A DNA stretch of 56,175 bases from Actinomycetota bacterium (GTDB taxonomy: Bacteria; Actinomycetota; Actinomycetes; Actinomycetales; Microbacteriaceae). Position 1 is the first letter of the stretch. The number at the start of each line of letters is the position of its first letter. Positions 1 through 56,175 of the stretch are shown here, one piece after another. The stretch lies in assembly GCA_009704535.1 (NCBI GenBank), contig WLEA01000001.1, positions 1 through 56,175 on the forward strand, read 5' to 3'. A model generated the notes under the pieces. It was not told the DNA's origin. It made no database searches and saw only the letters and a program-made list of their open reading frames with translations. The position numbers and the translations under genes were made by a program.

Positions 1-1032
1 CAGAAGTGCGAGTGCTGAGCCTGCCGACATTCCCGGAGGAACCCGAAGTGAAAGCTTGGCGGAAACCTCCGGCAGCAGGCTATTCGATGCGTGTGCGACG
101 CTCGGAATATCCATTCCCGTAATCGTGAGCGCGGCTGATCGCCACAGACGCTGGGGAACCGAACCACGGCCAACCTCGCTGACCCCCTGGGCAAGGGGCG
201 CCTCGTGACCGACTTTGTGGACTTCGCCTGACTTGCTCTGCTCTACGCCCTCGAGGCCACTGATGGCGAGTCCGCCCTGCGCGTCATAAAACGACGCGGC
301 AAGAGCCACAAACGCCATCATGGCATCGGGCAACACGCCACCGAACATGCCCGAGTGCACCGCATGGTTCAGGGTTCGCACTCGCAACGTGGCGGTCACG
401 TTACCCCGGAGACTCACCGTCAGCGCCGGTGTTGTGCTGGACGGGTTGTCTGAGTCCGCGACGATGATGACCTCGCCCTGGAGTAGCTCACGATGTTCAT
501 CCAGGAAGCCGGCAAATGAGGGCGACCCGTTTTCTTCCTCACCCTCGATGAACACTACGAGCCCCAGGCGAAGATCTCCCGCGTGATGCGTGGCTAGTGC
601 CCGAAGGGCCGCGAGGTGAACCGCAATCCCGGCCTTATCGTCAGCACTTCCCCGCCCGTAGAGGCGCCCGTCACGAACGGTCGGCTCGAATGCCGGACTA
701 TCCCACTGCGTTTCCTCCCCGGGAGGCTGGACATCGTGGTGAGCGTAGAGAACCACCGTCGGAGCATTCCCTACCGGTTCACGACGGGCAATCACGGCGG
801 GGGCTCCCCCACCGTTCCGATAAACGCCGACCGTGCTAAACAGACCCGTTGCAGTGAACAGGTCTTCCACGCGGGCGGCGCTGTCGTCCAGGTGAGCGTG
901 ATCAAAGCCCTCCCACGACACCGAAGGAATCCGAATTAGGCCAGACAAATCAGCCACGATTTGGGGCGCGCCAGCAACGACCAGGTCGCGCAACCCTGAA
1001 ACATCTCGCGCGGAGCTTTCCCCCTGTGACAT
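1..1032 (-). CDS. M20/M25/M40 family metallopeptidase (dipeptidase), 3'-truncated by the window edge
   Basis: Manual translation from ATG 1032 (MSQGESSARD...LIRIPSVS) gives VLYAHHDVQPP, YGRGSADDKA and IEGEEENGS motifs; TAAGAT -10 element 7 nt upstream. Confidence 0.85.
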   Translation of the reverse strand, partial: MSQGESSARDVSGLRDLVVAGAPQIVADLSGLIRIPSVSWEGFDHAHLDDSAARVEDLFTATGLFSTVGVYRNGGGAPAVIARREPVGNAPTVVLYAHHDVQPPGEETQWDSPAFEPTVRDGRLYGRGSADDKAGIAVHLAALRALATHHAGDLRLGLVVFIEGEEENGSPSFAGFLDEHRELLQGEVIIVADSDNPSSTTPALTVSLRGNVTATLRVRTLNHAVHSGMFGGVLPDAMMAFVALAASFYDAQGGLAISGLEGVEQSKSGEVHKVGHEAPLAQGVSEVGRGSVPQRLWRSAALTITGMDIPSVAHASNSLLPEVSAKLSLRVPPGMSAGSALALL

Positions 1033-1076
1033 GCGGGTAATCTTAGGGGAGCTTCCCCACAAGATAGAGGTGACCT

Positions 1077-1619
1077 GTGGCCCAGACCCACGACGACGAC
1101 TCCCCTGAGACCGGCGCCGGTAAAGGCCGGCCGACACCGAGGAGGAGAGACCGTGAGGCTGAGCACAAAAGACCTCTGGTAACAAACAATCGGAAAGAGG
1201 CCCGGGCGAAACTCGCCGCCAGTCGCGAGAAGGCTCGCATTGGCATGGCCAATGGCGAAGAACGTTTTCTCCCTCTGCGGGACAAGGGTCCCCAGCGCAA
1301 ATGGTCGAGAGACTACGTGGATGCCCGATGGAACTTTGGTGAGTTTCTAATACCGGTCATGTTCGCCGTCATCATTGCGACGTTCCTCCCCTCACTCGAG
1401 GCCCAGTTCATCGCGATTTCGGTTCTGTGGGGTTTCTTCCTCTTGACTGTGCTCGACTCCATCTGGGTCGGCAACCGGGTTCGCAAGGGCCTGCGCGAGA
1501 AGTACGGTGTCGACAACGTCGAAAACGGCGTCCGCTGGTACTCAGCCATGCGGGCACTGCAAATGAGGGGTCTACGTCTGCCCAAGCCCCAGGTCAAGCG
1601 CGGCGAAAAGCCGAGCTAG
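1077..1619 (+). CDS. DUF3043 family membrane protein
   Basis: GKGRPTP, RDKGPQR, RDYVDAR and RxLRLPKPQVKRG motifs; two TM segments; typical position next to the dipeptidase. Confidence 0.85.
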   Translation: MAQTHDDDSPETGAGKGRPTPRRRDREAEHKRPLVTNNRKEARAKLAASREKARIGMANGEERFLPLRDKGPQRKWSRDYVDARWNFGEFLIPVMFAVIIATFLPSLEAQFIAISVLWGFFLLTVLDSIWVGNRVRKGLREKYGVDNVENGVRWYSAMRALQMRGLRLPKPQVKRGEKPS

Positions 1620-2647
1620 GCCGTAGCTGCCTGCAGTTCCGTAGTGACCTTCGCGGCAAAAAGCGGCCCCCGGTAAACAAAGCCGGTGTAGGCCTGAACC
1701 AGTGTGGCCCCGGCGTCGAGTCGCTCCGCTACGTCCGCTCCGTCAAAAACTCCCCCGACAGAGATGACACAGACCTCCCGGGGAAGAATCTGGCGCACCA
1801 AACCCAGTACTTCCCTGGATCGCCCTCGAAGGGGGGCTCCCGAGAGACCGCCCTCACCAAGCCTCGCGACATCCTGGGGCGATGCGGTCAAGCCCTCTCG
1901 CGAAATAGTGGTGTTGGTTGCAACAACGCCGGCGAGATCAAGCTCCATAACGAGTTTGCACACTGACGCAATCGCCTTCGCCTCCAAATCTGGAGCAATC
2001 TTGACCAAGACAGGAGTATTGCCCGCTGCGGCCTTGACCGCGCTCAGCAGCGGGGTGAGTTCCTTTTCGTGCTGGAGTCCCCGCAACCCCGGGGTGTTGG
2101 GAGAACTCACGTTGACGACGAGATAGTCGGCAACGGGGGCCAATAGCTTCGCACTGGTTACGTAGTCCGAGGTGGCATGGGTAATCGCCGTTGCTCGGCT
2201 CTTTCCGATGTTGACACCAATGATGGGTAGCGTGCCACCCTTGGCACGAAGCGCGCGAAGCCGCGCCGCGACCACCCTCGCGCCATCATTGTTGAACCCC
2301 ATCCGGTTAATCAGAGCCTGGTCATCGGGAAGTCGAAACAGTCTGGGCTTGGGGTTTCCCTGTTGGGGCAACGCGGTTATTGTTCCCACTTCTACGTGGT
2401 CAAACCCCAGAGCGAAGATGCCCCGAACAGCCTTGGCGTTCTTGTCGAACCCAGCGGCAAGTCCGACAGGTGAACCAAACGACAGCCCGAGTGCATTCAC
2501 CCGTTGCGAGGGACTGGGCGCGGTCGTCCGGCGGAGAACAGGATGCAGTGGCCACTTACCGGCCAGAGCAATGACGCGCATGCCCCACTCGTGGGTGAAC
2601 TCAGGATCCAGCCGCTTCAAGAGAAGAAACAGAGCCTCGTATATCAA
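1616..2647 (-). CDS. pyrD: Quinone-dependent dihydroorotate dehydrogenase
   Basis: [32 protein letters not shown] and GGLSG motifs. Confidence 0.95.
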
Positions 2648-3108
2648 GCCTCGTCCTCCGCGGGAGCACTGGAGCGCAGGGCACCAATTGCAGTCTCAAA
2701 GTCTTCAAGTGAGTCAAAGGCTTGATACACCGAGGCAAATCTGAGATACGCCACTTCATCGAGTTCTCGCAGTGGTTCCAGAATGGACAGTCCAATGTCG
2801 TTCGCGTCTACCTGAGACGCGCCGGTTTGGCGGATTGTCTCCTCGACCCTTTGCGCCAACTGCGCCAAATCCTGGTCTGTTACCGGTCGCCCTTGACACG
2901 CCTTCTTCACTCCGGCGGCAATCTTCTCTCGGGAGAAAGGCTCGGTTACCCCGCTGCGCTTGATGACGCTCAAGCTCGCCGTCTCGAGTGTCGAGAAACG
3001 CCGGCCACACTCTGGACATTGGCGACGCCTACGAATGGACAGGCCATCATCACTCGTTCTCGAGTCGATGACCCGACTATCGGGATGGCGACAAAAAGGG
3101 CAATACAT
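2644..3108 (-). CDS. nrdR: Transcriptional repressor NrdR
   Basis: CPFC...RRRRQCPEC zinc ribbon, ATP cone, AYLRFASVY. Confidence 0.97.
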
Positions 3109-3138
3109 GGTGGCCTAAGCCTATAGACAACGGGCTAA

Positions 3139-4452
3139 TCAGAGGCCTTCTTCAGCGCGCACAGTCACAGCATCACCGTGGGCCGGAAGGTTCTCCGCCC
3201 GCGCAAAGGTGACAATCTTCTCGGCAATGTGGCTAAGGGCGCCCTTGTCGTAGTCAATAATCTGCTGACTCCGCAAGAACGTGGCCGGGGATAACCCTGA
3301 GCTAAAGCGCGCCGCTCCCCCCGTGGGCAATACGTGATTCGAGCCGGCGAGATAATCTCCGGCACTAACCGGTGTGTAGTCGCCGAGAAAAATCGCTCCT
3401 GCATCGGTCAAACCATCGAGAATATCCTCGGGGTTCTCCACCATGACCTCAAGGTGTTCCGGCGCTACCGCGTTGGACATCATCACGGCCTGATCCATCG
3501 AATCCACCACAAAAATGGCGGATTGCTCGCCCTGGAGCGCGGCCTGAACCCGAGCGGCATGGTGGGTTGATTGAGCCCGGCGAGTCAAAGCCTTTGTCAC
3601 GCGCTCGGCAAGCTCCATGGATGTCGTGATGAGTATGGCTGATGCCAGTTCATCGTGCTCTGCTTGGGAAATTAGGTCCGCGGCGACAAACTCTGGGTGC
3701 GCGGTCTCATCGGCGATGATGCCGATCTCCGTCGGGCCAGCCTCAGAATCGATGCCGACAACACCGTGAACGAGTCGTTTCGCCGTGGCGACATAGCGAT
3801 TGCCGGGTCCGGTAATCACCGACACCGGCCGGAAGCCAATTTCTACAACTCCATGAGCCAACGCGGCAATTGCCCCCGCTCCCCCCATGGCATAGACCTC
3901 GGTCACGCCCAGTAGTGCGGCTGCCGCGGCAATGCTTGGGTGAATCTCACCGCCACAGTCCGCCTGAGCTGGCGATGCCATCACAATCTCCCGCACGCCA
4001 GCGGCCTGGGCGGCAACAACATTCATAATTACGCTCGAGGGATAGACAGCTTTACCACCGGGCACATAGACACCTGCCCGCGCGACCGGAACCCACCTGG
4101 TGCGAACGCTTCCGCCCGTGTGAAAATCGGTCTGTGAGGAAGCAGGAACGCTATCTTCAGAAGCAGCCCTAACACGTCGAATGGCCTCATCCATGGCCTC
4201 GCGAAGCCCCCTGTCGAGCTCGCGCAGGCTCTGGGATAGGTAGTCCTGGCTGACCACTATCGAGTGCCCGCTGACCTGGTCAAAACGTTGCGCTTGGCTC
4301 TCCAGTGCCGTGACACCGCCGCTGGTGACCTCCGCCATGAGCGCAGTGACCACGGCAACAAGGTCTTCGCCTTCGATAACAACCCGCGGCACAAACCCCG
4401 GTGCGCTCTCGGGGGTGATACTCATCCCGCGAAGATCAGATATGCGAATCAT
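3139..4452 (-). CDS. hisD: Histidinol dehydrogenase
   Basis: YVPGG, GPGNxYV, AGPTE, SQAEHD, APEHLE and GxNHVLPT motifs. Confidence 0.96.
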   Translation of the reverse strand: MIRISDLRGMSITPESAPGFVPRVVIEGEDLVAVVTALMAEVTSGGVTALESQAQRFDQVSGHSIVVSQDYLSQSLRELDRGLREAMDEAIRRVRAASEDSVPASSQTDFHTGGSVRTRWVPVARAGVYVPGGKAVYPSSVIMNVVAAQAAGVREIVMASPAQADCGGEIHPSIAAAAALLGVTEVYAMGGAGAIAALAHGVVEIGFRPVSVITGPGNRYVATAKRLVHGVVGIDSEAGPTEIGIIADETAHPEFVAADLISQAEHDELASAILITTSMELAERVTKALTRRAQSTHHAARVQAALQGEQSAIFVVDSMDQAVMMSNAVAPEHLEVMVENPEDILDGLTDAGAIFLGDYTPVSAGDYLAGSNHVLPTGGAARFSSGLSPATFLRSQQIIDYDKGALSHIAEKIVTFARAENLPAHGDAVTVRAEEGL

Positions 4453-4518
4453 GGCGATTACATCGTAGTCGGAGGGTTCGGGAATACACCCTGCCGCTCT
4501 GGCGTTAAGCTAGGTGAA

Positions 4519-5019
4519 ATGACTGACTACAGCGAACTCTCTCCCTCCCAAATCTTCCTGGAAGCTTTCCGTCGTCACGGCGCAGGAATCTCGGTAGTGA
4601 CCGCCCTCAAGAAGGACGGCTCCCCTACCGGTTTCACTGCCACCTCATTGGCTTCGCTCTCAGCAGCACCGCCATTGGCCACGTTTAACATGTCGCAGAC
4701 CGCCAGTTCCTGGTCATCCATGAAAGTTGACCAGTCGGTCATCATTCATATGCTCAGCACCGACAACCTCGACCTTGCCCAAAAAATGTCGGGCGAGGCA
4801 AGCGAGCGTTTTGCCGGTGACCACTGGTCTCCTGGACCCGACGGTCTCCCACTCCTCACCGGGGTTTCAGCCTGGCTACACGCCAAGATAGTCGACACCA
4901 TGGAGGTCGAGTTCAGCGCGAGCGTCGCTGTGCGCATTCTCGGTGGCAACGTCGGCCCAGGTGGTGACGCTCTGGTCTACCAGGGCAAGGACTACCGCGG
5001 GACCACTTCGCTGGGCTAG
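4519..5019 (+). CDS. Flavin reductase family protein
   Basis: AFRRH, GFTATSLASLSxxPP and LVY motifs; start placed at ATG 4519 behind a TAAGCT -10 element. Confidence 0.85.
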   Translation: MTDYSELSPSQIFLEAFRRHGAGISVVTALKKDGSPTGFTATSLASLSAAPPLATFNMSQTASSWSSMKVDQSVIIHMLSTDNLDLAQKMSGEASERFAGDHWSPGPDGLPLLTGVSAWLHAKIVDTMEVEFSASVAVRILGGNVGPGGDALVYQGKDYRGTTSLG

Positions 5020-5028
5020 AGGGTGTGT

Positions 5029-8000
5029 CTAGGCGCTGAGGCATGCAGAGCCCAGCAAGCTTTTGACCTCGCCAATGAGGTCCAGGCTCACGGTGACCTT
5101 GCGTGGCAGCTCAAAGACGCGTGCGACCCCGGAGTTGACCAGGCGGAGCCTCACGACCGCCTGGCCCGCATGGCGCTCAAGAGCCTGATCCAGCGCTGTC
5201 AACACCGACACGGTGGCGAACTTCTCCGCAACCGTCAGCGTGAGTGGCTCGTCGGGAGAATCCACGCTAATCGAGAGTGGAATCAACTCCACCGCGTGCA
5301 AGCCAATACCCTCGTCGCGCTTGGAAACTCGGCCGCGCAACGCCACCACGCTATCGCTCACCAGTTCTGACTGGTAGTTCTGATAGGTCTTTCCCAGAAA
5401 CATGACGGAGATTTCACCGCCGAAATCTTCGATGGTGACTTGCGCGTAGGGGTTGCCGTTGGACCGGGCAACTCGATGATTCACGCCGGTGATCAGGCCA
5501 GAGATGGTGAGTACTTCACCATCGTCTTTATCGGAAGATAAGAGCTCCGCGATGGAGAGGTCAGCTTCCCGAGCCAAGGGGATTTCCAGCCCTGCCAGTG
5601 GGTGATCAGAGACATAGAGCCCCAGCATTTCGCGCTCTAAGCCGAGGAGCTCCTTCCTGGGCCACTCAGGGCGCTCAGGCACCCGCTGCGTGCTCGGTTC
5701 GCCGGCGTCGTCAAGAAGGCTGTCGAAGTCAAAACCGACATCGCCGTGCTCTTCGGCCTTCTTGCTACGAATCGCCCCCTCGACAACGGACTCGTGGACC
5801 TCAAACAGGGCTCGCCTGGTGTCGCCAAGCTGGTCAAAGGCGCCAGCTTTTACAAGGGATTCGACGGTGCGCTTATTGAGCACTGTCGAGGGAACCTTTT
5901 TGACAAAATCATGGAAACCCACAAATGCACCCTGTGACTCCCGTGCGGTCCGAATCGCGTCCACGACACCAACGCCAACATTGCGAATAGCGGCAAGGCC
6001 AAACCTGATGTCCTCCCCCACAGCCGCAAATGTTGCAAACGACTCATTCACATCTGGTGGCAGGACATTAATGCCCATGCGCCGGCACTCATTGAGATAG
6101 ATGGCAGATTTGTCCTTTTGATCGCTGACACTCGTCAGCAGTGCCGCCATGTATTCCGCTGGGTAGTGGGCCTTGAGGAAGGCGGTCCAGTAGGAAATCA
6201 TCCCGTAGGCGGCCGAGTGTGCCTTATTGAAGGCATAGTCGGAGAAGGGAACCAACACTTCCCACAGGGTACTCACCGCGTCATCAGAAAAACCGTTGCC
6301 GTTCATTCCAGCCCGGAACGCCTCAAACTGAACGTCGAGTTCTTCCTTCTTCTTCTTACCCATCGCGCGCCTGAGCAGGTCGGCTTGAGCGAGCGTGTAT
6401 CCAGCTAGCTTCTGGGCGATCTCCATCACCTGCTCTTGATACACAATCAGGCCATAGGTGGTCCCCAGGATCTGCTCGAGAGCTTCAGCTAACTCCGGGT
6501 GGAGCGGAGTGATCCGCTGAGCTCCGTTCTTCCGCAGAGCGTAGTTGGTGTGTGAGTCTGCGCCCATGGGCCCTGGACGATACAGCGCCAATACCGCCGA
6601 GATGTCCTCAAAGGTGTCGGGCTTCAGCAACCGCAGGAGGCTGCGCATTGGTCCACCATCAAGCTGGAATACCCCGAGCGTGTCGCCCCTGGCCAACAGC
6701 CTGTATGCCTCAGGGTCATCGAGGGTGAGATCCTCCAGGACGGGTCGCTCGCCTCTGTTGGCTTCAATATTGTCCAACGCGTCATCAATGATGGTGAGGT
6801 TCCGAAGCGACAGGAAGTCCATTTTCACGAGCCCTAGGGCCTCAGCCGCGGGGAAATCAAACTGGGTGACGATTTGGCCGTCTTGCTCGCGCTTCATTAT
6901 GGGAACAATGTCGATCAGTGGCTCACTCGACATAATCACACCGGCGGCGTGAACACCCCACTGTCGTTTGAGGTTTTCTAGACCCTGGGCCCGATCAAAA
7001 ACAATCTGTGCGTCCCGATCACTATCTAGAAAAGCCCGGAAGTCCGCCGCTTCCTTGTAACGCTCGTGGGTCTTGTCCGTGATGCCGGCGAGAACCATCT
7101 CCTTGCCCATGACGCCAGGGGGCATTAGTTTGGTGAGCTTCTCACCCATTCCGTAGGGGTAACCCAAAACGCGTGCAGCATCCTTGAGGGCCTGCTTAGC
7201 CTTGATGGTGCCAAAAGTCACGATTTGGGCAACCCGCTCATCGCCGTATTTCTCGGTCACATAGCGAATCACCTCACCGCGGCGACGCTCGTCGAAGTCA
7301 ACGTCAAAGTCGGGCATCGAAACACGCTCGGGATTCAAGAATCGCTCAAAAATGAGACCGTGTTCGAGCGGGTCAAGCTCCGTAATGCGCATGGCAAAAG
7401 CCGCCATCGATCCGGCGCCCGACCCGCGGCCGGGGCCCACTCGAATGCCGTGGTTTTTGGCCCAGTTAATAAAATCAGCCACCACCAGGAAGTAGCTGGC
7501 AAACCCCATTTGGATAATCACACCGATTTCGTAATCAGCCTGTGCTGTGACCCGCTCAGGAATACCGTGGGGATATCGGACAGCAAGACCACGGTGCACT
7601 TCTTTCTCAAAGAAACTTGCCTCCGTCTCGCCCTCTGGCACGGGGAAGCGGGGCATGTAGTTGGCGCTCTCATCAAAACTCACCGATGCCCGCTGGGCGA
7701 TCAGCAACGTGTTGTCGCTGGCCTCGGGGAACTCTGCGAAGAGTTGGCGCATCTGCGCGGGTGTTTTGAGATAGAACTCGTCAGAATCAAATTTGAAGCG
7801 CTTGGGATCATCCAGGGTCGAACCGGACTGCACGCACAGCAGTGCGGCGTGAGCGTCAGCATCAGCGGCAGTTGTGTAGTGCAGATCATTGGTGGCCACC
7901 AAGGGCAGTCCCAGGTCTTTGGCCAGCTTCAGCAAATCCCCAATGACCCGCTTCTCGAGGCCAAGCCCGTGGTCCATGATCTCGACGAAGTAGTTATCCG

Positions 8001-8556
8001 CTCCGAAAATGTCACGGAACTCGGCTGCTGCCCGCACCGCGTCGTCGTATTGGCCAAGGCGTAGCCTGGTCTGAACTTCACCACTGGGACAGCCCGTGGT
8101 CGCAATCACTCCAGCGCTGTAGCGCTGGAGGAGATCTCGGTCCATGCGGGGTTTGAAGTAATGCCCCTCGAGAGACGCTAGGGACGACATCCGGAAAAGG
8201 TTGTGCATTCCTTGCGTAGTCTCCGAAAGCAAGGTGATGTGGGTGTAACTGCCAGCCCCCGAGACGTCGTCTTCCCCGCCGCCGCCCCACTGAACTCGGG
8301 TTTTGTCGCCGCGATGCGTGCCAGGGGTGAGATATGCCTCGATGCCAATAATGGGGTTGACCCCTGATGCTGTGGCTTGGCGCCAAAACTCGTAAGCGCC
8401 AAACATGACCCCGTGGTCAGTGATGGCGACGCCCGGCATTTCTAGGCGGGCAACTTCTGCGATGAGGGCCGAAATCTTTGCAGCGCCATCGAGCATCGAG
8501 TACTCAGTGTGAACGTGAAGATGCGCAAAAGAGTCACCAGCGGAACTCACCAACAC
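5029..8556 (-). CDS. dnaE: DNA polymerase III alpha subunit
   Basis: PHP domain HLHVHTEYS, GRGSGAGS, PDFDVDF, FNKAHSAAY, C-terminal OB fold; no intein seen. Confidence 0.97.
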   Translation of the reverse strand: MLVSSAGDSFAHLHVHTEYSMLDGAAKISALIAEVARLEMPGVAITDHGVMFGAYEFWRQATASGVNPIIGIEAYLTPGTHRGDKTRVQWGGGGEDDVSGAGSYTHITLLSETTQGMHNLFRMSSLASLEGHYFKPRMDRDLLQRYSAGVIATTGCPSGEVQTRLRLGQYDDAVRAAAEFRDIFGADNYFVEIMDHGLGLEKRVIGDLLKLAKDLGLPLVATNDLHYTTAADADAHAALLCVQSGSTLDDPKRFKFDSDEFYLKTPAQMRQLFAEFPEASDNTLLIAQRASVSFDESANYMPRFPVPEGETEASFFEKEVHRGLAVRYPHGIPERVTAQADYEIGVIIQMGFASYFLVVADFINWAKNHGIRVGPGRGSGAGSMAAFAMRITELDPLEHGLIFERFLNPERVSMPDFDVDFDERRRGEVIRYVTEKYGDERVAQIVTFGTIKAKQALKDAARVLGYPYGMGEKLTKLMPPGVMGKEMVLAGITDKTHERYKEAADFRAFLDSDRDAQIVFDRAQGLENLKRQWGVHAAGVIMSSEPLIDIVPIMKREQDGQIVTQFDFPAAEALGLVKMDFLSLRNLTIIDDALDNIEANRGERPVLEDLTLDDPEAYRLLARGDTLGVFQLDGGPMRSLLRLLKPDTFEDISAVLALYRPGPMGADSHTNYALRKNGAQRITPLHPELAEALEQILGTTYGLIVYQEQVMEIAQKLAGYTLAQADLLRRAMGKKKKEELDVQFEAFRAGMNGNGFSDDAVSTLWEVLVPFSDYAFNKAHSAAYGMISYWTAFLKAHYPAEYMAALLTSVSDQKDKSAIYLNECRRMGINVLPPDVNESFATFAAVGEDIRFGLAAIRNVGVGVVDAIRTARESQGAFVGFHDFVKKVPSTVLNKRTVESLVKAGAFDQLGDTRRALFEVHESVVEGAIRSKKAEEHGDVGFDFDSLLDDAGEPSTQRVPERPEWPRKELLGLEREMLGLYVSDHPLAGLEIPLAREADLSIAELLSSDKDDGEVLTISGLITGVNHRVARSNGNPYAQVTIEDFGGEISVMFLGKTYQNYQSELVSDSVVALRGRVSKRDEGIGLHAVELIPLSISVDSPDEPLTLTVAEKFATVSVLTALDQALERHAGQAVVRLRLVNSGVARVFELPRKVTVSLDLIGEVKSLLGSACLSA

Positions 8557-8625
8557 CTCCTCGTAGCCCTTGAATCTCTAGCGTAAACCGCGCTGGGGCC
8601 GGCCCTCGACGGCAGTCCCGGCGCG

Positions 8626-9546
8626 TTAGCCTCGCAGCCGATCGAGCGCCCCTTGCAGGTCATCAGGGTACGTGCTGCGCACGATAATCTGCTTGTGGCT
8701 CACCGGATGAACAAACGATAATTCCATGGCGTGGAGCCACTGGCGCTCGAGGCCAAGTCGCTCCGCGAGCACGGGGTCAGCGCCGTAGAGCGTGTCGCCC
8801 ACAATAGGGTGACGGTGCGCTGCCATGTGCACGCGTATCTGGTGGGTGCGCCCCGTCTCCAAGCTGACGCTCATCAGCGAAGCGGCGGGGAACGCTTCCA
8901 GCGTTTCGTAATGAGTAATGGAATCGCGCCCACCAGCGACAACCGCGAATCTCCAGGACGAGCTTGGGTGCCGGCCAATAGGAGCGTCAATCGTGCCGGT
9001 ACTGGGGTCCGGGTGGCCCTGAACAAGGGCATGGTAAATCTTCTCCACTTCGCGAGCCTTGAATGCTCGCTTGAGCACGCTGTAGGCCACTTCACTCTTC
9101 GCCACTGCCATCAGGCCTGAGGTGCCGACATCTAGTCGGTGTACGATGCCCTGCCGCTCCGGTGGCCCCGAGGTCGAGATGCGATACCCAGCGCCTGCGA
9201 GAGCACCGAGAACACTGGGTCCATCCCAGCTGGGTGCCGGATGCGCAGCGAGTCCAGGTGGCTTATCGACAACAACAACGTCGTCGTCGTCATAGACAAT
9301 TGTCATTGAATCGACTATCACGGGCTCTATGCGGGGAGGCTCTCGGGGCTCAAAAGTAATGTCCAGGTAGTCCCCAGGGGAGACCCGATCGCTCTTGACC
9401 CCTGGCTTGCCTGCCACGAGCGCGCCCCCACCTTCGATGACCTCTTGGGCAAAAGCTCGAGAAAACCCAAACAACCGGGACAAGACAACGTCCAGACGTT
9501 CACCACCTAGGCCCGAGGGAACCTCCATGGATCGGGTTTCAGCCAC
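8626..9546 (-). CDS. rluD: RluA/RluD family pseudouridine synthase
   Basis: S4-like N-terminus, [17 protein letters not shown]. Confidence 0.9.
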
Positions 9547-9603
9547 GGGCCAAGCCTGCAGCAGAGAGTGCGCACTCTGCGCAATCTAGCCGTGCTCGGG
9601 GGA

Positions 9604-10161
9604 TCACGCCGGAGGGGGTGCAGCTGGGGCCGAGGTCGACTCCAAAGAACGCAGCTGGTTGTTGATAAAGGACGTTAAGCTCTCACGATACTCGCGCTCA
9701 AAGTTGCGTAACTGGTCCACAGAAGCCTGAATTGCCGCGCGCTGGGTTTCAAGATGGGCGACGTGGCCACGGTGCTCAACCTCCGCCTCCGCAACAATGC
9801 GAGCAGCCTGAGCGTGACCTTCCGCGATTAGTTCGTCTCTCTTCAGAATACCTTCGCGCACGTGTTCCTCGTGCAGGCGGCGGGCGAGCTGAAGGAGATT
9901 GTTGGTGTCGTCACCATCGGCGCCACCCGCAGGGAGCGCAATTCCCACAGAACTGCTGGATCCACCACTTCGCTGCAATTCTGCGATGCGGGCATCGCTG
10001 GCAGTGATTTTTTTTGCAAGCCCTTCATTTTCCGAGGTGAGACGACGCATTTCGACGACAACCTCGTCGAGGAAATCGTCGACTTCGTCCTGGTCGTAGC
10101 CCTCACGGAACTTCGTGGACTGAAAACGCTTGTTGACAATGTCTTCTGGAGTCAGTGCCAT
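9604..10161 (-). CDS. divIVA: DivIVA/Wag31 cell division protein
   Basis: LTPEDI..KRF...FREGYDxDEVDDFLD followed by coiled coil. Confidence 0.93.
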   Translation of the reverse strand: MALTPEDIVNKRFQSTKFREGYDQDEVDDFLDEVVVEMRRLTSENEGLAKKITASDARIAELQRSGGSSSSVGIALPAGGADGDDTNNLLQLARRLHEEHVREGILKRDELIAEGHAQAARIVAEAEVEHRGHVAHLETQRAAIQASVDQLRNFEREYRESLTSFINNQLRSLESTSAPAAPPPA

Positions 10162-10271
10162 GGAAACATACCTCGTTACTGTCGTGTGGTCCCAGCACGA
10201 AACGGAGGTTGTCGTGCGGGTTCATCTTCGGCATCCTCTAGCCTAGCGCTAGGCAAAAAGAATCCCGTTAT

Positions 10272-10565
10272 CTACCCCCGGAAGCCGTCAACAATCGACA
10301 GCGCAAAGAGCGTGGCAATCATGACAACGCTCCAACCTAGATCGATGGCTGCGCCGCCAAAGCGAATAGTGGGCACGAAGCGACGGACCGCAGCTAGTGG
10401 TTTGTCGGTGACGCTGTAGGAGGCCTCGGCAACAACAAGCAACGGCCCCTTCGGCGCGAAGTTCTTTGAGAGAACCCTCACCCAATCAAAAATGAATCTC
10501 ATCCAGAGGGCGATGAAGAACACGTACAGACCAACATAAACAAGGGTGGCGAAAAAAGAAATCAT
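10272..10565 (-). CDS. yggT: YggT family membrane protein
   Basis: VTDxPLxxxRRFVP...IDL motif; position after sepF. Confidence 0.9.
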   Translation of the reverse strand: MISFFATLVYVGLYVFFIALWMRFIFDWVRVLSKNFAPKGPLLVVAEASYSVTDKPLAAVRRFVPTIRFGGAAIDLGWSVVMIATLFALSIVDGFRG

Positions 10566-10607
10566 GATGCAGTCATTATCTCGGAACCAACCGACAGTTG
10601 TCCGAGC

Positions 10608-11051
10608 CTAATCGAGCAGCGAAGCGTCAACTTCGGATTCGAAACCATCCCCATCGCCGCTCACCAGAACGTGCGAAGGAGAGAGCAAGAAGACGTTCGC
10701 TGTCACTCGCTCGATATGACCGTACAGTCCATGCGACAAACCACTAGCAAAGTCAACAAGCCGACGGGCCTCCGACTCGCTCATCTGCGTGAGATTAATA
10801 ATCACGGGAACACCCTCGCGAAACGTCTCTGCGATTACGCGTGCGTCGTCATACTTCTTGGGGTGCACAGTCAGAATCTCGTTCACGTCACTCATCCCTT
10901 GTGATTTATTGCCACGACGTAACGGGGTCACCGTGGCACGCTGAGCGGCTGGTTGTGTGAGCTGCTGAGCAACGGGGCGCTGAGGGGCATCATCGTAGGA
11001 TTCCTCCGCAAGCCCGAGAAACTCAAGCGTCTTGCGCAATGGATTCGACAT
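10608..11051 (-). CDS. sepF: Cell division protein SepF
   Basis: [20 protein letters not shown]. Confidence 0.94.
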
Positions 11052-11085
11052 GTGTGCCTCTTTTCACGGTGAGTACGCTTTAAGG

Positions 11086-11760
11086 CTAGGTGCCAGCGGG
11101 CCTTTTCCCCGTTATTGCAGTGCCAATGCGCAGGTGTGTCGCGCCGGCCGCAATCGCCGCCTCGAAGTCCCCCGACATGCCAATCGACAAGTCCTGTGCC
11201 TGCGGCGCCATAGCGCGCACGCGCGCAGCGTAGTTGAGCACTCGGTCAAAGGCCCGGGACGGCTCCTCGTCCACAGGAGCGACGGCCATGACACCCCGGA
11301 GATTCAAAGCCGGGGACTGCAGGGCCAGCTCGCACAGCGACTCCAGGTCTGCGGGCATAACTCCGCCGCGCCCCGGGACGTCGGTGAGGTTGATTTCTAG
11401 AAAGATGTCGACCACGCGCTCCTGTTTAGCAAGAGCCTGGACGAGGGATGGCCTGTCCACTGAATGGATCACCCGGGCGTAGTCGGCGACCGCGCGCGCT
11501 TTATTCGACTGAAGCTGTCCAATGAAGTGCCAGGTGAGATCAAGCTCCGCCAGTTCGTCATGTTTTGCCACAGCCTCTTGGTGGCGGTTCTCCCCCATAT
11601 GGCGAATACCCAGGGAATAAAGATCACGGACAAGCTCGGCAGGATGAAACTTCGTCACCACGATGGTCGTAATCTCGGATGCCTGACGACCATCTGCTCG
11701 CGCGGCCGAGGCAATGCGATCCTGAACGTCAAGAACCCGGGCTTCAAGGGTGTCACCCAC
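11086..11760 (-). CDS. yggS: YggS family PLP homeostasis protein
   Basis: VVTKF, GENRxQE, WHFIGQLQSNK, SxGMSGD, RIGT. Confidence 0.94.
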   Translation of the reverse strand: MGDTLEARVLDVQDRIASAARADGRQASEITTIVVTKFHPAELVRDLYSLGIRHMGENRHQEAVAKHDELAELDLTWHFIGQLQSNKARAVADYARVIHSVDRPSLVQALAKQERVVDIFLEINLTDVPGRGGVMPADLESLCELALQSPALNLRGVMAVAPVDEEPSRAFDRVLNYAARVRAMAPQAQDLSIGMSGDFEAAIAAGATHLRIGTAITGKRPAGT

Positions 11761-11769
11761 GGGATGGCA

Positions 11770-12909
11770 CTATCTCAAGAAGTCGGGCACATCGAGCTCG
11801 GCATACTCATCGGCATCGGTAGCGAAGAGTGGCGCCTCTGGCGATACCTGCTCGTTCCCGCTGGGGAGCAACCAGGATTCTTCAGGCTTGTCACCTGCGA
11901 CTGTGGGATCTTTCACCTCAGGGGCGCTACTTCCAGAGGATACAGGGGCTCCTCGCCGCTCGGGAGAATCAGCGAACCCTGCGGCAATCACAGTCACGCG
12001 GACCTCATCGCCCAGGGAGTCGTCAATGACCGCTCCAAAGAGAATGTTGGCATCGGGATGGACAGCCTCAGCGACGAGTTTGGCAGCATCGTGTATTTCG
12101 TAGAGCCCCAGGGTAGACCCGCCTTGAACTGAGAGCAGCACACCTTGGGCCCCTTCGATGCTGAGCTCCAGCAGTGGAGACGCCACAGCTAACTCGGCTG
12201 CCTTGATTGCGCGGTCCGCCCCCCGCGCGGAACCAATACCCATCAGGGCGGTGCCGGCATCTTGCATTACCGACTTGACGTCGGCAAAGTCGAGGTTAAT
12301 GAGACCTGGAGTCATAATCAGGTCAGTGATTCCTTGGACACCTGCCAACAGAACGTGGTCAGCCGTCTCAAAGGCTTCAAGCATGCTTATGGTTCTGTCC
12401 GAAATCTCCAGGAGTCGGTCATTGGGCACCACGATGAGCGTGTCAACCTGTTCCCTCAGCGCTTCAACGCCAGCGTCGGCTTGCGCCATCCTCCGCTTGC
12501 CTTCGAAGCCAAAAGGCTTCGTCACGATTCCTACAGTGACGGCACCAATTGACTTCGCGATGCGGGCAACAACAGGTGCACCACCGGTCCCTGTGCCACC
12601 ACCCTCTCCCGCTGTGACGAAAACCATATCGGCACCAGCCAAAGCCTGCTCAATCTCCTCGTGGTGATCCTCAGCGGCTCGACGGCCGACCTCGGGGTCG
12701 GCGCCCGCGCCAAGACCTCGGGTGAGTTCACGCCCGACATCGAGCTTCACATCGGCATCGCTCAGAAGAAGTGCCTGAGCGTCAGTATTGATGGCGATGA
12801 ATTCGACACCGCGCAACCCTCGGTCAATCATGCGGTTGACTGCGTTCACACCGCCACCTCCGACACCCACCACTTTGATGACTGCGAGATAATTGTGTTG
12901 ACCGGACAC
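11770..12909 (-). CDS. ftsZ: Cell division protein FtsZ
   Basis: GGGTGTG tubulin signature, NLDFADV, C-terminal LDVPDFL. Confidence 0.98.
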
Positions 12910-12927
12910 CGGTACTCCCTTTCATTA

Positions 12928-12958
12928 AACTCTCAACCTCTACTTTAAGATTAGAGTT
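12928..12958 (-). promoter_or_regulatory. Imperfect palindrome upstream of ftsZ; probable FtsR operator
   Basis: AACTCTCAACCTCTACTTTAAGATTAGAGTT; the core resembles the FtsR site in the Corynebacterium glutamicum ftsZ promoter as I recall it; an ftsR-like gene lies at 41417-42124. Confidence 0.65.
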
Positions 12959-13017
12959 TTATTCACTTTTCCCGTGACATGACGCTAAAGCGCAATGGCG
13001 CGCAGGCCTCGGAGGCT

Positions 13018-13029
13018 CTGGGCGTGTCG
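13018..13029 (-). promoter_or_regulatory. GACAC-containing box (WhiA-type) upstream of ftsZ
   Basis: CGACACGCCCAG on the minus strand; identical 12-mer at 41396-41407; TAGCGT -10 candidate at 12982-12987. Confidence 0.5.
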
Positions 13030-13055
13030 CAGAACCCACATAAACAAAAGAAAAC

Positions 13056-13901
13056 TCAGTCCTGCTGGCGAACGACCACACTGTCCGGCGTTGTCACATC
13101 GATGATCTTGGGTCGGCCGGCACCGGCTGCCACTAAGGCAGGACCCAAAACCCGGGCTTTTTCTCGGGAGCGTTCCGCGCTCCCCCAGATGACTTCGTGG
13201 GAACTCTCCCTCATGGTGAACCGCACATCATCAAGTGTTGACGCTGTCACGCCTTCGATACTGCGGGAAATCTCCGGAGGAAGAGCGAGCAACACCCTGG
13301 ACACAGCGTCGAAGCTTGGTGATGTGGGGTCAGCCTCGACCAGGATGACCGGCAGCCCCGCGGGCGCGTCAGGCTCGGACCAGAGTTCCACTGCCGCAGC
13401 GTCCACCACCACGAAGGCACCGCCTCGCGATACCGCGCCTAGAGGCCGGCGTTCATTGAGAATAATCACCAGCGTCCCCGGAGGTTCAATCCGGGTCTCA
13501 AAAGCTTGGATTACGCGGATGGAGCTCAGGGCATCAGCAACGCGGTCGTTGCTGATGCGCGCAAGTGGCTCGCCGTAGAGGCCAGAAAGCGCCTGTTGGA
13601 TGTCTGTTTCCGGGACGGTGTGTGACCCCTCCACCTGAACGTCGCGCAACGCAAGAACTGGGGAGAGAACCAAAACCACCGTGGCCAAGACCACAACGGC
13701 AATACTGCCCAGTGACAGCGCCCACACTCCCCTTCGGCGCCTAGTTGCGGCGGTCAGACCCGTAAACTCGGCTTTCTCGGCCCTCCGTCGGCGCTGTGTC
13801 GCCTCTCGCACGGCACCTTGCGCTGAACCGCCTCGTTGTGGCCTGCCGCGTGGTCGTGTCCGGGGCGTCTTCGTGGCAGAAAAACCTTCAGGGCGCTGCA
13901 T
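13056..13901 (-). CDS. ftsQ: Cell division protein FtsQ
   Basis: Basic N-terminus, one TM, POTRA-like region, VIWG; lies between murC and ftsZ; start MQRPEGF. Confidence 0.88.
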   Translation of the reverse strand: MQRPEGFSATKTPRTRPRGRPQRGGSAQGAVREATQRRRRAEKAEFTGLTAATRRRRGVWALSLGSIAVVVLATVVLVLSPVLALRDVQVEGSHTVPETDIQQALSGLYGEPLARISNDRVADALSSIRVIQAFETRIEPPGTLVIILNERRPLGAVSRGGAFVVVDAAAVELWSEPDAPAGLPVILVEADPTSPSFDAVSRVLLALPPEISRSIEGVTASTLDDVRFTMRESSHEVIWGSAERSREKARVLGPALVAAGAGRPKIIDVTTPDSVVVRQQD

Positions 13902-15303
13902 GAGCGCCTTCGTCGGAAGCCTGCTTCGTCGCCAACAGCTGCGGAACGATTTGATACAGATCACCCGTGGACATGGTCAGGATAATGTCACCAGGTTTGG
14001 CCAGGGCGACGGCGCGTTCGCAGGCACGCGCCCAATCGGGCTCGTAGTCATGGGAATACCCGGCCGGAAGCTTCTCGAGAATCAAGTGGGTGCTCACTCC
14101 CTCGATGGGGTCTTCTCTCGACCCAAAGATGTCAAGAAATATCGTGTGGTCGCTACCAGCGGCAAATGCGCTAGCCAACTCTGCTGACATGTACTGGGTC
14201 CTAGAAAAAAGATGAGGTTGAAACATCGTAATGACACGACCACTCCCAACGACGGCGCGAGCTGTCTCGAGCGCGGCAGCAACCTCGGTGGGGTGATGAG
14301 CATGGTCATCGAAGAATCGGACACCACCACGCTCACCGTGGAACTGGAATCGACGATCAGCTCCGCTGAACCCGCTTACCGCGTGGGCGGCCTCCTTGAG
14401 CGTGAGCCCGGCATCAACGAGAACCCCAGCCACCCCAACAGCGTTCAGACCATTGAGCCGACCAGGAACCGCGAGAACAATCTCGGCCTCCTCACCGGCA
14501 TAGGTGATCTGCGCGCGAGCAAACGGCGCAGGCTCGATACTCAAAATCCGAAAGTCAGCATCCGGGGACACCCCGTAGGTTCTCACCCCAGAAGCATCGG
14601 AGAGCCTGGAGGCCAGTTCTCTCGTGCCCTCGTCATCAGCACAGAGCACAACACCGTGGGTAGCCGTTCTGGCAAATGCTTCAAAGGCGTCATAGATGGC
14701 GTCCATCCCGCCGTAGAAATCGAGATGGTCCGGAGCGACATTCGTCACCAGCACCGTGGACGGCTGATACGTCAGGAACGAACGGTCTGACTCGTCAGCC
14801 TCAATCGCAAAGAGTTCGGCCGAGCCGGTGCGCGATGAGACGCCCCACTGGCTCACCACACCGCCATTGACGAAGCCCGCATCAATCCCAGCTCGATGGA
14901 GCGCGCTGGCGAGCATTGCAGTGGAGGTTGTCTTTCCGTGAGAACCCGCGACTGCCAGGACTGTTTTGCCCCGCATGACCCAGCGCAACGCAGTAGAGCG
15001 ATGAATCACAGAGAGACCTCGGGAATAGGCTTCCACCAGTTCAGGATTTTCGTCCCTGACAGCACTTGAGGCAACAACCGTGTCGGCATCGCCCAGGTGG
15101 CTCGCATCGTGACCAATGAACACGGTTATGCCCGCATCGCGCAGCGAGTCAACGATTTCCGAGTCCGAGCGGTCAGAGCCGCTGACCATCACTCCCTGCT
15201 GCGCCATGACACGCGCAATGCCGCTCATGCCTGAACCAGCAATTCCAATGAAATGCGCCCGGGAAATACTTCCGGGAAGTGGACCACCGGGTAGTGGTTT
15301 CAC
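13888..15303 (-). CDS. murC: UDP-N-acetylmuramate--amino acid ligase MurC
   Basis: GIAGSGMS, GSHGKTT, EADESD, DHLD, AHHPTE, QPH..SRT. Confidence 0.93.
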   Translation of the reverse strand: MKPLPGGPLPGSISRAHFIGIAGSGMSGIARVMAQQGVMVSGSDRSDSEIVDSLRDAGITVFIGHDASHLGDADTVVASSAVRDENPELVEAYSRGLSVIHRSTALRWVMRGKTVLAVAGSHGKTTSTAMLASALHRAGIDAGFVNGGVVSQWGVSSRTGSAELFAIEADESDRSFLTYQPSTVLVTNVAPDHLDFYGGMDAIYDAFEAFARTATHGVVLCADDEGTRELASRLSDASGVRTYGVSPDADFRILSIEPAPFARAQITYAGEEAEIVLAVPGRLNGLNAVGVAGVLVDAGLTLKEAAHAVSGFSGADRRFQFHGERGGVRFFDDHAHHPTEVAAALETARAVVGSGRVITMFQPHLFSRTQYMSAELASAFAAGSDHTIFLDIFGSREDPIEGVSTHLILEKLPAGYSHDYEPDWARACERAVALAKPGDIILTMSTGDLYQIVPQLLATKQASDEGAHAAP

Positions 15304-16400
15304 GCGCCCGAACCCTTGCTCCGCCGTGATGACAGCGCCTCCATCATGAACTCAACAAATGCCTCGGCGGCCTCGGGCCGCCCGAGGCCAATCGCGTTGG
15401 CCCTCATGCTCGCCAGTGCCGTTTCATCAGCGAGCAACGGGAGCACCACGTCTCGGAAACGCTCCGGCGTGAACTCCCGATCTGGCAACAGAAGAGCCGC
15501 CCCAGCAGCAAGGCTGTCTACGGCGTTTTCTTCTTGTTCCCCGTTGCCCACCGGATATGGAACAAAAACTGCGGGTATACCGACTATTTGAATCTCCGCC
15601 ACAGTCGCCGCACCAGCGCGCGAAATCACTGCGCTGGCGGATGCGAAAGCCAAATCCATTCGGTCGCAATAGGCCAGAGCGACATACCCAGGAGAAGACG
15701 GCGGCAGCGGATTCTTACTCCCCACGATATGCAGTATCTGCCAATCCAGAGCCAGTATGTCCTCCACCACAGCGGCCAGGGTCGCGTTCAGCGACCGGGC
15801 GCCCTGAGAGCCGCCGGTGACCAGTAGTGTCTTTTTCCCTGGCTTCAGCCCAAATGCGCTCCGCGCCCGGGAGGCATTGGGGGAAGACGAAGGATGGGTA
15901 ATGGTCCTCGCCATGGGCATGCCCAAGACTCTGGCGTGGGGCAACTGGGTCTGGCTGAACGTGGTCACCACAAACCGCGTGAGTCGCGAACCGAGCCTGT
16001 TCGCGAAACCCGGAACCGCATTGGCTTCGTGGATCACGAGCGGAGTCCTGGTGAGCCAGGAAGCAACATAGCTGGGCGCCGAGGCATAACCGCCAAATCC
16101 TGCAACCAGCTCGGCCCTGTGGCGCATAATCAACCAGACAACTTTGCCCACCGCGATGGCGAAACGAGGCCAGAACACCAGCGCACCAAGGCTCAGTTTT
16201 CTCGGCATGGGAAGCCGTTGGGTGGTCGCCAGCGCGAACCCGGCCGCCGGAACCAGGCGGGACTCAAGGCCCCCTCGGGTGCCAACCACCATGATTTCGG
16301 AGGGGTGACAAAGACCCTGGCGCACAACCTCATTCGCCACCGCAAGCATGGGGTTCACGTGGCCGGCGGTGCCTCCGCCCGCCAAAAGAACTCGGGTCAT
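15300..16400 (-). CDS. murG: Undecaprenyl-PP-MurNAc-peptide GlcNAc transferase MurG
   Basis: AGGGTAGH, HEANxxPG, GGSQGA, RAGAAT, EQxxNA. Confidence 0.95.
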   Translation of the reverse strand: MTRVLLAGGGTAGHVNPMLAVANEVVRQGLCHPSEIMVVGTRGGLESRLVPAAGFALATTQRLPMPRKLSLGALVFWPRFAIAVGKVVWLIMRHRAELVAGFGGYASAPSYVASWLTRTPLVIHEANAVPGFANRLGSRLTRFVVTTFSQTQLPHARVLGMPMARTITHPSSSPNASRARSAFGLKPGKKTLLVTGGSQGARSLNATLAAVVEDILALDWQILHIVGSKNPLPPSSPGYVALAYCDRMDLAFASASAVISRAGAATVAEIQIVGIPAVFVPYPVGNGEQEENAVDSLAAGAALLLPDREFTPERFRDVVLPLLADETALASMRANAIGLGRPEAAEAFVEFMMEALSSRRSKGSGA

Positions 16401-17617
16401 CGAGTGCCGGTCCTTCGTCGTTCCCGGTAGTCGCTCACTGACTCGGAGCCGGTGCGGTTGAGAGCCATCACCAACCCAATAGCGATCAACGACGAGAGCA
16501 GCGCAGAACCGCCCACTGACATGAACGGCAGCGGAACGCCAAGAACAGGCAAAAGCTCGAGCACCACCGCAATGTTGACCAGCGCCTGACCAATCAGCCA
16601 CACCATGACACCCCCCGTGACAATTCTCGCGAAGGGGTCTTGCTGTGCTCGAACCATGCGCGTCATCGCGATGGCGAGGACAACGAAGGCGACAATCACC
16701 AGTGTGGTCCCCGCAAGGCCAAGCTCCTCGCCAACAATGGCAAAAATGAAGTCGGTCTCGGCTGCTGGCAACCATGACCATTTGGCGCGAGAGTTGCCAA
16801 GTCCTACCCCGAGTAAGCCACCAGAGCCCAGGGCATAAGTCGAGTGAACGGACTGCCAACACGTTGTGAGATAGTCCGCCTCGGTGCACCCGGAGAACCA
16901 TGTCATGATGCGCGCCACACGCGAGGGACTCAAGACCGCAGCGATCCCCAGAAAGGCCCCCAAGGCGCCCATCACCGCCGCCAGGTGAGACAGGCGGACT
17001 CCGGCTAAAAATGAAACTCCCAGGGCAATCATCGTCATGATGCCCACAGTTCCCAGGTCACGGCCGGCAATCACCAATGCGAGCGCCACTCCGACTCCCA
17101 CAGCCAGGGGACTGAGAAGAACTCGGTAGTCGTGGAGACGATGAAGGCGATTCGACAGGATTGCCGCCATCCATGCGATCAGCGCAACCTTCAAAATCTC
17201 TGAGGGCTGACCACTAAATCCGGCGATGTTGATCCAATTTCGGTTACCTCCAGCGGTGATTCCCAGGGCGCTGAAGACTAGCGCCTGAAACACCAAAGCG
17301 CCCAAAAACACCGCCGGGGTAGCTCGCTTGATTTGGATGGGCCTCAGTCGAGACACGATGAGCATGAGCGGAACGCCCAACACCGCCCAGAATGCCTGCC
17401 TCAAGAAAGTGGCAAAAAAGTTGCCGTCGTTGCCGAGAGCCGAACCAACAAACGATGACGAGAGCACCATGACCAAACCAAAAGCAACCAAGAACAAGAC
17501 AGTCGCCACCATCACCACATACTCGCCCGATTCCGCGCGAAAGAGACGCCTCACACTGACGACCACGCGTGGCTTGTCAGCCGGAGAACTAGAAGGTCGA
17601 CGCACGACTGTCGTCAC
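16397..17617 (-). CDS. ftsW: SEDS peptidoglycan polymerase FtsW
   Basis: Multi-TM protein; QPSE, LPAAETDFIFAIVGEELG, GVPLPFMSxGGS; GTG start behind GAGGAAGG. Confidence 0.95.
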   Translation of the reverse strand: MTTVVRRPSSSPADKPRVVVSVRRLFRAESGEYVVMVATVLFLVAFGLVMVLSSSFVGSALGNDGNFFATFLRQAFWAVLGVPLMLIVSRLRPIQIKRATPAVFLGALVFQALVFSALGITAGGNRNWINIAGFSGQPSEILKVALIAWMAAILSNRLHRLHDYRVLLSPLAVGVGVALALVIAGRDLGTVGIMTMIALGVSFLAGVRLSHLAAVMGALGAFLGIAAVLSPSRVARIMTWFSGCTEADYLTTCWQSVHSTYALGSGGLLGVGLGNSRAKWSWLPAAETDFIFAIVGEELGLAGTTLVIVAFVVLAIAMTRMVRAQQDPFARIVTGGVMVWLIGQALVNIAVVLELLPVLGVPLPFMSVGGSALLSSLIAIGLVMALNRTGSESVSDYRERRRTGTR

Positions 17618-17744
17618 ATCGCCACCTTCCTCACGTTCAAAGTGCACCATCTAGGGCGGGTGAACCCTCCATCCACAAGTGTGAACCTATGGGGCGGATA
17701 GACCCGATAGGGCGCGCCGGCATGCCCCCAGCTGCCCCAGCAGC

Positions 17745-18737
17745 CTAGGGAAGGGTCACCACTCCCGCTATCAGCGCAGGCGAGACGTCATAGGAACGCG
17801 CAATAGCCACGGCCGCCAGGATGGTGGGCAGGTCATCGGGTATCACCCACCCGGCCTCCTCGAGCTCCTCGGTAGTCGAAATCTCGAGGGCCTGGTGCGC
17901 CCGATCCTCAAGGAAGGCCCGGTCGCAGAGAATACCCTCCACGAGGCCTAGATCGCTCATTCCCGGTGAGTCCAGTCCAATCCCAATTGCCCGGGCACCC
18001 TCGAGTACATCCGCGTCCTTCACCATCTCCTCAGTGGGTCCGACGCTGCGGCGATAGACACATGCCGTGGTCGTCGCATCAAACCGCGCTCCGCTGGGAG
18101 TCACGCCGGCATCTCCCAGGGACACCGTGAGCGCGGGTCTGCGCAGCGCCTCGGGATAGCGCTGCCACCAGCCGACGCCCGTCGACCCCGCCACAATAAT
18201 GAGTGTTGTGTAGGGCTCAGGGTCACGAAGTGCATCCAGTAGTGGGGCGCTCTCCAGCCCGACGTGCCGGGCACTACGACCATCAGCCACCAGTATCCGG
18301 GCTGCTAGATCAGCAATACGCGGCCCGTCGGTCTCCCCGACGACCAGTATCCACTGCGCTACGACGTCGTTCTTGTCTCGGACTCTCCACGCGAAATCCA
18401 CATCCGACCAGACTGGAACCCCCCCTCCCAGAAGCGCGCCCGCAACGGGGTCGTCACTGGAAACATCAGGAGAGACTATGGCGAGATCCGCAGTGTGACC
18501 AAGCGCTGCCTGCACCCTCGAGAGGACATCGCCAGAGACGTGGACTCCGGCGCCGATGACTTCGCAAATCCGCACGACATCGCTCTTGGCATCCGGTGCA
18601 ACAGCCAGAACTTCTGCGCCCAGCTCGACCAGCGTGTCAACAACGGCAAAGCCGGTGGCGTCGAGGCCAACGACTACGACCCTCACGCCAGACCAATCAC
18701 TATGCCAACTAGTCAGCGAGTCCAGCAAAGAGGCCAT
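17745..18737 (-). CDS. MurD-derived protein, predicted catalytically dead (no P-loop, no C-terminal domain)
   Basis: murD position; MurD-like N-terminus (LDSLTSWHSDW..V.V.GL..TGFAV.DTL.ELGA) and DRAFLEDR; GTNGKTT replaced by GETDGPR; 330 aa. Confidence 0.85.
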   Translation of the reverse strand: MASLLDSLTSWHSDWSGVRVVVVGLDATGFAVVDTLVELGAEVLAVAPDAKSDVVRICEVIGAGVHVSGDVLSRVQAALGHTADLAIVSPDVSSDDPVAGALLGGGVPVWSDVDFAWRVRDKNDVVAQWILVVGETDGPRIADLAARILVADGRSARHVGLESAPLLDALRDPEPYTTLIIVAGSTGVGWWQRYPEALRRPALTVSLGDAGVTPSGARFDATTTACVYRRSVGPTEEMVKDADVLEGARAIGIGLDSPGMSDLGLVEGILCDRAFLEDRAHQALEISTTEELEEAGWVIPDDLPTILAAVAIARSYDVSPALIAGVVTLP

Positions 18738-19834
18738 CAGCGGCTGAGCCACTCCAAGTAGAACACTCCTGCACCCGCAGCGGCAAACAGGCCAGCGATG
18801 AGCCAGAACCTGACGACAATGGTGACCTCAGCCCAGCCTTTGATTTCGTAGTGGTGGTGCAGAGGGGAAGAGTAAAAGACCCGTTTTCCGCCGGTTGCCT
18901 TGAAATACAGGCGTTGAATAATGACGGAGCCCGTCAAAATGACGAACAAGCCACCGACAATGGGCAGCAGGACTTCGGTTCGGGAGAACAGAGCCAGGGC
19001 TGCCACACCGCCACCAAGACTCAACGACCCGGTGTCGCCCATGAAGATTTTTGCTGGCGAGGTATTCCACCAGAGGAAACCAATGAGGCTCGCTGAAATG
19101 ATCGCCGCGACAGAGGTCAACTCCAGTGAATCGCGCACCTCATAACACTTGTAAACGTTCTCTTCATCGACCACACCGCGGAAACACGATTGGTTGAACT
19201 GCCAGAACGTGATCATGACGTAGGCGACGAAAACCAGGATGGTTGACCCACTGGCAAGCCCGTCCAGGCCATCAGTGAGATTGACCGCGTTTGACGTCCC
19301 CACAATTATCAGGCTCGCCCACACGGCAAAAGCAATAATTGCGCCTATCTGACCGAGACCGACAAAGGAAACAAGATCGGCGTTGCGGATCACGGAGATA
19401 CCCAGTGCCGCCGGTGTCTGGTTGTCGTTATCGGGAAAGGACACGGCCAGCACCGCAAACGTGACCGAAGCCAAGATTTGCCCGACGACCTTGGCTCGCG
19501 GACTGAGCCCCAAAGACTGCTGGCGGCGGACTTTAGAAAAATCGTCCAAGAAGCCGACAATTCCTAGGGTGACCATCAACCCAATGACGAGGACCGCTGA
19601 CTGAGTTACCGGTGCGCCCTCGATAAGGTGCGCCCCGAAATACCCCGCGACCACGGCGAGCAAAATAACAATGCCACCCATAGTGGGTGTGCCACGCTTC
19701 ACGAAGTGGGTTTTGGGGCCATCCTGGCGGATGAACTGTCCCCACCCCAGTTTCCCAAAGAGCCTAATGAAGAGCGGCGTGAGGAATAGCGAAAAGAAGA
19801 GCGCGATAGCGCTGCCGAGCAAAAGAATCCTCAC
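18737..19834 (-). CDS. mraY: Phospho-MurNAc-pentapeptide transferase MraY
   Basis: GTPTMGG, GFLDD, NAVNLTDGLDGL, FMGDTGS, PLHHH. Confidence 0.97.
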   Translation of the reverse strand: MRILLLGSAIALFFSLFLTPLFIRLFGKLGWGQFIRQDGPKTHFVKRGTPTMGGIVILLAVVAGYFGAHLIEGAPVTQSAVLVIGLMVTLGIVGFLDDFSKVRRQQSLGLSPRAKVVGQILASVTFAVLAVSFPDNDNQTPAALGISVIRNADLVSFVGLGQIGAIIAFAVWASLIIVGTSNAVNLTDGLDGLASGSTILVFVAYVMITFWQFNQSCFRGVVDEENVYKCYEVRDSLELTSVAAIISASLIGFLWWNTSPAKIFMGDTGSLSLGGGVAALALFSRTEVLLPIVGGLFVILTGSVIIQRLYFKATGGKRVFYSSPLHHHYEIKGWAEVTIVVRFWLIAGLFAAAGAGVFYLEWLSR

Positions 19835-20475
19835 GAGAGATCCTCCACGAGCCGCAGAGCGAGGGGAAGCAGCGACTGCCCCGTCGAACCCATCACGAGC
19901 ACCACATCCTCCGGCCGGACAAACGCACGGATGTCATCGTACGCGTCTTCAACACTCTCGCAGTGCTGCGACTCTCCATCCCAGGACCCCTCCCGTCCGA
20001 CGGAGAGAAACAGCGCTCTGGCTTCGGGGCCAACAGCAAAAACCTGGTCCACGTTGAGTCGCACCATCAACGCCCCAAATGCCCCGAGGTTGTCATAGTC
20101 GGACTCTCCGTCGAAATCTAGCGCTCCCGCGGCGACAACCACGCGTCGTTCTCTCGCAGCGAGACCCGTCACGGTTTTGAGTGATGTGGCCGCATCGCTG
20201 ACTCCGAGGGTGCCGGTGTCATCAATGACAAGCACGCCCTCCCCCACTCGATGAACATCGAGTATGTGAGGCTCCGCAGCGCGCACCACTCCCGCGACAG
20301 CCTCGCCAAGGCTTACCCCCGCGCCAACGCGAGCGCTCACTGATTCAAGCGCGCGCTCCAGGAGCCGACGTGACATGGTGGGGACTTCCCAGGCCAGCCT
20401 CTGCTCTCCTGCGACGAGTACTCCCCCAGATCGACCCCAGTCAATCCACGGCTCGTCAAGGGTGACCTCAGTCAT
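19831..20475 (-). CDS. MurF-derived C-terminal-domain protein, predicted catalytically dead
   Basis: murF position; keeps VRLNVD, EGSWDGES and DVVLV; lacks N-terminal and ATP domains; 214 aa; overlaps the murE stop and mraY start. Confidence 0.82.
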   Translation of the reverse strand: MTEVTLDEPWIDWGRSGGVLVAGEQRLAWEVPTMSRRLLERALESVSARVGAGVSLGEAVAGVVRAAEPHILDVHRVGEGVLVIDDTGTLGVSDAATSLKTVTGLAARERRVVVAAGALDFDGESDYDNLGAFGALMVRLNVDQVFAVGPEARALFLSVGREGSWDGESQHCESVEDAYDDIRAFVRPEDVVLVMGSTGQSLLPLALRLVEDLS

Positions 20476-22027
20476 GCGGTTGTTCCGGGGCATAGCCCGC
20501 TTCTCGGAGGGCAGCCCGCGCTTCATCCCGAGCTGAATAGGGAACCTTCCGGCCCGAAATATCCCGGTAGTTCTGGGATCCTGGACCGCTCCAGAGAACG
20601 CTATCGCCCTCCCCCACCAGAGAAACAGCGTGTCGAATTGCCTCACTCGGATCAGGAATCTCGAACCACACGGAGCCCTCAACCGAGCGCACACCCTCGA
20701 GCAGTCCGGCACGAATCACAGCCGGATCTTCGCGCCGAGGGTCGTCATCAGTGACGATAACCACATCGGCAAGTCGTGCTGCAGTCGCACCCATGAGAGG
20801 CCGCTTAGTGGCATCTCTATTTCCTGAGGTGCCACACACCATGACCAGCTTCCCCGTCGTGCGTGAGCGAAGAGTTTCCAGCGTGGCCCGGTATGCGTCT
20901 TCACTACGACCTGCATCAACAAACACTTGAGGGCCAGTCGGTCCCGACACTCGCTCAACCCGACCCGGAACGAACACGGGAATACCCGCTGTGCCAGGGC
21001 CCATTGCCGTGGCCATGTCGGCGGGTGGCACCCCCTGAAGAATGAGCATCACCGCGGCGAGAGCCGCGTTGGAGACCATGTGTTCTCCCATGATGGGGGC
21101 CGAGAATTCGATGGCCCAAGCCTCGGGCCCGCTCACCGAGAACATGGTGGTGTCACCCGAGATTCCGGTAATCGCGTAGCGCCAATGCGGTACCTCCTCC
21201 ACGCCCTCCGACCCGGCCCGGCCGAGTGTCCAGAACGGGATTGTGGTCTGGCGGGCGAGGGCCAGCCCCCAGGATGTATCCACACAGATGACGGCCTTGT
21301 GAGAGCGCTCCGGTGTAAACAGGGCGGCCTTGGCCGCCAGGTAACGGTCCATATTGCCGAAGTCTTCAAAATGGTCGTGGCTCAAATTGGTAAACCCGGC
21401 AACATCGACCATCACACGATCGAGACGGTTTTTTTCCAGAGCCTGCGCACTGACCTCAATGGCAAGCCCACTGACGCCTTGTTCTTTGGCCAGTGCCAAC
21501 ATGGCGTGAATGTCCGGGGCCTCAGGGGTCGTCAGGGTGCTCGTGTAGGGAACGCCCGCCACAACGCGCTCAGCAGTAGTGGATAGCGCCGTCGTCCAGC
21601 CAAGGCCCCTCATGAGCGCGTCCAAGAGAAACGCCGTGGAGGTTTTCCCGTTGGTCCCGGTCACTGCAGCGATCGCCATAGAGCCGACATCGTCGGTGCC
21701 ATAAATCTCCGCAGCGATTGCTCCTAAGTGGCCCCTGGGGTCCTCGAGCACCAGTGTCGGTGTCATCTCCGGCAGCAGGCTGGCGCCAGCAGTGTCAGTA
21801 AGAACCGCGGTGGCCCCGGCGGCCGCTGCCTCTGGCCAAAATTCGATTCCGTGGCGGTTGGCACCCGGAAGTGCCGCGAAGAGATCCCCGGGCTGAACGA
21901 GACCCGTGTGGAGGGCAACACCCGTTACCAGGACATCGGGGCCCGAGTGGAGAGCCTTCACCGTGCTGGCTAACTGACGTGTCGAGAGTGGCGTGGGTCG
22001 CTGCGGACGAGGAATCTCAGCCATCAT
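20468..22027 (-). CDS. murE: MurE-family Mur ligase with divergent amino-acid-binding motifs
   Basis: PGDLF, VTGTNGKT, TTPEA, NLSHDH, GxRDxxKR, DDDPR. Confidence 0.9.
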   Translation of the reverse strand: MMAEIPRPQRPTPLSTRQLASTVKALHSGPDVLVTGVALHTGLVQPGDLFAALPGANRHGIEFWPEAAAAGATAVLTDTAGASLLPEMTPTLVLEDPRGHLGAIAAEIYGTDDVGSMAIAAVTGTNGKTSTAFLLDALMRGLGWTTALSTTAERVVAGVPYTSTLTTPEAPDIHAMLALAKEQGVSGLAIEVSAQALEKNRLDRVMVDVAGFTNLSHDHFEDFGNMDRYLAAKAALFTPERSHKAVICVDTSWGLALARQTTIPFWTLGRAGSEGVEEVPHWRYAITGISGDTTMFSVSGPEAWAIEFSAPIMGEHMVSNAALAAVMLILQGVPPADMATAMGPGTAGIPVFVPGRVERVSGPTGPQVFVDAGRSEDAYRATLETLRSRTTGKLVMVCGTSGNRDATKRPLMGATAARLADVVIVTDDDPRREDPAVIRAGLLEGVRSVEGSVWFEIPDPSEAIRHAVSLVGEGDSVLWSGPGSQNYRDISGRKVPYSARDEARAALREAGYAPEQPHD

Positions 22028-22062
22028 CGCCCTCTCTCTTGTCACCGACCGGCCGGGTGTCC

Positions 22063-23805
22063 CTACCAGGTTAGCGGGGGCACGACAGCTGGTTCGCTCG
22101 AGGGCGCGACGCGGTAGTGCTTCAAGACATGAGACATCAGATCTGTGAACGCCGGCGCCGCAGCAGAGGAGACCTTCGACGTCTGGGGCTTGTAGAAGGA
22201 GACCAGAACCACGTATTCGGGATTCTCTGCCGGTGCCATACCAGCCAGGGATATGACACGCTCGGAACCATAGCCGCTTGCGCTGGCGATTTCGGCGGTT
22301 CCGGTCTTGGCTGCAACCCGATAGCCGGGGATTTCCAGGACGGGGCGCAGGGCACTCTGGGTAACCACGGTCTCAAGAATATTCACCGTCTGGCGAGCAG
22401 CCGAGGCTGAGACGACCTGGATAGGTTCCGCAACGGGTGCCTCGATGAACTCACCGAGGCTCGTGGTGCATCCGTCGTAGAGGCGAAGCGGTAGACGAAC
22501 TCCATCATTGGCGAGCGCTTGATAAGCGCCAGCCATCTGTACTGCAGTTACCGAGATGCCTTGACCGTAGAGCTGGGCGAAGCGAGTGAAGGGGTCATAG
22601 TTCTCGGGAGTCTTCAGAACTCCGCGTGATTCACCGAGGAAATCAACAGCAGTTTTCTCTCCAAAACCAAAGGCCCTGAAGTAGTCGTACGCCTGTTGCT
22701 GGGGCATCCGCTCGCCGAGCACCGCCATACCGGTATTGGAGGAGGTTTGAAGCACACCTGCGGTTGTGAGTTGCCGGGCATCGGAGACGTGCATGTTTTT
22801 GATAAAGCGTCCGGAACCGATGGTGTAAACACCGGGAGCGACGATGCGATCGGAGACGCTGGTGTGGCCAGCATCAATAAGCATGGCGACACCCATGGAC
22901 TTCATAATCGATCCCGGCTCGTATGGGGCGCTAAAGGTTCTCGCGCCCATGTGCTCGGGGGGCGCATCGGTGAAGTCGTTGGGATCGAAGGTCGGCCAAT
23001 CCGCGGCGGCCAGAATGTGCCCATCGTTGACCCTGACAACAATCGCGCTTGCCTGCTGTGCTTGGAGTCTGCCTCCGTGCTCCGCTAACTGCTGAAGGAC
23101 GTACCACTGCAGGTCGCTATCGATGGTGAGATGCGCGGTTCCGCCGTGAATTGGTTGCTCGACCAGCGTGGTGGTTCCTGGCAGCCTGACCCCGTCAGCG
23201 CCCTGTTGATACGTAGCAAACCCGTTCTGGGCCATCAAGCATTCGTCTTCGGATAACTCCACCCCACCGAGGGGTTCGTCGCGACCCAACATTCCGGTGA
23301 GGTTTGCCGTGACGGGTCCGAAGGGATAAATCCTCTCCCTGATGAGGTCAATTTGTAGCCACGGAATATCCAACTCCCTCAGCGCATCTTTCGCTTGCGG
23401 GGTCACACCTTTCACCAAGTAGGTGAACTGCGCCGTGGGGTCCACTGAGACGGCAGAGAGCATTTCGTCATAGTTGGCACCGGTCACCTGCGCAATCTCG
23501 GCCACCGCCTGGGCTAGCGGAACAACTTCGCCAGCCCGTCGGAAGTCGCCGACTTTCGAGGGGTTTGCGCTGATGTCATAGCGGTCGACATCAAGGGCTA
23601 GGTCATTACCGAACTGATCAACAATGGAGCCCCGGGATGCCCAGAGCGTCTCACTCGTTGTGCGGACCTGGAGCGATTGCTCCTGAAGTTCAGCCGCTCG
23701 AACGATTTGAACGTCAACGAGGCGTCCTACAAAAACGAGGGAGACCGCCATCACTGTCGCGAGAGCTAGAGCCCCGCGGCGCCCAGACATACGTTGATGA
23801 GACAT
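22063..23805 (-). CDS. ftsI: Class B penicillin-binding protein FtsI
   Basis: RGSIxD, EPGSIMK (SxxK), SSN (SxN), KTGT. Confidence 0.93.
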   Translation of the reverse strand: MSHQRMSGRRGALALATVMAVSLVFVGRLVDVQIVRAAELQEQSLQVRTTSETLWASRGSIVDQFGNDLALDVDRYDISANPSKVGDFRRAGEVVPLAQAVAEIAQVTGANYDEMLSAVSVDPTAQFTYLVKGVTPQAKDALRELDIPWLQIDLIRERIYPFGPVTANLTGMLGRDEPLGGVELSEDECLMAQNGFATYQQGADGVRLPGTTTLVEQPIHGGTAHLTIDSDLQWYVLQQLAEHGGRLQAQQASAIVVRVNDGHILAAADWPTFDPNDFTDAPPEHMGARTFSAPYEPGSIMKSMGVAMLIDAGHTSVSDRIVAPGVYTIGSGRFIKNMHVSDARQLTTAGVLQTSSNTGMAVLGERMPQQQAYDYFRAFGFGEKTAVDFLGESRGVLKTPENYDPFTRFAQLYGQGISVTAVQMAGAYQALANDGVRLPLRLYDGCTTSLGEFIEAPVAEPIQVVSASAARQTVNILETVVTQSALRPVLEIPGYRVAAKTGTAEIASASGYGSERVISLAGMAPAENPEYVVLVSFYKPQTSKVSSAAAPAFTDLMSHVLKHYRVAPSSEPAVVPPLTW

Positions 23806-23807
23806 GG

Positions 23808-24425
23808 TTACCTAGTGGTTGGGGACGGAATCAATCCGCCAAATCGTGGGGCGGTCGGAGGCGGGGCTGGTGCGCTTACCACAACGGGTGTTACCACCGG
23901 GGCTTGGGTGGAGACGGGTTTTGTGGGCACCTCGGGGCTGATTTCCTGAGGTGAGGTTAAGGATTCGTAGACCGCAGCAATGATCGCTGGCGGGGCGACG
24001 TCTTCGCTGCCAGCCGTGACCGGGTACACCGCTGCCCCAGAATCGGCGGTGGCGGGTTGGGCTTCGCCGACAACGCTGGCATCAGAGAGACGCAGATATG
24101 CGGGGTTGTTGTCGGCAACCATCCCCATCGAGGTGGCAAGGCCGGCGAGAGTGTCAGGAGCAATCAGCGCGTTGATGTCTTCTGCCACCATCTGACGTTT
24201 CTGTTCGGTGTTACGCATTTCACCCTTGAGGGAGGCGATCTCATACGCCCCACCAGAGAGTGCTATCGAGAGGATGAGCTGCACCGCGAGGATGGCGAAA
24301 ATCCCCACCAGTGTCGCCACGATGTATCGCAGTTTCGGTCCTGCCAGTGCGGTGAGGACTGGGCGCGTCGGGTGAGAGCCCGACTCTCGGGCCTTGGAGG
24401 TTGACTTAACAGTGAGGACGCTCAT
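23808..24425 (-). CDS. FtsL-like cell division protein
   Basis: One TM, coiled coil, LA..A..MGMV, Pro-rich tail; lies between rsmH and ftsI. Confidence 0.75.
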   Translation of the reverse strand: MSVLTVKSTSKARESGSHPTRPVLTALAGPKLRYIVATLVGIFAILAVQLILSIALSGGAYEIASLKGEMRNTEQKRQMVAEDINALIAPDTLAGLATSMGMVADNNPAYLRLSDASVVGEAQPATADSGAAVYPVTAGSEDVAPPAIIAAVYESLTSPQEISPEVPTKPVSTQAPVVTPVVVSAPAPPPTAPRFGGLIPSPTTR

Positions 24426-25381
24426 CGGGTGACCTTTCTGAGTTTTTCGGCTGCCCGAAGGCGAACCGATGCTGAGCGAGGGTTAGTGATTATTTCTTCA
24501 GGGGTTGCCATCTCGGCACCGCGGACAAGTTCTGTGAACTCAGCACGGTGCTCGGGAAGTTCTCGAGGAAGCCCGAGAGGAGCTGTGGTGTGACAGCGAC
24601 GGCGAAGCTCTTGTTTGGTGAGCCGGTCCTCCCCGGACTGATACGACATCACGACAATGTGCCCGCCCACAGCGAGGCGGTCGAGGGCCTGGGGCAACGC
24701 GGCGGCCCAAGAGTCGAGCTCACGGTTGACTTCAATCCGAAGCGCTTGAAAAACACGCTTGGCCGGGTGGCCCTTATCCTTGAGGGCGTAGGGAGTTGCG
24801 CGCTGTAAAACATCGACTAGCTGGCTCGTTCGGAGCAACGGCTCGATGGCGCGGGCATCGATGATGGCCGCGGCATATCGGTCTGCCAACTTCTCATCGC
24901 CATAGCGACGGAAAATACCTGCGAGCTGGCGCTTGTCGTACTGGGAGAGTAGGTCAGCCGCGCTCAGCTCATCGCTGGTGTCCATGCGCATGTCCAGCGG
25001 GGCGTCCACGGAGTATGAGAATCCCCGCTCTGGCTTATCCAAGTGCAAGGACGAGACGCCAAGGTCGAAAAGAAACGCATCCGGCTCTTGCCCGGGGCAG
25101 AGCTCATCGAGCACGCGACCGAGTTCGTCGTAGCGTGCCTTAGCAAAGCTCACCCGGCTTGCGTAGGGGGCAAGACGAGTCCTCGAGTACTCGAGAGCTT
25201 CCTGGTCACGATCTACACCCAGCACCCGCAGGCGAGGGAGGGCCTCCAGGAACGATTCGGTGTGGCCGCCAAGCCCAAGCGTCGCATCGACCAGCAACGG
25301 CGATGCGCCCCCAAGTGCGGGCGCTAAGAGTTCACGAGCGCGCTCGCGCAGGACTGGGATGTGGTGATAAGTGGCGATCAT
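24422..25381 (-). CDS. rsmH: 16S rRNA m4C1402 methyltransferase RsmH
   Basis: HIPVL, DATLGLGGH, DLGVSS, PLDMRM, FQALRIEVN, NPRSxS. Confidence 0.96.
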   Translation of the reverse strand: MIATYHHIPVLRERARELLAPALGGASPLLVDATLGLGGHTESFLEALPRLRVLGVDRDQEALEYSRTRLAPYASRVSFAKARYDELGRVLDELCPGQEPDAFLFDLGVSSLHLDKPERGFSYSVDAPLDMRMDTSDELSAADLLSQYDKRQLAGIFRRYGDEKLADRYAAAIIDARAIEPLLRTSQLVDVLQRATPYALKDKGHPAKRVFQALRIEVNRELDSWAAALPQALDRLAVGGHIVVMSYQSGEDRLTKQELRRRCHTTAPLGLPRELPEHRAEFTELVRGAEMATPEEIITNPRSASVRLRAAEKLRKVTR

Positions 25382-25399
25382 GACGTGCCCTGTCCACCA

Positions 25400-25470
25400 G
25401 ATCCGGTTTTCGGATTCCCATCCGTGTGATGAACCTGGAGCCGGGGAAGGTGTCCCAGGGGCCAACGGAG
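25400..25470 (-). ncRNA. mraW RNA motif-like hairpin in the rsmH 5' region (boundaries approximate)
   Basis: Hairpin CCUGG..CC-UUCCCC-GG..CCAGG (25434-25459) with a pyrimidine-rich loop between mraZ and rsmH, where the actinobacterial mraW motif is found. Confidence 0.55.
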
Positions 25471-25489
25471 GGGAGTCGAAAAATCGGAG

Positions 25490-25921
25490 CTAGAGGAGTC
25501 CCGGAATCACCTCCTCCTCGGTTTCGGAGAATGCTTGCTCGCGGTCTTCGTAGTAGGACTGCCATGCGGCCCCCGACCAGATCTCGGCGCGGTTACCCGC
25601 ACCGATGACCGTGAGGTCGCGCTCCAAGCCGGCATAGTCGCGCAAGGCCGGAGGAATGGTCACACGGTTCTGCTTGTCCGGAATTTCAAAACTCGCCCCC
25701 GAGAGAAAGAGTCGAAGAAAGTCGCGCCCAGCCTTGCTGGTCAGTGGAGCCTCTCGCAGGCGCTCAACGTGGGCGTCGAAGTCTTTGCTGGTGAAGACGT
25801 AGATGCATCTCTCTTGACCCCGGGTAAGAACCAAACCGTTAGCGAGTTCGTCGCGGAATCGTGCCGGAAGGATGACTCGACCCTTGTCGTCGAGCTTGGG
25901 GGCGTGGGTTCCCAGGAACAT
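25490..25921 (-). CDS. mraZ: Transcriptional repressor MraZ
   Basis: MFLGT...LDDKGR, DKQxR, EIW. Confidence 0.96.
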
Positions 25922-25962
25922 ACCAGCCCCTCCTTTCGTATCCGGCCGTACTTGAGGATGCG

Positions 25963-26000
25963 CACCACTCTACTCCACTTTGCTCCAAAATCCACCACTT
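25963..26000 (-). promoter_or_regulatory. MraZ-box repeats
   Basis: GTGG/TTGG units with 10-bp periodicity (AAGTGGTGGA TTTTGGAGCA AAGTGGAGTA GAGTGGTG) upstream of mraZ. Confidence 0.75.
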
Positions 26001-26072
26001 TGTGACTTTTTTTGGAAAAGTTTGCGGACGTGTCTCCACGCCCACATCGCCGTAATGCCGGGCTTTAACGAC

Positions 26073-26098
26073 AAAAACCGGCCCGAAGGCCGGTTTTT
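26073..26098. terminator. Bidirectional intrinsic terminator
   Basis: AAAAACCGGCC-CGAA-GGCCGGTTTTT (C-UUCG-G loop on the minus strand) after the DUF3040 gene; a second hairpin lies at 26109-26132. Confidence 0.8.
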
Positions 26099-26138
26099 CG
26101 AACACTCAAGTGGAGGGCTCTATCCCTCCACTGGGAAC

Positions 26139-26513
26139 CTAAAGAGGTTCGCCGTTGTTACGGCGCTCCCACCGCTGGTTCATCTGATCCATGAAACTTC
26201 CGCTCGAGCCAGATGGCGATTTACGCGCAGGAGAACCGGAGCGGCCCTCGACTGGCTTACCCGGGATAGCAACTGCCACCATCACCCCGGTGAACATGAT
26301 TGCAAAACCGACGATGCCCACGACGGTGAGATCAGAATTGACACCGAGGAGCATGGTAATGAGTCCACCCAGAGCGACAATGGCACCGATTGCCATCGCT
26401 CGATAGTTGAGGTTTCTGGACACGCCGAGGGTCGTCACGACGTCAGCCTCATTGTTATAGAGGTTGCGCTCCATCTCTTCGAGCAGACGCTGCTCACGTT
26501 CAGACAGTGCCAT
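26139..26513 (-). CDS. DUF3040 domain membrane protein
   Basis: MxLSEREQRLLEEMERxL, two TMs, FMxxxxxRWERR. Confidence 0.9.
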   Translation of the reverse strand: MALSEREQRLLEEMERNLYNNEADVVTTLGVSRNLNYRAMAIGAIVALGGLITMLLGVNSDLTVVGIVGFAIMFTGVMVAVAIPGKPVEGRSGSPARKSPSGSSGSFMDQMNQRWERRNNGEPL

Positions 26514-26581
26514 AGTCGCCTCCAGGCGTGTGTTCGGGTAACTATGAGTGTACGCAGTTTTCCTGAGGATAGGCTAGGTCT

Positions 26582-27697
26582 GTGTCAGAGCCGATCAAGC
26601 TTGTCGACCTTGTCGACACCCGCCTCGCCAGTTTCCTGGATTCCCGCGCTAGTGAGCTCGAGGCCATCTCCCCCGACCTGCTGCACATCATGGAGTACAC
26701 CCGAGGCATGTTGGCTACGGGCAAACGCTTCCGTGCTCGCTTTTGCTATTGGGGTTGGCGCGCAGGTAGTACGAGCGAACTTGACCCAGGCTTGGGTGCT
26801 GAAACCGTCGATGATCTCGACGCCGTTATTTCACTGGCACTATCGCTCGAGGTTTTCCATGCCGCGGCTCTCGTGCACGACGACATTATGGACAATTCAG
26901 ATACGAGACGTGGCAAGCCCTCGGCGCACCGCGCCTTCGAGACCATTCACCGCGAGCGCTCCTATGCGGGACGCTCGGAACACTTTGGGCAATCAACGGC
27001 ACTGCTGGTCGGCGATCTTCTCTTGGCCTGGAGCGACGACCTCCTCAACCAAGCCCTTATCGCCATCGACTCCCCCACAATCGCGCTGGCTACACGTGCA
27101 GAATTCTCAAGGATGCGCCAGGAAGTCACGGTCGGTCAGTACCTAGACATCCACGAAGAGGCGGCCTGGCTGCACTCGAGCCAGGCAGAGCGCCTCGAAC
27201 GCGCGCTCAGGGTAGTCACCTACAAATCAGCGAAATACAGCATGGAGGCCCCTTTACTGATTGGAGCGTCGCTCGCCGGTGCCAACACCTCGAAACTCGG
27301 CGCCTTGAGCGCCTTCGGTTTGCCTCTGGGTATAGCGTTCCAGCTGCGCGATGACGTTCTTGGAGTGTTTGGTAACTCAGAGGTCACCGGCAAACCCTCC
27401 GGTGATGATTTGCGTGAGGGCAAGCGCACCGTGCTCATCGCGCTCGCTGAAGCGGCAATGCCCGCCGGAGCAAAGACAGTCTTCAACGAAATGCTGGGTG
27501 ACCGCTCACTCTCCGGCGAGCAAATTGAAGTCATGCAAGAGACCCTCCAGGCCACCGGTGCGCTGGAGAAGATTGAGGCCATGATCTCTGACTATGTCAG
27601 CCAGGCCATGGATGCTTTGCGCGGGGCTCACTGGTCACCCGGTGCCGCAGCCGAACTTACCAGGCTTGCCGAAGCCGTGACTCAACGCCAGGCCTAG
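26582..27697 (+). CDS. Polyprenyl diphosphate synthase (GGPP synthase-like)
   Basis: GKRFR, HDDIMD, RRG, FQLRDD, GKPxGDDLREGK. Confidence 0.93.
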   Translation: MSEPIKLVDLVDTRLASFLDSRASELEAISPDLLHIMEYTRGMLATGKRFRARFCYWGWRAGSTSELDPGLGAETVDDLDAVISLALSLEVFHAAALVHDDIMDNSDTRRGKPSAHRAFETIHRERSYAGRSEHFGQSTALLVGDLLLAWSDDLLNQALIAIDSPTIALATRAEFSRMRQEVTVGQYLDIHEEAAWLHSSQAERLERALRVVTYKSAKYSMEAPLLIGASLAGANTSKLGALSAFGLPLGIAFQLRDDVLGVFGNSEVTGKPSGDDLREGKRTVLIALAEAAMPAGAKTVFNEMLGDRSLSGEQIEVMQETLQATGALEKIEAMISDYVSQAMDALRGAHWSPGAAAELTRLAEAVTQRQA

Positions 27698-27708
27698 TAC
27701 CCCCGGGC

Positions 27709-28050
27709 CTACAGCGCGAGGGTCTGAGCAAGCCTGCGCACTTCACTCTTGCGCCCACCACGCAGGGCGTCAATCGGCGCGACAGCCAGTGCGTCGTTGC
27801 GCTCTAACAACCACCGGGTCGCATCGTCATCAGTAAAACCCCCATCGAGAAGCACAACGACCGTGCCCCGCAGATCCTTGAGAGGCTCACCGCCATCAAG
27901 GAAGACCTCGGGAATCCTAAAGATGCCCTCAATTTTGGTCCCGAGCAGAGCGCGATCTTCGACGAGCCGGTGCACTTTGCCAGGAGTAAGCCCGAGGCGC
28001 TCGCACACCTCGGGAACGGTGAGCCACACCACGTCCGTCTTATCTGTCAC
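27709..28050 (-). CDS. Rv2175c family DNA-binding protein
   Basis: WLTVPEV helix-turn-helix, LRGT, PIDALR.GRKxEVRRxAQ. Confidence 0.88.
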   Translation of the reverse strand: MTDKTDVVWLTVPEVCERLGLTPGKVHRLVEDRALLGTKIEGIFRIPEVFLDGGEPLKDLRGTVVVLLDGGFTDDDATRWLLERNDALAVAPIDALRGGRKSEVRRLAQTLAL

Positions 28051-28112
28051 ATCTCTAGAGTGCCATGCCCCGGGGCGAAGCGATACCGGGCAGCCTTCGC
28101 GACCCTTCTCAC

Positions 28113-28130
28113 TATGTTACGAATATGTTA
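28113..28130. promoter_or_regulatory. 11-bp-period direct repeat, possible OmpR-family (MtrA-like) site
   Basis: TATGTTA-cgaa-TATGTTA in the divergent intergenic region upstream of the LysM gene. Confidence 0.35.
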
Positions 28131-28237
28131 ACGGCAACCACACGCGTCACAATGGTTGACTCGACTCTAAACCTGTGACACCGTAGATACGGAGCGCCCT
28201 CCGGCGATAATGTCCCTTACGCGCAACGATAAGAGCC

Positions 28238-29656
28238 ATGCCTGAAGCAGAACACTCCCCCCGCAGCGCCGACGCGCGAGTGGATTCCCTGGAGCACGCT
28301 GTGTTGTCGGGTCTGACGCCCCGAACGCACCGCTTCGAAGGCCCGTCGCTAAAGGGCACTGGCGGAATTCGCAAAACTCTTTTTGGCAGCTTGCCGTTTT
28401 TGATGACCGGAACTTTGGCAGCCGGCGTTGGCGTCGCGCCTGCTGGGCCGACGAGCACCGAGATGACTGCACTCCAGCCAGGCCATGCCCGTGACGACAC
28501 GCGCCCGGGCCTCGCCCAGCGGTTGAGCCACGCGATGCTTCCGATAGCCCATTCCATCATCGCCGCCCTTCGACCAGACCTCCCAGCCACCTACACCGTG
28601 CAGGCAGGCGACACGGTCTCCTCGATTGCTGAAGCGTTTGAGCTTCCCACCCCTGCCATATTGACTCTCAACGGTCTGAGTTGGAACTCCCTCGTGCACG
28701 AGGGGCAGATTCTGAAGCTGAGCCCGGAGCCCACCAAGAAGCGCGCCGGATCTCCAGCCCGCCTTGCTGCTGGCGGATACGTCGTGTCCCCGGGTGACAC
28801 CGTGACCACGATTGCCGGACGTTTAGGAATCTCGGCTCAAGCACTCACCGCCCACAATGGCCTTCAGCCCGACTCCACGATCTACGCCGGTCAGATGCTG
28901 AGCGTGCCAGGCGCCACCCGACCCACTGTGGAGCGGACCGCTCCGACCGCGATGCCGGTCATCGCGAGCACGCCAACCGTGCTGAGCGCATCGACGCGCA
29001 ACGATGGCGAAACGGATGAGTCCGCTCAGGCCGACACATCCTCCGGAGTACCATTCGACGCCGCAGACCTCCCTCTGGCTGAAGCGCCAGCCTTAATCGT
29101 TGTCCAGGTTCCGAAGAAGCCAGCAGTGGTGGCAACCAAAGCCCCAGCCGCAAACCCCGCGCCAGTGGCCCAGGCCAGTGCGCCAGCTCCGGCGCCAGAG
29201 GCGACGGCCTCTGGCGAAGTGGGGCAACCTGTTGCCGGCTCGATTACGCCACTCAATGATGAGCGCAGAGCCAACGCGCAGGCCATTATTTCGGTGGGAC
29301 GCGAGCTGGGGGTTCCCGACTACGGAATCGTTATCGCACTCGCAACAGCGATGCAGGAATCGTCACTTCGCAACATCAACTGGGGTGATCGCGACTCGGT
29401 CGGTCTCTATCAACAGCGCCCCTCCAGCGGATGGGGAAGCGTTGAGCAGATTATGGATGCGGGCTATGCAACCCGCTTGTTCTTTGGAGGCCCGCAGAAC
29501 CCAAATAAGGGAAAGACCCGCGGGCTGTTGGACATCACCAACTGGCAGAGCATGACGCTCACCGAGGCTGCCCAACGCGTTCAAATTTCAGCGTTCCCCA
29601 AGGCTTACGCAAAATGGGAGCCCAGCGCATGGGCATGGTTGTACGAACTGACGTAA
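28238..29656 (+). CDS. LysM-repeat protein with C-terminal lysozyme-like cell wall hydrolase domain
   Basis: Two LysM repeats (YTVQAGDT, YVVSPGDT), Ala/Pro linker, ATAMQES..GDRDSVGLYQQRPS.GWG; start uncertain. Confidence 0.85.
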   Translation: MPEAEHSPRSADARVDSLEHAVLSGLTPRTHRFEGPSLKGTGGIRKTLFGSLPFLMTGTLAAGVGVAPAGPTSTEMTALQPGHARDDTRPGLAQRLSHAMLPIAHSIIAALRPDLPATYTVQAGDTVSSIAEAFELPTPAILTLNGLSWNSLVHEGQILKLSPEPTKKRAGSPARLAAGGYVVSPGDTVTTIAGRLGISAQALTAHNGLQPDSTIYAGQMLSVPGATRPTVERTAPTAMPVIASTPTVLSASTRNDGETDESAQADTSSGVPFDAADLPLAEAPALIVVQVPKKPAVVATKAPAANPAPVAQASAPAPAPEATASGEVGQPVAGSITPLNDERRANAQAIISVGRELGVPDYGIVIALATAMQESSLRNINWGDRDSVGLYQQRPSSGWGSVEQIMDAGYATRLFFGGPQNPNKGKTRGLLDITNWQSMTLTEAAQRVQISAFPKAYAKWEPSAWAWLYELT

Positions 29657-29704
29657 TGGAGTGGCAACCCGTATCTATCGCCATCCCGCCCTACAATCGG
29701 CTAA

Positions 29705-31672
29705 ATGGACGCCCCCACGATTGACCCGCTACTCGGCCGGGTAATCGACAACCGCTACGTCATTGAACGTCGCGTTGCCAGAGGTGGGATGGCGACCGTC
29801 TATGAGGCCATGGATCAACGCCTGGAGAGGCCAGTGGCAATCAAAATCATGCATCCGCACTTAGCGGAGGATGAGGATTTCACGCGTCGCTTCATCCAAG
29901 AGGCGCGGCAGGCAGCCAGGCTTGCCCACCCCAACATCGTTAATGTTTTCGACCAGGGGCAAGACGGCGCCATCACATTCATTGTGATGGAGTACTTGCC
30001 CGGGATAACACTTCGCGAATTGCTTAACGATTTTGGCGCTCTCACCCCGGCTCAGACCCTCGACATTGTGAAGGCTATTCTGTATGGACTGGACGCCGCA
30101 CACTCCGCCGGAATTGTCCACCGCGATCTCAAGCCCGAGAACGTCTTGCTTGCAGATGACGGGCGAATCAAGATTGCGGACTTCGGCCTAGCACGGGCTG
30201 CAAGTCACAATACGGCGACGTCACAGGCGCTCCTTGGCACCATCGCCTATCTCTCACCAGAGCTGATTTCCCGGGGCATCGCAGATGTGCGCAGTGACAT
30301 CTACGCGCTCGGCATCATGATGTTCGAAATGCTCACCGGCCAACAGCCCTACCAGGGCGACCAAGCAGTAACCATCGCCTACCAGCACGCCAACGATATT
30401 GTCCCGACCCCTAGCTCAAAGAACCCAGCTATCCCTACACAATTCGATGAGGTAGTGGCGTGGTGCAGCCAGCGCTCCCCCGATGACCGACCCCCTCATG
30501 CGCGAGCGCTGCTCGAGCACGTGGTCGAATTAGAGCGACTCCTGGGCCCTGAGTCATTGACCCAGGCAACCCAAGCACTCAACGCCACGGTAGCCATGAC
30601 TCAGAGGATGTCGGCCCTGGATATGCAAGAAACGGAGGTTCTCGATCCTCGATCTGCAGTGTTTGACGAGTTGGAGCCAACCGTAGCCCCTCCCCCGGAT
30701 GATGTCGACATGGCGCCCCAGCAGCCCATTCGCACAGCACATCGTCGGGGCCGCGCTGGCACAATCACTGCCGTCATCCTGCTCGTCGTTGCTGTGGTCG
30801 TTGGTGGAGGGGCCGCAGCGTGGTGGTGGGGTGGCGTTGGTGGAGCCGTCCAGATCCCCGAGGTTGCCGGTCTGAGTGTCGAGGAAGCTACCGCCACACT
30901 GACTGCTGCGGAGCTTGAGGTCTCTGAGGTTGTCCTCGAGGAATTCGACCTGGTGCTGCCCGCTGGAGTCGTCAAGGGCACGAATCCTCCGTCCGGTGAG
31001 TCAGTGGAACGGGGCAGTGTCGTGAGGCTCATTGTGTCGTTGGGCCCTAGCCCGGTGAGTGTTCCAGCAGTTACCGGAAAAACCCTGCAGGATGTGACCA
31101 GCGAATTTGAAGCACTCAACCTCATTATTGGTTCCAGCAGTGAAGAATTCAACGACTTCGTTGACGCCGGCACCATACTGCGGCTTGCGAACGCCGAGGG
31201 CGTGGCGTTGAGCGCCGGCACGGAGGTCTTGGCCGGTAGTACTCTCAACGTGGTGGTGTCTGCGGGACCAATTCCCGATGTTACCGGGCTCTCTGCGGAC
31301 GAAGCGAGACGTGTGTTGCAAGAGATTGGCCTCCTGGGAATCGTGGGCGGCGATGGTGAATTTTCTGACACCATCCCAGAAGGATCGGTTGTCAAGATTC
31401 TCGATCGAGACACCCGCATTGTTGTGCCGGGCGACACCCTCACGCTGCTGGTATCCCGTGGGCCAGAACTTATCGAGGTCCCGGATGTCATTGACAACAC
31501 GATTTCCGAAGCAAAACGCAGACTCGAAGCCCTGGGTTTCCGCGTTGAAGTCAGATCAGAGTTCCCCGAAGAAGACTGGGCCAAGGCCTTCGCTCGAGTC
31601 ACCAGCGTTGACCCCTCGGTGGGTCAAGAAGTCCCCACAGGGACGCTCATCATCCTGCGCAGCTTCGTCTAG
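29705..31672 (+). CDS. PASTA-domain Ser/Thr protein kinase (Stk1/PknL type)
   Basis: HRDLKPEN, DFG, YLSPE, TM segment, four PASTA-like repeats. Confidence 0.93.
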   Translation: MDAPTIDPLLGRVIDNRYVIERRVARGGMATVYEAMDQRLERPVAIKIMHPHLAEDEDFTRRFIQEARQAARLAHPNIVNVFDQGQDGAITFIVMEYLPGITLRELLNDFGALTPAQTLDIVKAILYGLDAAHSAGIVHRDLKPENVLLADDGRIKIADFGLARAASHNTATSQALLGTIAYLSPELISRGIADVRSDIYALGIMMFEMLTGQQPYQGDQAVTIAYQHANDIVPTPSSKNPAIPTQFDEVVAWCSQRSPDDRPPHARALLEHVVELERLLGPESLTQATQALNATVAMTQRMSALDMQETEVLDPRSAVFDELEPTVAPPPDDVDMAPQQPIRTAHRRGRAGTITAVILLVVAVVVGGGAAAWWWGGVGGAVQIPEVAGLSVEEATATLTAAELEVSEVVLEEFDLVLPAGVVKGTNPPSGESVERGSVVRLIVSLGPSPVSVPAVTGKTLQDVTSEFEALNLIIGSSSEEFNDFVDAGTILRLANAEGVALSAGTEVLAGSTLNVVVSAGPIPDVTGLSADEARRVLQEIGLLGIVGGDGEFSDTIPEGSVVKILDRDTRIVVPGDTLTLLVSRGPELIEVPDVIDNTISEAKRRLEALGFRVEVRSEFPEEDWAKAFARVTSVDPSVGQEVPTGTLIILRSFV

Positions 31673-33036
31673 AGCTTGGTAAGTTCCTCGGCAACCAAGA
31701 AGGCAAGCTCCAGTGACTGCTGGTGGTTAAGCCTCGGGTCACACAGAGACTCGTACTTGTTCTCAAGGCCCAGCTCATCAATCTGTTGAGAGCCACCGAG
31801 GCACTCTGTCACATCGTCACCCGTGAGTTCAACGTGAACTCCACCGGGGTGCGTGCCGATTAGGCGGTGTGCTTCAAAAAAGCCCTGGACTTCATCGACA
31901 ACATCATCGAAGCGACGGGTCTTGTATCCGGTGGATGTCGTAATGCCGTTGCCATGCATGGGGTCCGTCACCCAGACGGGTTGCACCTCCAGGGACTTAG
32001 TGGCGTCCAGCAGCGGTGGTAGCGCATCGCGAATCGCAGTGGCGCCCATACGAGTGATTAACGTCAGGCGGCCCGGTTCACGAGCTGGGTCGAGCTTGTC
32101 AATCAGGGCTTCTAGCCCATCCGGCGTCATAGCGGGACCGACCTTCACCCCGATGGGATTGCGGACTCGGGAGAAGAAATCAACGTGGGCGCCATCGATC
32201 TCACGAGTGCGCTCGCCAATCCACAGGAAGTGTCCGGAGGTCACATAGGGCGTGCCCGTCCGTGAATCGATGCGGGTCAACGGACGTTCGTAATCCATCA
32301 GCAGACCCTCATGGCTGGCGTAGAACTCGACTCGTTTCAGTTCATCAAAATCAGCGCCAGCTGCCTCCATGAACCGAATCGCGCGGTCAATTTCTTTAGC
32401 GAGCCCTTCATAACGCGCGTTGGCGGGATTCTCAGCAAAGCCTTTGTTCCAACTGTGGACCATGCGCAAATCAGCGAAGCCGCCCTGGGTGAACGCCCGA
32501 ATCAGATTCAGAGTGGACGCTGCGGTGTGGTATCCCTGGAGCATTCGGGCAGGATTCGGGGTTCTCGATTCTTCAGTGAAGTCATAGCCATTGACGATGT
32601 CGCCGCGGTACGCGGGAAGGGTCACGCCATCTCTGGTCTCATCGTCGCTGGAGCGCGGCTTGGCAAACTGGCCAGCCATCCGGCCCATCTTCACAATGGG
32701 CATCGACGCACCGTAGGTCAACACCACGGCCATCTGCAATATGGTCTTGACCCTGTTCCTAATGTTGTCAGCGGTGGCACCTTGGAAAGTCTCAGCGCAG
32801 TCGCCACCCTGAAGCAAGAAAGCTTTCCCACTTGCAACGCGCGCTAGGCGCTCACGAAGCAGATCAACTTCACCGGCAAAAACCAGTGGAGGAACGCTCT
32901 GAAGCTCTCTCGATACAGCCGCGGCAGCAGCGCTATCAGGCCACTGGGGTTGCTGCTTGATCGCCAATGACCGCCAGTGGTCCAAACCTTCGACAACCCC
33001 GGGTGCTGGGATAACGGCGCTTTCACTGGTGTCCAC
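31669..33036 (-). CDS. Class II DAHP synthase
   Basis: LQGGDCAE, GQFAKPRS, WIGERTR, DPMHGN, CDPRLN. Confidence 0.95.
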   Translation of the reverse strand: MDTSESAVIPAPGVVEGLDHWRSLAIKQQPQWPDSAAAAAVSRELQSVPPLVFAGEVDLLRERLARVASGKAFLLQGGDCAETFQGATADNIRNRVKTILQMAVVLTYGASMPIVKMGRMAGQFAKPRSSDDETRDGVTLPAYRGDIVNGYDFTEESRTPNPARMLQGYHTAASTLNLIRAFTQGGFADLRMVHSWNKGFAENPANARYEGLAKEIDRAIRFMEAAGADFDELKRVEFYASHEGLLMDYERPLTRIDSRTGTPYVTSGHFLWIGERTREIDGAHVDFFSRVRNPIGVKVGPAMTPDGLEALIDKLDPAREPGRLTLITRMGATAIRDALPPLLDATKSLEVQPVWVTDPMHGNGITTSTGYKTRRFDDVVDEVQGFFEAHRLIGTHPGGVHVELTGDDVTECLGGSQQIDELGLENKYESLCDPRLNHQQSLELAFLVAEELTKL

Positions 33037-33103
33037 GATTCCTCAATCTCTGTGCAGTGCGAGGACAAGCCTAGCCGAGCACGGCAGCGCCCCACATCGG
33101 CGC

Positions 33104-33781
33104 CTATCTGGCTGGGTTGCGCAGCGTCGAGGCATACACATCGACGTATTCTTGACCGCTGAGCTTGTTCATTTCGTAGATGATTTCATCGGTAATCGCC
33201 CTCAAGACAAACCGATCGCTCTCCATGCCTCGAAAACGAGAGAAATCCAAAGGCTCGCCAAGCACCACACCGACCCTGTGGACCTTCGGAAAATTGGTGC
33301 CTAGTGGCATGACCTTGTCAGTGTCGACGACGGCCACAGGAATCACCGGAACATTTGCGTCGAGAATCATGCGCGCCACCCCTGTGCGGCCGCGAAACAT
33401 CCGACCATCCGGGCTTCTGGTGCCCTCGGGGTAGATGGAGAGGACTTTTCCTTCAGCAAGGACCTGAAGGCCTGCATTGAGCGACGCCTCCGACGCTTTC
33501 CCACCGGAGCGATCAATGGGTAGTTGCCCAGCTGAGGTCATGAAAAACCGAATGGCCCAACCCTTGATTCCCCGGCCAGTGAAGTAATCACTCTTTGCCA
33601 GGAATGCCATCTGGCGGTCAACTACGAGCGGGAGAAAAACCGAATCAACAAAGGACAAGTGGTTGCACACCACGACGGCAGGCCCGGTACGCGGCATGTT
33701 CTCCAGCCCCCTCACCCACGGGCGAAAGACAGTCGTCATGAGAGGGCCAATAACCCAGTGCTTCATAATCCAATAAAACAT
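33104..33781 (-). CDS. plsC: 1-acyl-sn-glycerol-3-phosphate acyltransferase
   Basis: NHLSFxD, YPEGTRS. Confidence 0.9.
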   Translation of the reverse strand: MFYWIMKHWVIGPLMTTVFRPWVRGLENMPRTGPAVVVCNHLSFVDSVFLPLVVDRQMAFLAKSDYFTGRGIKGWAIRFFMTSAGQLPIDRSGGKASEASLNAGLQVLAEGKVLSIYPEGTRSPDGRMFRGRTGVARMILDANVPVIPVAVVDTDKVMPLGTNFPKVHRVGVVLGEPLDFSRFRGMESDRFVLRAITDEIIYEMNKLSGQEYVDVYASTLRNPAR

Positions 33782-33807
33782 TTAGCCCCCTCCCGCCTTC
33801 TCTCAGA

Positions 33808-34716
33808 CTATGCCCCGGAAGGCCGTTGAAGGCGTGCCAAGTCTGCGGCGCCGATGACGCCGGCATTGTTTCCCATCGTCGCGACAACGATGCGCGGGAC
33901 TGGCCTGCGCTCATAGGCGCCATAGTGGCGCCTAAAGGACTCGGTAATGGGTTCGCTGACCAGCGCCCCCGCTTTTGCAACGCCTCCCCCGATGACCACT
34001 ACTTCCGGGTCGGTGACGGCCACAAGAGAGGTAATGCCTCGTCCCATTGCGTCACACACCCTGTGTAGCACTGCAATGGCGGCGCTATCGCCACCGACCA
34101 ACAGTTCTGTCATCTCCTCCGAGGTCAGTTCCGGGCGACCCAGGTCGCTGCGGGCCTCTCTCATCAGTGCCGTGCCAGAGGCATACTGCTCCAAGCACCC
34201 TCGGTTCCCACAGCCACAGAGCAAGCCCTCTGGCTCGATGATGATGTGACCGAGCTCACCAGCGGATCCAAAGCCTCCAACGAGGAGGCGCCCGTCTTCG
34301 ACGACTGCGCCGCCGACGCCGGTGCCCATGGTGAGCATCACCATAGAGTGCGCATGCTTGGCGGCGCCAAACTGAAACTCAGCCCAGCCCGCGGCGTTGG
34401 CATCATTTTCCAGGGTGACCGGACGGCAGAGGCGCTGCTCCAAAACATCCTGCAGGGGAAAATCAGCCCATGCGATATTGGGTGCAAAATAGACGCGTTC
34501 TCTGGTTCGATCGAGGAAAGCGGCAGCAGCCACACCTACAGCGCTGGCTACGTGGTCGCCATCAAGCTCACTGACCATCTCAACGACGGTGTCAATAATG
34601 GCGAGCGGATCCACGGCGTTGGTGGCGCGCTCGCTGCGCTGCGACAGTTCGCCCCCAGCGTTGACGAGACCCGCCGCAATCTTTGTCCCACCAATGTCAA
34701 TTCCGCATGTGTACAC
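33808..34716 (-). CDS. ROK family glucokinase
   Basis: DIGGTK, ENDANAA, GELGH, CGCGNRGCLE. Confidence 0.9.
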   Translation of the reverse strand: MYTCGIDIGGTKIAAGLVNAGGELSQRSERATNAVDPLAIIDTVVEMVSELDGDHVASAVGVAAAAFLDRTRERVYFAPNIAWADFPLQDVLEQRLCRPVTLENDANAAGWAEFQFGAAKHAHSMVMLTMGTGVGGAVVEDGRLLVGGFGSAGELGHIIIEPEGLLCGCGNRGCLEQYASGTALMREARSDLGRPELTSEEMTELLVGGDSAAIAVLHRVCDAMGRGITSLVAVTDPEVVVIGGGVAKAGALVSEPITESFRRHYGAYERRPVPRIVVATMGNNAGVIGAADLARLQRPSGA

Positions 34717-34765
34717 GGGGGAACAGTCTAGCGAGCATGGACCCGCCCCTTGCCGGAGGCACAGC

Positions 34766-35263
34766 TCAGAGAGCGAACCACTCCGATTCGCGGAGCGCGC
34801 TCAGTGCGTGCTTTTTGTGCTCCGGCCCAAGACCTTCGAAATAGAGCACCCCACGAAGGTGGTCCATCTCGTGCTGAATCGCCTGAGCCATCAAGCCCTC
34901 GCCCTCAACGTCGACGACGTCACCTTCGAGTGTCACGCCCCGCACCAGGGCGAACGGATGCCGCAGGCGCGGGTAGGTGAGACCTGGGACCGAAAGGCAT
35001 CCCTCACTCATTTCTTCAGGCTCGCCCCAGACCCGAACAAGGTTGGGGTTCAGGAGATATCCCACAACACCCTCGATGTTGTAACTAAAGGCAGAAAGCC
35101 CGACGCCAATCTGATTGGCGGCAACGCCCGCGCGACCAGGCAGTTTGACAGTGTCGATGAGGTCGGCAACGAGTTGCGCAGTTCGCTCAGTAGCGATCTC
35201 TGCTGGTTCGGTCGGGCTTTTGAGGATGGGATCGCCGAAGAGCCGAATGGCACGCACTGCCAT
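34766..35263 (-). CDS. def: Peptide deformylase
   Basis: GVAANQIG, EGCLS, QHEMDHL. Confidence 0.95.
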   Translation of the reverse strand: MAVRAIRLFGDPILKSPTEPAEIATERTAQLVADLIDTVKLPGRAGVAANQIGVGLSAFSYNIEGVVGYLLNPNLVRVWGEPEEMSEGCLSVPGLTYPRLRHPFALVRGVTLEGDVVDVEGEGLMAQAIQHEMDHLRGVLYFEGLGPEHKKHALSALRESEWFAL

Positions 35264-35264
35264 G

Positions 35265-36407
35265 CTAGGTGCCGAGACGCTCGCTCATGCCCTCAACGAC
35301 AAGTGCCGCCAGTTCGCGTGCAGCCTGACGCGTATAGGGGTTCAGACGCTCCCATTCAATGACGGACCCGGCAGCGAGATAGGGATCGTAAGGAATCCGC
35401 ACAACTTCTCTCACCCGAGAGATGAAGTGGCCTTCGATTTCGTCCAACTTGACCACGTTTGTGCCCTGAGTCGCGGTGTTGAGAGCCACCACAGCGCGCG
35501 CGACCAAATCGCCGTAGCCATTAGCTTCCAACCAGGTCAGCGTCTCCGAAGCCAGTCGAGCTTCATCGATGCTTCCGCCGGAGACCACCACAAGACCATC
35601 CGCCCGTTCCAGCGTGGGCTTCATCACTGAGTGAACAATGCCCGTGCCGCAGTCTGTAAGGATGACGGAGTAGAACCGAGCTGCCTGGTCGGCGACCACG
35701 TTGTAATCATCCTCGTCGAAGGCTTCAGACATTAGTGGGTCGGTATCAGAAGCAAGCACATGCAGGCGTGAGGCGTCTTTAGACACCAACTCTGCAAAGT
35801 CGGTAAAGCCCGAGATGCCGGCGGCAAGATTGACGACATCGCGAACCGTTGCGCCGGTCGACTTCGGCACTCGCTCCGCAAGCGTTCCGCGGTCAGGGTT
35901 TGCATCAATCGCGATGACCCGATCGTGGCGGACCTCGGCTAATGCCATGCCAAGAAGAGTAGTAACGGTTGTTTTTCCCACCCCGCCCTTGCGAGTCACC
36001 ACAGGAACGTAGCGCGCACCTGTTTCAAAAGCTGCGCCAATTCGGCGATCCATCGCTTTTCGTTCGCGCACGGCGGCTGAATCACCAAGGTTGATGGTGT
36101 GAAAGGAAATGTTGTACACGAAGCGTTGCCAGAAGCCCTCCGGAGCGGGGCTCTTGCGTCCGGAGATGTCCAGAAGGCGGTCATCTGTGAGCATCGCCGC
36201 GGGTTCTGGGCCATCGCCACGATTCCCGGCACGCCGCTGGTACAAACTATCCGAAGAATCCGCGACAACGAGGGTGATGCTCTCTGCCTCACTCGACTCC
36301 AACGCAGCGGGATCGACGGCGGATTCTTCCAACTCGCCCTCTCCGCCGAGAGCCTCTACGGGCTCAGTAGCTTCGGGGGACTTGATGTTAGTCTCGCGCT
36401 TTGCCAT
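35265..36407 (-). CDS. MinD/ParA family ATPase (actinobacterial type)
   Basis: KGGVGKTT, DANPDRGTL, TDCGTG, IPYD. Confidence 0.85.
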   Translation of the reverse strand: MAKRETNIKSPEATEPVEALGGEGELEESAVDPAALESSEAESITLVVADSSDSLYQRRAGNRGDGPEPAAMLTDDRLLDISGRKSPAPEGFWQRFVYNISFHTINLGDSAAVRERKAMDRRIGAAFETGARYVPVVTRKGGVGKTTVTTLLGMALAEVRHDRVIAIDANPDRGTLAERVPKSTGATVRDVVNLAAGISGFTDFAELVSKDASRLHVLASDTDPLMSEAFDEDDYNVVADQAARFYSVILTDCGTGIVHSVMKPTLERADGLVVVSGGSIDEARLASETLTWLEANGYGDLVARAVVALNTATQGTNVVKLDEIEGHFISRVREVVRIPYDPYLAAGSVIEWERLNPYTRQAARELAALVVEGMSERLGT

Positions 36408-36452
36408 GTGTGCTAAAGGTCCTTACTCGCGTGAAGTCGACGCCGTCCAATG

Positions 36453-39400
36453 TTACCCAGAAACTGACGAGCCATCGTCGAGTTCCACCAGAAGGTCACC
36501 TGCTTCAACTTGCTGGGTCTTGGGAATCGCCACTCGAGCCACAATTCCCGCCACCGGGCTACTGATTGCCGCCTCCATCTTCATAGCCTCGATAGTGGCG
36601 ACTACGCCACCCTGCGCGACGGCGTCACCCTCTGCAACTCCCAGGGTGACAACACCCGAGAAGGGCGCGGCGATATGCCTCGGGTTCGCTGGGTCGGCTT
36701 TTTCTGTCTGAGTCACCACCGCCTGCACGGCGCGGTCCCGGACCATTACCGGCCGCATTTGACCATTCAAAGACACCATAACCGTGCGCATACCGTGATC
36801 GTCGGGGTCGGAAATTGTCTCAAGCGACACATAAAGGCTCACCCCCGCCTCCACCTCGATCACCGATTCTTCGCCCGGGCGCAAGCCATAGAGGTAGTCC
36901 CGAGTCTTGATGACAGAGATGTCGCCGTAGTTTTCTCTCACGTCGAGAAAGTCCCGGGTGGGGCCAGGAAAGAGCAGTTCGTTCAGCAGGGCCCGGCGCT
37001 CAAGGCCCGGTGCAACCAGCACTTCCTCCTGCCCGGGAGTAAGTGTCCCCACGTCTCTAGAGGGCTTCTTGCCTTTGAGAATCTTGGTCCGGAAGGGTTC
37101 TGGCCAACCGCCTGGAAGGTCACCCAGTTCGCCTGCCATAAAGCCCACGACCGAGTCGGGGACGTCGTACTTGCCGGGGTTCTCTTCAAAGTCCCTGGGG
37201 TTGACATCCATGGCGACGAGGTGGAGCGCGAGGTCCCCTACAACCTTGCTGGAGGGGGTGACCTTCGTCGGACGCCCCAGCATCCGATTCGCCTCGGCAT
37301 ACCAGTTTTCGATGTCTTCAAAGCGATCTGCGAGGCCCAAGGCTATCGCCTGCTGACGAAGGTTGGAAAGCTGACCACCAGGAATCTCGTGGTGATAGAC
37401 CCGCCCGGTAGGGCCTGGTAATCCCGACTCAAAGGGGGCATAGAGCTTGCGGACTGACTCCCAATAAGGCTCCAACGCCGAAACGCTCTCAAGACTGATG
37501 CCGGTGTCTCGCTCGGTGAATTCCAGTGCCGCGACAAGCGACGACAACGACGGCTGACTGGTGGTTCCCGCCATCGCCGCACTCGCGGCGTCCACAGCGT
37601 CGACGCCGGCGCGACTCGCAGCGAGCAGAGTGGCCAGTTGCCCGCCTGCCGTGTCGTGGGTGTGGAGGTGGACCGGCAGATTAAACCGCAATCTGAGAGC
37701 TTCGACCAGGGTCGCAGCGGCTTCGGCACGAAGAAGACCGGCCATGTCCTTGATGGCAAGGATGTGCGCACCACTGGCAACGATCTTCTCCGCTAGGCGC
37801 AGGTAGTAATCCAGCGTGTAGAGATTCTCAGCAGGATCGGAAAGGTTACCGGAGTAACACAGCGCGACTTCAGCAATGGTGGTACCGGTCTCCAATACCG
37901 CGTCGATGGCGGGTCGCATATTGGACACGTCATTGAGGGCATCAAAGATGCGGAAAACATCGATGCCCGCGGTTGCGGCCTCATGAACAAAAGCGTTCGT
38001 CACCTGGCTCGGGTAGGGCGTATAACCCACGGTGTTGCGCCCTCGCAGCAACATTTGAATGCATACATTCGGCAGTGCTTCGCGCAGATCCACGAGGCGC
38101 TCCCACGGGTCTTCTCCTAGGAATCGCAACGCCACGTCATAGGTTGCCCCGCCCCACGCCTCCACGGAGAGCAATTGTGGAGTGGTGTGAGCGACAACTG
38201 GCATAGCGGCCACCAGGTCCCTGGTCCTCACACGGGTAGCCAACAACGACTGGTGCGCGTCGCGGAATGTGGTCTCTGTGATCGCCAGGGCCTTCTGTTC
38301 ACGCAAGGCCCCAGCAAAAGCGACCGGGCCCAACGAGTCCAACAGTTGCTTGGACCCAGCAGGTGGAGCGTCGAGAGGAACAGGCGGGAGCTTAGAGGCG
38401 GGGTCGCTGAGTCCCTCGCCGGACCCGTGGGGTTGATTGACAGTTGCGTCGGCCAACCATGTCAGAAGCTTTGTCCCACGGTCCTTGGACACTCGAGCCC
38501 GAACCAGCTGCGGGCGCTCATCGATGAACGAGGTCGAGACGTCGCCGGCGAGAAACGCTTCGTCCTCAACCACAGCTTGCAAAAAAGCGATGTTGGTGGA
38601 GACTCCGCGAATCCGGAACTCGGCCAGACCGCGCCTCGCGCGGGCCACGGCGGTAGGGAAATCGCGGCCACGCGATGTCATCTTCGCCAGCAGTGAGTCG
38701 AAGTAGGGCGAAATCTGGGCACCCTGGCTCACCGTTCCGCCATCTAAGCGAATTCCCGCACCACCGGGTGAACGATAGGTGGTGATTTTCCCCGTGTCGG
38801 GCCGGAAATCAGCACTGGGGTCCTCAGTGGTAATCCGGCACTGGAGAGCAAAACCGCGCGGAACAATGGTGCCACTAGAGAGCCCCAGATCGGCGAGGGA
38901 CTCTCCCGAAGCAATGCGTATCTGCGACTGAACCAAGTCTACGTCGGTGATTTCCTCGGTGACAGTGTGCTCGACTTGGATGCGCGGGTTCATCTCGATG
39001 AAAACGTGGGTCCCTGCGCGCTCCCCCGCGGTGTCGACGAGGAACTCGACCGTTCCCGCGTTCTGGTAACCAATCGACGAGGCGAAAGCAACAGCGTCAT
39101 TGAGGATTGCCTCGCGCAGCGCGGGGTCGAGGTTGGGGGCTGGGGCAATCTCAATAACTTTTTGGTGGCGGCGTTGCACTGAGCAGTCGCGCTCGAACAG
39201 GTGCATGGTGTGGCCCGTGGAGTCAGCAAGAATCTGTACTTCGATGTGCCGGGGTCTCAAGACCGCCTGTTCAATAAACATGCGCCCATCACCAAATGCT
39301 GTCTCAGCCTCTCGCATAGCCGCCTCGAGGGCACCCCGAAGCGCCTCTGGCTTATCCACACGGCGCATTCCACGCCCGCCACCACCGGCCACCGCCTTTG

Positions 39401-39869
39401 CGAAAACCGGAAAACCAATCTCATCTGAAGCCCGCACTAGAGCGTCAATATCGTCGCTGGCCTCACTCGAGGCCAACACCGGAACACCGGCACGAATAGC
39501 GTGCTCTTTGGCGGTGACTTTGTTGCCGGCCATTTCCAGCACGGCTGCCGGTGGGCCGATGAATACAATTCCTGCTTCTTCACAAGCCCGTGCTAGGTCG
39601 GGGTTCTCACTGAGAAACCCGTATCCTGGGTATACGGCGTCAGCGCCAGAGAGCTTGGCAACTCGGATGATTTCTGCAATGTCAAGATAAGCCCGCAAGG
39701 GATGGCCAGGTTCACCAATTTGGTAGGCCTCATCGGCCTTCATCCGGTGGAGGGAGTACCGGTCTTCGTACGGGTAGACCGCCACGGTCCGTTTACCAAG
39801 TTCTACAGCGGCACGAAAAGCCCTAATCGCAATCTCGCCACGATTCGCCACAAGAATCTTGGTGACCAA
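36453..39869 (-). CDS. pyc: Pyruvate carboxylase
   Basis: ILVANRGEIA, RDAHQS, IKDMAG, HLHTH, EAMKM biotinylation site; TTG start behind GAGGGGAG. Confidence 0.96.
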   Translation of the reverse strand: MVTKILVANRGEIAIRAFRAAVELGKRTVAVYPYEDRYSLHRMKADEAYQIGEPGHPLRAYLDIAEIIRVAKLSGADAVYPGYGFLSENPDLARACEEAGIVFIGPPAAVLEMAGNKVTAKEHAIRAGVPVLASSEASDDIDALVRASDEIGFPVFAKAVAGGGGRGMRRVDKPEALRGALEAAMREAETAFGDGRMFIEQAVLRPRHIEVQILADSTGHTMHLFERDCSVQRRHQKVIEIAPAPNLDPALREAILNDAVAFASSIGYQNAGTVEFLVDTAGERAGTHVFIEMNPRIQVEHTVTEEITDVDLVQSQIRIASGESLADLGLSSGTIVPRGFALQCRITTEDPSADFRPDTGKITTYRSPGGAGIRLDGGTVSQGAQISPYFDSLLAKMTSRGRDFPTAVARARRGLAEFRIRGVSTNIAFLQAVVEDEAFLAGDVSTSFIDERPQLVRARVSKDRGTKLLTWLADATVNQPHGSGEGLSDPASKLPPVPLDAPPAGSKQLLDSLGPVAFAGALREQKALAITETTFRDAHQSLLATRVRTRDLVAAMPVVAHTTPQLLSVEAWGGATYDVALRFLGEDPWERLVDLREALPNVCIQMLLRGRNTVGYTPYPSQVTNAFVHEAATAGIDVFRIFDALNDVSNMRPAIDAVLETGTTIAEVALCYSGNLSDPAENLYTLDYYLRLAEKIVASGAHILAIKDMAGLLRAEAAATLVEALRLRFNLPVHLHTHDTAGGQLATLLAASRAGVDAVDAASAAMAGTTSQPSLSSLVAALEFTERDTGISLESVSALEPYWESVRKLYAPFESGLPGPTGRVYHHEIPGGQLSNLRQQAIALGLADRFEDIENWYAEANRMLGRPTKVTPSSKVVGDLALHLVAMDVNPRDFEENPGKYDVPDSVVGFMAGELGDLPGGWPEPFRTKILKGKKPSRDVGTLTPGQEEVLVAPGLERRALLNELLFPGPTRDFLDVRENYGDISVIKTRDYLYGLRPGEESVIEVEAGVSLYVSLETISDPDDHGMRTVMVSLNGQMRPVMVRDRAVQAVVTQTEKADPANPRHIAAPFSGVVTLGVAEGDAVAQGGVVATIEAMKMEAAISSPVAGIVARVAIPKTQQVEAGDLLVELDDGSSVSG

Positions 39870-39950
39870 AGATGGCTCCCCTCTCATCGGCGGCCGAAAA
39901 CGCCGCCCAAAGTCCTGGGGTCAACCTTACTGAAGGCTAAGGTAGAAGAG

Positions 39951-40742
39951 ATGCGCGTAATCAGCCTGAGCTCTCTTAAAGGCGGTGTGGGTAAGACCAC
40001 CGTCTCGCTTGGCCTAGCCTCTGCGGCTTTTGCCAGCGGTATGCGCACACTCGTCGTTGACATGGACCCGCAGTCCGACGCCTCGACGGGACTCGACGTG
40101 ACGGTCGGTCGCCACCTCAATGTTTCCCACCTGCTCGCCAACCCCCGGTCATCAAATGTGCGCAACGCCATCGTGTCCTCGGGCTGGACGAGGGCACGCA
40201 ACGGGAAGGTGGACGTGTTGCTGGGTTCACCAGCGGCCATGGCGTTCGACACCCCGACACTGACAAAGCGTGAGATTTGGCGCATGGAAGAAATCTTGGC
40301 CGCTGTGGAGGGCGACTACGACTTGGTGCTCATTGACTGCCCACCGTCACTCAATGGGCTCACTCGCATGGCGTGGACAGCCAGCGATCGGGTGGCCGTC
40401 GTTACAGAGCCTGGCCTTTTTTCGGTTGCTGCAACACAGCGTGCGTTCCGAGCTGTCGACGAGTTGCGCCGAGGTGTGTCTCCAAGATTGCAACCACTCG
40501 GTGTGATCGTGAACCGGGTTAGACCTCAATCGATCGAACACCAGTACCGCATCGACGAGTTGAAGCAGATGTTTGGGGCGCTGGTTCTTCAACCCGAACT
40601 TCCGGAGCGCGTGGCCCTACAACAGGCTCAGGGGGCGGCTAGCCCGCTTCATGTGTGGCCGGGAGAAAGCGCCGAGGAGATGGCCCACAACTTCAACCTG
40701 CTCCTGGACCGGGTGATTCGCTCCGTTGCAATCGCCGGGTAA
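39951..40742 (+). CDS. ParA family ATPase
   Basis: SLKGGVGKTT, DxDPQ, IDCPPSL; start behind TAAGGT. Confidence 0.88.
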   Translation: MRVISLSSLKGGVGKTTVSLGLASAAFASGMRTLVVDMDPQSDASTGLDVTVGRHLNVSHLLANPRSSNVRNAIVSSGWTRARNGKVDVLLGSPAAMAFDTPTLTKREIWRMEEILAAVEGDYDLVLIDCPPSLNGLTRMAWTASDRVAVVTEPGLFSVAATQRAFRAVDELRRGVSPRLQPLGVIVNRVRPQSIEHQYRIDELKQMFGALVLQPELPERVALQQAQGAASPLHVWPGESAEEMAHNFNLLLDRVIRSVAIAG

Positions 40743-40750
40743 ACCGAGCG

Positions 40751-41299
40751 CTAGCTAGCGCGCTGGTTACGACGCTTGGCCAGCTCATCACGCGGGTCCG
40801 ACCCCGCTTCGCTGACCTCGACGGAGACAAGTGAGGACTCCACTTCGCGAAGCACCTTGCCCACGGCAATTCCAAAGACTCCTTGGCCGCGGCTGACGAG
40901 GTCGATGACCTCGTCGTTGGAAGTGCAGAGGTACACACTGGCGCCATCGCTCATCAGGGTCGTCTGGGCAAGATCATTGATTCCCGAAGCGCGAAGTTGG
41001 TCAACCGCAACCCGAATCTGCTGAAGGGAAATCCCCGTATCGAGCAGGCGCTTCACGAGCTTCAAGACCAAAATGTCGCGGAACCCATAGAGCCGTTGGC
41101 TACCCGACCCCTGCGCGCTCTGGACGGTGGGTTCTACCAATCCGGTGCGAGCCCAGTAATCGAGCTGGCGGTAAGTGATTCCAGCGGCGGTCGCTGCAAT
41201 CTGACCCCGGTAACCCTGCTCCTCGGTGATGACCGGCATGCCGTCGGTGAACAGCAAATCCTTGGCGTAGCGCTCCGTGGTGTTGTCGGAGGAATCCAT
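40751..41299 (-). CDS. MerR family transcriptional regulator (Rv1830-like)
   Basis: GITYRQLDYWART, SGSQRLY, GQGVFGIA, DELxxRR; start placed at MDSSDN. Confidence 0.88.
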   Translation of the reverse strand: MDSSDNTTERYAKDLLFTDGMPVITEEQGYRGQIAATAAGITYRQLDYWARTGLVEPTVQSAQGSGSQRLYGFRDILVLKLVKRLLDTGISLQQIRVAVDQLRASGINDLAQTTLMSDGASVYLCTSNDEVIDLVSRGQGVFGIAVGKVLREVESSLVSVEVSEAGSDPRDELAKRRNQRAS

Positions 41300-41416
41300 A
41301 TGTCGCCCAACCTTCATCTTCAACTTGACCTCTAAGGGCACTTGCTCACGATACCCGCACGAAGGCCAATTGCTGCGACGGCAACGTCAACGCCACTGGG
41401 CGTGTCGTGGGAAGAG

Positions 41417-42124
41417 CTATGACTCTAGCCGATTGAGTGCATCGTGAGTCAGGACGCTCCGAAGAGTCGTCAAGATTCCTGAGAGCTCCCGCCCCTTGTC
41501 GCGCAACTCCGACGGAGACATCGCACGAGTTGACCCGTTGGCAGCATTGACGGCTTGGGAAATCAAACCAACTTCACGGTCAACGGCCAGGCGCATGCCC
41601 CTCAGGTGCCGGGGCTCAAGGCCGAAGCTTGATGCCTCGACGATAGACGTGAGAACTACCAGGTCAGACCCGCTATAGACCTTCTTGGGTTGAATGAGAC
41701 CGGCGGTCACCGCGCCCTCAAGAAGCCCAGCCGATGCCTTAGCCGCTTCGACGATTTCTGCCTTCGTGTAGCGGGCCTGGTCATCACCCATCGAAGCGCC
41801 ATGCACCCCGTTGGTGACGGGCAGCGAAGGGTTCTTCCCCGCGTCGCGATCATCAAGGTACGCCTTGATCACCTTCAAAGGCAGGTACTGGTCACGCTGG
41901 ACAGTAAGAACGAAACGCAGGCGTTCTACATCCTCGCTCGAATAGGTCCGATACCCAGCAGGGGTCCGACCAGGAGCAATCAGGTCGCGGTCTTCGAGGA
42001 ACCGAAGCTTCGAGGGAGAAAGTTCGGGGAACTCCGGGGTGAGTTTGGCCAAGACTTGCCCAATCGAGAGCAATGACTTCCTGGGGGTGGAAGCAACGTC
42101 GATTGACGAACGTGCAACACTCAC
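41417..42124 (-). CDS. ftsR: MerR family regulator, FtsR-like
   Basis: LSIGQVL, SKLRFLE, RTxxGYRxY, YLPLKVI; immediately after the FHA gene. Confidence 0.75.
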   Translation of the reverse strand: MSVARSSIDVASTPRKSLLSIGQVLAKLTPEFPELSPSKLRFLEDRDLIAPGRTPAGYRTYSSEDVERLRFVLTVQRDQYLPLKVIKAYLDDRDAGKNPSLPVTNGVHGASMGDDQARYTKAEIVEAAKASAGLLEGAVTAGLIQPKKVYSGSDLVVLTSIVEASSFGLEPRHLRGMRLAVDREVGLISQAVNAANGSTRAMSPSELRDKGRELSGILTTLRSVLTHDALNRLES

Positions 42125-42591
42125 TGCGCAGACCTCGATCCATCACCATCAATGCGAGAAAGAAAGAAAGTCATACGGAACTTGCCGACCTGGACCTCGG
42201 CCCCATCGTGCAGAAGAGCCTGGTCAATAAGCACGCCATCAAAGTATGTGCCGTTGAGGGAGCCCATGTCTTTGACTTCAAAGGCTGTGCCGTGCCGGAC
42301 AAACTCGGCGTGACGACGAGACACAGTCACGTCGTCAAGAAAGATGTCTGCGGCGGGATGGCGGCCGGCGACTGTGGAGTCCTGGTCAAGAAGGAATCGA
42401 GCCCCCGCATTGGGGCCTTTACGAACAATGAGGAGAGCTGAGCCCGAGGGAAGCGCATCGATGACTTCCTGCTCTTCGAGGGACACACCAGATTCCAGGT
42501 TCTGCAGCTTCTGCTGGAAATCCGGACCAAACTTCTCTGTCTGGTCGGGAAGCCCCGGATTTTCCGGGCCCTTGGGTGTCTCGCTCATCAC
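42121..42591 (-). CDS. garA: FHA domain protein (GarA/OdhI-like)
   Basis: GRHP, DIFLDDVTVSRRHAEF, SLNGTY, QVGKF. Confidence 0.85.
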   Translation of the reverse strand: MMSETPKGPENPGLPDQTEKFGPDFQQKLQNLESGVSLEEQEVIDALPSGSALLIVRKGPNAGARFLLDQDSTVAGRHPAADIFLDDVTVSRRHAEFVRHGTAFEVKDMGSLNGTYFDGVLIDQALLHDGAEVQVGKFRMTFFLSRIDGDGSRSAQ

Positions 42592-43229
42592 ACTCCCTCG
42601 TTGAACGAGTTCACCCTATCGGAAGATTCGCCAGTCTCGCGAGTCACCTCTCGCGCGAGACGAATCGCATCAAATAGATAAGAAAACCCGACCACCCAAT
42701 AGAGCGCGACTGCCACAACAGCAATGGGCCACGCAATCGCCATCAGCGTTTGGCCAACCGAAGCCGAGGCGTGTTCGCTGACCATCACGCTCAACAAGAA
42801 CAGGGGAAGGACAAAGAGAAGACCAAACGTCGCGACCTTCCCCCACCACTTCACGGGCAATGTCCCGTGGCCGTAGCGGGACATGACAAGTCCACCAACA
42901 CCCAAGAGTGCGTCTCGCAACATCACGGCAACAACGAACCACCACGGCACAACACCTTGGATGGCGAGCGCCACAACAGTGGCGGCAATGAAAAGTCGGT
43001 CCGCGAAGGGGTCCAAAAACTGGCCAAGGCGGGTGATCTGGTTCATCCGCCTCGCTATCATGCCATCGACGAAGTCGGTCAATACGGCTGCCACAAGAAG
43101 GATGAACGCTGCAAGTAACCGGTCCTCGATAACAAGATAGAGAAACACCGGGATGGCCATCAGTCGAATGACGCTGACAAGGTTGGCGAGAGTGAAGACC
43201 CTCGAACTCACGTCATTGTCAAGGCTCAT
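42588..43229 (-). CDS. CDP-alcohol phosphatidyltransferase
   Basis: TDxxDGxIAR...G..LDPxADR. Confidence 0.9.
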   Translation of the reverse strand: MSLDNDVSSRVFTLANLVSVIRLMAIPVFLYLVIEDRLLAAFILLVAAVLTDFVDGMIARRMNQITRLGQFLDPFADRLFIAATVVALAIQGVVPWWFVVAVMLRDALLGVGGLVMSRYGHGTLPVKWWGKVATFGLLFVLPLFLLSVMVSEHASASVGQTLMAIAWPIAVVAVALYWVVGFSYLFDAIRLAREVTRETGESSDRVNSFNEGV

Positions 43230-43330
43230 GAGCCCAGTGTAGGAGTCACAGCACGATTGTCAGTCATTTCTCAGCGGAATTCTTGGCGCCAATCCCCGAA
43301 AAGGCCAACCCCGCCCCGTACCATGAAGTC

Positions 43331-43786
43331 ATGTCGTGTATCAGGTTTAACACCACTGCCCAGCGCCAGCAACTCTCCGGTGAAACCCGCCTGGCCGGGG
43401 ACGACCCCGTGGCAGCGTTTCTCTCGCCTGCCATCACTAGGTCCAAGGTGGAGCGCATCCGTCGGCTATCTACAGACGCGAACCCCAAAATTCGGGAAAG
43501 TGCTGCACTCTCCTACCACGCACCCCTGGAGGTTTACCAAACACTTGCGAAAGACCCAGACCCAGGAGTGCGAGCCTGCCTAGCCCGCAACCAGGCAACC
43601 CCATGTGACGTCCTGCGCACGCTTGCCAAAGACGGCGATGAAACCGTTCGCGCTTTCGTCGCCATCAACTACAGTGTTCCGGCCGATGCGATGGAACTCT
43701 TGGAGAGCGACGCTAGCCCGACTGTTCAAAAACTCGTAGCGTGGAAAGCCTCTCTTCGAGAAGACGCGGAGCTCATTCCTGCCTAG
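43331..43786 (+). CDS. Leucine-rich-variant/HEAT-like repeat protein
   Basis: About 24-aa repeats LxxDxxxxVRxxxAxN; start MSCIRF placed 6 nt after TACCAT. Confidence 0.75.
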   Translation: MSCIRFNTTAQRQQLSGETRLAGDDPVAAFLSPAITRSKVERIRRLSTDANPKIRESAALSYHAPLEVYQTLAKDPDPGVRACLARNQATPCDVLRTLAKDGDETVRAFVAINYSVPADAMELLESDASPTVQKLVAWKASLREDAELIPA

Positions 43787-43835
43787 CAGCCACCCTGGAG
43801 GAGTCGCCAGGGAGCAACGTGGGCAAGCGCATCAA

Positions 43836-44252
43836 TTAGCCCCCGGTGTTAAGGAGCTCGCCTAGGAGCGTTTGGATGCGCTCGCGAATATCGTCCCTGA
43901 TGGCACGAACCCGATCGAGGTCTTTTCCTGCCGGGTCTTCTAGCTCCCAATCCTCATAGCGCTTACCAGGGAAGACTGGGCACGCATCGCCACACCCCAT
44001 CGTGATGACAACGTCACTCGTCTTCACGGAGTCCACGCTCAACAGTCGTGGCACTTCGCTTGCAATATCGATGCCCTCTTCAGCCATGACTGCGACGGCG
44101 GCCGGGTTCAGTGATGCTCCCGGTGCAGAGCCTGCCGAGAGCACCCTGACGCGCTCGCCTGCCAGGTGCCGGAGGTAACCGGCGGCCATCTGTGACCGAC
44201 CAGCGTTATGAACGCATACGAACAGAACCGTGGGGGTATACACAAGCGACAT
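43836..44252 (-). CDS. arsC: Arsenate reductase, LMW-PTPase family
   Basis: FVCVHNAGRSQMA, MGCGDACP, WxLxDP. Confidence 0.9.
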   Translation of the reverse strand: MSLVYTPTVLFVCVHNAGRSQMAAGYLRHLAGERVRVLSAGSAPGASLNPAAVAVMAEEGIDIASEVPRLLSVDSVKTSDVVITMGCGDACPVFPGKRYEDWELEDPAGKDLDRVRAIRDDIRERIQTLLGELLNTGG

Positions 44253-44254
44253 TG

Positions 44255-44525
44255 TTCCTGGTGCCGGTTAACGAGAGCTTGCAGGAACCTTTCCAGAGCA
44301 ATAACGACAACGACCACCAGCCCCGCCACCACGATTCAGCCCCGCACAACCGGACCACCTTGCAGAATGATCAGAAGCTCCCTGCCCTCCCACAAAACCT
44401 GTCATGACGACCAAGCCGAGAACTCGGCGATGTGCGAGCGCTGGCTGCCGCGTGCCCACAGCAACCGACAGACGAATAATCGCGCCGAGTGCACCTCTAT
44501 CGCTTTGGGCTATTTGGGTCCACAC
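44255..44525 (-). pseudogene. Degraded CrcB/FluC fluoride channel remnant
   Basis: GALGAIIR and VVMTGFVGG resemble CrcB motifs; then a frameshift, an in-frame TGA and a hydrophobic tail. Confidence 0.4.
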
Positions 44526-44552
44526 TAGACTGAGAGTAGAAACGAGGACTCG

Positions 44553-45059
44553 ATGGCCAGCAACTCTGCGCGGGGCAGTGAAGAAGCGCCGATGATACCC
44601 GCCAAGGTTCTCGACATGGCGGAGGACGTCTTCCACGTCGTCTTGACTGTTCTTTTGTTCGTGGTAGCTCTTGGCGCACTGGTATTCACCGTTGTCCGAC
44701 TGGTGACGACGACACCCTTCTTCCCCACTGGGATGTTGCAGGCGGTCAACGACATTCTGTTTGTCGTCATCATCTTGGAAATCGCCCGCACAGTCATTGC
44801 CAGGTTCAGCAACGGCTTCTACCAACTCAGCCGCTTCCTCATCATCGGTGTCATCGCCTCGGTACGACACATACTCTCAGTAGGTTCCTCGCTCACGCTC
44901 TCCACGGGAAAGACGGCAGAAGCATTCGACCGAGGGATTATCGAGCTGATCGTCAACGGCGGAATAGTTATCGCTCTGGTACTCGCAATCCTCATAACCC
45001 GGCACGCAGAAAACGCTCACCAGCCTGCGAGACCAAAAAAACTGTCTAAGTCATCCTAG
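44553..45059 (+). CDS. PsiE-like (phosphate-starvation-inducible E) membrane protein
   Basis: Four TMs; LFVVIILEIxRTV, FLIIGVIASVRHIL. Confidence 0.8.
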   Translation: MASNSARGSEEAPMIPAKVLDMAEDVFHVVLTVLLFVVALGALVFTVVRLVTTTPFFPTGMLQAVNDILFVVIILEIARTVIARFSNGFYQLSRFLIIGVIASVRHILSVGSSLTLSTGKTAEAFDRGIIELIVNGGIVIALVLAILITRHAENAHQPARPKKLSKSS

Positions 45060-45099
45060 CTCGGCCCGGTGCTTCCCTTGCCGGGGCTAGGCTCAAGCA

Positions 45100-46911
45100 G
45101 TGGGACATTTACTCGGCGCCAACAACCTTCACCTCGAATTCCCCACCAAAGTCGTTCTCGGCTCTCTGACTGTTGGCATCAACGACGGTGACCGCATTGG
45201 GGTTGTGGGAAGAAATGGCGAGGGCAAATCAAGTGTGATTCGGCTTCTGGCCGGGAGAATGGCCCCTGATTCTGGTGAGGTCATTCTCCGTGGTGGCGTC
45301 CGCGTAGGCATGCTCGACCAAACCGACCTTTATCCCCCAGAACACCTCGTCAAAACAGTGGTGGTCGGCGAGCGAGAAGAGCATGAGTGGGCCGGTGACG
45401 CTCGCGTCCGCGACGTCATCACGGGACTACTCTCTGATGTCCCCTGGTCAGGAAAAATCGGCGACCTCAGCGGTGGCCAAAGTCGGCGAGTGTCACTCGC
45501 CGCTCTGCTGGTTCAAGACTGGGATGTCATTTTCTTGGACGAGCCCACCAACCATTTGGATGTCACAGGTGTTGCATGGCTTGCCGATCACCTGAAGCGG
45601 CGCTGGCCAGTGGGCAGCGGAGCTCTCGTCGTGGTCACGCACGATCGCTGGTTCCTCGACGCGGCCACCGAAATGACGTGGGAAGTGCACGACACCACCA
45701 TGGATATCTACGAGGGTGGCTATGCCGCATATATTCTCCAACGGGTGGAGCGAGATCGCAGCTCCCAGGTCTCGGAGGCAAAACGTCAGAACCTCCTCAA
45801 GAAAGAACTTGCGTGGCTTCGCCGCGGCGCCCCAGCGAGGACGGCTAAGCCCAAGTTTCGAATCGAGGCCGCCCAGGCACTCATCAGCGACGTTCCAGAA
45901 ATACGGGATCCTGTAACGCTCAGCCAGCTCTCGACGACGCGACTAGGCAAGAAGGTTATTGAGCTGGACGAGGTCTCCGTGAGCTTTGGCGACACCGCAA
46001 TTCTGAAGCCACTCACCTGGCGCCTAGCACCTGGCGAGCGCACCGGCATCCTGGGCGCCAACGGTGCCGGCAAATCCACTCTGCTGGCGCTACTTAGCGG
46101 GTCCCAGTCCCCGACGACCGGAAGAATCAGCCGAGGCTCCACGGTGAACCTGAGTTTGTTGGATCAACGCCTTGCCACACTCGACGAGGTCGCCAATGAC
46201 CGCGTCAGCGAGGTCATCGCCAGACACAAGACTAGTTACAGAGCAGGAGGGGTCGAAGTAACGCCTGGCCAACTACTCGAGCGGCTCGGCTTTAGCTCTG
46301 CGCACCTCTCAGCGAGAGTCTTCGAGTTGAGCGGTGGCCAGAAACGCCGTCTCCAGTTCCTCCTCGAGCTCCTCAGGGAACCCAACGTCCTGTTGCTGGA
46401 TGAACCCACCAACGACCTCGACACCGACATGTTGCGGGCGATGGAGGACCTGCTGGATACCTGGCCTGGCACACTGATTGTCGTCTCCCACGACCGTTAC
46501 CTCCTGGAGAGAGTCACCGATCAGCAGTACGCAATTATCGAGGGCGAATTTCGACATCTGCCAGGGGGAATCGATCAGTACCTCACCCTCGAGAGGTCCA
46601 AGGATGCCCGAGCGCTCACCCACATCACTCTCGATGCGCCCGGCACATCCGCCCCCTCACAGGCCAGCGTGGCGTCCGCGCTGCGCGCAGGAAGCAAAGA
46701 GCGGCGTCTGGCCGAAAAAGAACTCAACTCCCTCCAGACCAAAATGGGCAACATCGACCAGAAGCTAGCTGCCTTGGACGCCGCGCTGCTGGCCCTGGCA
46801 CCCGATGATTACGACACCATGGGCCCTATGGCCTTGGAGCGATCCAGGCTAGAAGACGACAAGGCCGAGCTGGAAACACGCTGGCTCGAGCTCGGCACAC
46901 TCCTCGAGTAG
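45100..46911 (+). CDS. ABC-F family ATPase (Uup-like)
   Basis: Two ABC domains (GRNGEGKS, GANGAGKS, LSGGQ, DEPTN), ELAWLRRGAPAR linker, coiled-coil tail. Confidence 0.92.
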   Translation: MGHLLGANNLHLEFPTKVVLGSLTVGINDGDRIGVVGRNGEGKSSVIRLLAGRMAPDSGEVILRGGVRVGMLDQTDLYPPEHLVKTVVVGEREEHEWAGDARVRDVITGLLSDVPWSGKIGDLSGGQSRRVSLAALLVQDWDVIFLDEPTNHLDVTGVAWLADHLKRRWPVGSGALVVVTHDRWFLDAATEMTWEVHDTTMDIYEGGYAAYILQRVERDRSSQVSEAKRQNLLKKELAWLRRGAPARTAKPKFRIEAAQALISDVPEIRDPVTLSQLSTTRLGKKVIELDEVSVSFGDTAILKPLTWRLAPGERTGILGANGAGKSTLLALLSGSQSPTTGRISRGSTVNLSLLDQRLATLDEVANDRVSEVIARHKTSYRAGGVEVTPGQLLERLGFSSAHLSARVFELSGGQKRRLQFLLELLREPNVLLLDEPTNDLDTDMLRAMEDLLDTWPGTLIVVSHDRYLLERVTDQQYAIIEGEFRHLPGGIDQYLTLERSKDARALTHITLDAPGTSAPSQASVASALRAGSKERRLAEKELNSLQTKMGNIDQKLAALDAALLALAPDDYDTMGPMALERSRLEDDKAELETRWLELGTLLE

Positions 46912-47099
46912 TCACCGCAACCAAAGCCAAGAAACACCCAGATCCGTCAGCCCAAGATTCAGGCATGCTCTTTGCTGACATCGGGCTAGGCATCCTGGGC
47001 CTCATTCCTCCTGGTCGGAATCAGAATCTGTGGCGTTGATTTTTTCGAACTTGGCGTCGGTCGAGGCAGTGCGCTCGTGCGGGAGCGGAATTCAAGCCC

Positions 47100-47984
47100 T
47101 TAGGCGCGAAGCGTGCGCGCGTGGTCTTGACAGTGCACAGTGCCCTCGGCGCATGCGTCACAGACCACCAATTGTTGACGGCATGCCATATCAGCGCAGT
47201 TCTCCATCCGCGATGAGGATGCGCCGCAGCTGGAGCACACCCCGATGACCGCAGCGTCGGAGGTAAAAGTGACCGCTTTGCGGTTATCGAATATGTAGAG
47301 GGAACCCTCCCAGAGGCCAGCATCGCCAAACGCTTCCCCGTAGCGGACGATTCCGCCATCTAGTTGATAGACCTCTCTAAACCCGCGTTTAATCATCATG
47401 GCCGAGAGCACCTCACACCTCACTCCACCGGTGCAGTAGGTGACAACAGGCTTGTCCTTCAGGTGGTCATACCTCCCACTATCGAGCTCATGAGCAAAGT
47501 CGTGAGAGGTCGCAACATCGGGAACGACCGCGTTCTTGAAGCGACCAATGTCCGCCTCCCACTTGTTGCGCCCATCAAAGAACGTGACCTCCTTCTCCAA
47601 GACAAGCTGATGCAGCTCTTCGGGCTTGAGGTGAGTGCCTCCCCCCATCACTCCCGCAGCAGTGACTTCCAGCTCTTCAGGAGCGCCGAAGCCCACCAGT
47701 TCCCCTCGGACCCGAACCTTGAGGCGAGGGAAATCATCGGGGCTCGTGCCCTCGCTCCACTTGAAATCAATGTCCTTGAATGGTGCGTACTCGCGAGTCT
47801 TGCGCCAATACTTCTTGACGGACTTGAGTTCACCTCCGACGGTGCCGTTGATGCCATCCGGAGAAATCAGGATTCTCCCGCCGAGACCCAACGATTCGCA
47901 CAGATCTCTTTGCCACAGCCGGATTGCTTCGGGGTCGGCGAGGGGCGTGAAGGTATAGAACAACAGAACCTTGTACACCGCCAT
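47100..47984 (-). CDS. trhO: tRNA uridine(34) hydroxylase TrhO (rhodanese-related, YceA family)
   Basis: [26 protein letters not shown], FDxR, Cys-rich C-terminus. Confidence 0.88.
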
Positions 47985-48039
47985 AGTGGCAGTTTACGAG
48001 GCACGCGCACGTGAGTAAATTCCCACGAACGCTGGTCGC

Positions 48040-48366
48040 CTAATTCGTCGCGCTGGAGGCAAGCGTGGAAAGCCTCTGAGCCAGCACCGCAACCGCCTCG
48101 GCCAGTTCGGCAAGGTCACTCGGGGAGCTCTCCGTAGCGAGCTTCTGGGCTATCCACTCCCGCGCAAGGCGCGACACCGGTACACCAAAAGCTCCAGCAA
48201 CCCTCTCCAGAGCCGCAAACTCAGACTCGGACATTCGAATGGAGAGCATCCGGGACCGCTGACCTCGGTGGGTGACCAGGCTCCCCTCGCGAATCGGCTC
48301 GTCCGGGTGAGATTCCGCGTATTCTGCCTCACGCCTTAAGGTCTGTTCTAGGTCTTGTCTCGTCAC
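48040..48366 (-). CDS. CopG/ribbon-helix-helix antitoxin-like protein
   Basis: RMLSIRM..EFAALERVA...GVPVSRLAREWI; GTG start overlaps the upstream TGA. Confidence 0.75.
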   Translation of the reverse strand: MTRQDLEQTLRREAEYAESHPDEPIREGSLVTHRGQRSRMLSIRMSESEFAALERVAGAFGVPVSRLAREWIAQKLATESSPSDLAELAEAVAVLAQRLSTLASSATN

Positions 48367-48500
48367 AGCCCGGCTCCTTCGAAGTAGCGTCGCTCATCTG
48401 TCGGATTAGCTTCGTCCGGGGTGCACCCGTGACTCATGCTCAAATACTCGCCCCGATACAACCAGTTGGCTTCGTTCCGATCATCCACAGTGTAATACAT
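48363..48500 (-). pseudogene. Internally deleted putative toxin (45 aa)
   Basis: MYYTVDDRNEANWLYRGEYLSMSHGCTPDEANPTDERRYFEGAGL; coupled to the antitoxin by GTGA; near-palindrome TGTAATACA at its start. Confidence 0.6.
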
Positions 48501-48665
48501 AACGTATGACTCTGGCTAACTCTTCACCGAACCAAAGGACCTGCCAGGTTTGTTTCCTAGCGCACCTTGTGGACAGACTCTGGAGGCATGAGGAGCCGAC
48601 CCAGGCACTAAGAACTCCTCGCTCTCTGTGCCGGGCTGCCACGATGCGAAAGTGCCGCCTTACCG

Positions 48666-48975
48666 TCAGTCTCTGGCGCCACCCTTGTCAGAGTCAGCCT
48701 CATACATCTCGAGTCGCTCAACCGGCACCACAACTCTGTCGGCAAGTTCGGCTTTCAACCTCAGGATCGCTGGGGCTTCAAAGTGAGCCCTCCAGCGCTC
48801 CCTGCTACTCCACTTTTCAATCAGGAGGACATCCCCATCAACCGCGTCGAAGAGTCGATACTCCTCACACCCCTCGATTCGTCGAATCGTCGGCAACAAT
48901 TCGAGAATTAGCGACCGCACGAACTGAGCGTGACCAGCCAGTTTTCTCCACGATGTGGGCGCCCCGTATTGACAG
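48666..48975 (-). pseudogene. ABM/quinol monooxygenase family gene with degraded 5' end
   Basis: EGCEEYRLF, LIEKWSS...AHF; the N-terminal strand (SIRGAHIVEK) is in another frame and has no ATG. Confidence 0.55.
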
Positions 48976-48997
48976 AGCCCTCGACTACTGTGACGAT
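48969..48997 (+). promoter_or_regulatory. Sigma70-type promoter, leaderless
   Basis: TTGACA-N17-GACGAT with extended TG; ATG follows 6 nt later. Confidence 0.55.
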
Positions 48998-49003
48998 TTC
49001 CGC

Positions 49004-49285
49004 ATGGAGAAAAAACAGCGTTCAAGTAGCGTGGCTTTGTCTTTGGCCATCATCAGTGTGATCATCACGCCGGTCCTTCTGTTTGTCGAATTTTCGAGTT
49101 TGATGCTGTCGGAGATTTTCTGGGTGCCAATCGCCGTCGTTGCGTTGATTTTGCCGTGGATGGCTTTCACCTGGGTCAAGCGCGGCGCGTCTCGAGTTCT
49201 TGCGGGGCTTGTCCTGCTGGTTTGGCTGGCCGTCCAGGTGTGGGTCGGCGGAACTGCGCTAGGGCTTTGGAGCCTCCTCGGATAA
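49004..49285 (+). CDS. Small 3-TM hypothetical membrane protein
   Basis: 93 aa, three hydrophobic segments, promoter directly upstream. Confidence 0.7.
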   Translation: MEKKQRSSSVALSLAIISVIITPVLLFVEFSSLMLSEIFWVPIAVVALILPWMAFTWVKRGASRVLAGLVLLVWLAVQVWVGGTALGLWSLLG

Positions 49286-49394
49286 AGACCGCGAGTCCGT
49301 TGAGCCAAACTACCCGTGTGGCCGTTCGTTCGTCGGGTAATCTGACAAGCATGAGCACTCCCAGCAGTCTCTCGCGTGTTCTGGGGCTGAGCCG

Positions 49395-50423
49395 ATGAGG
49401 CTTGTGGAGTTCCCCCCTATGCGGTTGGTCGCCAGCGCTGGGTTTGTCGGGATTCTTGCGTCTTCTCTTTTCGGGTGCGCTAGTTCGTCGGTGTCCTTGT
49501 CCCCTGCCGCTATGGAAAACTCGATGGTGGAGGTTGAATCTCCGCCCGAAACTCCGGATGACGCTCCTGGCGATTCCAAGAGGACTGTAATCGGTGATGA
49601 TTCTCCGCCGTCGACTGCAATGCAGAGCGAAACTGCCGGGGCGGGTGATTTCCAAACGGCGATTGTTGGCGGGGATGATCGCGACATTAGCTGGGCACCC
49701 TGGCAGGTGGCGCTGGTCTGGGAAAGCGTCGGCTCCGACTGGCAGGGACAATTTTGCGGTGGGTCCCTTATTTCGGCGTCCTGGGTAGTGACTGCAGCTC
49801 ACTGCCTCCATGGCCTTTCCGAGTCAGAAATTCTCAGCGATTTGCGGATTGTTTCCGGGCAGGACGTCCTTGACGAGGTCGACGTCTCAGATATGACGGT
49901 CAGTGAAGTGGTTCTCCACCCCGCATACAACGACACCACGTATGCCAACGACATCGCTCTGGTGAAACTTGGCACGCCGTTGAGACTTCGCCCCGAGAGT
50001 TTGGCGGTACTCATCTTGCCCTCGACCGAGCCTGCGGCAAACACTGTGGCGAGGATTTCTGGTTGGGGAAGCACCTGGGTTAGCGACGAAGTTTTTGACT
50101 ACCCGTTTTTCTCCGATTCAGACACACAATTCCCCACGCAATTGCAGGGAGCAGAGGTTTGGGTGCAAAGCGATAGTCAGTGCGCGCGCGACTACGGAGA
50201 CCAATACGACGATGAGCGAATGTTGTGCGCAAGCATCGACGGCTACGTTGTCGACACGTGCCAGGGAGACAGCGGTGGCCCGCTCGCGACTCTCGAGCGC
50301 GGCAGATGGGTGCTCTCCGGGGTCACCTCATGGGGTACTGGGTGCGCTTGGCTATCCTCTGGAATATATACAAACGTCGCGAACTATAACGAGTGGATTA
50401 CGGCCAACGTGGAAGTGCGCTAG
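49395..50423 (+). CDS. Trypsin-like (S1) serine protease, predicted lipoprotein
   Basis: IVGG, CGGSLI, TAAHC, NDIAL, GDSGGP; lipobox-like LFGC; alternative start at 49419. Confidence 0.92.
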   Translation: MRLVEFPPMRLVASAGFVGILASSLFGCASSSVSLSPAAMENSMVEVESPPETPDDAPGDSKRTVIGDDSPPSTAMQSETAGAGDFQTAIVGGDDRDISWAPWQVALVWESVGSDWQGQFCGGSLISASWVVTAAHCLHGLSESEILSDLRIVSGQDVLDEVDVSDMTVSEVVLHPAYNDTTYANDIALVKLGTPLRLRPESLAVLILPSTEPAANTVARISGWGSTWVSDEVFDYPFFSDSDTQFPTQLQGAEVWVQSDSQCARDYGDQYDDERMLCASIDGYVVDTCQGDSGGPLATLERGRWVLSGVTSWGTGCAWLSSGIYTNVANYNEWITANVEVR

Positions 50424-50475
50424 GGGTGAATCAGTGGGACATCGCATCGCTGGTTCCAAGAAACACAAACTCCGG

Positions 50476-50492
50476 ACCTTCTGATCCGTAGT
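50476..50492 (-). repeat. tRNA-Arg(ACG) fragment, copy 1 (17 bp)
   Basis: ACCTTCTGATCCGTAGT, identical to part of 51788-51835. Confidence 0.85.
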
Positions 50493-50532
50493 GAGCGCCC
50501 GCCAAGGGCGGCAGTGGATCTCACCGCCTAGG

Positions 50533-50922
50533 TTAGTTCAGGGCCACCAACAGCGTACAAGTTGCACTCGCCAGCAAGACGGGCACCCAGGTTTTTCTTT
50601 CTTTCTTGCTGCGCGAGATTGAGTTGACGATCAGCCCTGCGATGCTGAATCCAAACCATATCCAATTGACAACGTTGCTCCCGCTGGGATCAAGAAGTGG
50701 CGGGAGCACCCCTGCCTGAGCAAGATAGTGCCCTGCCTGTGCAAGCATGATGACTGCGGACACCGTCGCGCCTATTCGAAGTAAGCGGGGGAGGCGACCC
50801 TTGTTTTGCCCGCCCATCGTGTATTCGCCCCAAGGTGCCCCAGCAGCCAATGCCAACTGAAACACAACAACCGCCAGCGAGATTACTACTTGAACCAAGG
50901 CGGCTGTGGTGACAACGTTCAT
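50533..50922 (-). CDS. 4-TM membrane protein of unknown function
   Basis: FQLALAAGAPWGEYTMGG..G.LP..LR and N.ISRSKKER..W.P; ATG 6 nt after TAGACT. Confidence 0.8.
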   Translation of the reverse strand: MNVVTTAALVQVVISLAVVVFQLALAAGAPWGEYTMGGQNKGRLPRLLRIGATVSAVIMLAQAGHYLAQAGVLPPLLDPSGSNVVNWIWFGFSIAGLIVNSISRSKKERKTWVPVLLASATCTLLVALN

Positions 50923-50955
50923 GACCACAGTCTACAAATTGGGGGTCTCATATTG

Positions 50956-50980
50956 CCCCCAACCTTCTGATCCGTAGTCA
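50956..50980 (-). repeat. tRNA-Arg(ACG) fragment, copy 2 (25 bp)
   Basis: CCCCCAACCTTCTGATCCGTAGTCA, identical to 51808-51832. Confidence 0.9.
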
Positions 50981-51000
50981 ATCCAGTCAAGTATTTCTTT

Positions 51001-51029
51001 TTCTGCCCTCCGTAGTAGTCAGATGGTCT
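51001..51029 (-). repeat. Degenerate tRNA-Arg(ACG) fragment, copy 3
   Basis: TTCTG-ccc-TCCGTAG-tag-TCAGATG, with a 3-bp duplication in the anticodon loop region. Confidence 0.5.
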
Positions 51030-51243
51030 GACAACCGTGAGTTTAGGTATCAGCTTGTTTACTAGGCAATCTCTCAATGGTCTGTCGGTTCTCCAAGGCC
51101 GCTAAGAGCCTCACCAACCGTTACAAACGGTATGGTCAACAAGTCAGGCTGATCTTTAGAGCCTGCCTGCTGGCCGTGTGGTCAAAAGGTGGGGGCTTTA
51201 CCAATGATTATTAGAAATGCGGAATTTGAAAGGTTTGAAGCAC

Positions 51244-51705
51244 ATGCTCATTTATAGCTCCATTGTCGAGAGGTTAGTTCGTAAAACATTTCTTGCCGTG
51301 CAAAATCATGATTACGAATATGTGTTAGGTGGTCTGTCCTCTAGGAACCTCACCCATCGTTTTGCGGGTCCTAATTCACTTGGCGGTATTCGACATGACA
51401 AAGAGGCAATGCGTCGGTGGTTTATGAGGGTGGGAACAGTTTTTCCGGAGCTTGAATTTAACGTAACAAGTGTCCTAGTCCACGGTGGGCCATGGAACAC
51501 AACCGTATTTGCGCGCTGGGTAGCGACATGCACTCTTGAAAACGGAGAGTCCTACGTAAATCCAGGCATTCACGTAATCAAATTGCGGTGGGGTAAAGCT
51601 TATGACTTTGATGTTTATGAAGATACTTTTGCTGTTACGGGCGGACTTGAAAAACAAGCAAAGTCAGGTATTGCCGAAGCAAGTGCTCCCCAAATTGTGA
51701 GTTAA
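51244..51705 (+). CDS. SnoaL-like/NTF2 fold protein, low GC
   Basis: HRFAG..SLGGxR, F.V..V.V.GGPWNT, YxN.G.H, YEDT; visibly AT-rich; alternative start at 51217. Confidence 0.8.
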   Translation: MLIYSSIVERLVRKTFLAVQNHDYEYVLGGLSSRNLTHRFAGPNSLGGIRHDKEAMRRWFMRVGTVFPELEFNVTSVLVHGGPWNTTVFARWVATCTLENGESYVNPGIHVIKLRWGKAYDFDVYEDTFAVTGGLEKQAKSGIAEASAPQIVS

Positions 51706-51787
51706 TCTAAACGCCCTCTTTGACTTTCACTCGCCGGGGCGTGAAATACTTTTTTTGCCTGTGCACTCGTTTTCCGCAGTAATCAAG

Positions 51788-51835
51788 TGCGCTTGGAGGG
51801 ACTCGAACCCCCAACCTTCTGATCCGTAGTCAGAT
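51788..51835 (-). pseudogene. 3' two-thirds of a tRNA-Arg(ACG) gene (att-like remnant)
   Basis: Minus strand ATCTGA-CTACGGA-TCAGAAGGTTGGGGGTTCGAGTCCCTCCAAGCGCA: anticodon arm, T arm and 3' acceptor strand; no D arm or 5' acceptor strand. Confidence 0.9.
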
Positions 51836-51974
51836 CCCTCCACCTGACCTGCTCCGTCCTTGCCCAAAAAAAAAGACCAGAGCACGAGCCCTTCCAGACA
51901 TCGCGGGGAGCGTTAGGCTCCTTGCAGAGTTCGTGTGACTTCTAGAAACAACCAAGCGACCGCTGGAGAACATT

Positions 51975-53078
51975 GTGATGACGAGAATGCTGATGGCCCT
52001 GGGGCTCTCCTTCATTCTCTTGGCTGGGTCAGCGTGTTCGGCTGACCCCGACCTGGACGAACTTGGTGTGGATGACGGTGCTACCAGCGAGACCGCCGGG
52101 GAGGCAGGCGACGAGGGGAGCAGCGAGATCGACCCCGCGGTGCCGATTTCCGTCGAAGTGTTTGTTGCCTCTGATTTAGACCCAGAGATTTCCCACATTG
52201 TGGAGAAGATGCTCCTCCTCGGGGTTGCCGAGTGGGGGTATTCCCTGCCCGTTGAATACTGGATCTATGGCGTGGATGAAGACGCTGGCGTCGAACTGAC
52301 TGAAGAGTACTGCGCGCGACGTGATTCCCGTGGCGACCAGAACTACGAGGACTGTTTTGCGTCGGAAAACGCGTCGGATGCGGTCAAGGGTTATGGGAGG
52401 TATTACCTCGAACTCGGCCAGCTAGCGCAGAGCGGTGACCAGTGGGTCGGAGAAGCGGCGTGGACTGGCAACCCAGAATGGGGCACCCACGTTTTCATGT
52501 CATCGGACCCGCTCGGCCTGAGCGGATACCCCGGCAATGCCGGGGATTCGGACCTCCTCACCGTGCTCCACGAATACTGGCACGGGGTGCAGTCGGGTCA
52601 GATTGAAACCCTGGATTACGACAAACGCGCAGCGGCGGACGGGCCAGTATGGTTCGTCGAGGGAGGGGCAGAATTCATGTCGCTCACGCTGTTCCACAAA
52701 TTGCAGAATGACGGAGCCCTACCCGCGGTGTATAACGATTATGTGGTCACCATGGACTCAGTGATGGAAGAGTACCTCGCAAGCATTGACCAGTCGCTCG
52801 CTGGGGAGTGTTCCGGACAGACTTTGCTGTCTCTCGATTCTTACGGTGACGATTGCGAAGCCTTGGCATACTCCATGGGAGCCTGGGCCATCGCGTATTT
52901 AGTGGGCGGCACCAGCCCAGATGTCCTGCTCGAGAACGTATATCCAGAGGCCGAGAAACTCGGGTGGGAGGCCGCCTTTGAGGAAGCCTTTGGAATGACG
53001 CCGGAAGCCTTCGACGTTGAATTCATGGCGTTCCTGGAGTTGCCCAATGACCAGAAAATGGCAATCCTCGATCTCTAG
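51975..53078 (+). CDS. Acidic lipoprotein with gluzincin-like metallopeptidase motif
   Basis: Signal peptide ending GSAC; VLHEYWHGVQ plus downstream WFVEGGAEF; F..AFG at the C-terminus. Confidence 0.75.
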   Translation: MMTRMLMALGLSFILLAGSACSADPDLDELGVDDGATSETAGEAGDEGSSEIDPAVPISVEVFVASDLDPEISHIVEKMLLLGVAEWGYSLPVEYWIYGVDEDAGVELTEEYCARRDSRGDQNYEDCFASENASDAVKGYGRYYLELGQLAQSGDQWVGEAAWTGNPEWGTHVFMSSDPLGLSGYPGNAGDSDLLTVLHEYWHGVQSGQIETLDYDKRAAADGPVWFVEGGAEFMSLTLFHKLQNDGALPAVYNDYVVTMDSVMEEYLASIDQSLAGECSGQTLLSLDSYGDDCEALAYSMGAWAIAYLVGGTSPDVLLENVYPEAEKLGWEAAFEEAFGMTPEAFDVEFMAFLELPNDQKMAILDL

Positions 53079-53217
53079 TCTCTAATCAACGCCGAGCGCC
53101 TGATGTCCTGCCAGCATGAACCCTAGACAATGGTTCCCTGTCGTGCTGAGCACGTAATTCGCGCAATGTCGCGACCCCGACACAACTGGGCGATGTGTGT
53201 TCTTCCCGGCACAGTCC

Positions 53218-53508
53218 TCAGGGGCGAGGCTCTCTCGTCCTGCGAATAAGCGACACGACCAAGAGGATCAATCCAACGAGGGCAATTATGGCGCCCAGCG
53301 GCAAGGTTACGATCATCAGCCATATGAAGGCGCCAAAACCATCTCCCTCGTTAAAAGCACTCTGGAAATCACCCGACAGCCCACCCAGGAGGAGAGCAAG
53401 GAGAAGTGGGCCAAAAGCAAAAAGTGCTCCTCCCAGCGTTAGCCACACTGAGATTTTGAGCATGGAGCTCTTTCGTTTCTCAACCACGTCGTCTCCTTCC
53501 GGACCCAC
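53218..53508 (-). CDS. Small 2-TM hypothetical membrane protein
   Basis: Two hydrophobic segments with a basic C-tail; start uncertain. Confidence 0.65.
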   Translation of the reverse strand: MGPEGDDVVEKRKSSMLKISVWLTLGGALFAFGPLLLALLLGGLSGDFQSAFNEGDGFGAFIWLMIVTLPLGAIIALVGLILLVVSLIRRTREPRP

Positions 53509-53560
53509 TCGCGCACCCCTGAGGGTTCAAGAGTTTCCTATGTCGTGAGAGATTACAACG

Positions 53561-53634
<74 letters not shown>

Positions 53635-53671
53635 TGGCAGACGGCAATTTCTCGCCGGCAACTTGACGAGT

Positions 53672-54166
53672 CTATCGCGCTAGGAGCAAGCGCTGGCGCA
53701 ATTCCGGCCATGCCGCAGCGAACGCAGGATGCAGGTCTCGAAGCGACACCTCGTTGATGGGAATCCATTCGAGGGCAGCGCTCTCAGCATCCGTTTCGTC
53801 AGGTTCGAAGTAGTCATCACTGACCCCAATGACTGTCGTGTAGGACCAGAAGCCAAGGTCCAAGATCGTGGTCTCGAGTACGCGAACCTGGTGGCCAGGC
53901 ACCATGGCTTCTTCGTGGGCTTCTCGCAAGGCAGCTGACACAGCGTCCTCCCCCATCTTCAGAGCCCCACCTGGTATTCCCCAGGTTCCGCCGTGGTGAG
54001 ACCAGTCAGCTCGCAGTTGCAAGAGAACCCCCAGCGGCGGATGCAGAACGAGAAGCCCAGCTGCGCCAAAGCGCCCCCAGTAGCGCTTCCCATCCGGGCC
54101 TTCAACCCAGGCATCACCCGGGTCTCTCAGGTGCTCTGGCGGAAGCGGAGGGAGCTGGGCGGACAC
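53672..54166 (-). CDS. NUDIX hydrolase
   Basis: WGRFGAAGLL, WSHHGGTWGIPGG...ALREAHEE, LHPxF. Confidence 0.9.
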   Translation of the reverse strand: MSAQLPPLPPEHLRDPGDAWVEGPDGKRYWGRFGAAGLLVLHPPLGVLLQLRADWSHHGGTWGIPGGALKMGEDAVSAALREAHEEAMVPGHQVRVLETTILDLGFWSYTTVIGVSDDYFEPDETDAESAALEWIPINEVSLRDLHPAFAAAWPELRQRLLLAR

Positions 54167-54168
54167 AG

Positions 54169-55695
54169 TTACTTCTTCTTCCCGCGTCGCTCTCGAACTC
54201 GAACATTGATCTGAATGGGTGAACCCTCAAACCCATAGATTTCCCGCAATCGCCGTGCAATGAAGCGTCGGTATTGGGGGTCCAGAAAGCCACTGGTGAA
54301 CAATACGAACGTCGGTGGCCTGGTCGTGGCCTGAGTGCCAAACAAGATTCTTGGCTGACGCCCTCCCCGCACAGGGTGCGGGTGGGCAGCAACCAGTTCG
54401 GCAAGGAAAGCATTGAACTTGCCGGTTGCGACCCGGGTGTCCCATGAGTTCAGCGCAACCTCCAGGGCTGGCACGAGCTTCTCAATGTGGCGACCCGTGG
54501 TGGCAGAAATATTGACCCGCGGAGCCCACGCCACGTGGGCTAGGTCTTGCTCAATCTCGCGCTCGAGATAGCGCCTGCGGTCATCATCGAGCAGATCCCA
54601 TTTATTGAAAGCGAGAACGAGAGCACGTCCAGACTCCAACACCAAGTCGATGATGCGAACATCCTGTTCGCTAATGGGCTCGGACACATCTAGGAGCACA
54701 ACAGCCACTTCGGCCTTTTCCAAAGCAGCTGTGGTGCGCAGGCTTGCGTAGAAATCCGCGCCCTGCTGCATGTGAACCCGTCTGCGGATACCGGCGGTGT
54801 CAACAAAACGCCAGGTGGTTCCAGCAATCTCGACCAGCTCGTCTACGGGGTCGCGGGTTGTGCCAGCAAGCTCGTTGACGACTACCCGCTCAGATCCAGC
54901 AGCCTTGTTGAGCAAACTCGACTTACCCACGTTGGGCCGACCAAGCAGTGCCACGCGGCGCGGGCCACCCATTTCGGGCTTTGCGGTTGCCGACTCCTTA
55001 GGCAACAGGGCAACCACGTGGTCGAGGAGGTCAGCCACCCCACGGCCGTGGAGGGCTGATACTGGCCACGGTTCGCCAAGGCCTAAGTTCCACAGCGCGG
55101 CCGCATCGGCTTCGTGGCGGACATCGTCGACCTTGTTGCCCACGAGAATGACTGGCTTGTCGCTCTGGCGCAGCAGCTTGACGACCTGCTCGTCAGTTGA
55201 GGTCGCGCCCACGATGGCATCGACCACGAAGAGAATGACGTCTGCCAGGTCGATGGCGACCTCTGCCTGGAGCGCCACCGACTTGGCAATCCCTTTAGCG
55301 TCTGGCTCCCACCCGCCGGTGTCAACGAGAGTGAAGTGCGTGGTGTTCCACAGTGCTTTGTAAGACACACGATCTCTGGTCACGCCGGGAATGTCCTGCA
55401 CCACAGCCTCGCGCCGGCCAAGAATTCGGTTGACCAGAGCTGACTTACCCACATTGGGTCGACCCACGACGGCCAGCACAGGCAGTGCACCCATGGCGGG
55501 GAGCTCCCCGTCGCTGTCTTCCCAGCCTGAGAGAAGAGCTTGGTCTTCGTCGTCTAGTTCATACTCATCAAGACCTTGGCGCAGCGCACCAGCGCGCTGG
55601 TCGCTTTCGCCCTCATCGAGCTCGGCCAGCCGTTTGGCCAGCTCTAAGTCTGGCTCAATGGCCGAATCGTCAAACTCATCGTCTGGGGTACTCAT
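54169..55695 (-). CDS. der: Ribosome biogenesis GTPase Der
   Basis: Two GRPNVGKS G-domains, DTGG/DTAG, NKxD, KH-like tail. Confidence 0.96.
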
Positions 55696-56175
55696 GCGGT
55701 CTCCTTGGTAATCGCAATGATGCGAAGGAGTTCTCGCACTGTCTCGTCAAAAGTGAGGGGCGTCGAATCCAGGAGAGTCACACCAGGTGCCGCGTTCATG
55801 AAATCCACAACAGATTGGTCGCTACGATCCCTCGAGCTCAAGGCCTGCGCGACGCTCGGGGCGGACGCGGTGCCAGCAACTTCAGCCAGACGTCGTGCAA
55901 TGCGGGTGTCCTCGTCGGCGGTCAGCAGAACTCGAACCGGGGCGTCTGGTGCCACAACTGTCGTGATGTCTCGCCCTTCCATCACAATCCCGGGTCGCTC
56001 ACAGGCCGCAATCACATTTCTGAAATGATCAACGAGTCCTTGGCGCACGAGCGGGTGCTTGGCGATTGCCGACACGCTGCTGGACACCTCGTGGCCCCTA
56101 ATCGCCTCCGTCACATCCACGCCGTCCACGCTGAAGTGCTGATTGTCCGGGTCTTCAGAAGCCACATAGGAAACG
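55692..56175 (-). CDS. cmk: Cytidylate kinase, 5'-truncated by the window edge
   Basis: [21 protein letters not shown], RDxxD; overlaps the der start. Confidence 0.92.

What the first reader, a model, noticed from the sequence alone, without database searches (positions are those of the whole stretch)
13888..22027. Candidate rewired peptidoglycan stem-peptide pathway: two retained pseudo-ligases plus retuned MurE and MurC
Seen: the dcw operon is complete in order and MraY, MurG, FtsW and FtsI motifs are intact, but only two of four Mur ligases (MurC, MurE) keep a P-loop. The murD- and murF-position genes have no stops or frameshifts and keep tight start/stop overlaps, yet lose catalytic motifs while keeping family-specific non-catalytic segments. 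Their surviving domains are complementary (MurD domains 1-2; MurF domain 3). Known: MurD and MurF are essential for the canonical pentapeptide, Mur ligases can form complexes, and Microbacteriaceae have variable group B peptidoglycan. Inference, three alternatives: (a) active replacements elsewhere, with the pseudo-enzymes kept as scaffolds; (b) MurC/MurE add pre-formed peptides (Mpl-like) or build a shortened, non-canonical stem; (c) the dead proteins act as specificity subunits for MurE/MurC.
Basis: partly seen in the sequence, partly recalled or inferred. Interest (0 to 1): 0.9.

Follow-up and report, generated by a model that had tools for sequence, protein, structure and literature searches.

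The report
Replaced cell-wall ligases kept as pseudoenzymes
Two cell-wall-building genes of this small aquatic actinobacterium have lost their catalytic parts while substitute genes elsewhere in the genome likely do their chemistry, yet the same fragments were kept under selection in several separate lineages, so these enzymes likely have a second, non-catalytic job.

Summary
Observation confirmed. The dcw murD slot encodes a 330-aa protein (domains 1-2, no P-loop); the murF slot encodes a 214-aa protein (essentially domain 3). The stem pathway is probably not shortened: the genome carries murL-murD2 at the usual murI site and hydrolase-membrane-type murF-ddl at the usual ddl site. Across the family the two swaps vary independently. 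Outside the genus, dcw MurD lost its P-loop in 11 of 11 MurL-positive genomes and kept it in 26 of 26 others; dcw MurF is short in 18 of 18 cassette-bearing genomes and full in 19 of 20 others. The flanking-gene tree needs 6 and 5 changes. Remnants evolve under purifying selection (dN/dS 0.06-0.19, like MurE) and keep family-specific motifs that the substitutes lack. Best reading: catalytically dead docking proteins; partner unknown. Other actinobacterial families mostly delete murD outright. MurE/MurC pocket changes are real but genus-specific and not tied to the remnants. The scan's earlier notes held no such finding.

The parts
17745..18737 (-). MurD* : remnant of dcw murD, 330 aa, domains 1-2 only, P-loop and DHLDW loop eroded, domain 3 absent
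   Evidence: dN/dS 0.056-0.142 in 7 genus pairs
18318..18338 (-). eroded P-loop of MurD* (GETDGPR where full-length family members have GTNGKTT)
17910..18002 (-). retained family-specific segment of MurD domain 2 (EG.RAIG ... DRAFL), candidate docking surface
   Evidence: both motifs in 32 of 32 short dcw MurD rows; DRA[FY] in 1 of 17 MurD2 rows
19831..20475 (-). MurF* : remnant of dcw murF, 214 aa, tail of domain 2 plus domain 3; no P-loop, DAYNA and KSS motifs eroded
   Evidence: dN/dS 0.091-0.189 in 7 genus pairs
19969..19992 (-). EGSWDGES motif of MurF*, centre of the conserved core, candidate docking surface
   Evidence: 38 of 38 short dcw MurF rows, 16 of 19 full-length rows, 0 of 22 membrane-type MurF rows; core dN/dS 0.00-0.08 in 5 genus pairs
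18737..19834 (-). mraY, intact, flanked and overlapped by both remnants
   Evidence: TIGR00445 282.8 bits, over cut-off
20468..22045 (-). murE, P-loop intact, genus-specific amino-acid pocket (DAGRS, GTSGNRD, DDDPR, GPGSQ against family DFGHS, GADGDRD, DHHPR, GPGHQ)
13888..15303 (-). murC, P-loop intact, genus-specific changes in domain 3 (DHAHHP, MSTGD)
   Evidence: TIGR01082 406.9 bits, over cut-off
16397..17650 (-). ftsW, intact; starts 94 nt after the MurD* stop
15300..16400 (-). murG, intact
22063..23805 (-). ftsI, intact

Best explanation
The dcw murD and murF of this bacterium have lost their catalytic motifs and whole domains, substitute genes elsewhere likely carry out their reactions, and the remnants are likely kept as non-catalytic docking proteins for the cell-wall or division machinery. 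Shown: (1) remnant anatomy; (2) murL-murD2 stands where relatives have murI, and hydrolase-membrane-type murF-ddl stands where relatives have ddl; (3) each remnant goes with its own substitute, independently, on several branches; (4) purifying selection at the protein level; (5) the conserved remnant motifs are missing from the substitutes. Inferred from known enzymology: MurC adds residue 1, MurD2 adds L-Glu and MurL turns it to D-Glu, MurE adds residue 3, the membrane-type MurF adds D-Ala-D-Ala, so the stem is likely a full pentapeptide. Inferred, untested: ancestral MurD and MurF of this family had two jobs; the substitutes cover the chemistry only, so everything tied to catalysis decayed and the surface needed for the second job (likely a contact with a partner such as MraY, MurG, FtsW, DivIVA/Wag31 or SepF) stayed. 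The partner is not identified.
For: Substitutes in the same genome: C118:1057-2520 scores 278.9 bits on TIGR01087 (cut-off 212), follows a MurL-like gene (316.7 bits on NF041275) and precedes rph-rdgB; against E. coli MurD it shows all four MurD2-type residues named in PMC8788868 (D182E, K348R, A414P, L416F), and E-at-182 and GG.DR recur in 17 of 17 rows. C81:400-1959 is a MurF-like protein with hydrophobic N-terminus, P-loop and D.YNSNP motif, followed by a Ddl-like gene, DUF3515 and thiL. Control loci show murI-rph-rdgB (6 of 6) and gpsA-ddl (5 of 5) at these sites. murI over cut-off in 0 of 20 MurL-positive and 26 of 27 MurL-negative genomes; a Ddl of 316 bits or more in 0 of 27 cassette-bearing and 16 of 20 other genomes (threshold drawn after seeing the scores). 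2x2 table outside the genus. Tree of five flanking genes: 6 changes for short MurD, 5 for short MurF, one clade of short-MurD genomes rejected (AU p 0.0003); independent pairs go 5 same way, 0 opposite, 1 tie for each matched pair of traits, and show no such trend for crossed traits. Pooled pN/pS over six genus pairs: MurD* 0.17, MurF* 0.20, MurE 0.19, MurG 0.19. Internal control: in two other genera the part of murF* upstream of domain 3 drifts (dN/dS 0.95, 0.98) while the core does not (0.30, 0.38). In M. tuberculosis all four Mur ligases scored as interacting with FtsZ, FtsW, FtsQ, Wag31 and SepF (PMC3605390 passages). [quoted passage not shown]
Against: No partner is identified and no expression is shown. 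The independent-pair sign tests cannot pass 0.05 with five informative pairs (p 0.0625). The MurD gene tree itself does not reject a single origin of the remnants (AU p 0.16, long branches), although a richer model placed two remnant groups with full-length sisters. In other families of the class, 10 of 19 MurL-positive genomes have deleted dcw murD cleanly and only 2 keep such a remnant; 3 have deleted dcw murF, so the second job is not universal. Both remnants are the halves next to mraY, which operon effects would also favour, and synonymous change is lower in the MurF core than upstream in several pairs. MurF* core selection is relaxed in one genus (0.34 against 0.04 for MurE). The core window was chosen after seeing the alignment. 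MurL scores far below the Xanthomonadales cut-off of 700 and the MurF-like protein below the TIGR01143 cut-off (182 against 289); neither activity is tested. In B. pertussis MurE-MurF the MurF C-terminal domain is dispensable for binding MurC and MurD (PMC10214165 passage), and M. tuberculosis Mur ligases did not bind each other.
Confidence: 0.66

Rival explanations
1. The remnants are ligand sensors or regulators, not docking modules: MurD* would still bind a UDP-MurNAc-peptide in domain 1, MurF* a D-amino-acid peptide in domain 3, and tune MraY, MurG or the substitutes.
For: Domain 1 (the UDP-binding fold) of MurD and domain 3 (the amino-acid-binding fold) of MurF are what is kept; selection is at the protein level.
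Against: The ligand-contact motifs are the ones eroded: GN.G and DHLDW in MurD* (0 of 32 keep DH[LI]DW), SPG and GxGxxG altered in this genome, DAYNA and KSS in MurF*. What is kept lies in family-specific segments.
Confidence: 0.15
2. The remnants are kept only to preserve translational coupling or internal signals for mraY and ftsW; the proteins have no job.
For: Both retained halves abut mraY and keep start/stop overlaps; synonymous divergence is somewhat lower in the MurF core.
Against: Coupling needs an open frame, not conserved residues: dN/dS is 0.06-0.19, the motif is kept through synonymous codon changes, the neutral part of the same ORF shows dN/dS near 1, and other families join murE-mraY or mraY-ftsW directly. 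No consensus promoter on the coding strand in 17400-20600 (weak test).
Confidence: 0.1
3. The remnants are specificity subunits for the altered MurE or MurC of this genus, or MurD* and MurF* join to rebuild one three-domain ligase.
For: MurE has 14 of 225 and MurC 11 of 163 family-conserved columns fixed differently in the genus, against 5 of 442 for MraY, MurG, FtsW and FtsI together; the MurF* core also differs in this genus from other genera.
Against: Genera with both remnants keep DHHPR-type MurE; each remnant occurs beside a full-length partner in other genera, and one genome keeps MurD* with no dcw murF at all; neither remnant has a P-loop, so a joined pair could not bind ATP in the usual way.
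Confidence: 0.06
4. MurC and MurE add pre-formed peptides or build a shortened stem, so MurD and MurF are not needed.
For: Pocket motifs of MurE and MurC are changed in all genus members checked (17 of 18 and 19 of 19).
Against: Substitutes for both steps are present in 22 of 24 genus genomes each, the misses being 56-79% complete, and are under strong selection (dN/dS 0.02-0.17). MurC scores 407 bits as MurC and 182 as Mpl.
Confidence: 0.03

Closest known systems
MurD2/MurL alternative pathway (Xanthomonas oryzae XOO_1320/1319; Micromonospora, Salinispora; PMC8788868)
   Same: Adjacent murL and murD2, four MurD2 signature residues, absence of murI in carriers.
   Different: The review lists no Microbacteriaceae; here the pair sits at the murI site and the displaced dcw murD survives as a selected remnant, whereas most carriers in other families of the class have deleted it.
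Canonical MurD (TIGR01087) and MurF (TIGR01143)
   Same: Fold, operon slot and descent of the remnants.
   Different: No P-loop; MurD* lacks domain 3, MurF* lacks domain 1 and most of domain 2; far below both cut-offs.
MurF with hydrophobic N-terminus in a hydrolase-murF-ddl cluster (resembles the Helicobacter/Campylobacter arrangement; that resemblance is recalled, not tested here)
   Same: Gene trio, P-loop, D.YN.NP motif; annotated as hydrolase, MurF and Ddl in the Pontimonas salivibrio supplement; a wide family of about 500-550 aa.
   Different: No biochemical test of this subfamily was found; it lacks the EGSW motif of native MurF.
Angiosperm MurE/PAP11 in plastid-encoded RNA polymerase (PMC12681378 passages; 8r6s_Q and 9epc_Q among fold matches)
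   Same: A Mur ligase descendant used for protein contacts, partly through its C-terminal domain.
   Different: Plant organelle, moved to transcription, MurE-derived; here bacterial, two ligases, still in the dcw operon of a walled cell, and repeated on several branches.
Mur ligase complexes (B. pertussis MurE-MurF chimera, PMC10214165; M. tuberculosis Mur-divisome contacts, PMC3605390)
   Same: Evidence that Mur ligases make protein contacts.
   Different: Those are active enzymes and the contacts are not shown to be needed apart from catalysis; here catalysis and retention are separated by evolution.

Membership tests
Active MurD ligase (dcw remnant tested) | P-loop G.(N/K)GK(T/S) | tested here: not met
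   GETDGPR; 0 of 32 short rows have GTNGK
Active MurD ligase (dcw remnant tested) | Domain 3 with DSKATN | tested here: not met
   protein ends after domain 2; 0 of 32
Active MurF ligase (dcw remnant tested) | Domains 1-2 with P-loop | tested here: not met
   214 aa, only Mur_ligase_C
Pseudogene | Neutral evolution, stops or frameshifts, patchy loss | tested here: not met
   dN/dS 0.06-0.19; open frame in the genus loci but one error-prone locus
Pseudoenzyme | Enzyme fold kept, catalytic motifs lost | tested here: met
Pseudoenzyme | Purifying selection on the protein | tested here: met
Pseudoenzyme | Protein made, no activity in vitro, non-catalytic function shown | not testable with these tools
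   needs proteomics, assays and genetics
MurD2 | E/R/P/F at E. coli D182/K348/A414/L416, P-loop intact | tested here: met
MurD2 | Paired with murL in a genome lacking murI | tested here: met
   own genome is 93% complete, only an Asp/Glu-racemase-family fragment of 24 bits found
MurD2 | Adds L-Glu, not D-Glu | not testable with these tools
   enzyme assay needed
MurL | NF041275 score over the curated cut-off of 700 | tested here: not met
   316.7 bits on a 5'-cut gene; no genome reached 700 (model is for Xanthomonadales); homology is clear (E 1.8e-94)
MurL | ATP-dependent epimerisation of UDP-MurNAc-X-L-Glu | not testable with these tools
   enzyme assay needed
MurF (membrane-type substitute tested) | TIGR01143 cut-off; catalytic motifs; ddl neighbour | tested here: inconclusive
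   best family is MurF but 182 bits against 289; P-loop and D.[YF]N[SA]NP in 22 of 22 rows; ddl-like neighbour
Mpl-like MurC | Scores as Mpl rather than MurC | tested here: not met
   407 bits MurC (over cut-off), 182 bits Mpl (cut-off 389)

The most novel reading that the evidence does not exclude
In Microbacteriaceae, MurD and MurF are moonlighting proteins with an essential non-catalytic role in cell-wall or division complexes; repeated replacement of their chemistry has cut them down, on about six and five separate branches, to the minimal docking modules (MurD domains 1-2; a 60-residue core of MurF domain 3 around EGSWDGES), which mark the contact surfaces of the long-proposed Mur assembly.
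Probability: 0.45. Interest if true: 0.85.

Novelty: new variant of a known kind. Interest (0 to 1): 0.68.

Why it matters
Whether Mur ligases do more than catalyse, and whether they form an assembly with MraY, MurG and division proteins, has been hard to test because the genes are essential for their chemistry. Here evolution has separated the two: substitutes hold the chemistry and the old genes persist as trimmed, selected proteins. Deleting them, or mutating the 8-residue MurF motif in a relative with normal enzymes, tests the non-catalytic role directly in culturable, harmless strains. It also extends the MurD2/MurL route to an abundant freshwater and marine genus, shows that annotation pipelines call these remnants MurD and MurF, and flags a genus-specific MurE pocket whose substrate is open.

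Tried and rejected
Complex prediction of MraY + MurD* + MurF*(66-214), partner MurF*: 'no answer', score 0.00 in two runs, controls not folded; this says nothing for or against binding, and the partner question stays open. AU test on the MurD gene tree with 58 rows did not finish; the 30-row version did not reject one clade. No gene-tree test was run for MurF*. Repeated horizontal gain of the cassettes was my first reading; the cassette trees roughly follow the trees of their flanking genes (by eye, unrooted, carriers only), so an ancestor holding both systems with later differential loss is at least as likely; two genomes of other families do hold murI, murL and full murD together. Hidden murD pieces fused to ftsW in genomes that lack dcw murD: none found. 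The 24-bit murI-model hit at C120 is an Asp/Glu-racemase-family fragment, not murI; the Ddl-like gene at C83 is the paralogue near trxB/parB that carriers and non-carriers share. In one search my pncB and rsmD references were read on the wrong strand; corrected. The species description of P. salivibrio is not held, so its wall chemistry was seen only as 'no homoserine' in a table of PMC4156110. Atlas look-up of MurF* did not complete. Literature searches that found no description of these remnants: (open-access library only).
Full report
1. The observation. The window is contig C1 of a 1.45-Mb, 93%-complete genome. The closest named records for the murD-slot protein are labelled acMicro-4 (97%) and Pontimonas sp. 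(83-85%), so the genus is taken as Pontimonas, family Microbacteriaceae. The dcw operon is intact in order. The murF slot holds a 214-aa ORF (20475-19831) with only the Mur C-terminal domain; the murD slot a 330-aa ORF (18737-17745) that scores 41 bits on a model with cut-off 212 and reads GETDGPR at the P-loop. Both overlap mraY. Both are predicted to fold well and match the expected parts of solved Mur ligases. All 22 genus loci in hand show the short murD slot and the 20 that reach it show the short murF slot.

2. Substitutes in the same genome. A search for the Mur middle domain finds six places: MurE and MurC in the window, FolC (C35), MurT beside GatD (C2), and two more. C118 holds a MurL homologue, then a MurD-family ligase over the TIGR01087 cut-off, then rph and rdgB. 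Aligned to E. coli MurD, the ligase has E, R, P and F at D182, K348, A414 and L416, the four residues that PMC8788868 (parts 1-2 of 3 read) gives for the L-Glu ligase MurD2, which works with the epimerase MurL in bacteria lacking glutamate racemase. No murI was found. C81 holds an alpha/beta hydrolase, a 519-aa MurF-like protein with hydrophobic N-terminal segments and intact P-loop, and a Ddl-like gene before DUF3515 and thiL; C5 ends with gpsA and the start of that hydrolase. In control genomes the same sites hold murI-rph-rdgB (6 of 6 loci) and gpsA-ddl (5 of 5). Both cassettes occur in 22 of 24 genus genomes, the misses being 56-79% complete, and evolve under strong selection. The supplement of the P. 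salivibrio genome paper (rows seen in files 5 and 7) lists as MurD and MurF two genes far from murE-mraY and calls the two ORFs beside mraY, and the gene beside its MurD, 'putative orf'; the text calls the wall genes mostly typical (passage). Its other supplements were searched only for the terms of those calls.

3. A natural 2x2 experiment. In 250 family genomes, MurL was found in 15 (7 of 95 genera) and the membrane-type MurF in 22 (9 of 95 genera), with partial overlap. I opened the dcw locus of all 25 carriers outside the genus and of 13 non-carriers taken from the listed rows. Outside the genus: MurL-positive, dcw MurD lost GTNGK in 11 of 11 and is short in 10 of 11 (G084 is full-length with an eroded active site, an apparent intermediate); MurL-negative, full with P-loop in 26 of 26 (G188 left out, cut by a contig end). 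Cassette-positive, dcw MurF short (134-338 aa) in 18 of 18; cassette-negative, full in 19 of 20, the exception G153 having a different murF-ddl pair elsewhere. murI is over cut-off in 0 of 20 MurL carriers and 26 of 27 others; the native-type Ddl is missing from 27 of 27 cassette carriers and present in 16 of 20 others. So murI and ddl were simply lost, but murD and murF were trimmed and kept in every carrier opened. On a tree of five flanking genes (37 of 56 rows), short MurD needs 6 changes and short MurF 5; one clade of short-MurD genomes is rejected (AU p 0.0003); matched traits go together in 5 of 6 independent pairs with none opposite (p 0.0625, the floor for five pairs), crossed traits do not. 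The MurD gene tree is weaker: at least 2-3 changes, single origin not rejected. The cassette trees roughly follow their flanking genes, so the order of events (old redundancy with differential loss, or repeated exchange within the family) is open.

4. What is kept. All short MurD proteins stop at the end of domain 2, lose the P-loop, GN.G, ELSS and DHLDW motifs in different ways, and keep an N-terminal W..W segment, W.D.ELAWR.RDK, P.LDA.R.P and the EG.RAIG...DRAFL segment (EG.RA and DRA[FY] in 32 of 32). All short MurF proteins keep the helix-strand-helix before EGSW.GE[SA] (38 of 38) and lose DAYNA and KSS. The substitutes lack these motifs (EGSW 0 of 22; DRA[FY] 1 of 17). By my own Nei-Gojobori script, seven genus pairs give dN/dS 0.056-0.142 for MurD* and 0.091-0.189 for MurF*, within the range of MurE and MurG. 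The 62-codon MurF core gives 0.00-0.08 in five genus pairs and 0.11-0.38 in five pairs of other genera (one pair saturated), while the upstream part of the same ORF reaches 0.95 and 0.98 in two genera. An open frame kept only for coupling should look like that upstream part. Limits: the core was chosen after seeing the alignment, high-GC genera inflate all ratios, and one genus shows a relaxed core.

5. Beyond the family. Of 400 genomes of the class, 24 carry MurL; 20 were opened and 19 showed the dcw locus. murD is cleanly gone in 10, replaced in place by murL-murD2 in 2, a scrap in 1, full-length in 4, and a 318-338-aa P-loop-less remnant of the same cut in 2 genomes of one genus of another family, both without murI. 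Three have deleted dcw murF and hold murF-ddl elsewhere. Thus the operon tolerates clean deletion, the second job is lineage-bound, and the same MurD trimming has happened outside the family too.

6. MurE and MurC. In this genus 14 of 225 family-conserved MurE columns and 11 of 163 MurC columns are fixed differently, against 5 of 442 in four other dcw proteins. Nine MurE changes lie in domain 3, including DHHPR to DDDPR (17 of 18 genus rows; 27 of 31 others have DHHPR). Other genera with both remnants keep the family pocket, so this is separate from the remnants. A change of residue 3, likely to a basic diamino acid, is plausible (DDPR in lysine-adding MurE is recalled, not checked); the only wall datum seen is that P. 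salivibrio lacks homoserine, which Rhodoluna has (table in PMC4156110).

7. Mechanism. Likely chemistry: MurC, MurD2 plus MurL, MurE, membrane-type MurF plus Ddl-like protein, giving a full-length stem. Likely role of the remnants: docking surfaces that the substitutes do not have. Published contacts of Mur ligases make this plausible but point different ways (passages of PMC3605390 and PMC10214165). Confidence 0.66; sensor role 0.15; cis effects 0.10; specificity subunit 0.06; altered stem 0.03.

8. Novelty. MurD2/MurL is known, and a Mur-fold protein reused for contacts is known in plant plastids (PMC12681378 passages). I found no description of selected MurD or MurF remnants, or of MurL in this family, in eight searches of the open-access library; subscription papers were not searched. 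The scan's earlier notes held nothing on it. Verdict: new variant of a known kind, interest 0.68, because it turns the question of a non-catalytic Mur role into a direct deletion experiment.

Noticed in passing
L099:2811-5507 (-), genome G124: MurL and MurD2 are fused in one 898-aa ORF (MurL 1-437, MurD2 447-896) before rph.
   Followed up: partly
L046:6741-8297, genome G084: Full-length 518-aa dcw MurD with eroded active-site motifs (GSSGKST, DSRATT) in a MurL carrier: an apparent intermediate stage of decay.
   Followed up: partly
L084/L130, genome G153 contig C16: A third kind of substitute: an ordinary-type murF with ddl outside dcw, lacking the EGSW motif; the dcw remnant is kept here too.
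   Followed up: partly
L028:3488-4021 (-), own genome C120: Asp/Glu/hydantoin racemase family gene cut by the contig end; could supply another D-amino acid for the wall; similar weak hits in few relatives.
   Followed up: no
L029:7216-9468, own genome C83: Aminotransferase plus Ddl-like ligase between trxB and parB, shared by most family genomes searched; candidate for the group B cross-bridge, untested.
   Followed up: no
L003:769-2768, own genome C2: MurT-GatD-like pair next to two alanine-racemase-like genes, one much shortened.
   Followed up: no
L113, L115 (G348, G323): In another family murL-murD2 sits inside the dcw operon after mraY, behind an unrelated inserted ORF.
   Followed up: no
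L060, genome G052: A 0.9-Mb family genome with murF and murE in swapped order and neither murI nor murL found; its D-Glu source is unexplained.
   Followed up: no
window 28238-31672: LysM protein directly before a PASTA-type Ser/Thr kinase upstream of the dcw operon, and an ordinary housekeeping remainder of the window.
   Followed up: no

What the first reader, a model, noticed from the sequence alone, without database searches (positions are those of the whole stretch)
17745..18737. MurD-position gene encodes a P-loop-less, C-terminally truncated pseudo-enzyme
Seen: 330-aa open ORF. TGTNGKTT is replaced by VGETDGPR, GNIG by GLES and ELSS by VAGS; the N..xDHLDxH segment is gone; the H...N motif reads DDLPT; the protein stops (GVVTLP*) where the D-Glu-binding domain should begin. 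Segments such as LDSLTSWHSDW, AWRVRDK, LDALRDP, ADVLEGARAIG and DRAFLEDR are well kept, and the start overlaps the mraY stop (TGATG). Selective loss of catalytic residues points to a retained non-catalytic role rather than random decay (inference).
Basis: partly seen in the sequence, partly recalled or inferred. Interest (0 to 1): 0.8.

Follow-up and report, generated by a model that had tools for sequence, protein, structure and literature searches.

The report
Dead MurD kept after enzyme swap
This bacterium's usual gene for the cell-wall enzyme MurD has lost its active-site residues and last domain, likely because an enzyme pair (MurD2 plus MurL) encoded elsewhere took over the reaction, yet selection still preserves the remnant here and in several other actinobacterial lineages, which points to a second, likely protein-binding job of MurD.

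Summary
Confirmed, on the minus strand (18737→17745). The 330-aa protein in the murD slot of a Microbacteriaceae dcw cluster is predicted to fold as MurD domains 1-2 (Z 30.6), ends at the domain 2/3 hinge and lacks the ATP-, Mg- and substrate-binding residues. The genome carries an intact second ligase with all four MurD2 (L-Glu) signature residues behind a MurL epimerase homologue in the murI slot; no murI was found. Of 301 family genomes, domain 3 was not found in 18 of 20 murL carriers versus 3 of 281 others (two at contig ends, one incomplete). The remnant is under purifying selection (dN/dS 0.115; MurE 0.100), occurs in 22 of 24 congeners and arose more than once; 48 divergent clusters keep a near-invariant patch (242-285). 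Many other murL lineages delete murD outright, so it is no mere operon spacer. Best reading: a pseudoenzyme exposing a second, non-catalytic, probably protein-binding role of MurD. Partner and expression are untested. Not found in my literature searches; this scan noted the same phenomenon twice on other genomes.

The parts
17745..18737 (-). murD remnant, 330 aa: MurD domains 1-2 only, catalytic residues lost
   Evidence: (TIGR01087 41 bits, cut-off 212)
18318..18341 (-). decayed P-loop, codons 133-140 (VGETDGPR)
17883..18014 (-). near-invariant non-catalytic patch, codons 242-285 (A242 V244 G247 R249 A250 P258 G264 V266 D272 R273 F275 R279 A283 E285); candidate second functional site
   Evidence: 47-48 of 48 divergent dead clusters; lowest amino-acid change along the gene in 241-270; dN/dS 0.067 for 221-330
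17678..17726 (-). likely relic of an internal ftsW promoter that in intact genes lies inside domain-3 coding DNA; here a degenerate GGCAT-N38-CACACT
   Evidence: GACAC-N~38-[ACG]A[CG]ACT follows the remnant's stop in 16 of 32 genomes and lies 227-290 nt before the stop in 7 of 14 intact murD genes. The pattern was chosen after viewing the sequences; the window's copy has two mismatches in the GACAC half and was placed by eye.
18737..19834 (-). mraY, intact; its stop overlaps the remnant's start
19831..20475 (-). murF remnant, 214 aa, essentially domain 3 only; a second, independent relic in the same cluster
16397..17650 (-). ftsW, intact, about 95 nt downstream of the remnant (start codon uncertain)

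Best explanation
The gene encodes MurD domains 1-2 without the active-site residues or domain 3, is kept under purifying selection, and likely survives because MurD in these actinobacteria has a second, non-catalytic job, most likely binding a partner protein of the peptidoglycan-synthesis or division machinery through the conserved 242-285 patch. Shown by sequence: an intact MurD2-type ligase and a MurL homologue sit in the murI slot (G000:C118) and no murI was found. Inferred from the published pathway: L-Glu is ligated by MurD2 and epimerised by MurL, which frees canonical MurD from catalysis. Shown: the catalytic motifs decay, and in most family carriers domain 3 is deleted up to the hinge; full-length dead forms exist as apparent intermediates. 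Inferred: what selection still holds is a binding surface. Untested: expression, the partner (MurG, MurC, MurE or DivIVA are guesses) and essentiality. Odds by step: ligase-dead and replaced 0.95; kept for a protein-level function 0.85; that function is partner binding 0.6.
For: Replacement: C118:1153-2490 scores 279 bits on TIGR01087, over the cut-off. The ORF before it matches MurL NF041275 at E 1.8e-94. Against E. coli MurD it has Glu, Arg, Pro and Phe at 182, 348, 414 and 416, the four MurD2 positions named in PMC8788868; 17 of 18 genus loci show all four and the 18th is cut short. No murI or D-amino-acid aminotransferase over cut-off in the genome. murI in 0 of 25 murL genomes and 11 of 13 others, and just upstream of rph-rdgB in 11 of 11. 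Coupling. Selection: pooled dN/dS 0.115 (bootstrap 0.095-0.132) over six disjoint pairs, against MurE 0.100 and MurG 0.090; four-fold sites diverge evenly along the gene (0.42-0.55), so the constraint is on the protein. Fold: pLDDT 95, top match MurD. Convergence: one origin is rejected for dead forms (p-AU 5e-41) and truncated forms (3e-8) across the class, and on the neighbour-gene tree within the family. Patch. Precedent: Mur ligases bind each other independently of ATP (PMC10214165, passages), bind division proteins (PMC3605390, passages), and MurD residues 53-103 bind MigC (PMC12208494, passages).
Against: No partner, expression or phenotype was shown. The invariant residues could be structural rather than a surface; I had no model coordinates to check exposure. 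Outside the family most murL genomes lack the gene: 14 of 14 in the phylum draw and 15 of 27 in the order and class draws, against 6 of 27 keeping a dead copy. In family f113, G1169 has a patch-bearing intact MurD while G1126 and G1111 have lost the gene, so the role is not universal. 3 of 38 family copies are broken, one (G314) in a single-contig genome whose other dcw genes are whole. Within the family the MurD tree does not exclude a single origin (p-AU 0.11), and with catalytic columns left in, 19 of 20 dead forms grouped together. One pair (G155/G068) gave dN/dS 0.52, with all its dcw genes at 0.27-0.51. M. tuberculosis Mur ligases did not bind one another in PMC3605390.
Confidence: 0.6

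Rival explanations
1. The remnant is a ligand-binding regulator that senses a UDP-MurNAc-peptide or another phosphorylated metabolite and tunes precursor flux.
For: The Rossmann-type domain 1 is always kept, with G24 and G29 in 45 of 48 clusters, and four near-invariant arginines (249, 273, 279, 314) could bind phosphates.
Against: Residues of the UDP-MurNAc site (roles recalled from MurD structures) are lost: the SPG glycine in 9 of 48, N161 in 0 of 48, K215 in 0 of 48. Domain 1 is the least constrained part (dN/dS 0.173).
Confidence: 0.13
2. The protein has no function. It persists as an operon placeholder (coupling, polarity) and is constrained only to stay folded and harmless.
For: It is start-stop coupled to mraY. 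Many invariant residues are Gly, Pro or possible salt bridges. 3 of 38 family copies are broken.
Against: Other murL lineages lose the gene with the operon intact. ftsW lies about 95 nt away with a likely promoter of its own (PMC3781837 passages report an ftsW-specific WhiA site in Streptomyces). Nearly all domain-3 DNA was removed while 990 bp stayed in 1.3-1.8 Mb genomes. Truncation ends cluster 15-32 residues after R314 in 47 of 48 clusters. dN/dS is close to that of MurE.
Confidence: 0.12
3. It is half of a split or re-purposed enzyme: domains 1-2 pair in trans with the MurF domain-3 remnant or another domain and carry out a residual or new reaction.
For: The MurD remnant (domains 1-2) and MurF remnant (domain 3) are complementary in architecture and flank mraY.
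Against: No P-loop lysine or Mg-binding Glu/His. The two relics assort independently: dead MurD with intact MurF in g50, g73, g62, g22 and g102; dead MurD with no dcw murF in G942, G966 and G1287; a MurF domain-3 scrap without murD in G1323. The MurF remnant has lost its own catalytic motifs.
Confidence: 0.06
4. It is a young pseudogene in neutral decay, or an assembly artefact.
For: Three broken copies among 38; the source genome is a 126-contig assembly.
Against: Open frame across congeners down to 35% identity, dN/dS about 0.1, and an independent contig across the gene.
Confidence: 0.03

Closest known systems
[quoted passage not shown]
   Same: Orthologous slot between mraY and ftsW; 40% identity to intact family MurD; predicted fold of domains 1-2 (Z 30.6, rmsd 2.2 A over 288 residues).
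   Different: No P-loop, no Mg-binding Glu/His, no carbamylated-Lys equivalent, no domain 3; 41 bits against a cut-off of 212.
MurD2/MurL alternative D-Glu route (Xanthomonas oryzae, Micromonospora, Salinispora; PMC8788868, PMC5808125)
   Same: The genome has adjacent murL-murD2 with the MurD2 signature residues, and no murI was found.
   Different: What I read of these reviews does not list Microbacteriaceae and says nothing on the fate of canonical murD. Here it is kept as a dead two-domain protein, whereas many other murL lineages delete it.
Pseudoenzymes and non-catalytic Mur ligase interactions (MurE-MurF with MurC/MurD, PMC10214165; MigC-MurD, PMC12208494; Mur ligases with FtsZ/FtsW/Wag31, PMC3605390)
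   Same: An enzyme fold proposed to serve as a binding platform, independent of ATP.
   Different: Those are interactions of active enzymes. I found no paper on a naturally dead, selected MurD, and no partner is known here.

Membership tests
Canonical MurD | MurD domain 1-2 fold and dcw position | tested here: met
Canonical MurD | P-loop G(T/S)NGK(S/T)T | tested here: not met
   VGETDGPR
Canonical MurD | GNIG Asn, ELSS Glu, DH His and carbamylated Lys (E. coli 138, 157, 183, 198; roles recalled) | tested here: not met
   L161, V182, deleted, S215
Canonical MurD | C-terminal Glu-binding domain | tested here: not met
   model ends at E. coli residue 297; no PF02875 hit; no canonical domain 3 elsewhere in the genome at E<=1e-25
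Canonical MurD | TIGR01087 score at or above the cut-off | tested here: not met
   41.2 versus 211.95
Canonical MurD | ATP-dependent D-Glu ligase activity | not testable with these tools
   needs an assay
MurD2/MurL route (genome level) | MurL homologue | tested here: inconclusive
   NF041275 E 1.8e-94 but 317 bits, below the 700 cut-off of a Xanthomonadales model; gene cut by the contig start; no Actinomycetota hit or 117 reached the cut-off
MurD2/MurL route (genome level) | Adjacent intact MurD-type ligase with Glu/Arg/Pro/Phe at E. coli 182/348/414/416 | tested here: met
   in 10 loci of other genera the last position is Tyr
MurD2/MurL route (genome level) | No glutamate racemase or D-amino-acid aminotransferase | tested here: met
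   only weak hits, 24 and 34 bits, in a 93% complete genome; murI in 0 of 25 murL genomes
MurD2/MurL route (genome level) | L-Glu ligation and ATP-dependent epimerisation | not testable with these tools
   needs an assay
Pseudoenzyme | Enzyme homologue lacking catalytic residues but predicted to fold | tested here: met
Pseudoenzyme | Maintained by protein-level selection | tested here: met
Pseudoenzyme | Expressed | tested here: inconclusive
   no RNA holder listed
Pseudoenzyme | Demonstrated non-catalytic function or partner | not tested

The most novel reading that the evidence does not exclude
MurD of a large part of the Actinomycetia is a two-job protein: besides ligating D-Glu it carries a lineage-specific surface (the 242-285 patch) that an unknown component of cell-wall synthesis or division depends on. 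Replacement of the chemistry by MurD2/MurL has separated the two jobs repeatedly, leaving a widespread, undescribed family of two-domain MurD pseudoenzymes that are natural separation-of-function alleles. MurF domain 3 does the same independently.
Probability: 0.5. Interest if true: 0.8.

Novelty: new variant of a known kind. Interest (0 to 1): 0.66.

Why it matters
Whether Mur ligases act as structural parts of a cytoplasmic cell-wall complex is a long-standing question that is hard to test, because catalysis is essential. These genomes separate the two roles: catalysis has likely moved to MurD2/MurL and only the non-catalytic part is left, with the residues that matter marked by conservation. 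A knockout and a pull-down would test the scaffold idea directly. The result also extends the likely range of the MurD2/MurL route to Microbacteriaceae and flags database entries that name this protein a D-glutamate ligase.

Tried and rejected
Fusion search with longer proteins: none at E<=1e-20 (a weak test). Looking for MraY, MurE, MurF, MurG, MurC, FtsW, FtsZ, FtsQ, SepF or DivIVA features that separate lineages keeping from those deleting murD: nothing convincing, and several rows were mis-extracted. Link to Fem-type bridge enzymes: no PF02388 match in the genome. 'Retention only in Microbacteriaceae', my reading, was rejected. MurF domain 3 as obligatory partner: rejected. DNA-level element inside the remnant: four-fold sites show no dip. 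Expression: no RNA holder listed; the three runs laid are contigs that may be DNA. PDB sequence search with the remnant found no Mur ligase, and none for MurL. ESM Atlas gave only unnamed or Mur-ligase clusters. The sigma-70 scan found nothing useful. The independent-pairs output compared one label with itself and gives only the number of pairs (4 on starred branches), not a test. Literature: searches listed no paper on a dead or truncated natural MurD; subscription papers, including the primary MurD2/MurL papers, are not in the library.

Full report
Observation. The ORF lies on the minus strand, 18737 to 17745, and encodes 330 aa. It sits between mraY and ftsW in a dcw cluster and its start overlaps the mraY stop. 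It scores 41 bits on TIGR01087 against a cut-off of 212. AlphaFold2 gives pLDDT 95. The best structural match is MurD (Foldseek E 6e-15; Z 30.6, rmsd 2.2 A), and model residues 8-330 cover E. coli MurD 1-297, so the chain ends at the hinge before domain 3. The organism is a Microbacteriaceae member: the closest named loci are Microbacteriaceae or Actinomycetota MAGs, and DivIVA homologues at 68-69% identity are labelled Pontimonas sp.. The genus name is an inference.

Not an artefact. The same short form matched in 22 of 24 other genomes of the genus, the two misses being 63% and 73% complete. All 23 genus loci aligned, the window included, stop at about the same place and lack the P-loop, while 7 of 7 loci from other families are 492-529 aa with GTNGKTT. 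The 120 best database homologues are 244-347 aa. An independent contig covers 17375-19141 with indels only in the intergenic part.

Why catalysis is dispensable. The genome holds a second, complete MurD-type gene at G000:C118:1153-2490 (279 bits), directly after an ORF matching the epimerase MurL (E 1.8e-94; 317 bits, below that model's cut-off and cut by the contig start) and directly before rph and rdgB. In 11 of 11 relatives with murI, murI occupies that position. The review PMC8788868 (parts 1-2 of 3 read) describes MurD2 adding L-Glu and MurL epimerising it, and names four positions that distinguish MurD2 from E. coli MurD. Counting along the E. coli alignment, the C118 protein has all four: Glu182, Arg348, Pro414 and Phe416. 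So do 17 of 18 genus loci, the other being cut short; 10 loci of other genera have Glu, Arg, Pro and Tyr. No murI or D-amino-acid aminotransferase reaches its cut-off in this 93% complete genome. That the pair is active is inferred, not assayed.

Coupling across genomes. In an even draw of 301 family genomes, 20 have murL. The canonical MurD domain 3 was not found in 21: 18 of the 20 murL genomes and 3 of 281 others. Of those three, G080 has an intact-type murD cut by a contig end, G326 hits a contig end, and G206 (87% complete) has no match at all. The two murL genomes that keep domain 3 (G085, G304) have damaged catalytic motifs. In a chosen set, 15 of 15 murL genomes had a degenerate dcw murD and 13 of 13 others an intact one; murI was found in 0 of 25 and 11 of 13. 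Within the genus murL was found in 24 of 26 genomes, the misses being 56% and 79% complete.

Selection is on the protein. Pooled over six disjoint pairs, dN/dS is 0.115 (bootstrap 0.095-0.132), against MurE 0.100, MurG 0.090, MurC 0.067, FtsW 0.061 and MraY 0.021. By region it is 0.173 (1-120), 0.115 (121-220) and 0.067 (221-330). Of 14 single pairs, 13 gave 0.04-0.19, several with saturated dS, and one gave 0.52 with all its neighbours also raised. Four-fold sites diverge evenly along the gene (0.42-0.55; whole gene 0.46, intact neighbours 0.43-0.48), and amino-acid change is lowest at 241-270. Against this: 3 of 38 family copies are broken (G003, G005, G314); G005 has other broken dcw genes, G314 does not.

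Repeated origin. On a tree of neighbouring dcw proteins the murL lineages are scattered (one clade rejected, p-AU 1e-52; at least 4 changes on starred branches), and G320 is sister to G045, which has murI and an intact MurD. The MurD tree is less clear inside the family: with catalytic columns it groups 19 of 20 dead forms; without them it needs 5 changes but does not reject one origin (p 0.11). Outside the family, 14 of 14 murL genomes from a phylum draw have no dcw murD (13 deleted, 1 replaced in place). I then took 28 of the 32 further murL genomes from order and class draws; 27 had mraY. Two (family f23) have a dead MurD cut at the same hinge (327 and 345 aa), four (f12) a full-length dead MurD, five an intact one, twelve none or a scrap, three have murL following mraY after another gene, and one is unresolved. 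A MurD tree across the class rejects one origin for dead (p 5e-41) and for truncated forms (3e-8).

What is kept. A profile search of 50%-identity representatives gave, among the best 150 hits, 50 that cover domains 1-2, lack the P-loop and DH motifs and end soon after. I dropped two that looked like fragments of ordinary MurD. The other 48 are 295-365 aa and end a median of 21 residues after R314. They have no genomic context, so their link to murL is untested, and the profile favours this form. G40, V244, G247, P258, G264, D272, R273 and R314 are present in 48 of 48; A242, R249, A250, V266, F275, R279, A283 and E285 in 47. The P-loop Lys is present in 3, the GNIG Asn in 0, the DH His in 1, K215 in 0 and the SPG Gly in 9. 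The patch also exists in intact MurD of these lineages but is largely missing from the intact MurD of G1172 and G1177; 6 of the 7 other f132 genomes examined showed no domain 1-2 murD near mraY and one was unresolved. Family f113 is an exception: G1169 has the patch, while G1126 and G1111 lack the gene.

The deletion spared a promoter-like element. A GACAC-N~38-[ACG]A[CG]ACT pattern, chosen after viewing the sequences, follows the remnant's stop in 16 of 32 genomes (0.04 expected from shuffles) and lies 227-290 nt inside the 3' end of 7 of 14 intact murD genes. PMC3781837 (passages) reports GACAC as the WhiA site and a WhiA peak 269 bp before ftsW in Streptomyces venezuelae. So domain-3 DNA appears to have been removed down to an ftsW promoter while 990 bp of domains 1-2 stayed, which argues against a spacer role.

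Mechanism. Shown: loss of catalytic residues and domain 3, an intact MurD2-type/MurL pair, protein-level selection, more than one origin, and a near-invariant patch away from the lost motifs. Inferred: MurD2/MurL does the chemistry, and the patch is a binding surface for a cell-wall or division protein (0.6). Rivals are a ligand sensor (0.13), a harmless placeholder (0.12), a split or new enzyme with the MurF remnant (0.06) and neutral decay (0.03). Expression is untested.

Prior knowledge. The MurD2/MurL route is known (PMC8788868; PMC5808125, passages). The Pontimonas salivibrio genome paper (PMC6106888; passages and supplementary tables) calls the peptidoglycan genes mostly typical, assigns MurD to a low-vertical-index gene next to RNase PH, and lists the genes in the murD, murF and murL positions as 'putative orf'; I infer their identity from locus-tag order only. 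Seven searches listed no paper on a retained dead MurD; subscription papers were not searchable. This scan's notes report the same phenomenon in two other genomes and a mirror case (domain 3 only) in Bacteroidales; they are unchecked AI notes, seen after I had recorded my reading, and are not counted as support. Verdict: a real, convergent pseudoenzyme variant of MurD whose second function is well indicated but not identified. Interest 0.66.

Noticed in passing
window 19831-20475 (-): The dcw murF is also a relic: domain 3 only, catalytic motifs lost, an R..G..EGSWxGES motif kept, dN/dS 0.138. It tracks a second murF (found in 17 of 38 genomes) and not murL. Its four-fold sites diverge less than its neighbours' (0.36 versus 0.43-0.48), hinting at a DNA element before mraY.
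   Followed up: partly
G000:C81:1-3140 (L009): Hydrolase, N-terminally hydrophobic MurF-like ligase (182 bits, under cut-off) and Ddl-like gene in one cluster; the likely replacement for dcw murF. A further ddl-like gene lies at C83:20538-21428.
   Followed up: partly
window 17678-17726 (-): Degenerate WhiA-type promoter pattern before ftsW, apparently a leftover of murD domain-3 coding DNA.
   Followed up: partly
window 20468-22045 (-): MurE of this genus reads DAGRS and DDDPR where most other family members read DFGHSP and lack that DDPR motif; it may reflect a different third amino acid. Not tested.
   Followed up: no
G000:C2:8768-12471: A Mur-ligase-like gene and a glutamine-amidotransferase-like gene (MurT/GatD-like by my reading, not scanned) face two alanine-racemase-like genes.
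   Followed up: no
L304:4499-4786 (G1323), L250 (G464), L305 (G1104), L297 (G1177): Other outcomes in murL genomes: a MurF domain-3 scrap without murD; murL-murD2 placed inside the dcw cluster; a transposase-like gene between mraY and an intact murD.
   Followed up: partly
L236 (Galbitalea soli): Cultured strain with a full-length MurD whose P-loop, DH and DSKAT motifs are damaged and with murL: a candidate intermediate stage.
   Followed up: partly
G052, G058: Intact MurD, but neither murL nor murI was found; their D-Glu source is unexplained.
   Followed up: no

Follow-up and report, generated by a model that had tools for sequence, protein, structure and literature searches.

The DNA analysed here (the window, 56,175 nucleotides) comes from a Pontimonas genome of the family Microbacteriaceae (1.45 Mb, 59% GC, 93% complete, 126 contigs). 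In its dcw cluster, a murF remnant is flanked by murE and mraY, both of them intact, and a murD remnant is also present. The features considered are the following.

20468..22045, minus strand: murE, intact, the upstream neighbour (TIGR01085, 325 bits vs. cut-off 257)
20475..19831, minus strand: murF remnant, 214 aa, comprising the end of the central domain (residues 1-77) and a C-terminal Mur ligase domain
19834..20244, minus strand: that C-terminal domain (C-domain), residues 78-214, present in every remnant looked at
20056..20064, minus strand: VRL motif, residues 138-140, with both CGN and AGG codons at the invariant R139
19969..19992, minus strand: EGSWDGES loop, residues 162-169
19936..19941, minus strand: TACGAT, putative -10 box, codons Y179-D180, ~105 nt before mraY
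18737..19834, minus strand: mraY, intact (TIGR00445, 283 bits vs. cut-off 192)
17745..18737, minus strand: murD remnant, 330 aa, N-terminal and central domains only, with no P-loop and no C-terminal domain

The ATG of the murF remnant at 20475 gives an 8 nt overlap with the end of murE (20468), its stop overlaps the mraY GTG by 4 nt, and the plus strand is closed. The P-loop G[ST]xGK[ST] was not found in it. The length, the missing P-loop and both overlaps agree with the preliminary description of this DNA, which had not included the replacement cassette, the murD remnant or the embedded -10 box reported below. Mur_ligase_C is the sole Pfam match above its cut-off (38.3 bits vs. 28.4), and the murF profile TIGR01143 gives 34.2 bits against a cut-off of 288.6, over profile positions 236-411 of 418. 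The AlphaFold2 model has a mean pLDDT of 93, and its best Foldseek matches are MurF chains (TM-score ~0.7 over the query).

Residues were compared across 78 rows, namely 48 remnants and 30 full-length MurF proteins. In this alignment, the DAYNA position reads DTGTL (residues 86-90), GxMxELG reads GALDFDG (117-123) and VKxS reads VMGS (194-197), and VRLNVD, EGSWDGES and DVVLV are all retained, exactly as had been read from the sequence beforehand. Position in the murE-murF-mraY order, the Mur_ligase_C domain and the fold identify the gene as a MurF orthologue; the score below the TIGR01143 cut-off and the missing N-terminal domain, P-loop and DAYNA/MxELG/KS motifs set it apart from active MurF. 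This loss of motifs and domains supports the earlier proposal that the protein cannot add D-Ala-D-Ala alone.

A frameshift, a split gene or an assembly error was considered and rejected, as murE directly abuts the remnant and no 5' half of murF was found anywhere in the genome. The remnant was matched in 34 of 36 other same-genus genomes, the two misses being 63% and 73% complete. Among 30 same-genus loci examined, the window included, a complete open frame of 145-215 aa for the remnant, running from the murE stop, is present in 26, which likewise argues against a frameshift or assembly error; contig ends truncate the other four. The best 150 profile-search matches include many more short proteins of the remnant type, some of which may be assembly fragments.

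Selection was estimated by a simple Nei-Gojobori dN/dS, which becomes imprecise once dS exceeds 1, and likewise in high-GC genera. Across 15 same-genus pairs from the six closest genomes, the C-domain (78-214) gave 0.049-0.091 in every pair, compared with 0.049-0.113 for murE and 0.014-0.056 for mraY. Residues 1-77, which are variable and missing from some relatives, gave 0.19-0.43. One further close same-genus pair gave 0.26 for the remnant at a dS of 0.05, and values in other genera were higher (0.12-0.61, 6 pairs). On these estimates, the remnant is under strong purifying selection comparable to that on active MurE, and therefore the reading frame is not junk. With an unbroken frame and dN/dS well away from 1, it does not qualify as a decaying pseudogene; with its catalytic residues lost and its fold under purifying selection, it qualifies as a pseudoenzyme.

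Probable replacement enzymes and the recurrence of remnants

The best murF match of the genome lies outside the dcw cluster (G000:C81:400-1956). The MurF encoded there has five hydrophobic segments at its N-terminus and keeps the GSYGKT, DDTYNSN and GMVELG motifs intact, and its gene sits between an alpha/beta hydrolase gene and a ddl-like gene, with DUF3515 and thiL adjoining. Thus, the search for another MurF and for ddl that the preliminary description had called for recovered a full second MurF with a ddl-like gene beside it. That description had also named what would count against it, a full murF elsewhere combined with no purifying selection on the ORF; the former exists, and the latter is contradicted by the dN/dS values. 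Against TIGR01143 the second MurF scores 182 bits, under the cut-off of 289, so that its activity is a matter of inference, and its homologues carry the MurF name from automatic annotation only. It likely supplies D-Ala-D-Ala ligase activity in place of the dcw murF, and this membrane-anchored protein is likely the product of an acquired gene.

The hydrolase/MurF/ddl-like cassette (G000:C81:1-3140, L019) is found at the DUF3515-thiL locus in several other genera too, and its ddl-like protein reads YQEKY in the loop whose sequence marks D-Ala-D-Ala as opposed to D-Ala-D-Lac ligases. A second ddl-like gene, the best PF07478 match of the genome, lies at G000:C83:20520-21464 between a PLP-dependent aminotransferase-like gene and parB. 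A similar hydrolase-murF-ddl layout is, we assume, present in Helicobacter. HP0740 is named murF (PMC6501431). In the P. salivibrio genome paper, the peptidoglycan genes are called 'mostly typical' and the main text contains neither 'murF' nor 'murD' (PMC6106888). Its supplementary rows bearing these names give one MurF and one MurD, with 3/10 and 1/10 of their top matches in the family (PMC6106888), and these few in-family matches are consistent with acquired copies; the remnants may stand in further rows under different names.

Within the genus, the second MurF was detected in 36 of 38 genomes, including all 15 well-assembled ones, and the genome search returned no separate full-length dcw-type MurF at E <= 1e-15. 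In one genome, 59% complete, the second MurF is in three pieces (G005:C7:38741-40282), possibly through an assembly error. Outside the genus, it is carried by 22 of 295 family genomes, from 8 genera, and all 22 have a remnant of 132-335 aa in the dcw slot without DAYNA or MxELG. A contig end truncates one of these remnants, a P-loop-like GSVGKS is retained in one, and the shortest has 132 aa. The same state is seen in one-contig genomes. Seven of eight congeners without this second MurF have a full MurF; the eighth (G176) combines a dcw remnant of 154 aa with a different full MurF, scoring above the cut-off, which is the only one found there and lies in a vanH-vanA-vanX-murF-like cluster (L159:5284-9341). 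Among the remaining 273 family genomes, in a minority of which the dcw slot was inspected, the query finds a MurF-like match in 268 (E <= 1e-15), and three of the other five have a MurF above the cut-off.

On a five-gene tree (MurE, MraY, FtsW, MurG and MurC; 50 rows, FastTree), the remnant state requires 7 changes, all forced by starred branches, and on a quick tree of MraY alone it requires 7, of which 6 are forced. A tree of the MurF C-domain with the catalytic columns left in separates the remnants from all else by a single branch (1 change); with those columns removed (79 columns remaining) it gives 7 changes at weak support, 1 of them forced, and the case for several origins therefore rests on the neighbouring genes. 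Change counts on a tree cannot separate gain from loss. Since a full enzyme is not regainable without transfer, the simple reading would be several independent decays of murF. The tree of second MurFs partly matches the host tree, which suggests that the cassette may be old in the group, with the redundancy it created settled either way.

The search outside Microbacteriaceae (401 class and 381 order genomes) yielded 7 further carriers of a second MurF. In 5 of these, from 3 lineages, murF is gone between murE and mraY, so the role of the remnant is not universal; a family-mate of one deletion lineage has the conserved motif described below. No relaxation of conserved residues common to the deletion lineages was seen in MurE, MraY, MurD, FtsW, MurG or MurC. 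The other 2 carriers, from different families, have a MurE extended in frame at its end by the C-domain remnant.

L272:1983-3989 (G1037) and L273:3875-5893 (G476): MurE-remnant fusions, a full MurE followed by a dead MurF C-terminal domain

G1037 is a one-contig genome, and its fusion linker is a VPDTT repeat. The other 7 genomes of the G476 family have a separate full MurF. Both fusions keep VRL and EGSWGxES and lack TACGAT, which shows that the motif can be retained at the protein level when the -10 box is absent. As evidence for MurE as a docking partner, fusion draws on these two genomes and is an arrangement that any in-frame deletion can yield.

A parallel situation is found for murD. 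In the host genome, a MurL-like gene and a second MurD lie upstream of rph (G000:C118). MurL occurs in 20 of 301 family genomes, and in 17 of 19 carriers examined the dcw murD lacks a P-loop, is ~300-355 aa long and retains family motifs, DRAF among them; the exceptions are an intact murD in G324 and altered motifs in G106. By comparison, the murD P-loop is intact in all 33 examined genomes without MurL. The murD remnant has a dN/dS of 0.07-0.14 (6 same-genus pairs) and contains no -10 box comparable to that of the murF remnant. Going by approximate start calls, murD and ftsW overlap or abut in most genomes with an intact murD and are separated by ~50-140 nt in most remnant carriers (17650-17745 in the window). 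A murI was not found in the host genome with PF01177; the two PF01177 matches were rejected as murI, being overlapping contig-end pieces that resemble an aspartate-racemase-type protein.

Protein constraint, a putative internal promoter and competing explanations

Neither remnant group retains the positions that are invariant in full-length MurF (WRM, NDAYNASPDS, MxELG, KSS..GD), whereas none of the 78 rows departs from R139, G149, G163, S164, W165, G167 and E168. Synonymous codons vary across the EGSWDGES loop, S164 being written with both TCN and AGT, and conservation in the EGSWxGES motif is three-base-periodic. Invariant residues with free codon choice indicate that the constraint acts on the protein. 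The earlier suggestion that the gene mainly preserves translational coupling is accordingly insufficient, as specific residues stay fixed while their codons vary. The pattern VRL..EG[SA][WF] is present in 14/14 full-length MurF proteins of other actinomycete families and absent from both replacement MurFs (the C81 type and the van-cluster type of G176). In the AlphaFold2 secondary structure, R139-L140 and E162-E168 precede beta-strands and the lost motifs follow strands, so that the conserved patch and the lost motifs would lie on opposite edges of the predicted sheet.

The DNA of the remnant appears to carry a second signal. A TANNNT -10 hexamer is the consensus of housekeeping-sigma promoters, and such a conserved hexamer is found at codons 179-180, which read TACGAT or TACGCT in 48/48 remnants and fit TAnnnT in 18/30 full-length murF genes. 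TAC and GAT make up only about half of the Tyr and Asp codons in neighbouring genes. Across seven dcw genes, TAnnnT is present at this site in 41/41 genomes, against a maximum of 9 of 38-41 genomes at any other site. No conserved -35 element was found in the aligned DNA upstream of TACGAT, and a promoter scan of the E. coli type returned nothing at the site. Based on this conservation, TACGAT is likely the -10 box of an internal housekeeping-sigma promoter for mraY onward, with a possible +1 at about 19928.

The reading that we favour, at a probability of roughly 0.62 and from comparative sequence evidence, is that the remnant serves a non-catalytic protein role, as a docking module, and in addition houses an internal promoter. 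We infer that MurF of actinomycetes also has a structural function, one that the replacement, without the VRL/EGSWxGES motif, cannot take over. The arrival of a foreign MurF would have made catalysis by the dcw MurF redundant, whereupon the catalytic half would have eroded. The C-domain would have stayed by docking on another protein through its R139/EGSWxGES edge, which is missing in the newcomer, and in this family the remnant DNA would also drive mraY and the genes after it. Docking may take place within a MurE-MurF-MraY-MurD assembly. As the coupled upstream gene and the recipient of two fusions, MurE is the leading guess for the partner, itself a doubtful one; other candidates are MraY, MurD and a division protein. 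The earlier idea of a partner domain for MurE is plausible and gains two natural examples in the MurE-remnant fusions, MurE being a putative partner. A search for the partner through genus-specific substitutions gave no signal. MurE of the genus has fixed C-terminal-domain changes relative to the rest of the family (e.g. HHPR->DDPR at 434-437; 378-385; 404-407), which may alter the amino acid that it adds.

A more far-reaching proposal, which we hold tentatively and at somewhat under even odds, is that actinomycete MurF and MurD are bifunctional, acting also as subunits of a dcw-encoded MurE-MurF-MraY-MurD assembly, and that recurrent replacement by foreign enzymes has split these functions at least 7 times, exposing docking surfaces. 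The candidate surfaces would be VRL/EGSWxGES in MurF and EGxRA/DRAF in MurD. Counting against docking among Mur proteins, a fragment-complementation screen in M. tuberculosis detected no Mur-Mur interactions, though all four Mur ligases screened bound FtsZ, FtsW, FtsQ, Wag31 and SepF (PMC3605390).

An alternative that we consider unlikely, yet deserving of serious weight, is that the remnant is kept mainly in cis, as an internal promoter for mraY-murD-ftsW-murG-murC together with translational coupling, and that the amino-acid constraint merely keeps an unavoidable product folded and harmless. The invariance of TAnnnT at one site in all remnants, even where Asp has become Ala (TACGCT), fits this explanation, and the box alone could account for the family never deleting the 3' end of the remnant. 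However, a promoter requires tens of bases, and at least 132 codons are always retained. The start and stop overlaps persist in most loci, and outright deletion of murF was seen only outside the family, both in favour of a role in cis; the three-base periodicity of motif conservation, the two MurE fusions that keep the motif without the box, and the conservation of a murD remnant lacking such a box all point instead to the protein.

Small-ligand binding, with the domain recognising D-Ala-D-Ala or a UDP-MurNAc-peptide and so sensing for, or modulating, a neighbouring enzyme, is improbable. In Mur ligases the incoming amino acid is indeed bound by the C-terminal domain, and D126-Y127-D128 is invariant in 26/26 same-genus remnants. 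Moreover, in a fusion protein the kinetics of alanine racemase are modulated by a MurF-like region (PMC13726279). The parts that have diverged, however, are precisely the loops after the beta-strands (the DAYNA, MxELG and KS sites), and their lengths differ between lineages.

Completion of a split ligase in trans, with the murF remnant providing, for example, domain 3 for a murD remnant that consists of domains 1-2, is very improbable: the two remnants in the window are indeed complementary in domain content, but both lack a P-loop, and MurF remnants are found beside intact MurD, as are MurD remnants beside long open murF frames. Finally, the 126 contigs and 93% completeness of the genome might suggest an assembly artefact or a recent pseudogene; this has a negligible probability and is rejected on the 26 complete open same-genus frames, the low C-domain dN/dS (dN below 0.1 at dS above 1) and the like state of one-contig genomes.

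Significance and comparison with known systems

Whether Mur ligases form a physical complex is a long-standing question on which the data conflict (PMC10214165 vs. PMC3605390). The genomes described here are natural separation-of-function mutants, in which catalysis has apparently been outsourced and one MurF surface and two MurD domains have been retained; if the bifunctional reading holds, they expose docking surfaces of the long-sought complex. The comparison names the exact residues to mutate, in actinomycetes that are harmless and culturable, and indicates an actinomycete-specific MurF surface that alignments of solved proteobacterial MurF do not cover. Deleting the remnant would likely remove the internal promoter too. 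For annotation, such genes resemble pseudogenes or receive wrong murF/murD names.

Non-catalytic reuse of Mur folds and MurE-MurF chimeras already have precedents. MurF itself (TIGR01143; PDB 4QF5, 4CVK, 1GG4) shares with the remnant the murE/mraY position, the Mur_ligase_C domain and the fold, and differs in having the N-terminal domain, the P-loop and the catalytic motifs. The MurE-like subunit of the plastid-encoded RNA polymerase (PDB 8W9Z, 8R6S, 9EPC) is likewise a non-catalytic Mur fold, with a structural role. It derives, however, from another ligase, resides in a eukaryotic organelle, keeps a near full-length fold and involves no replacement by a second enzyme.

Described MurE-MurF chimeras (PMC10214165; PDB 8F5D) resemble the fusions reported here in joining MurE to MurF sequence, and have been read as a sign of a Mur complex (PMC10214165). 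In those chimeras, the linker connects the MurE C-terminal to the MurF N-terminal domain, and the crystallised form lacks the MurF C-terminal domain; by contrast, G1037 and G476 fuse the MurF C-terminal domain alone to MurE. The MurD2/MurL alternative pathway (PMC8788868) has its likeness in the MurL-like gene and second MurD of the host genome. It is listed for Micromonospora, Actinoplanes, Verrucosispora and Salinispora, not for Microbacteriaceae, in passages that make no mention of a retained dcw murD remnant (PMC8788868). In open-access full text, no account was found of a dead MurF C-domain standing alone, or of a dead MurD, being kept repeatedly after replacement. Lastly, the MurF'-Alr chimera of Phocaeicola dorei (PMC13726279) offers another case of a MurF-like region acting on a different cell-wall enzyme. 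There, the whole MurF-like region is fused to alanine racemase, in Bacteroidota and Chloroflexota (PMC13726279), whereas the remnant described here is a stand-alone C-terminal domain in the dcw operon.
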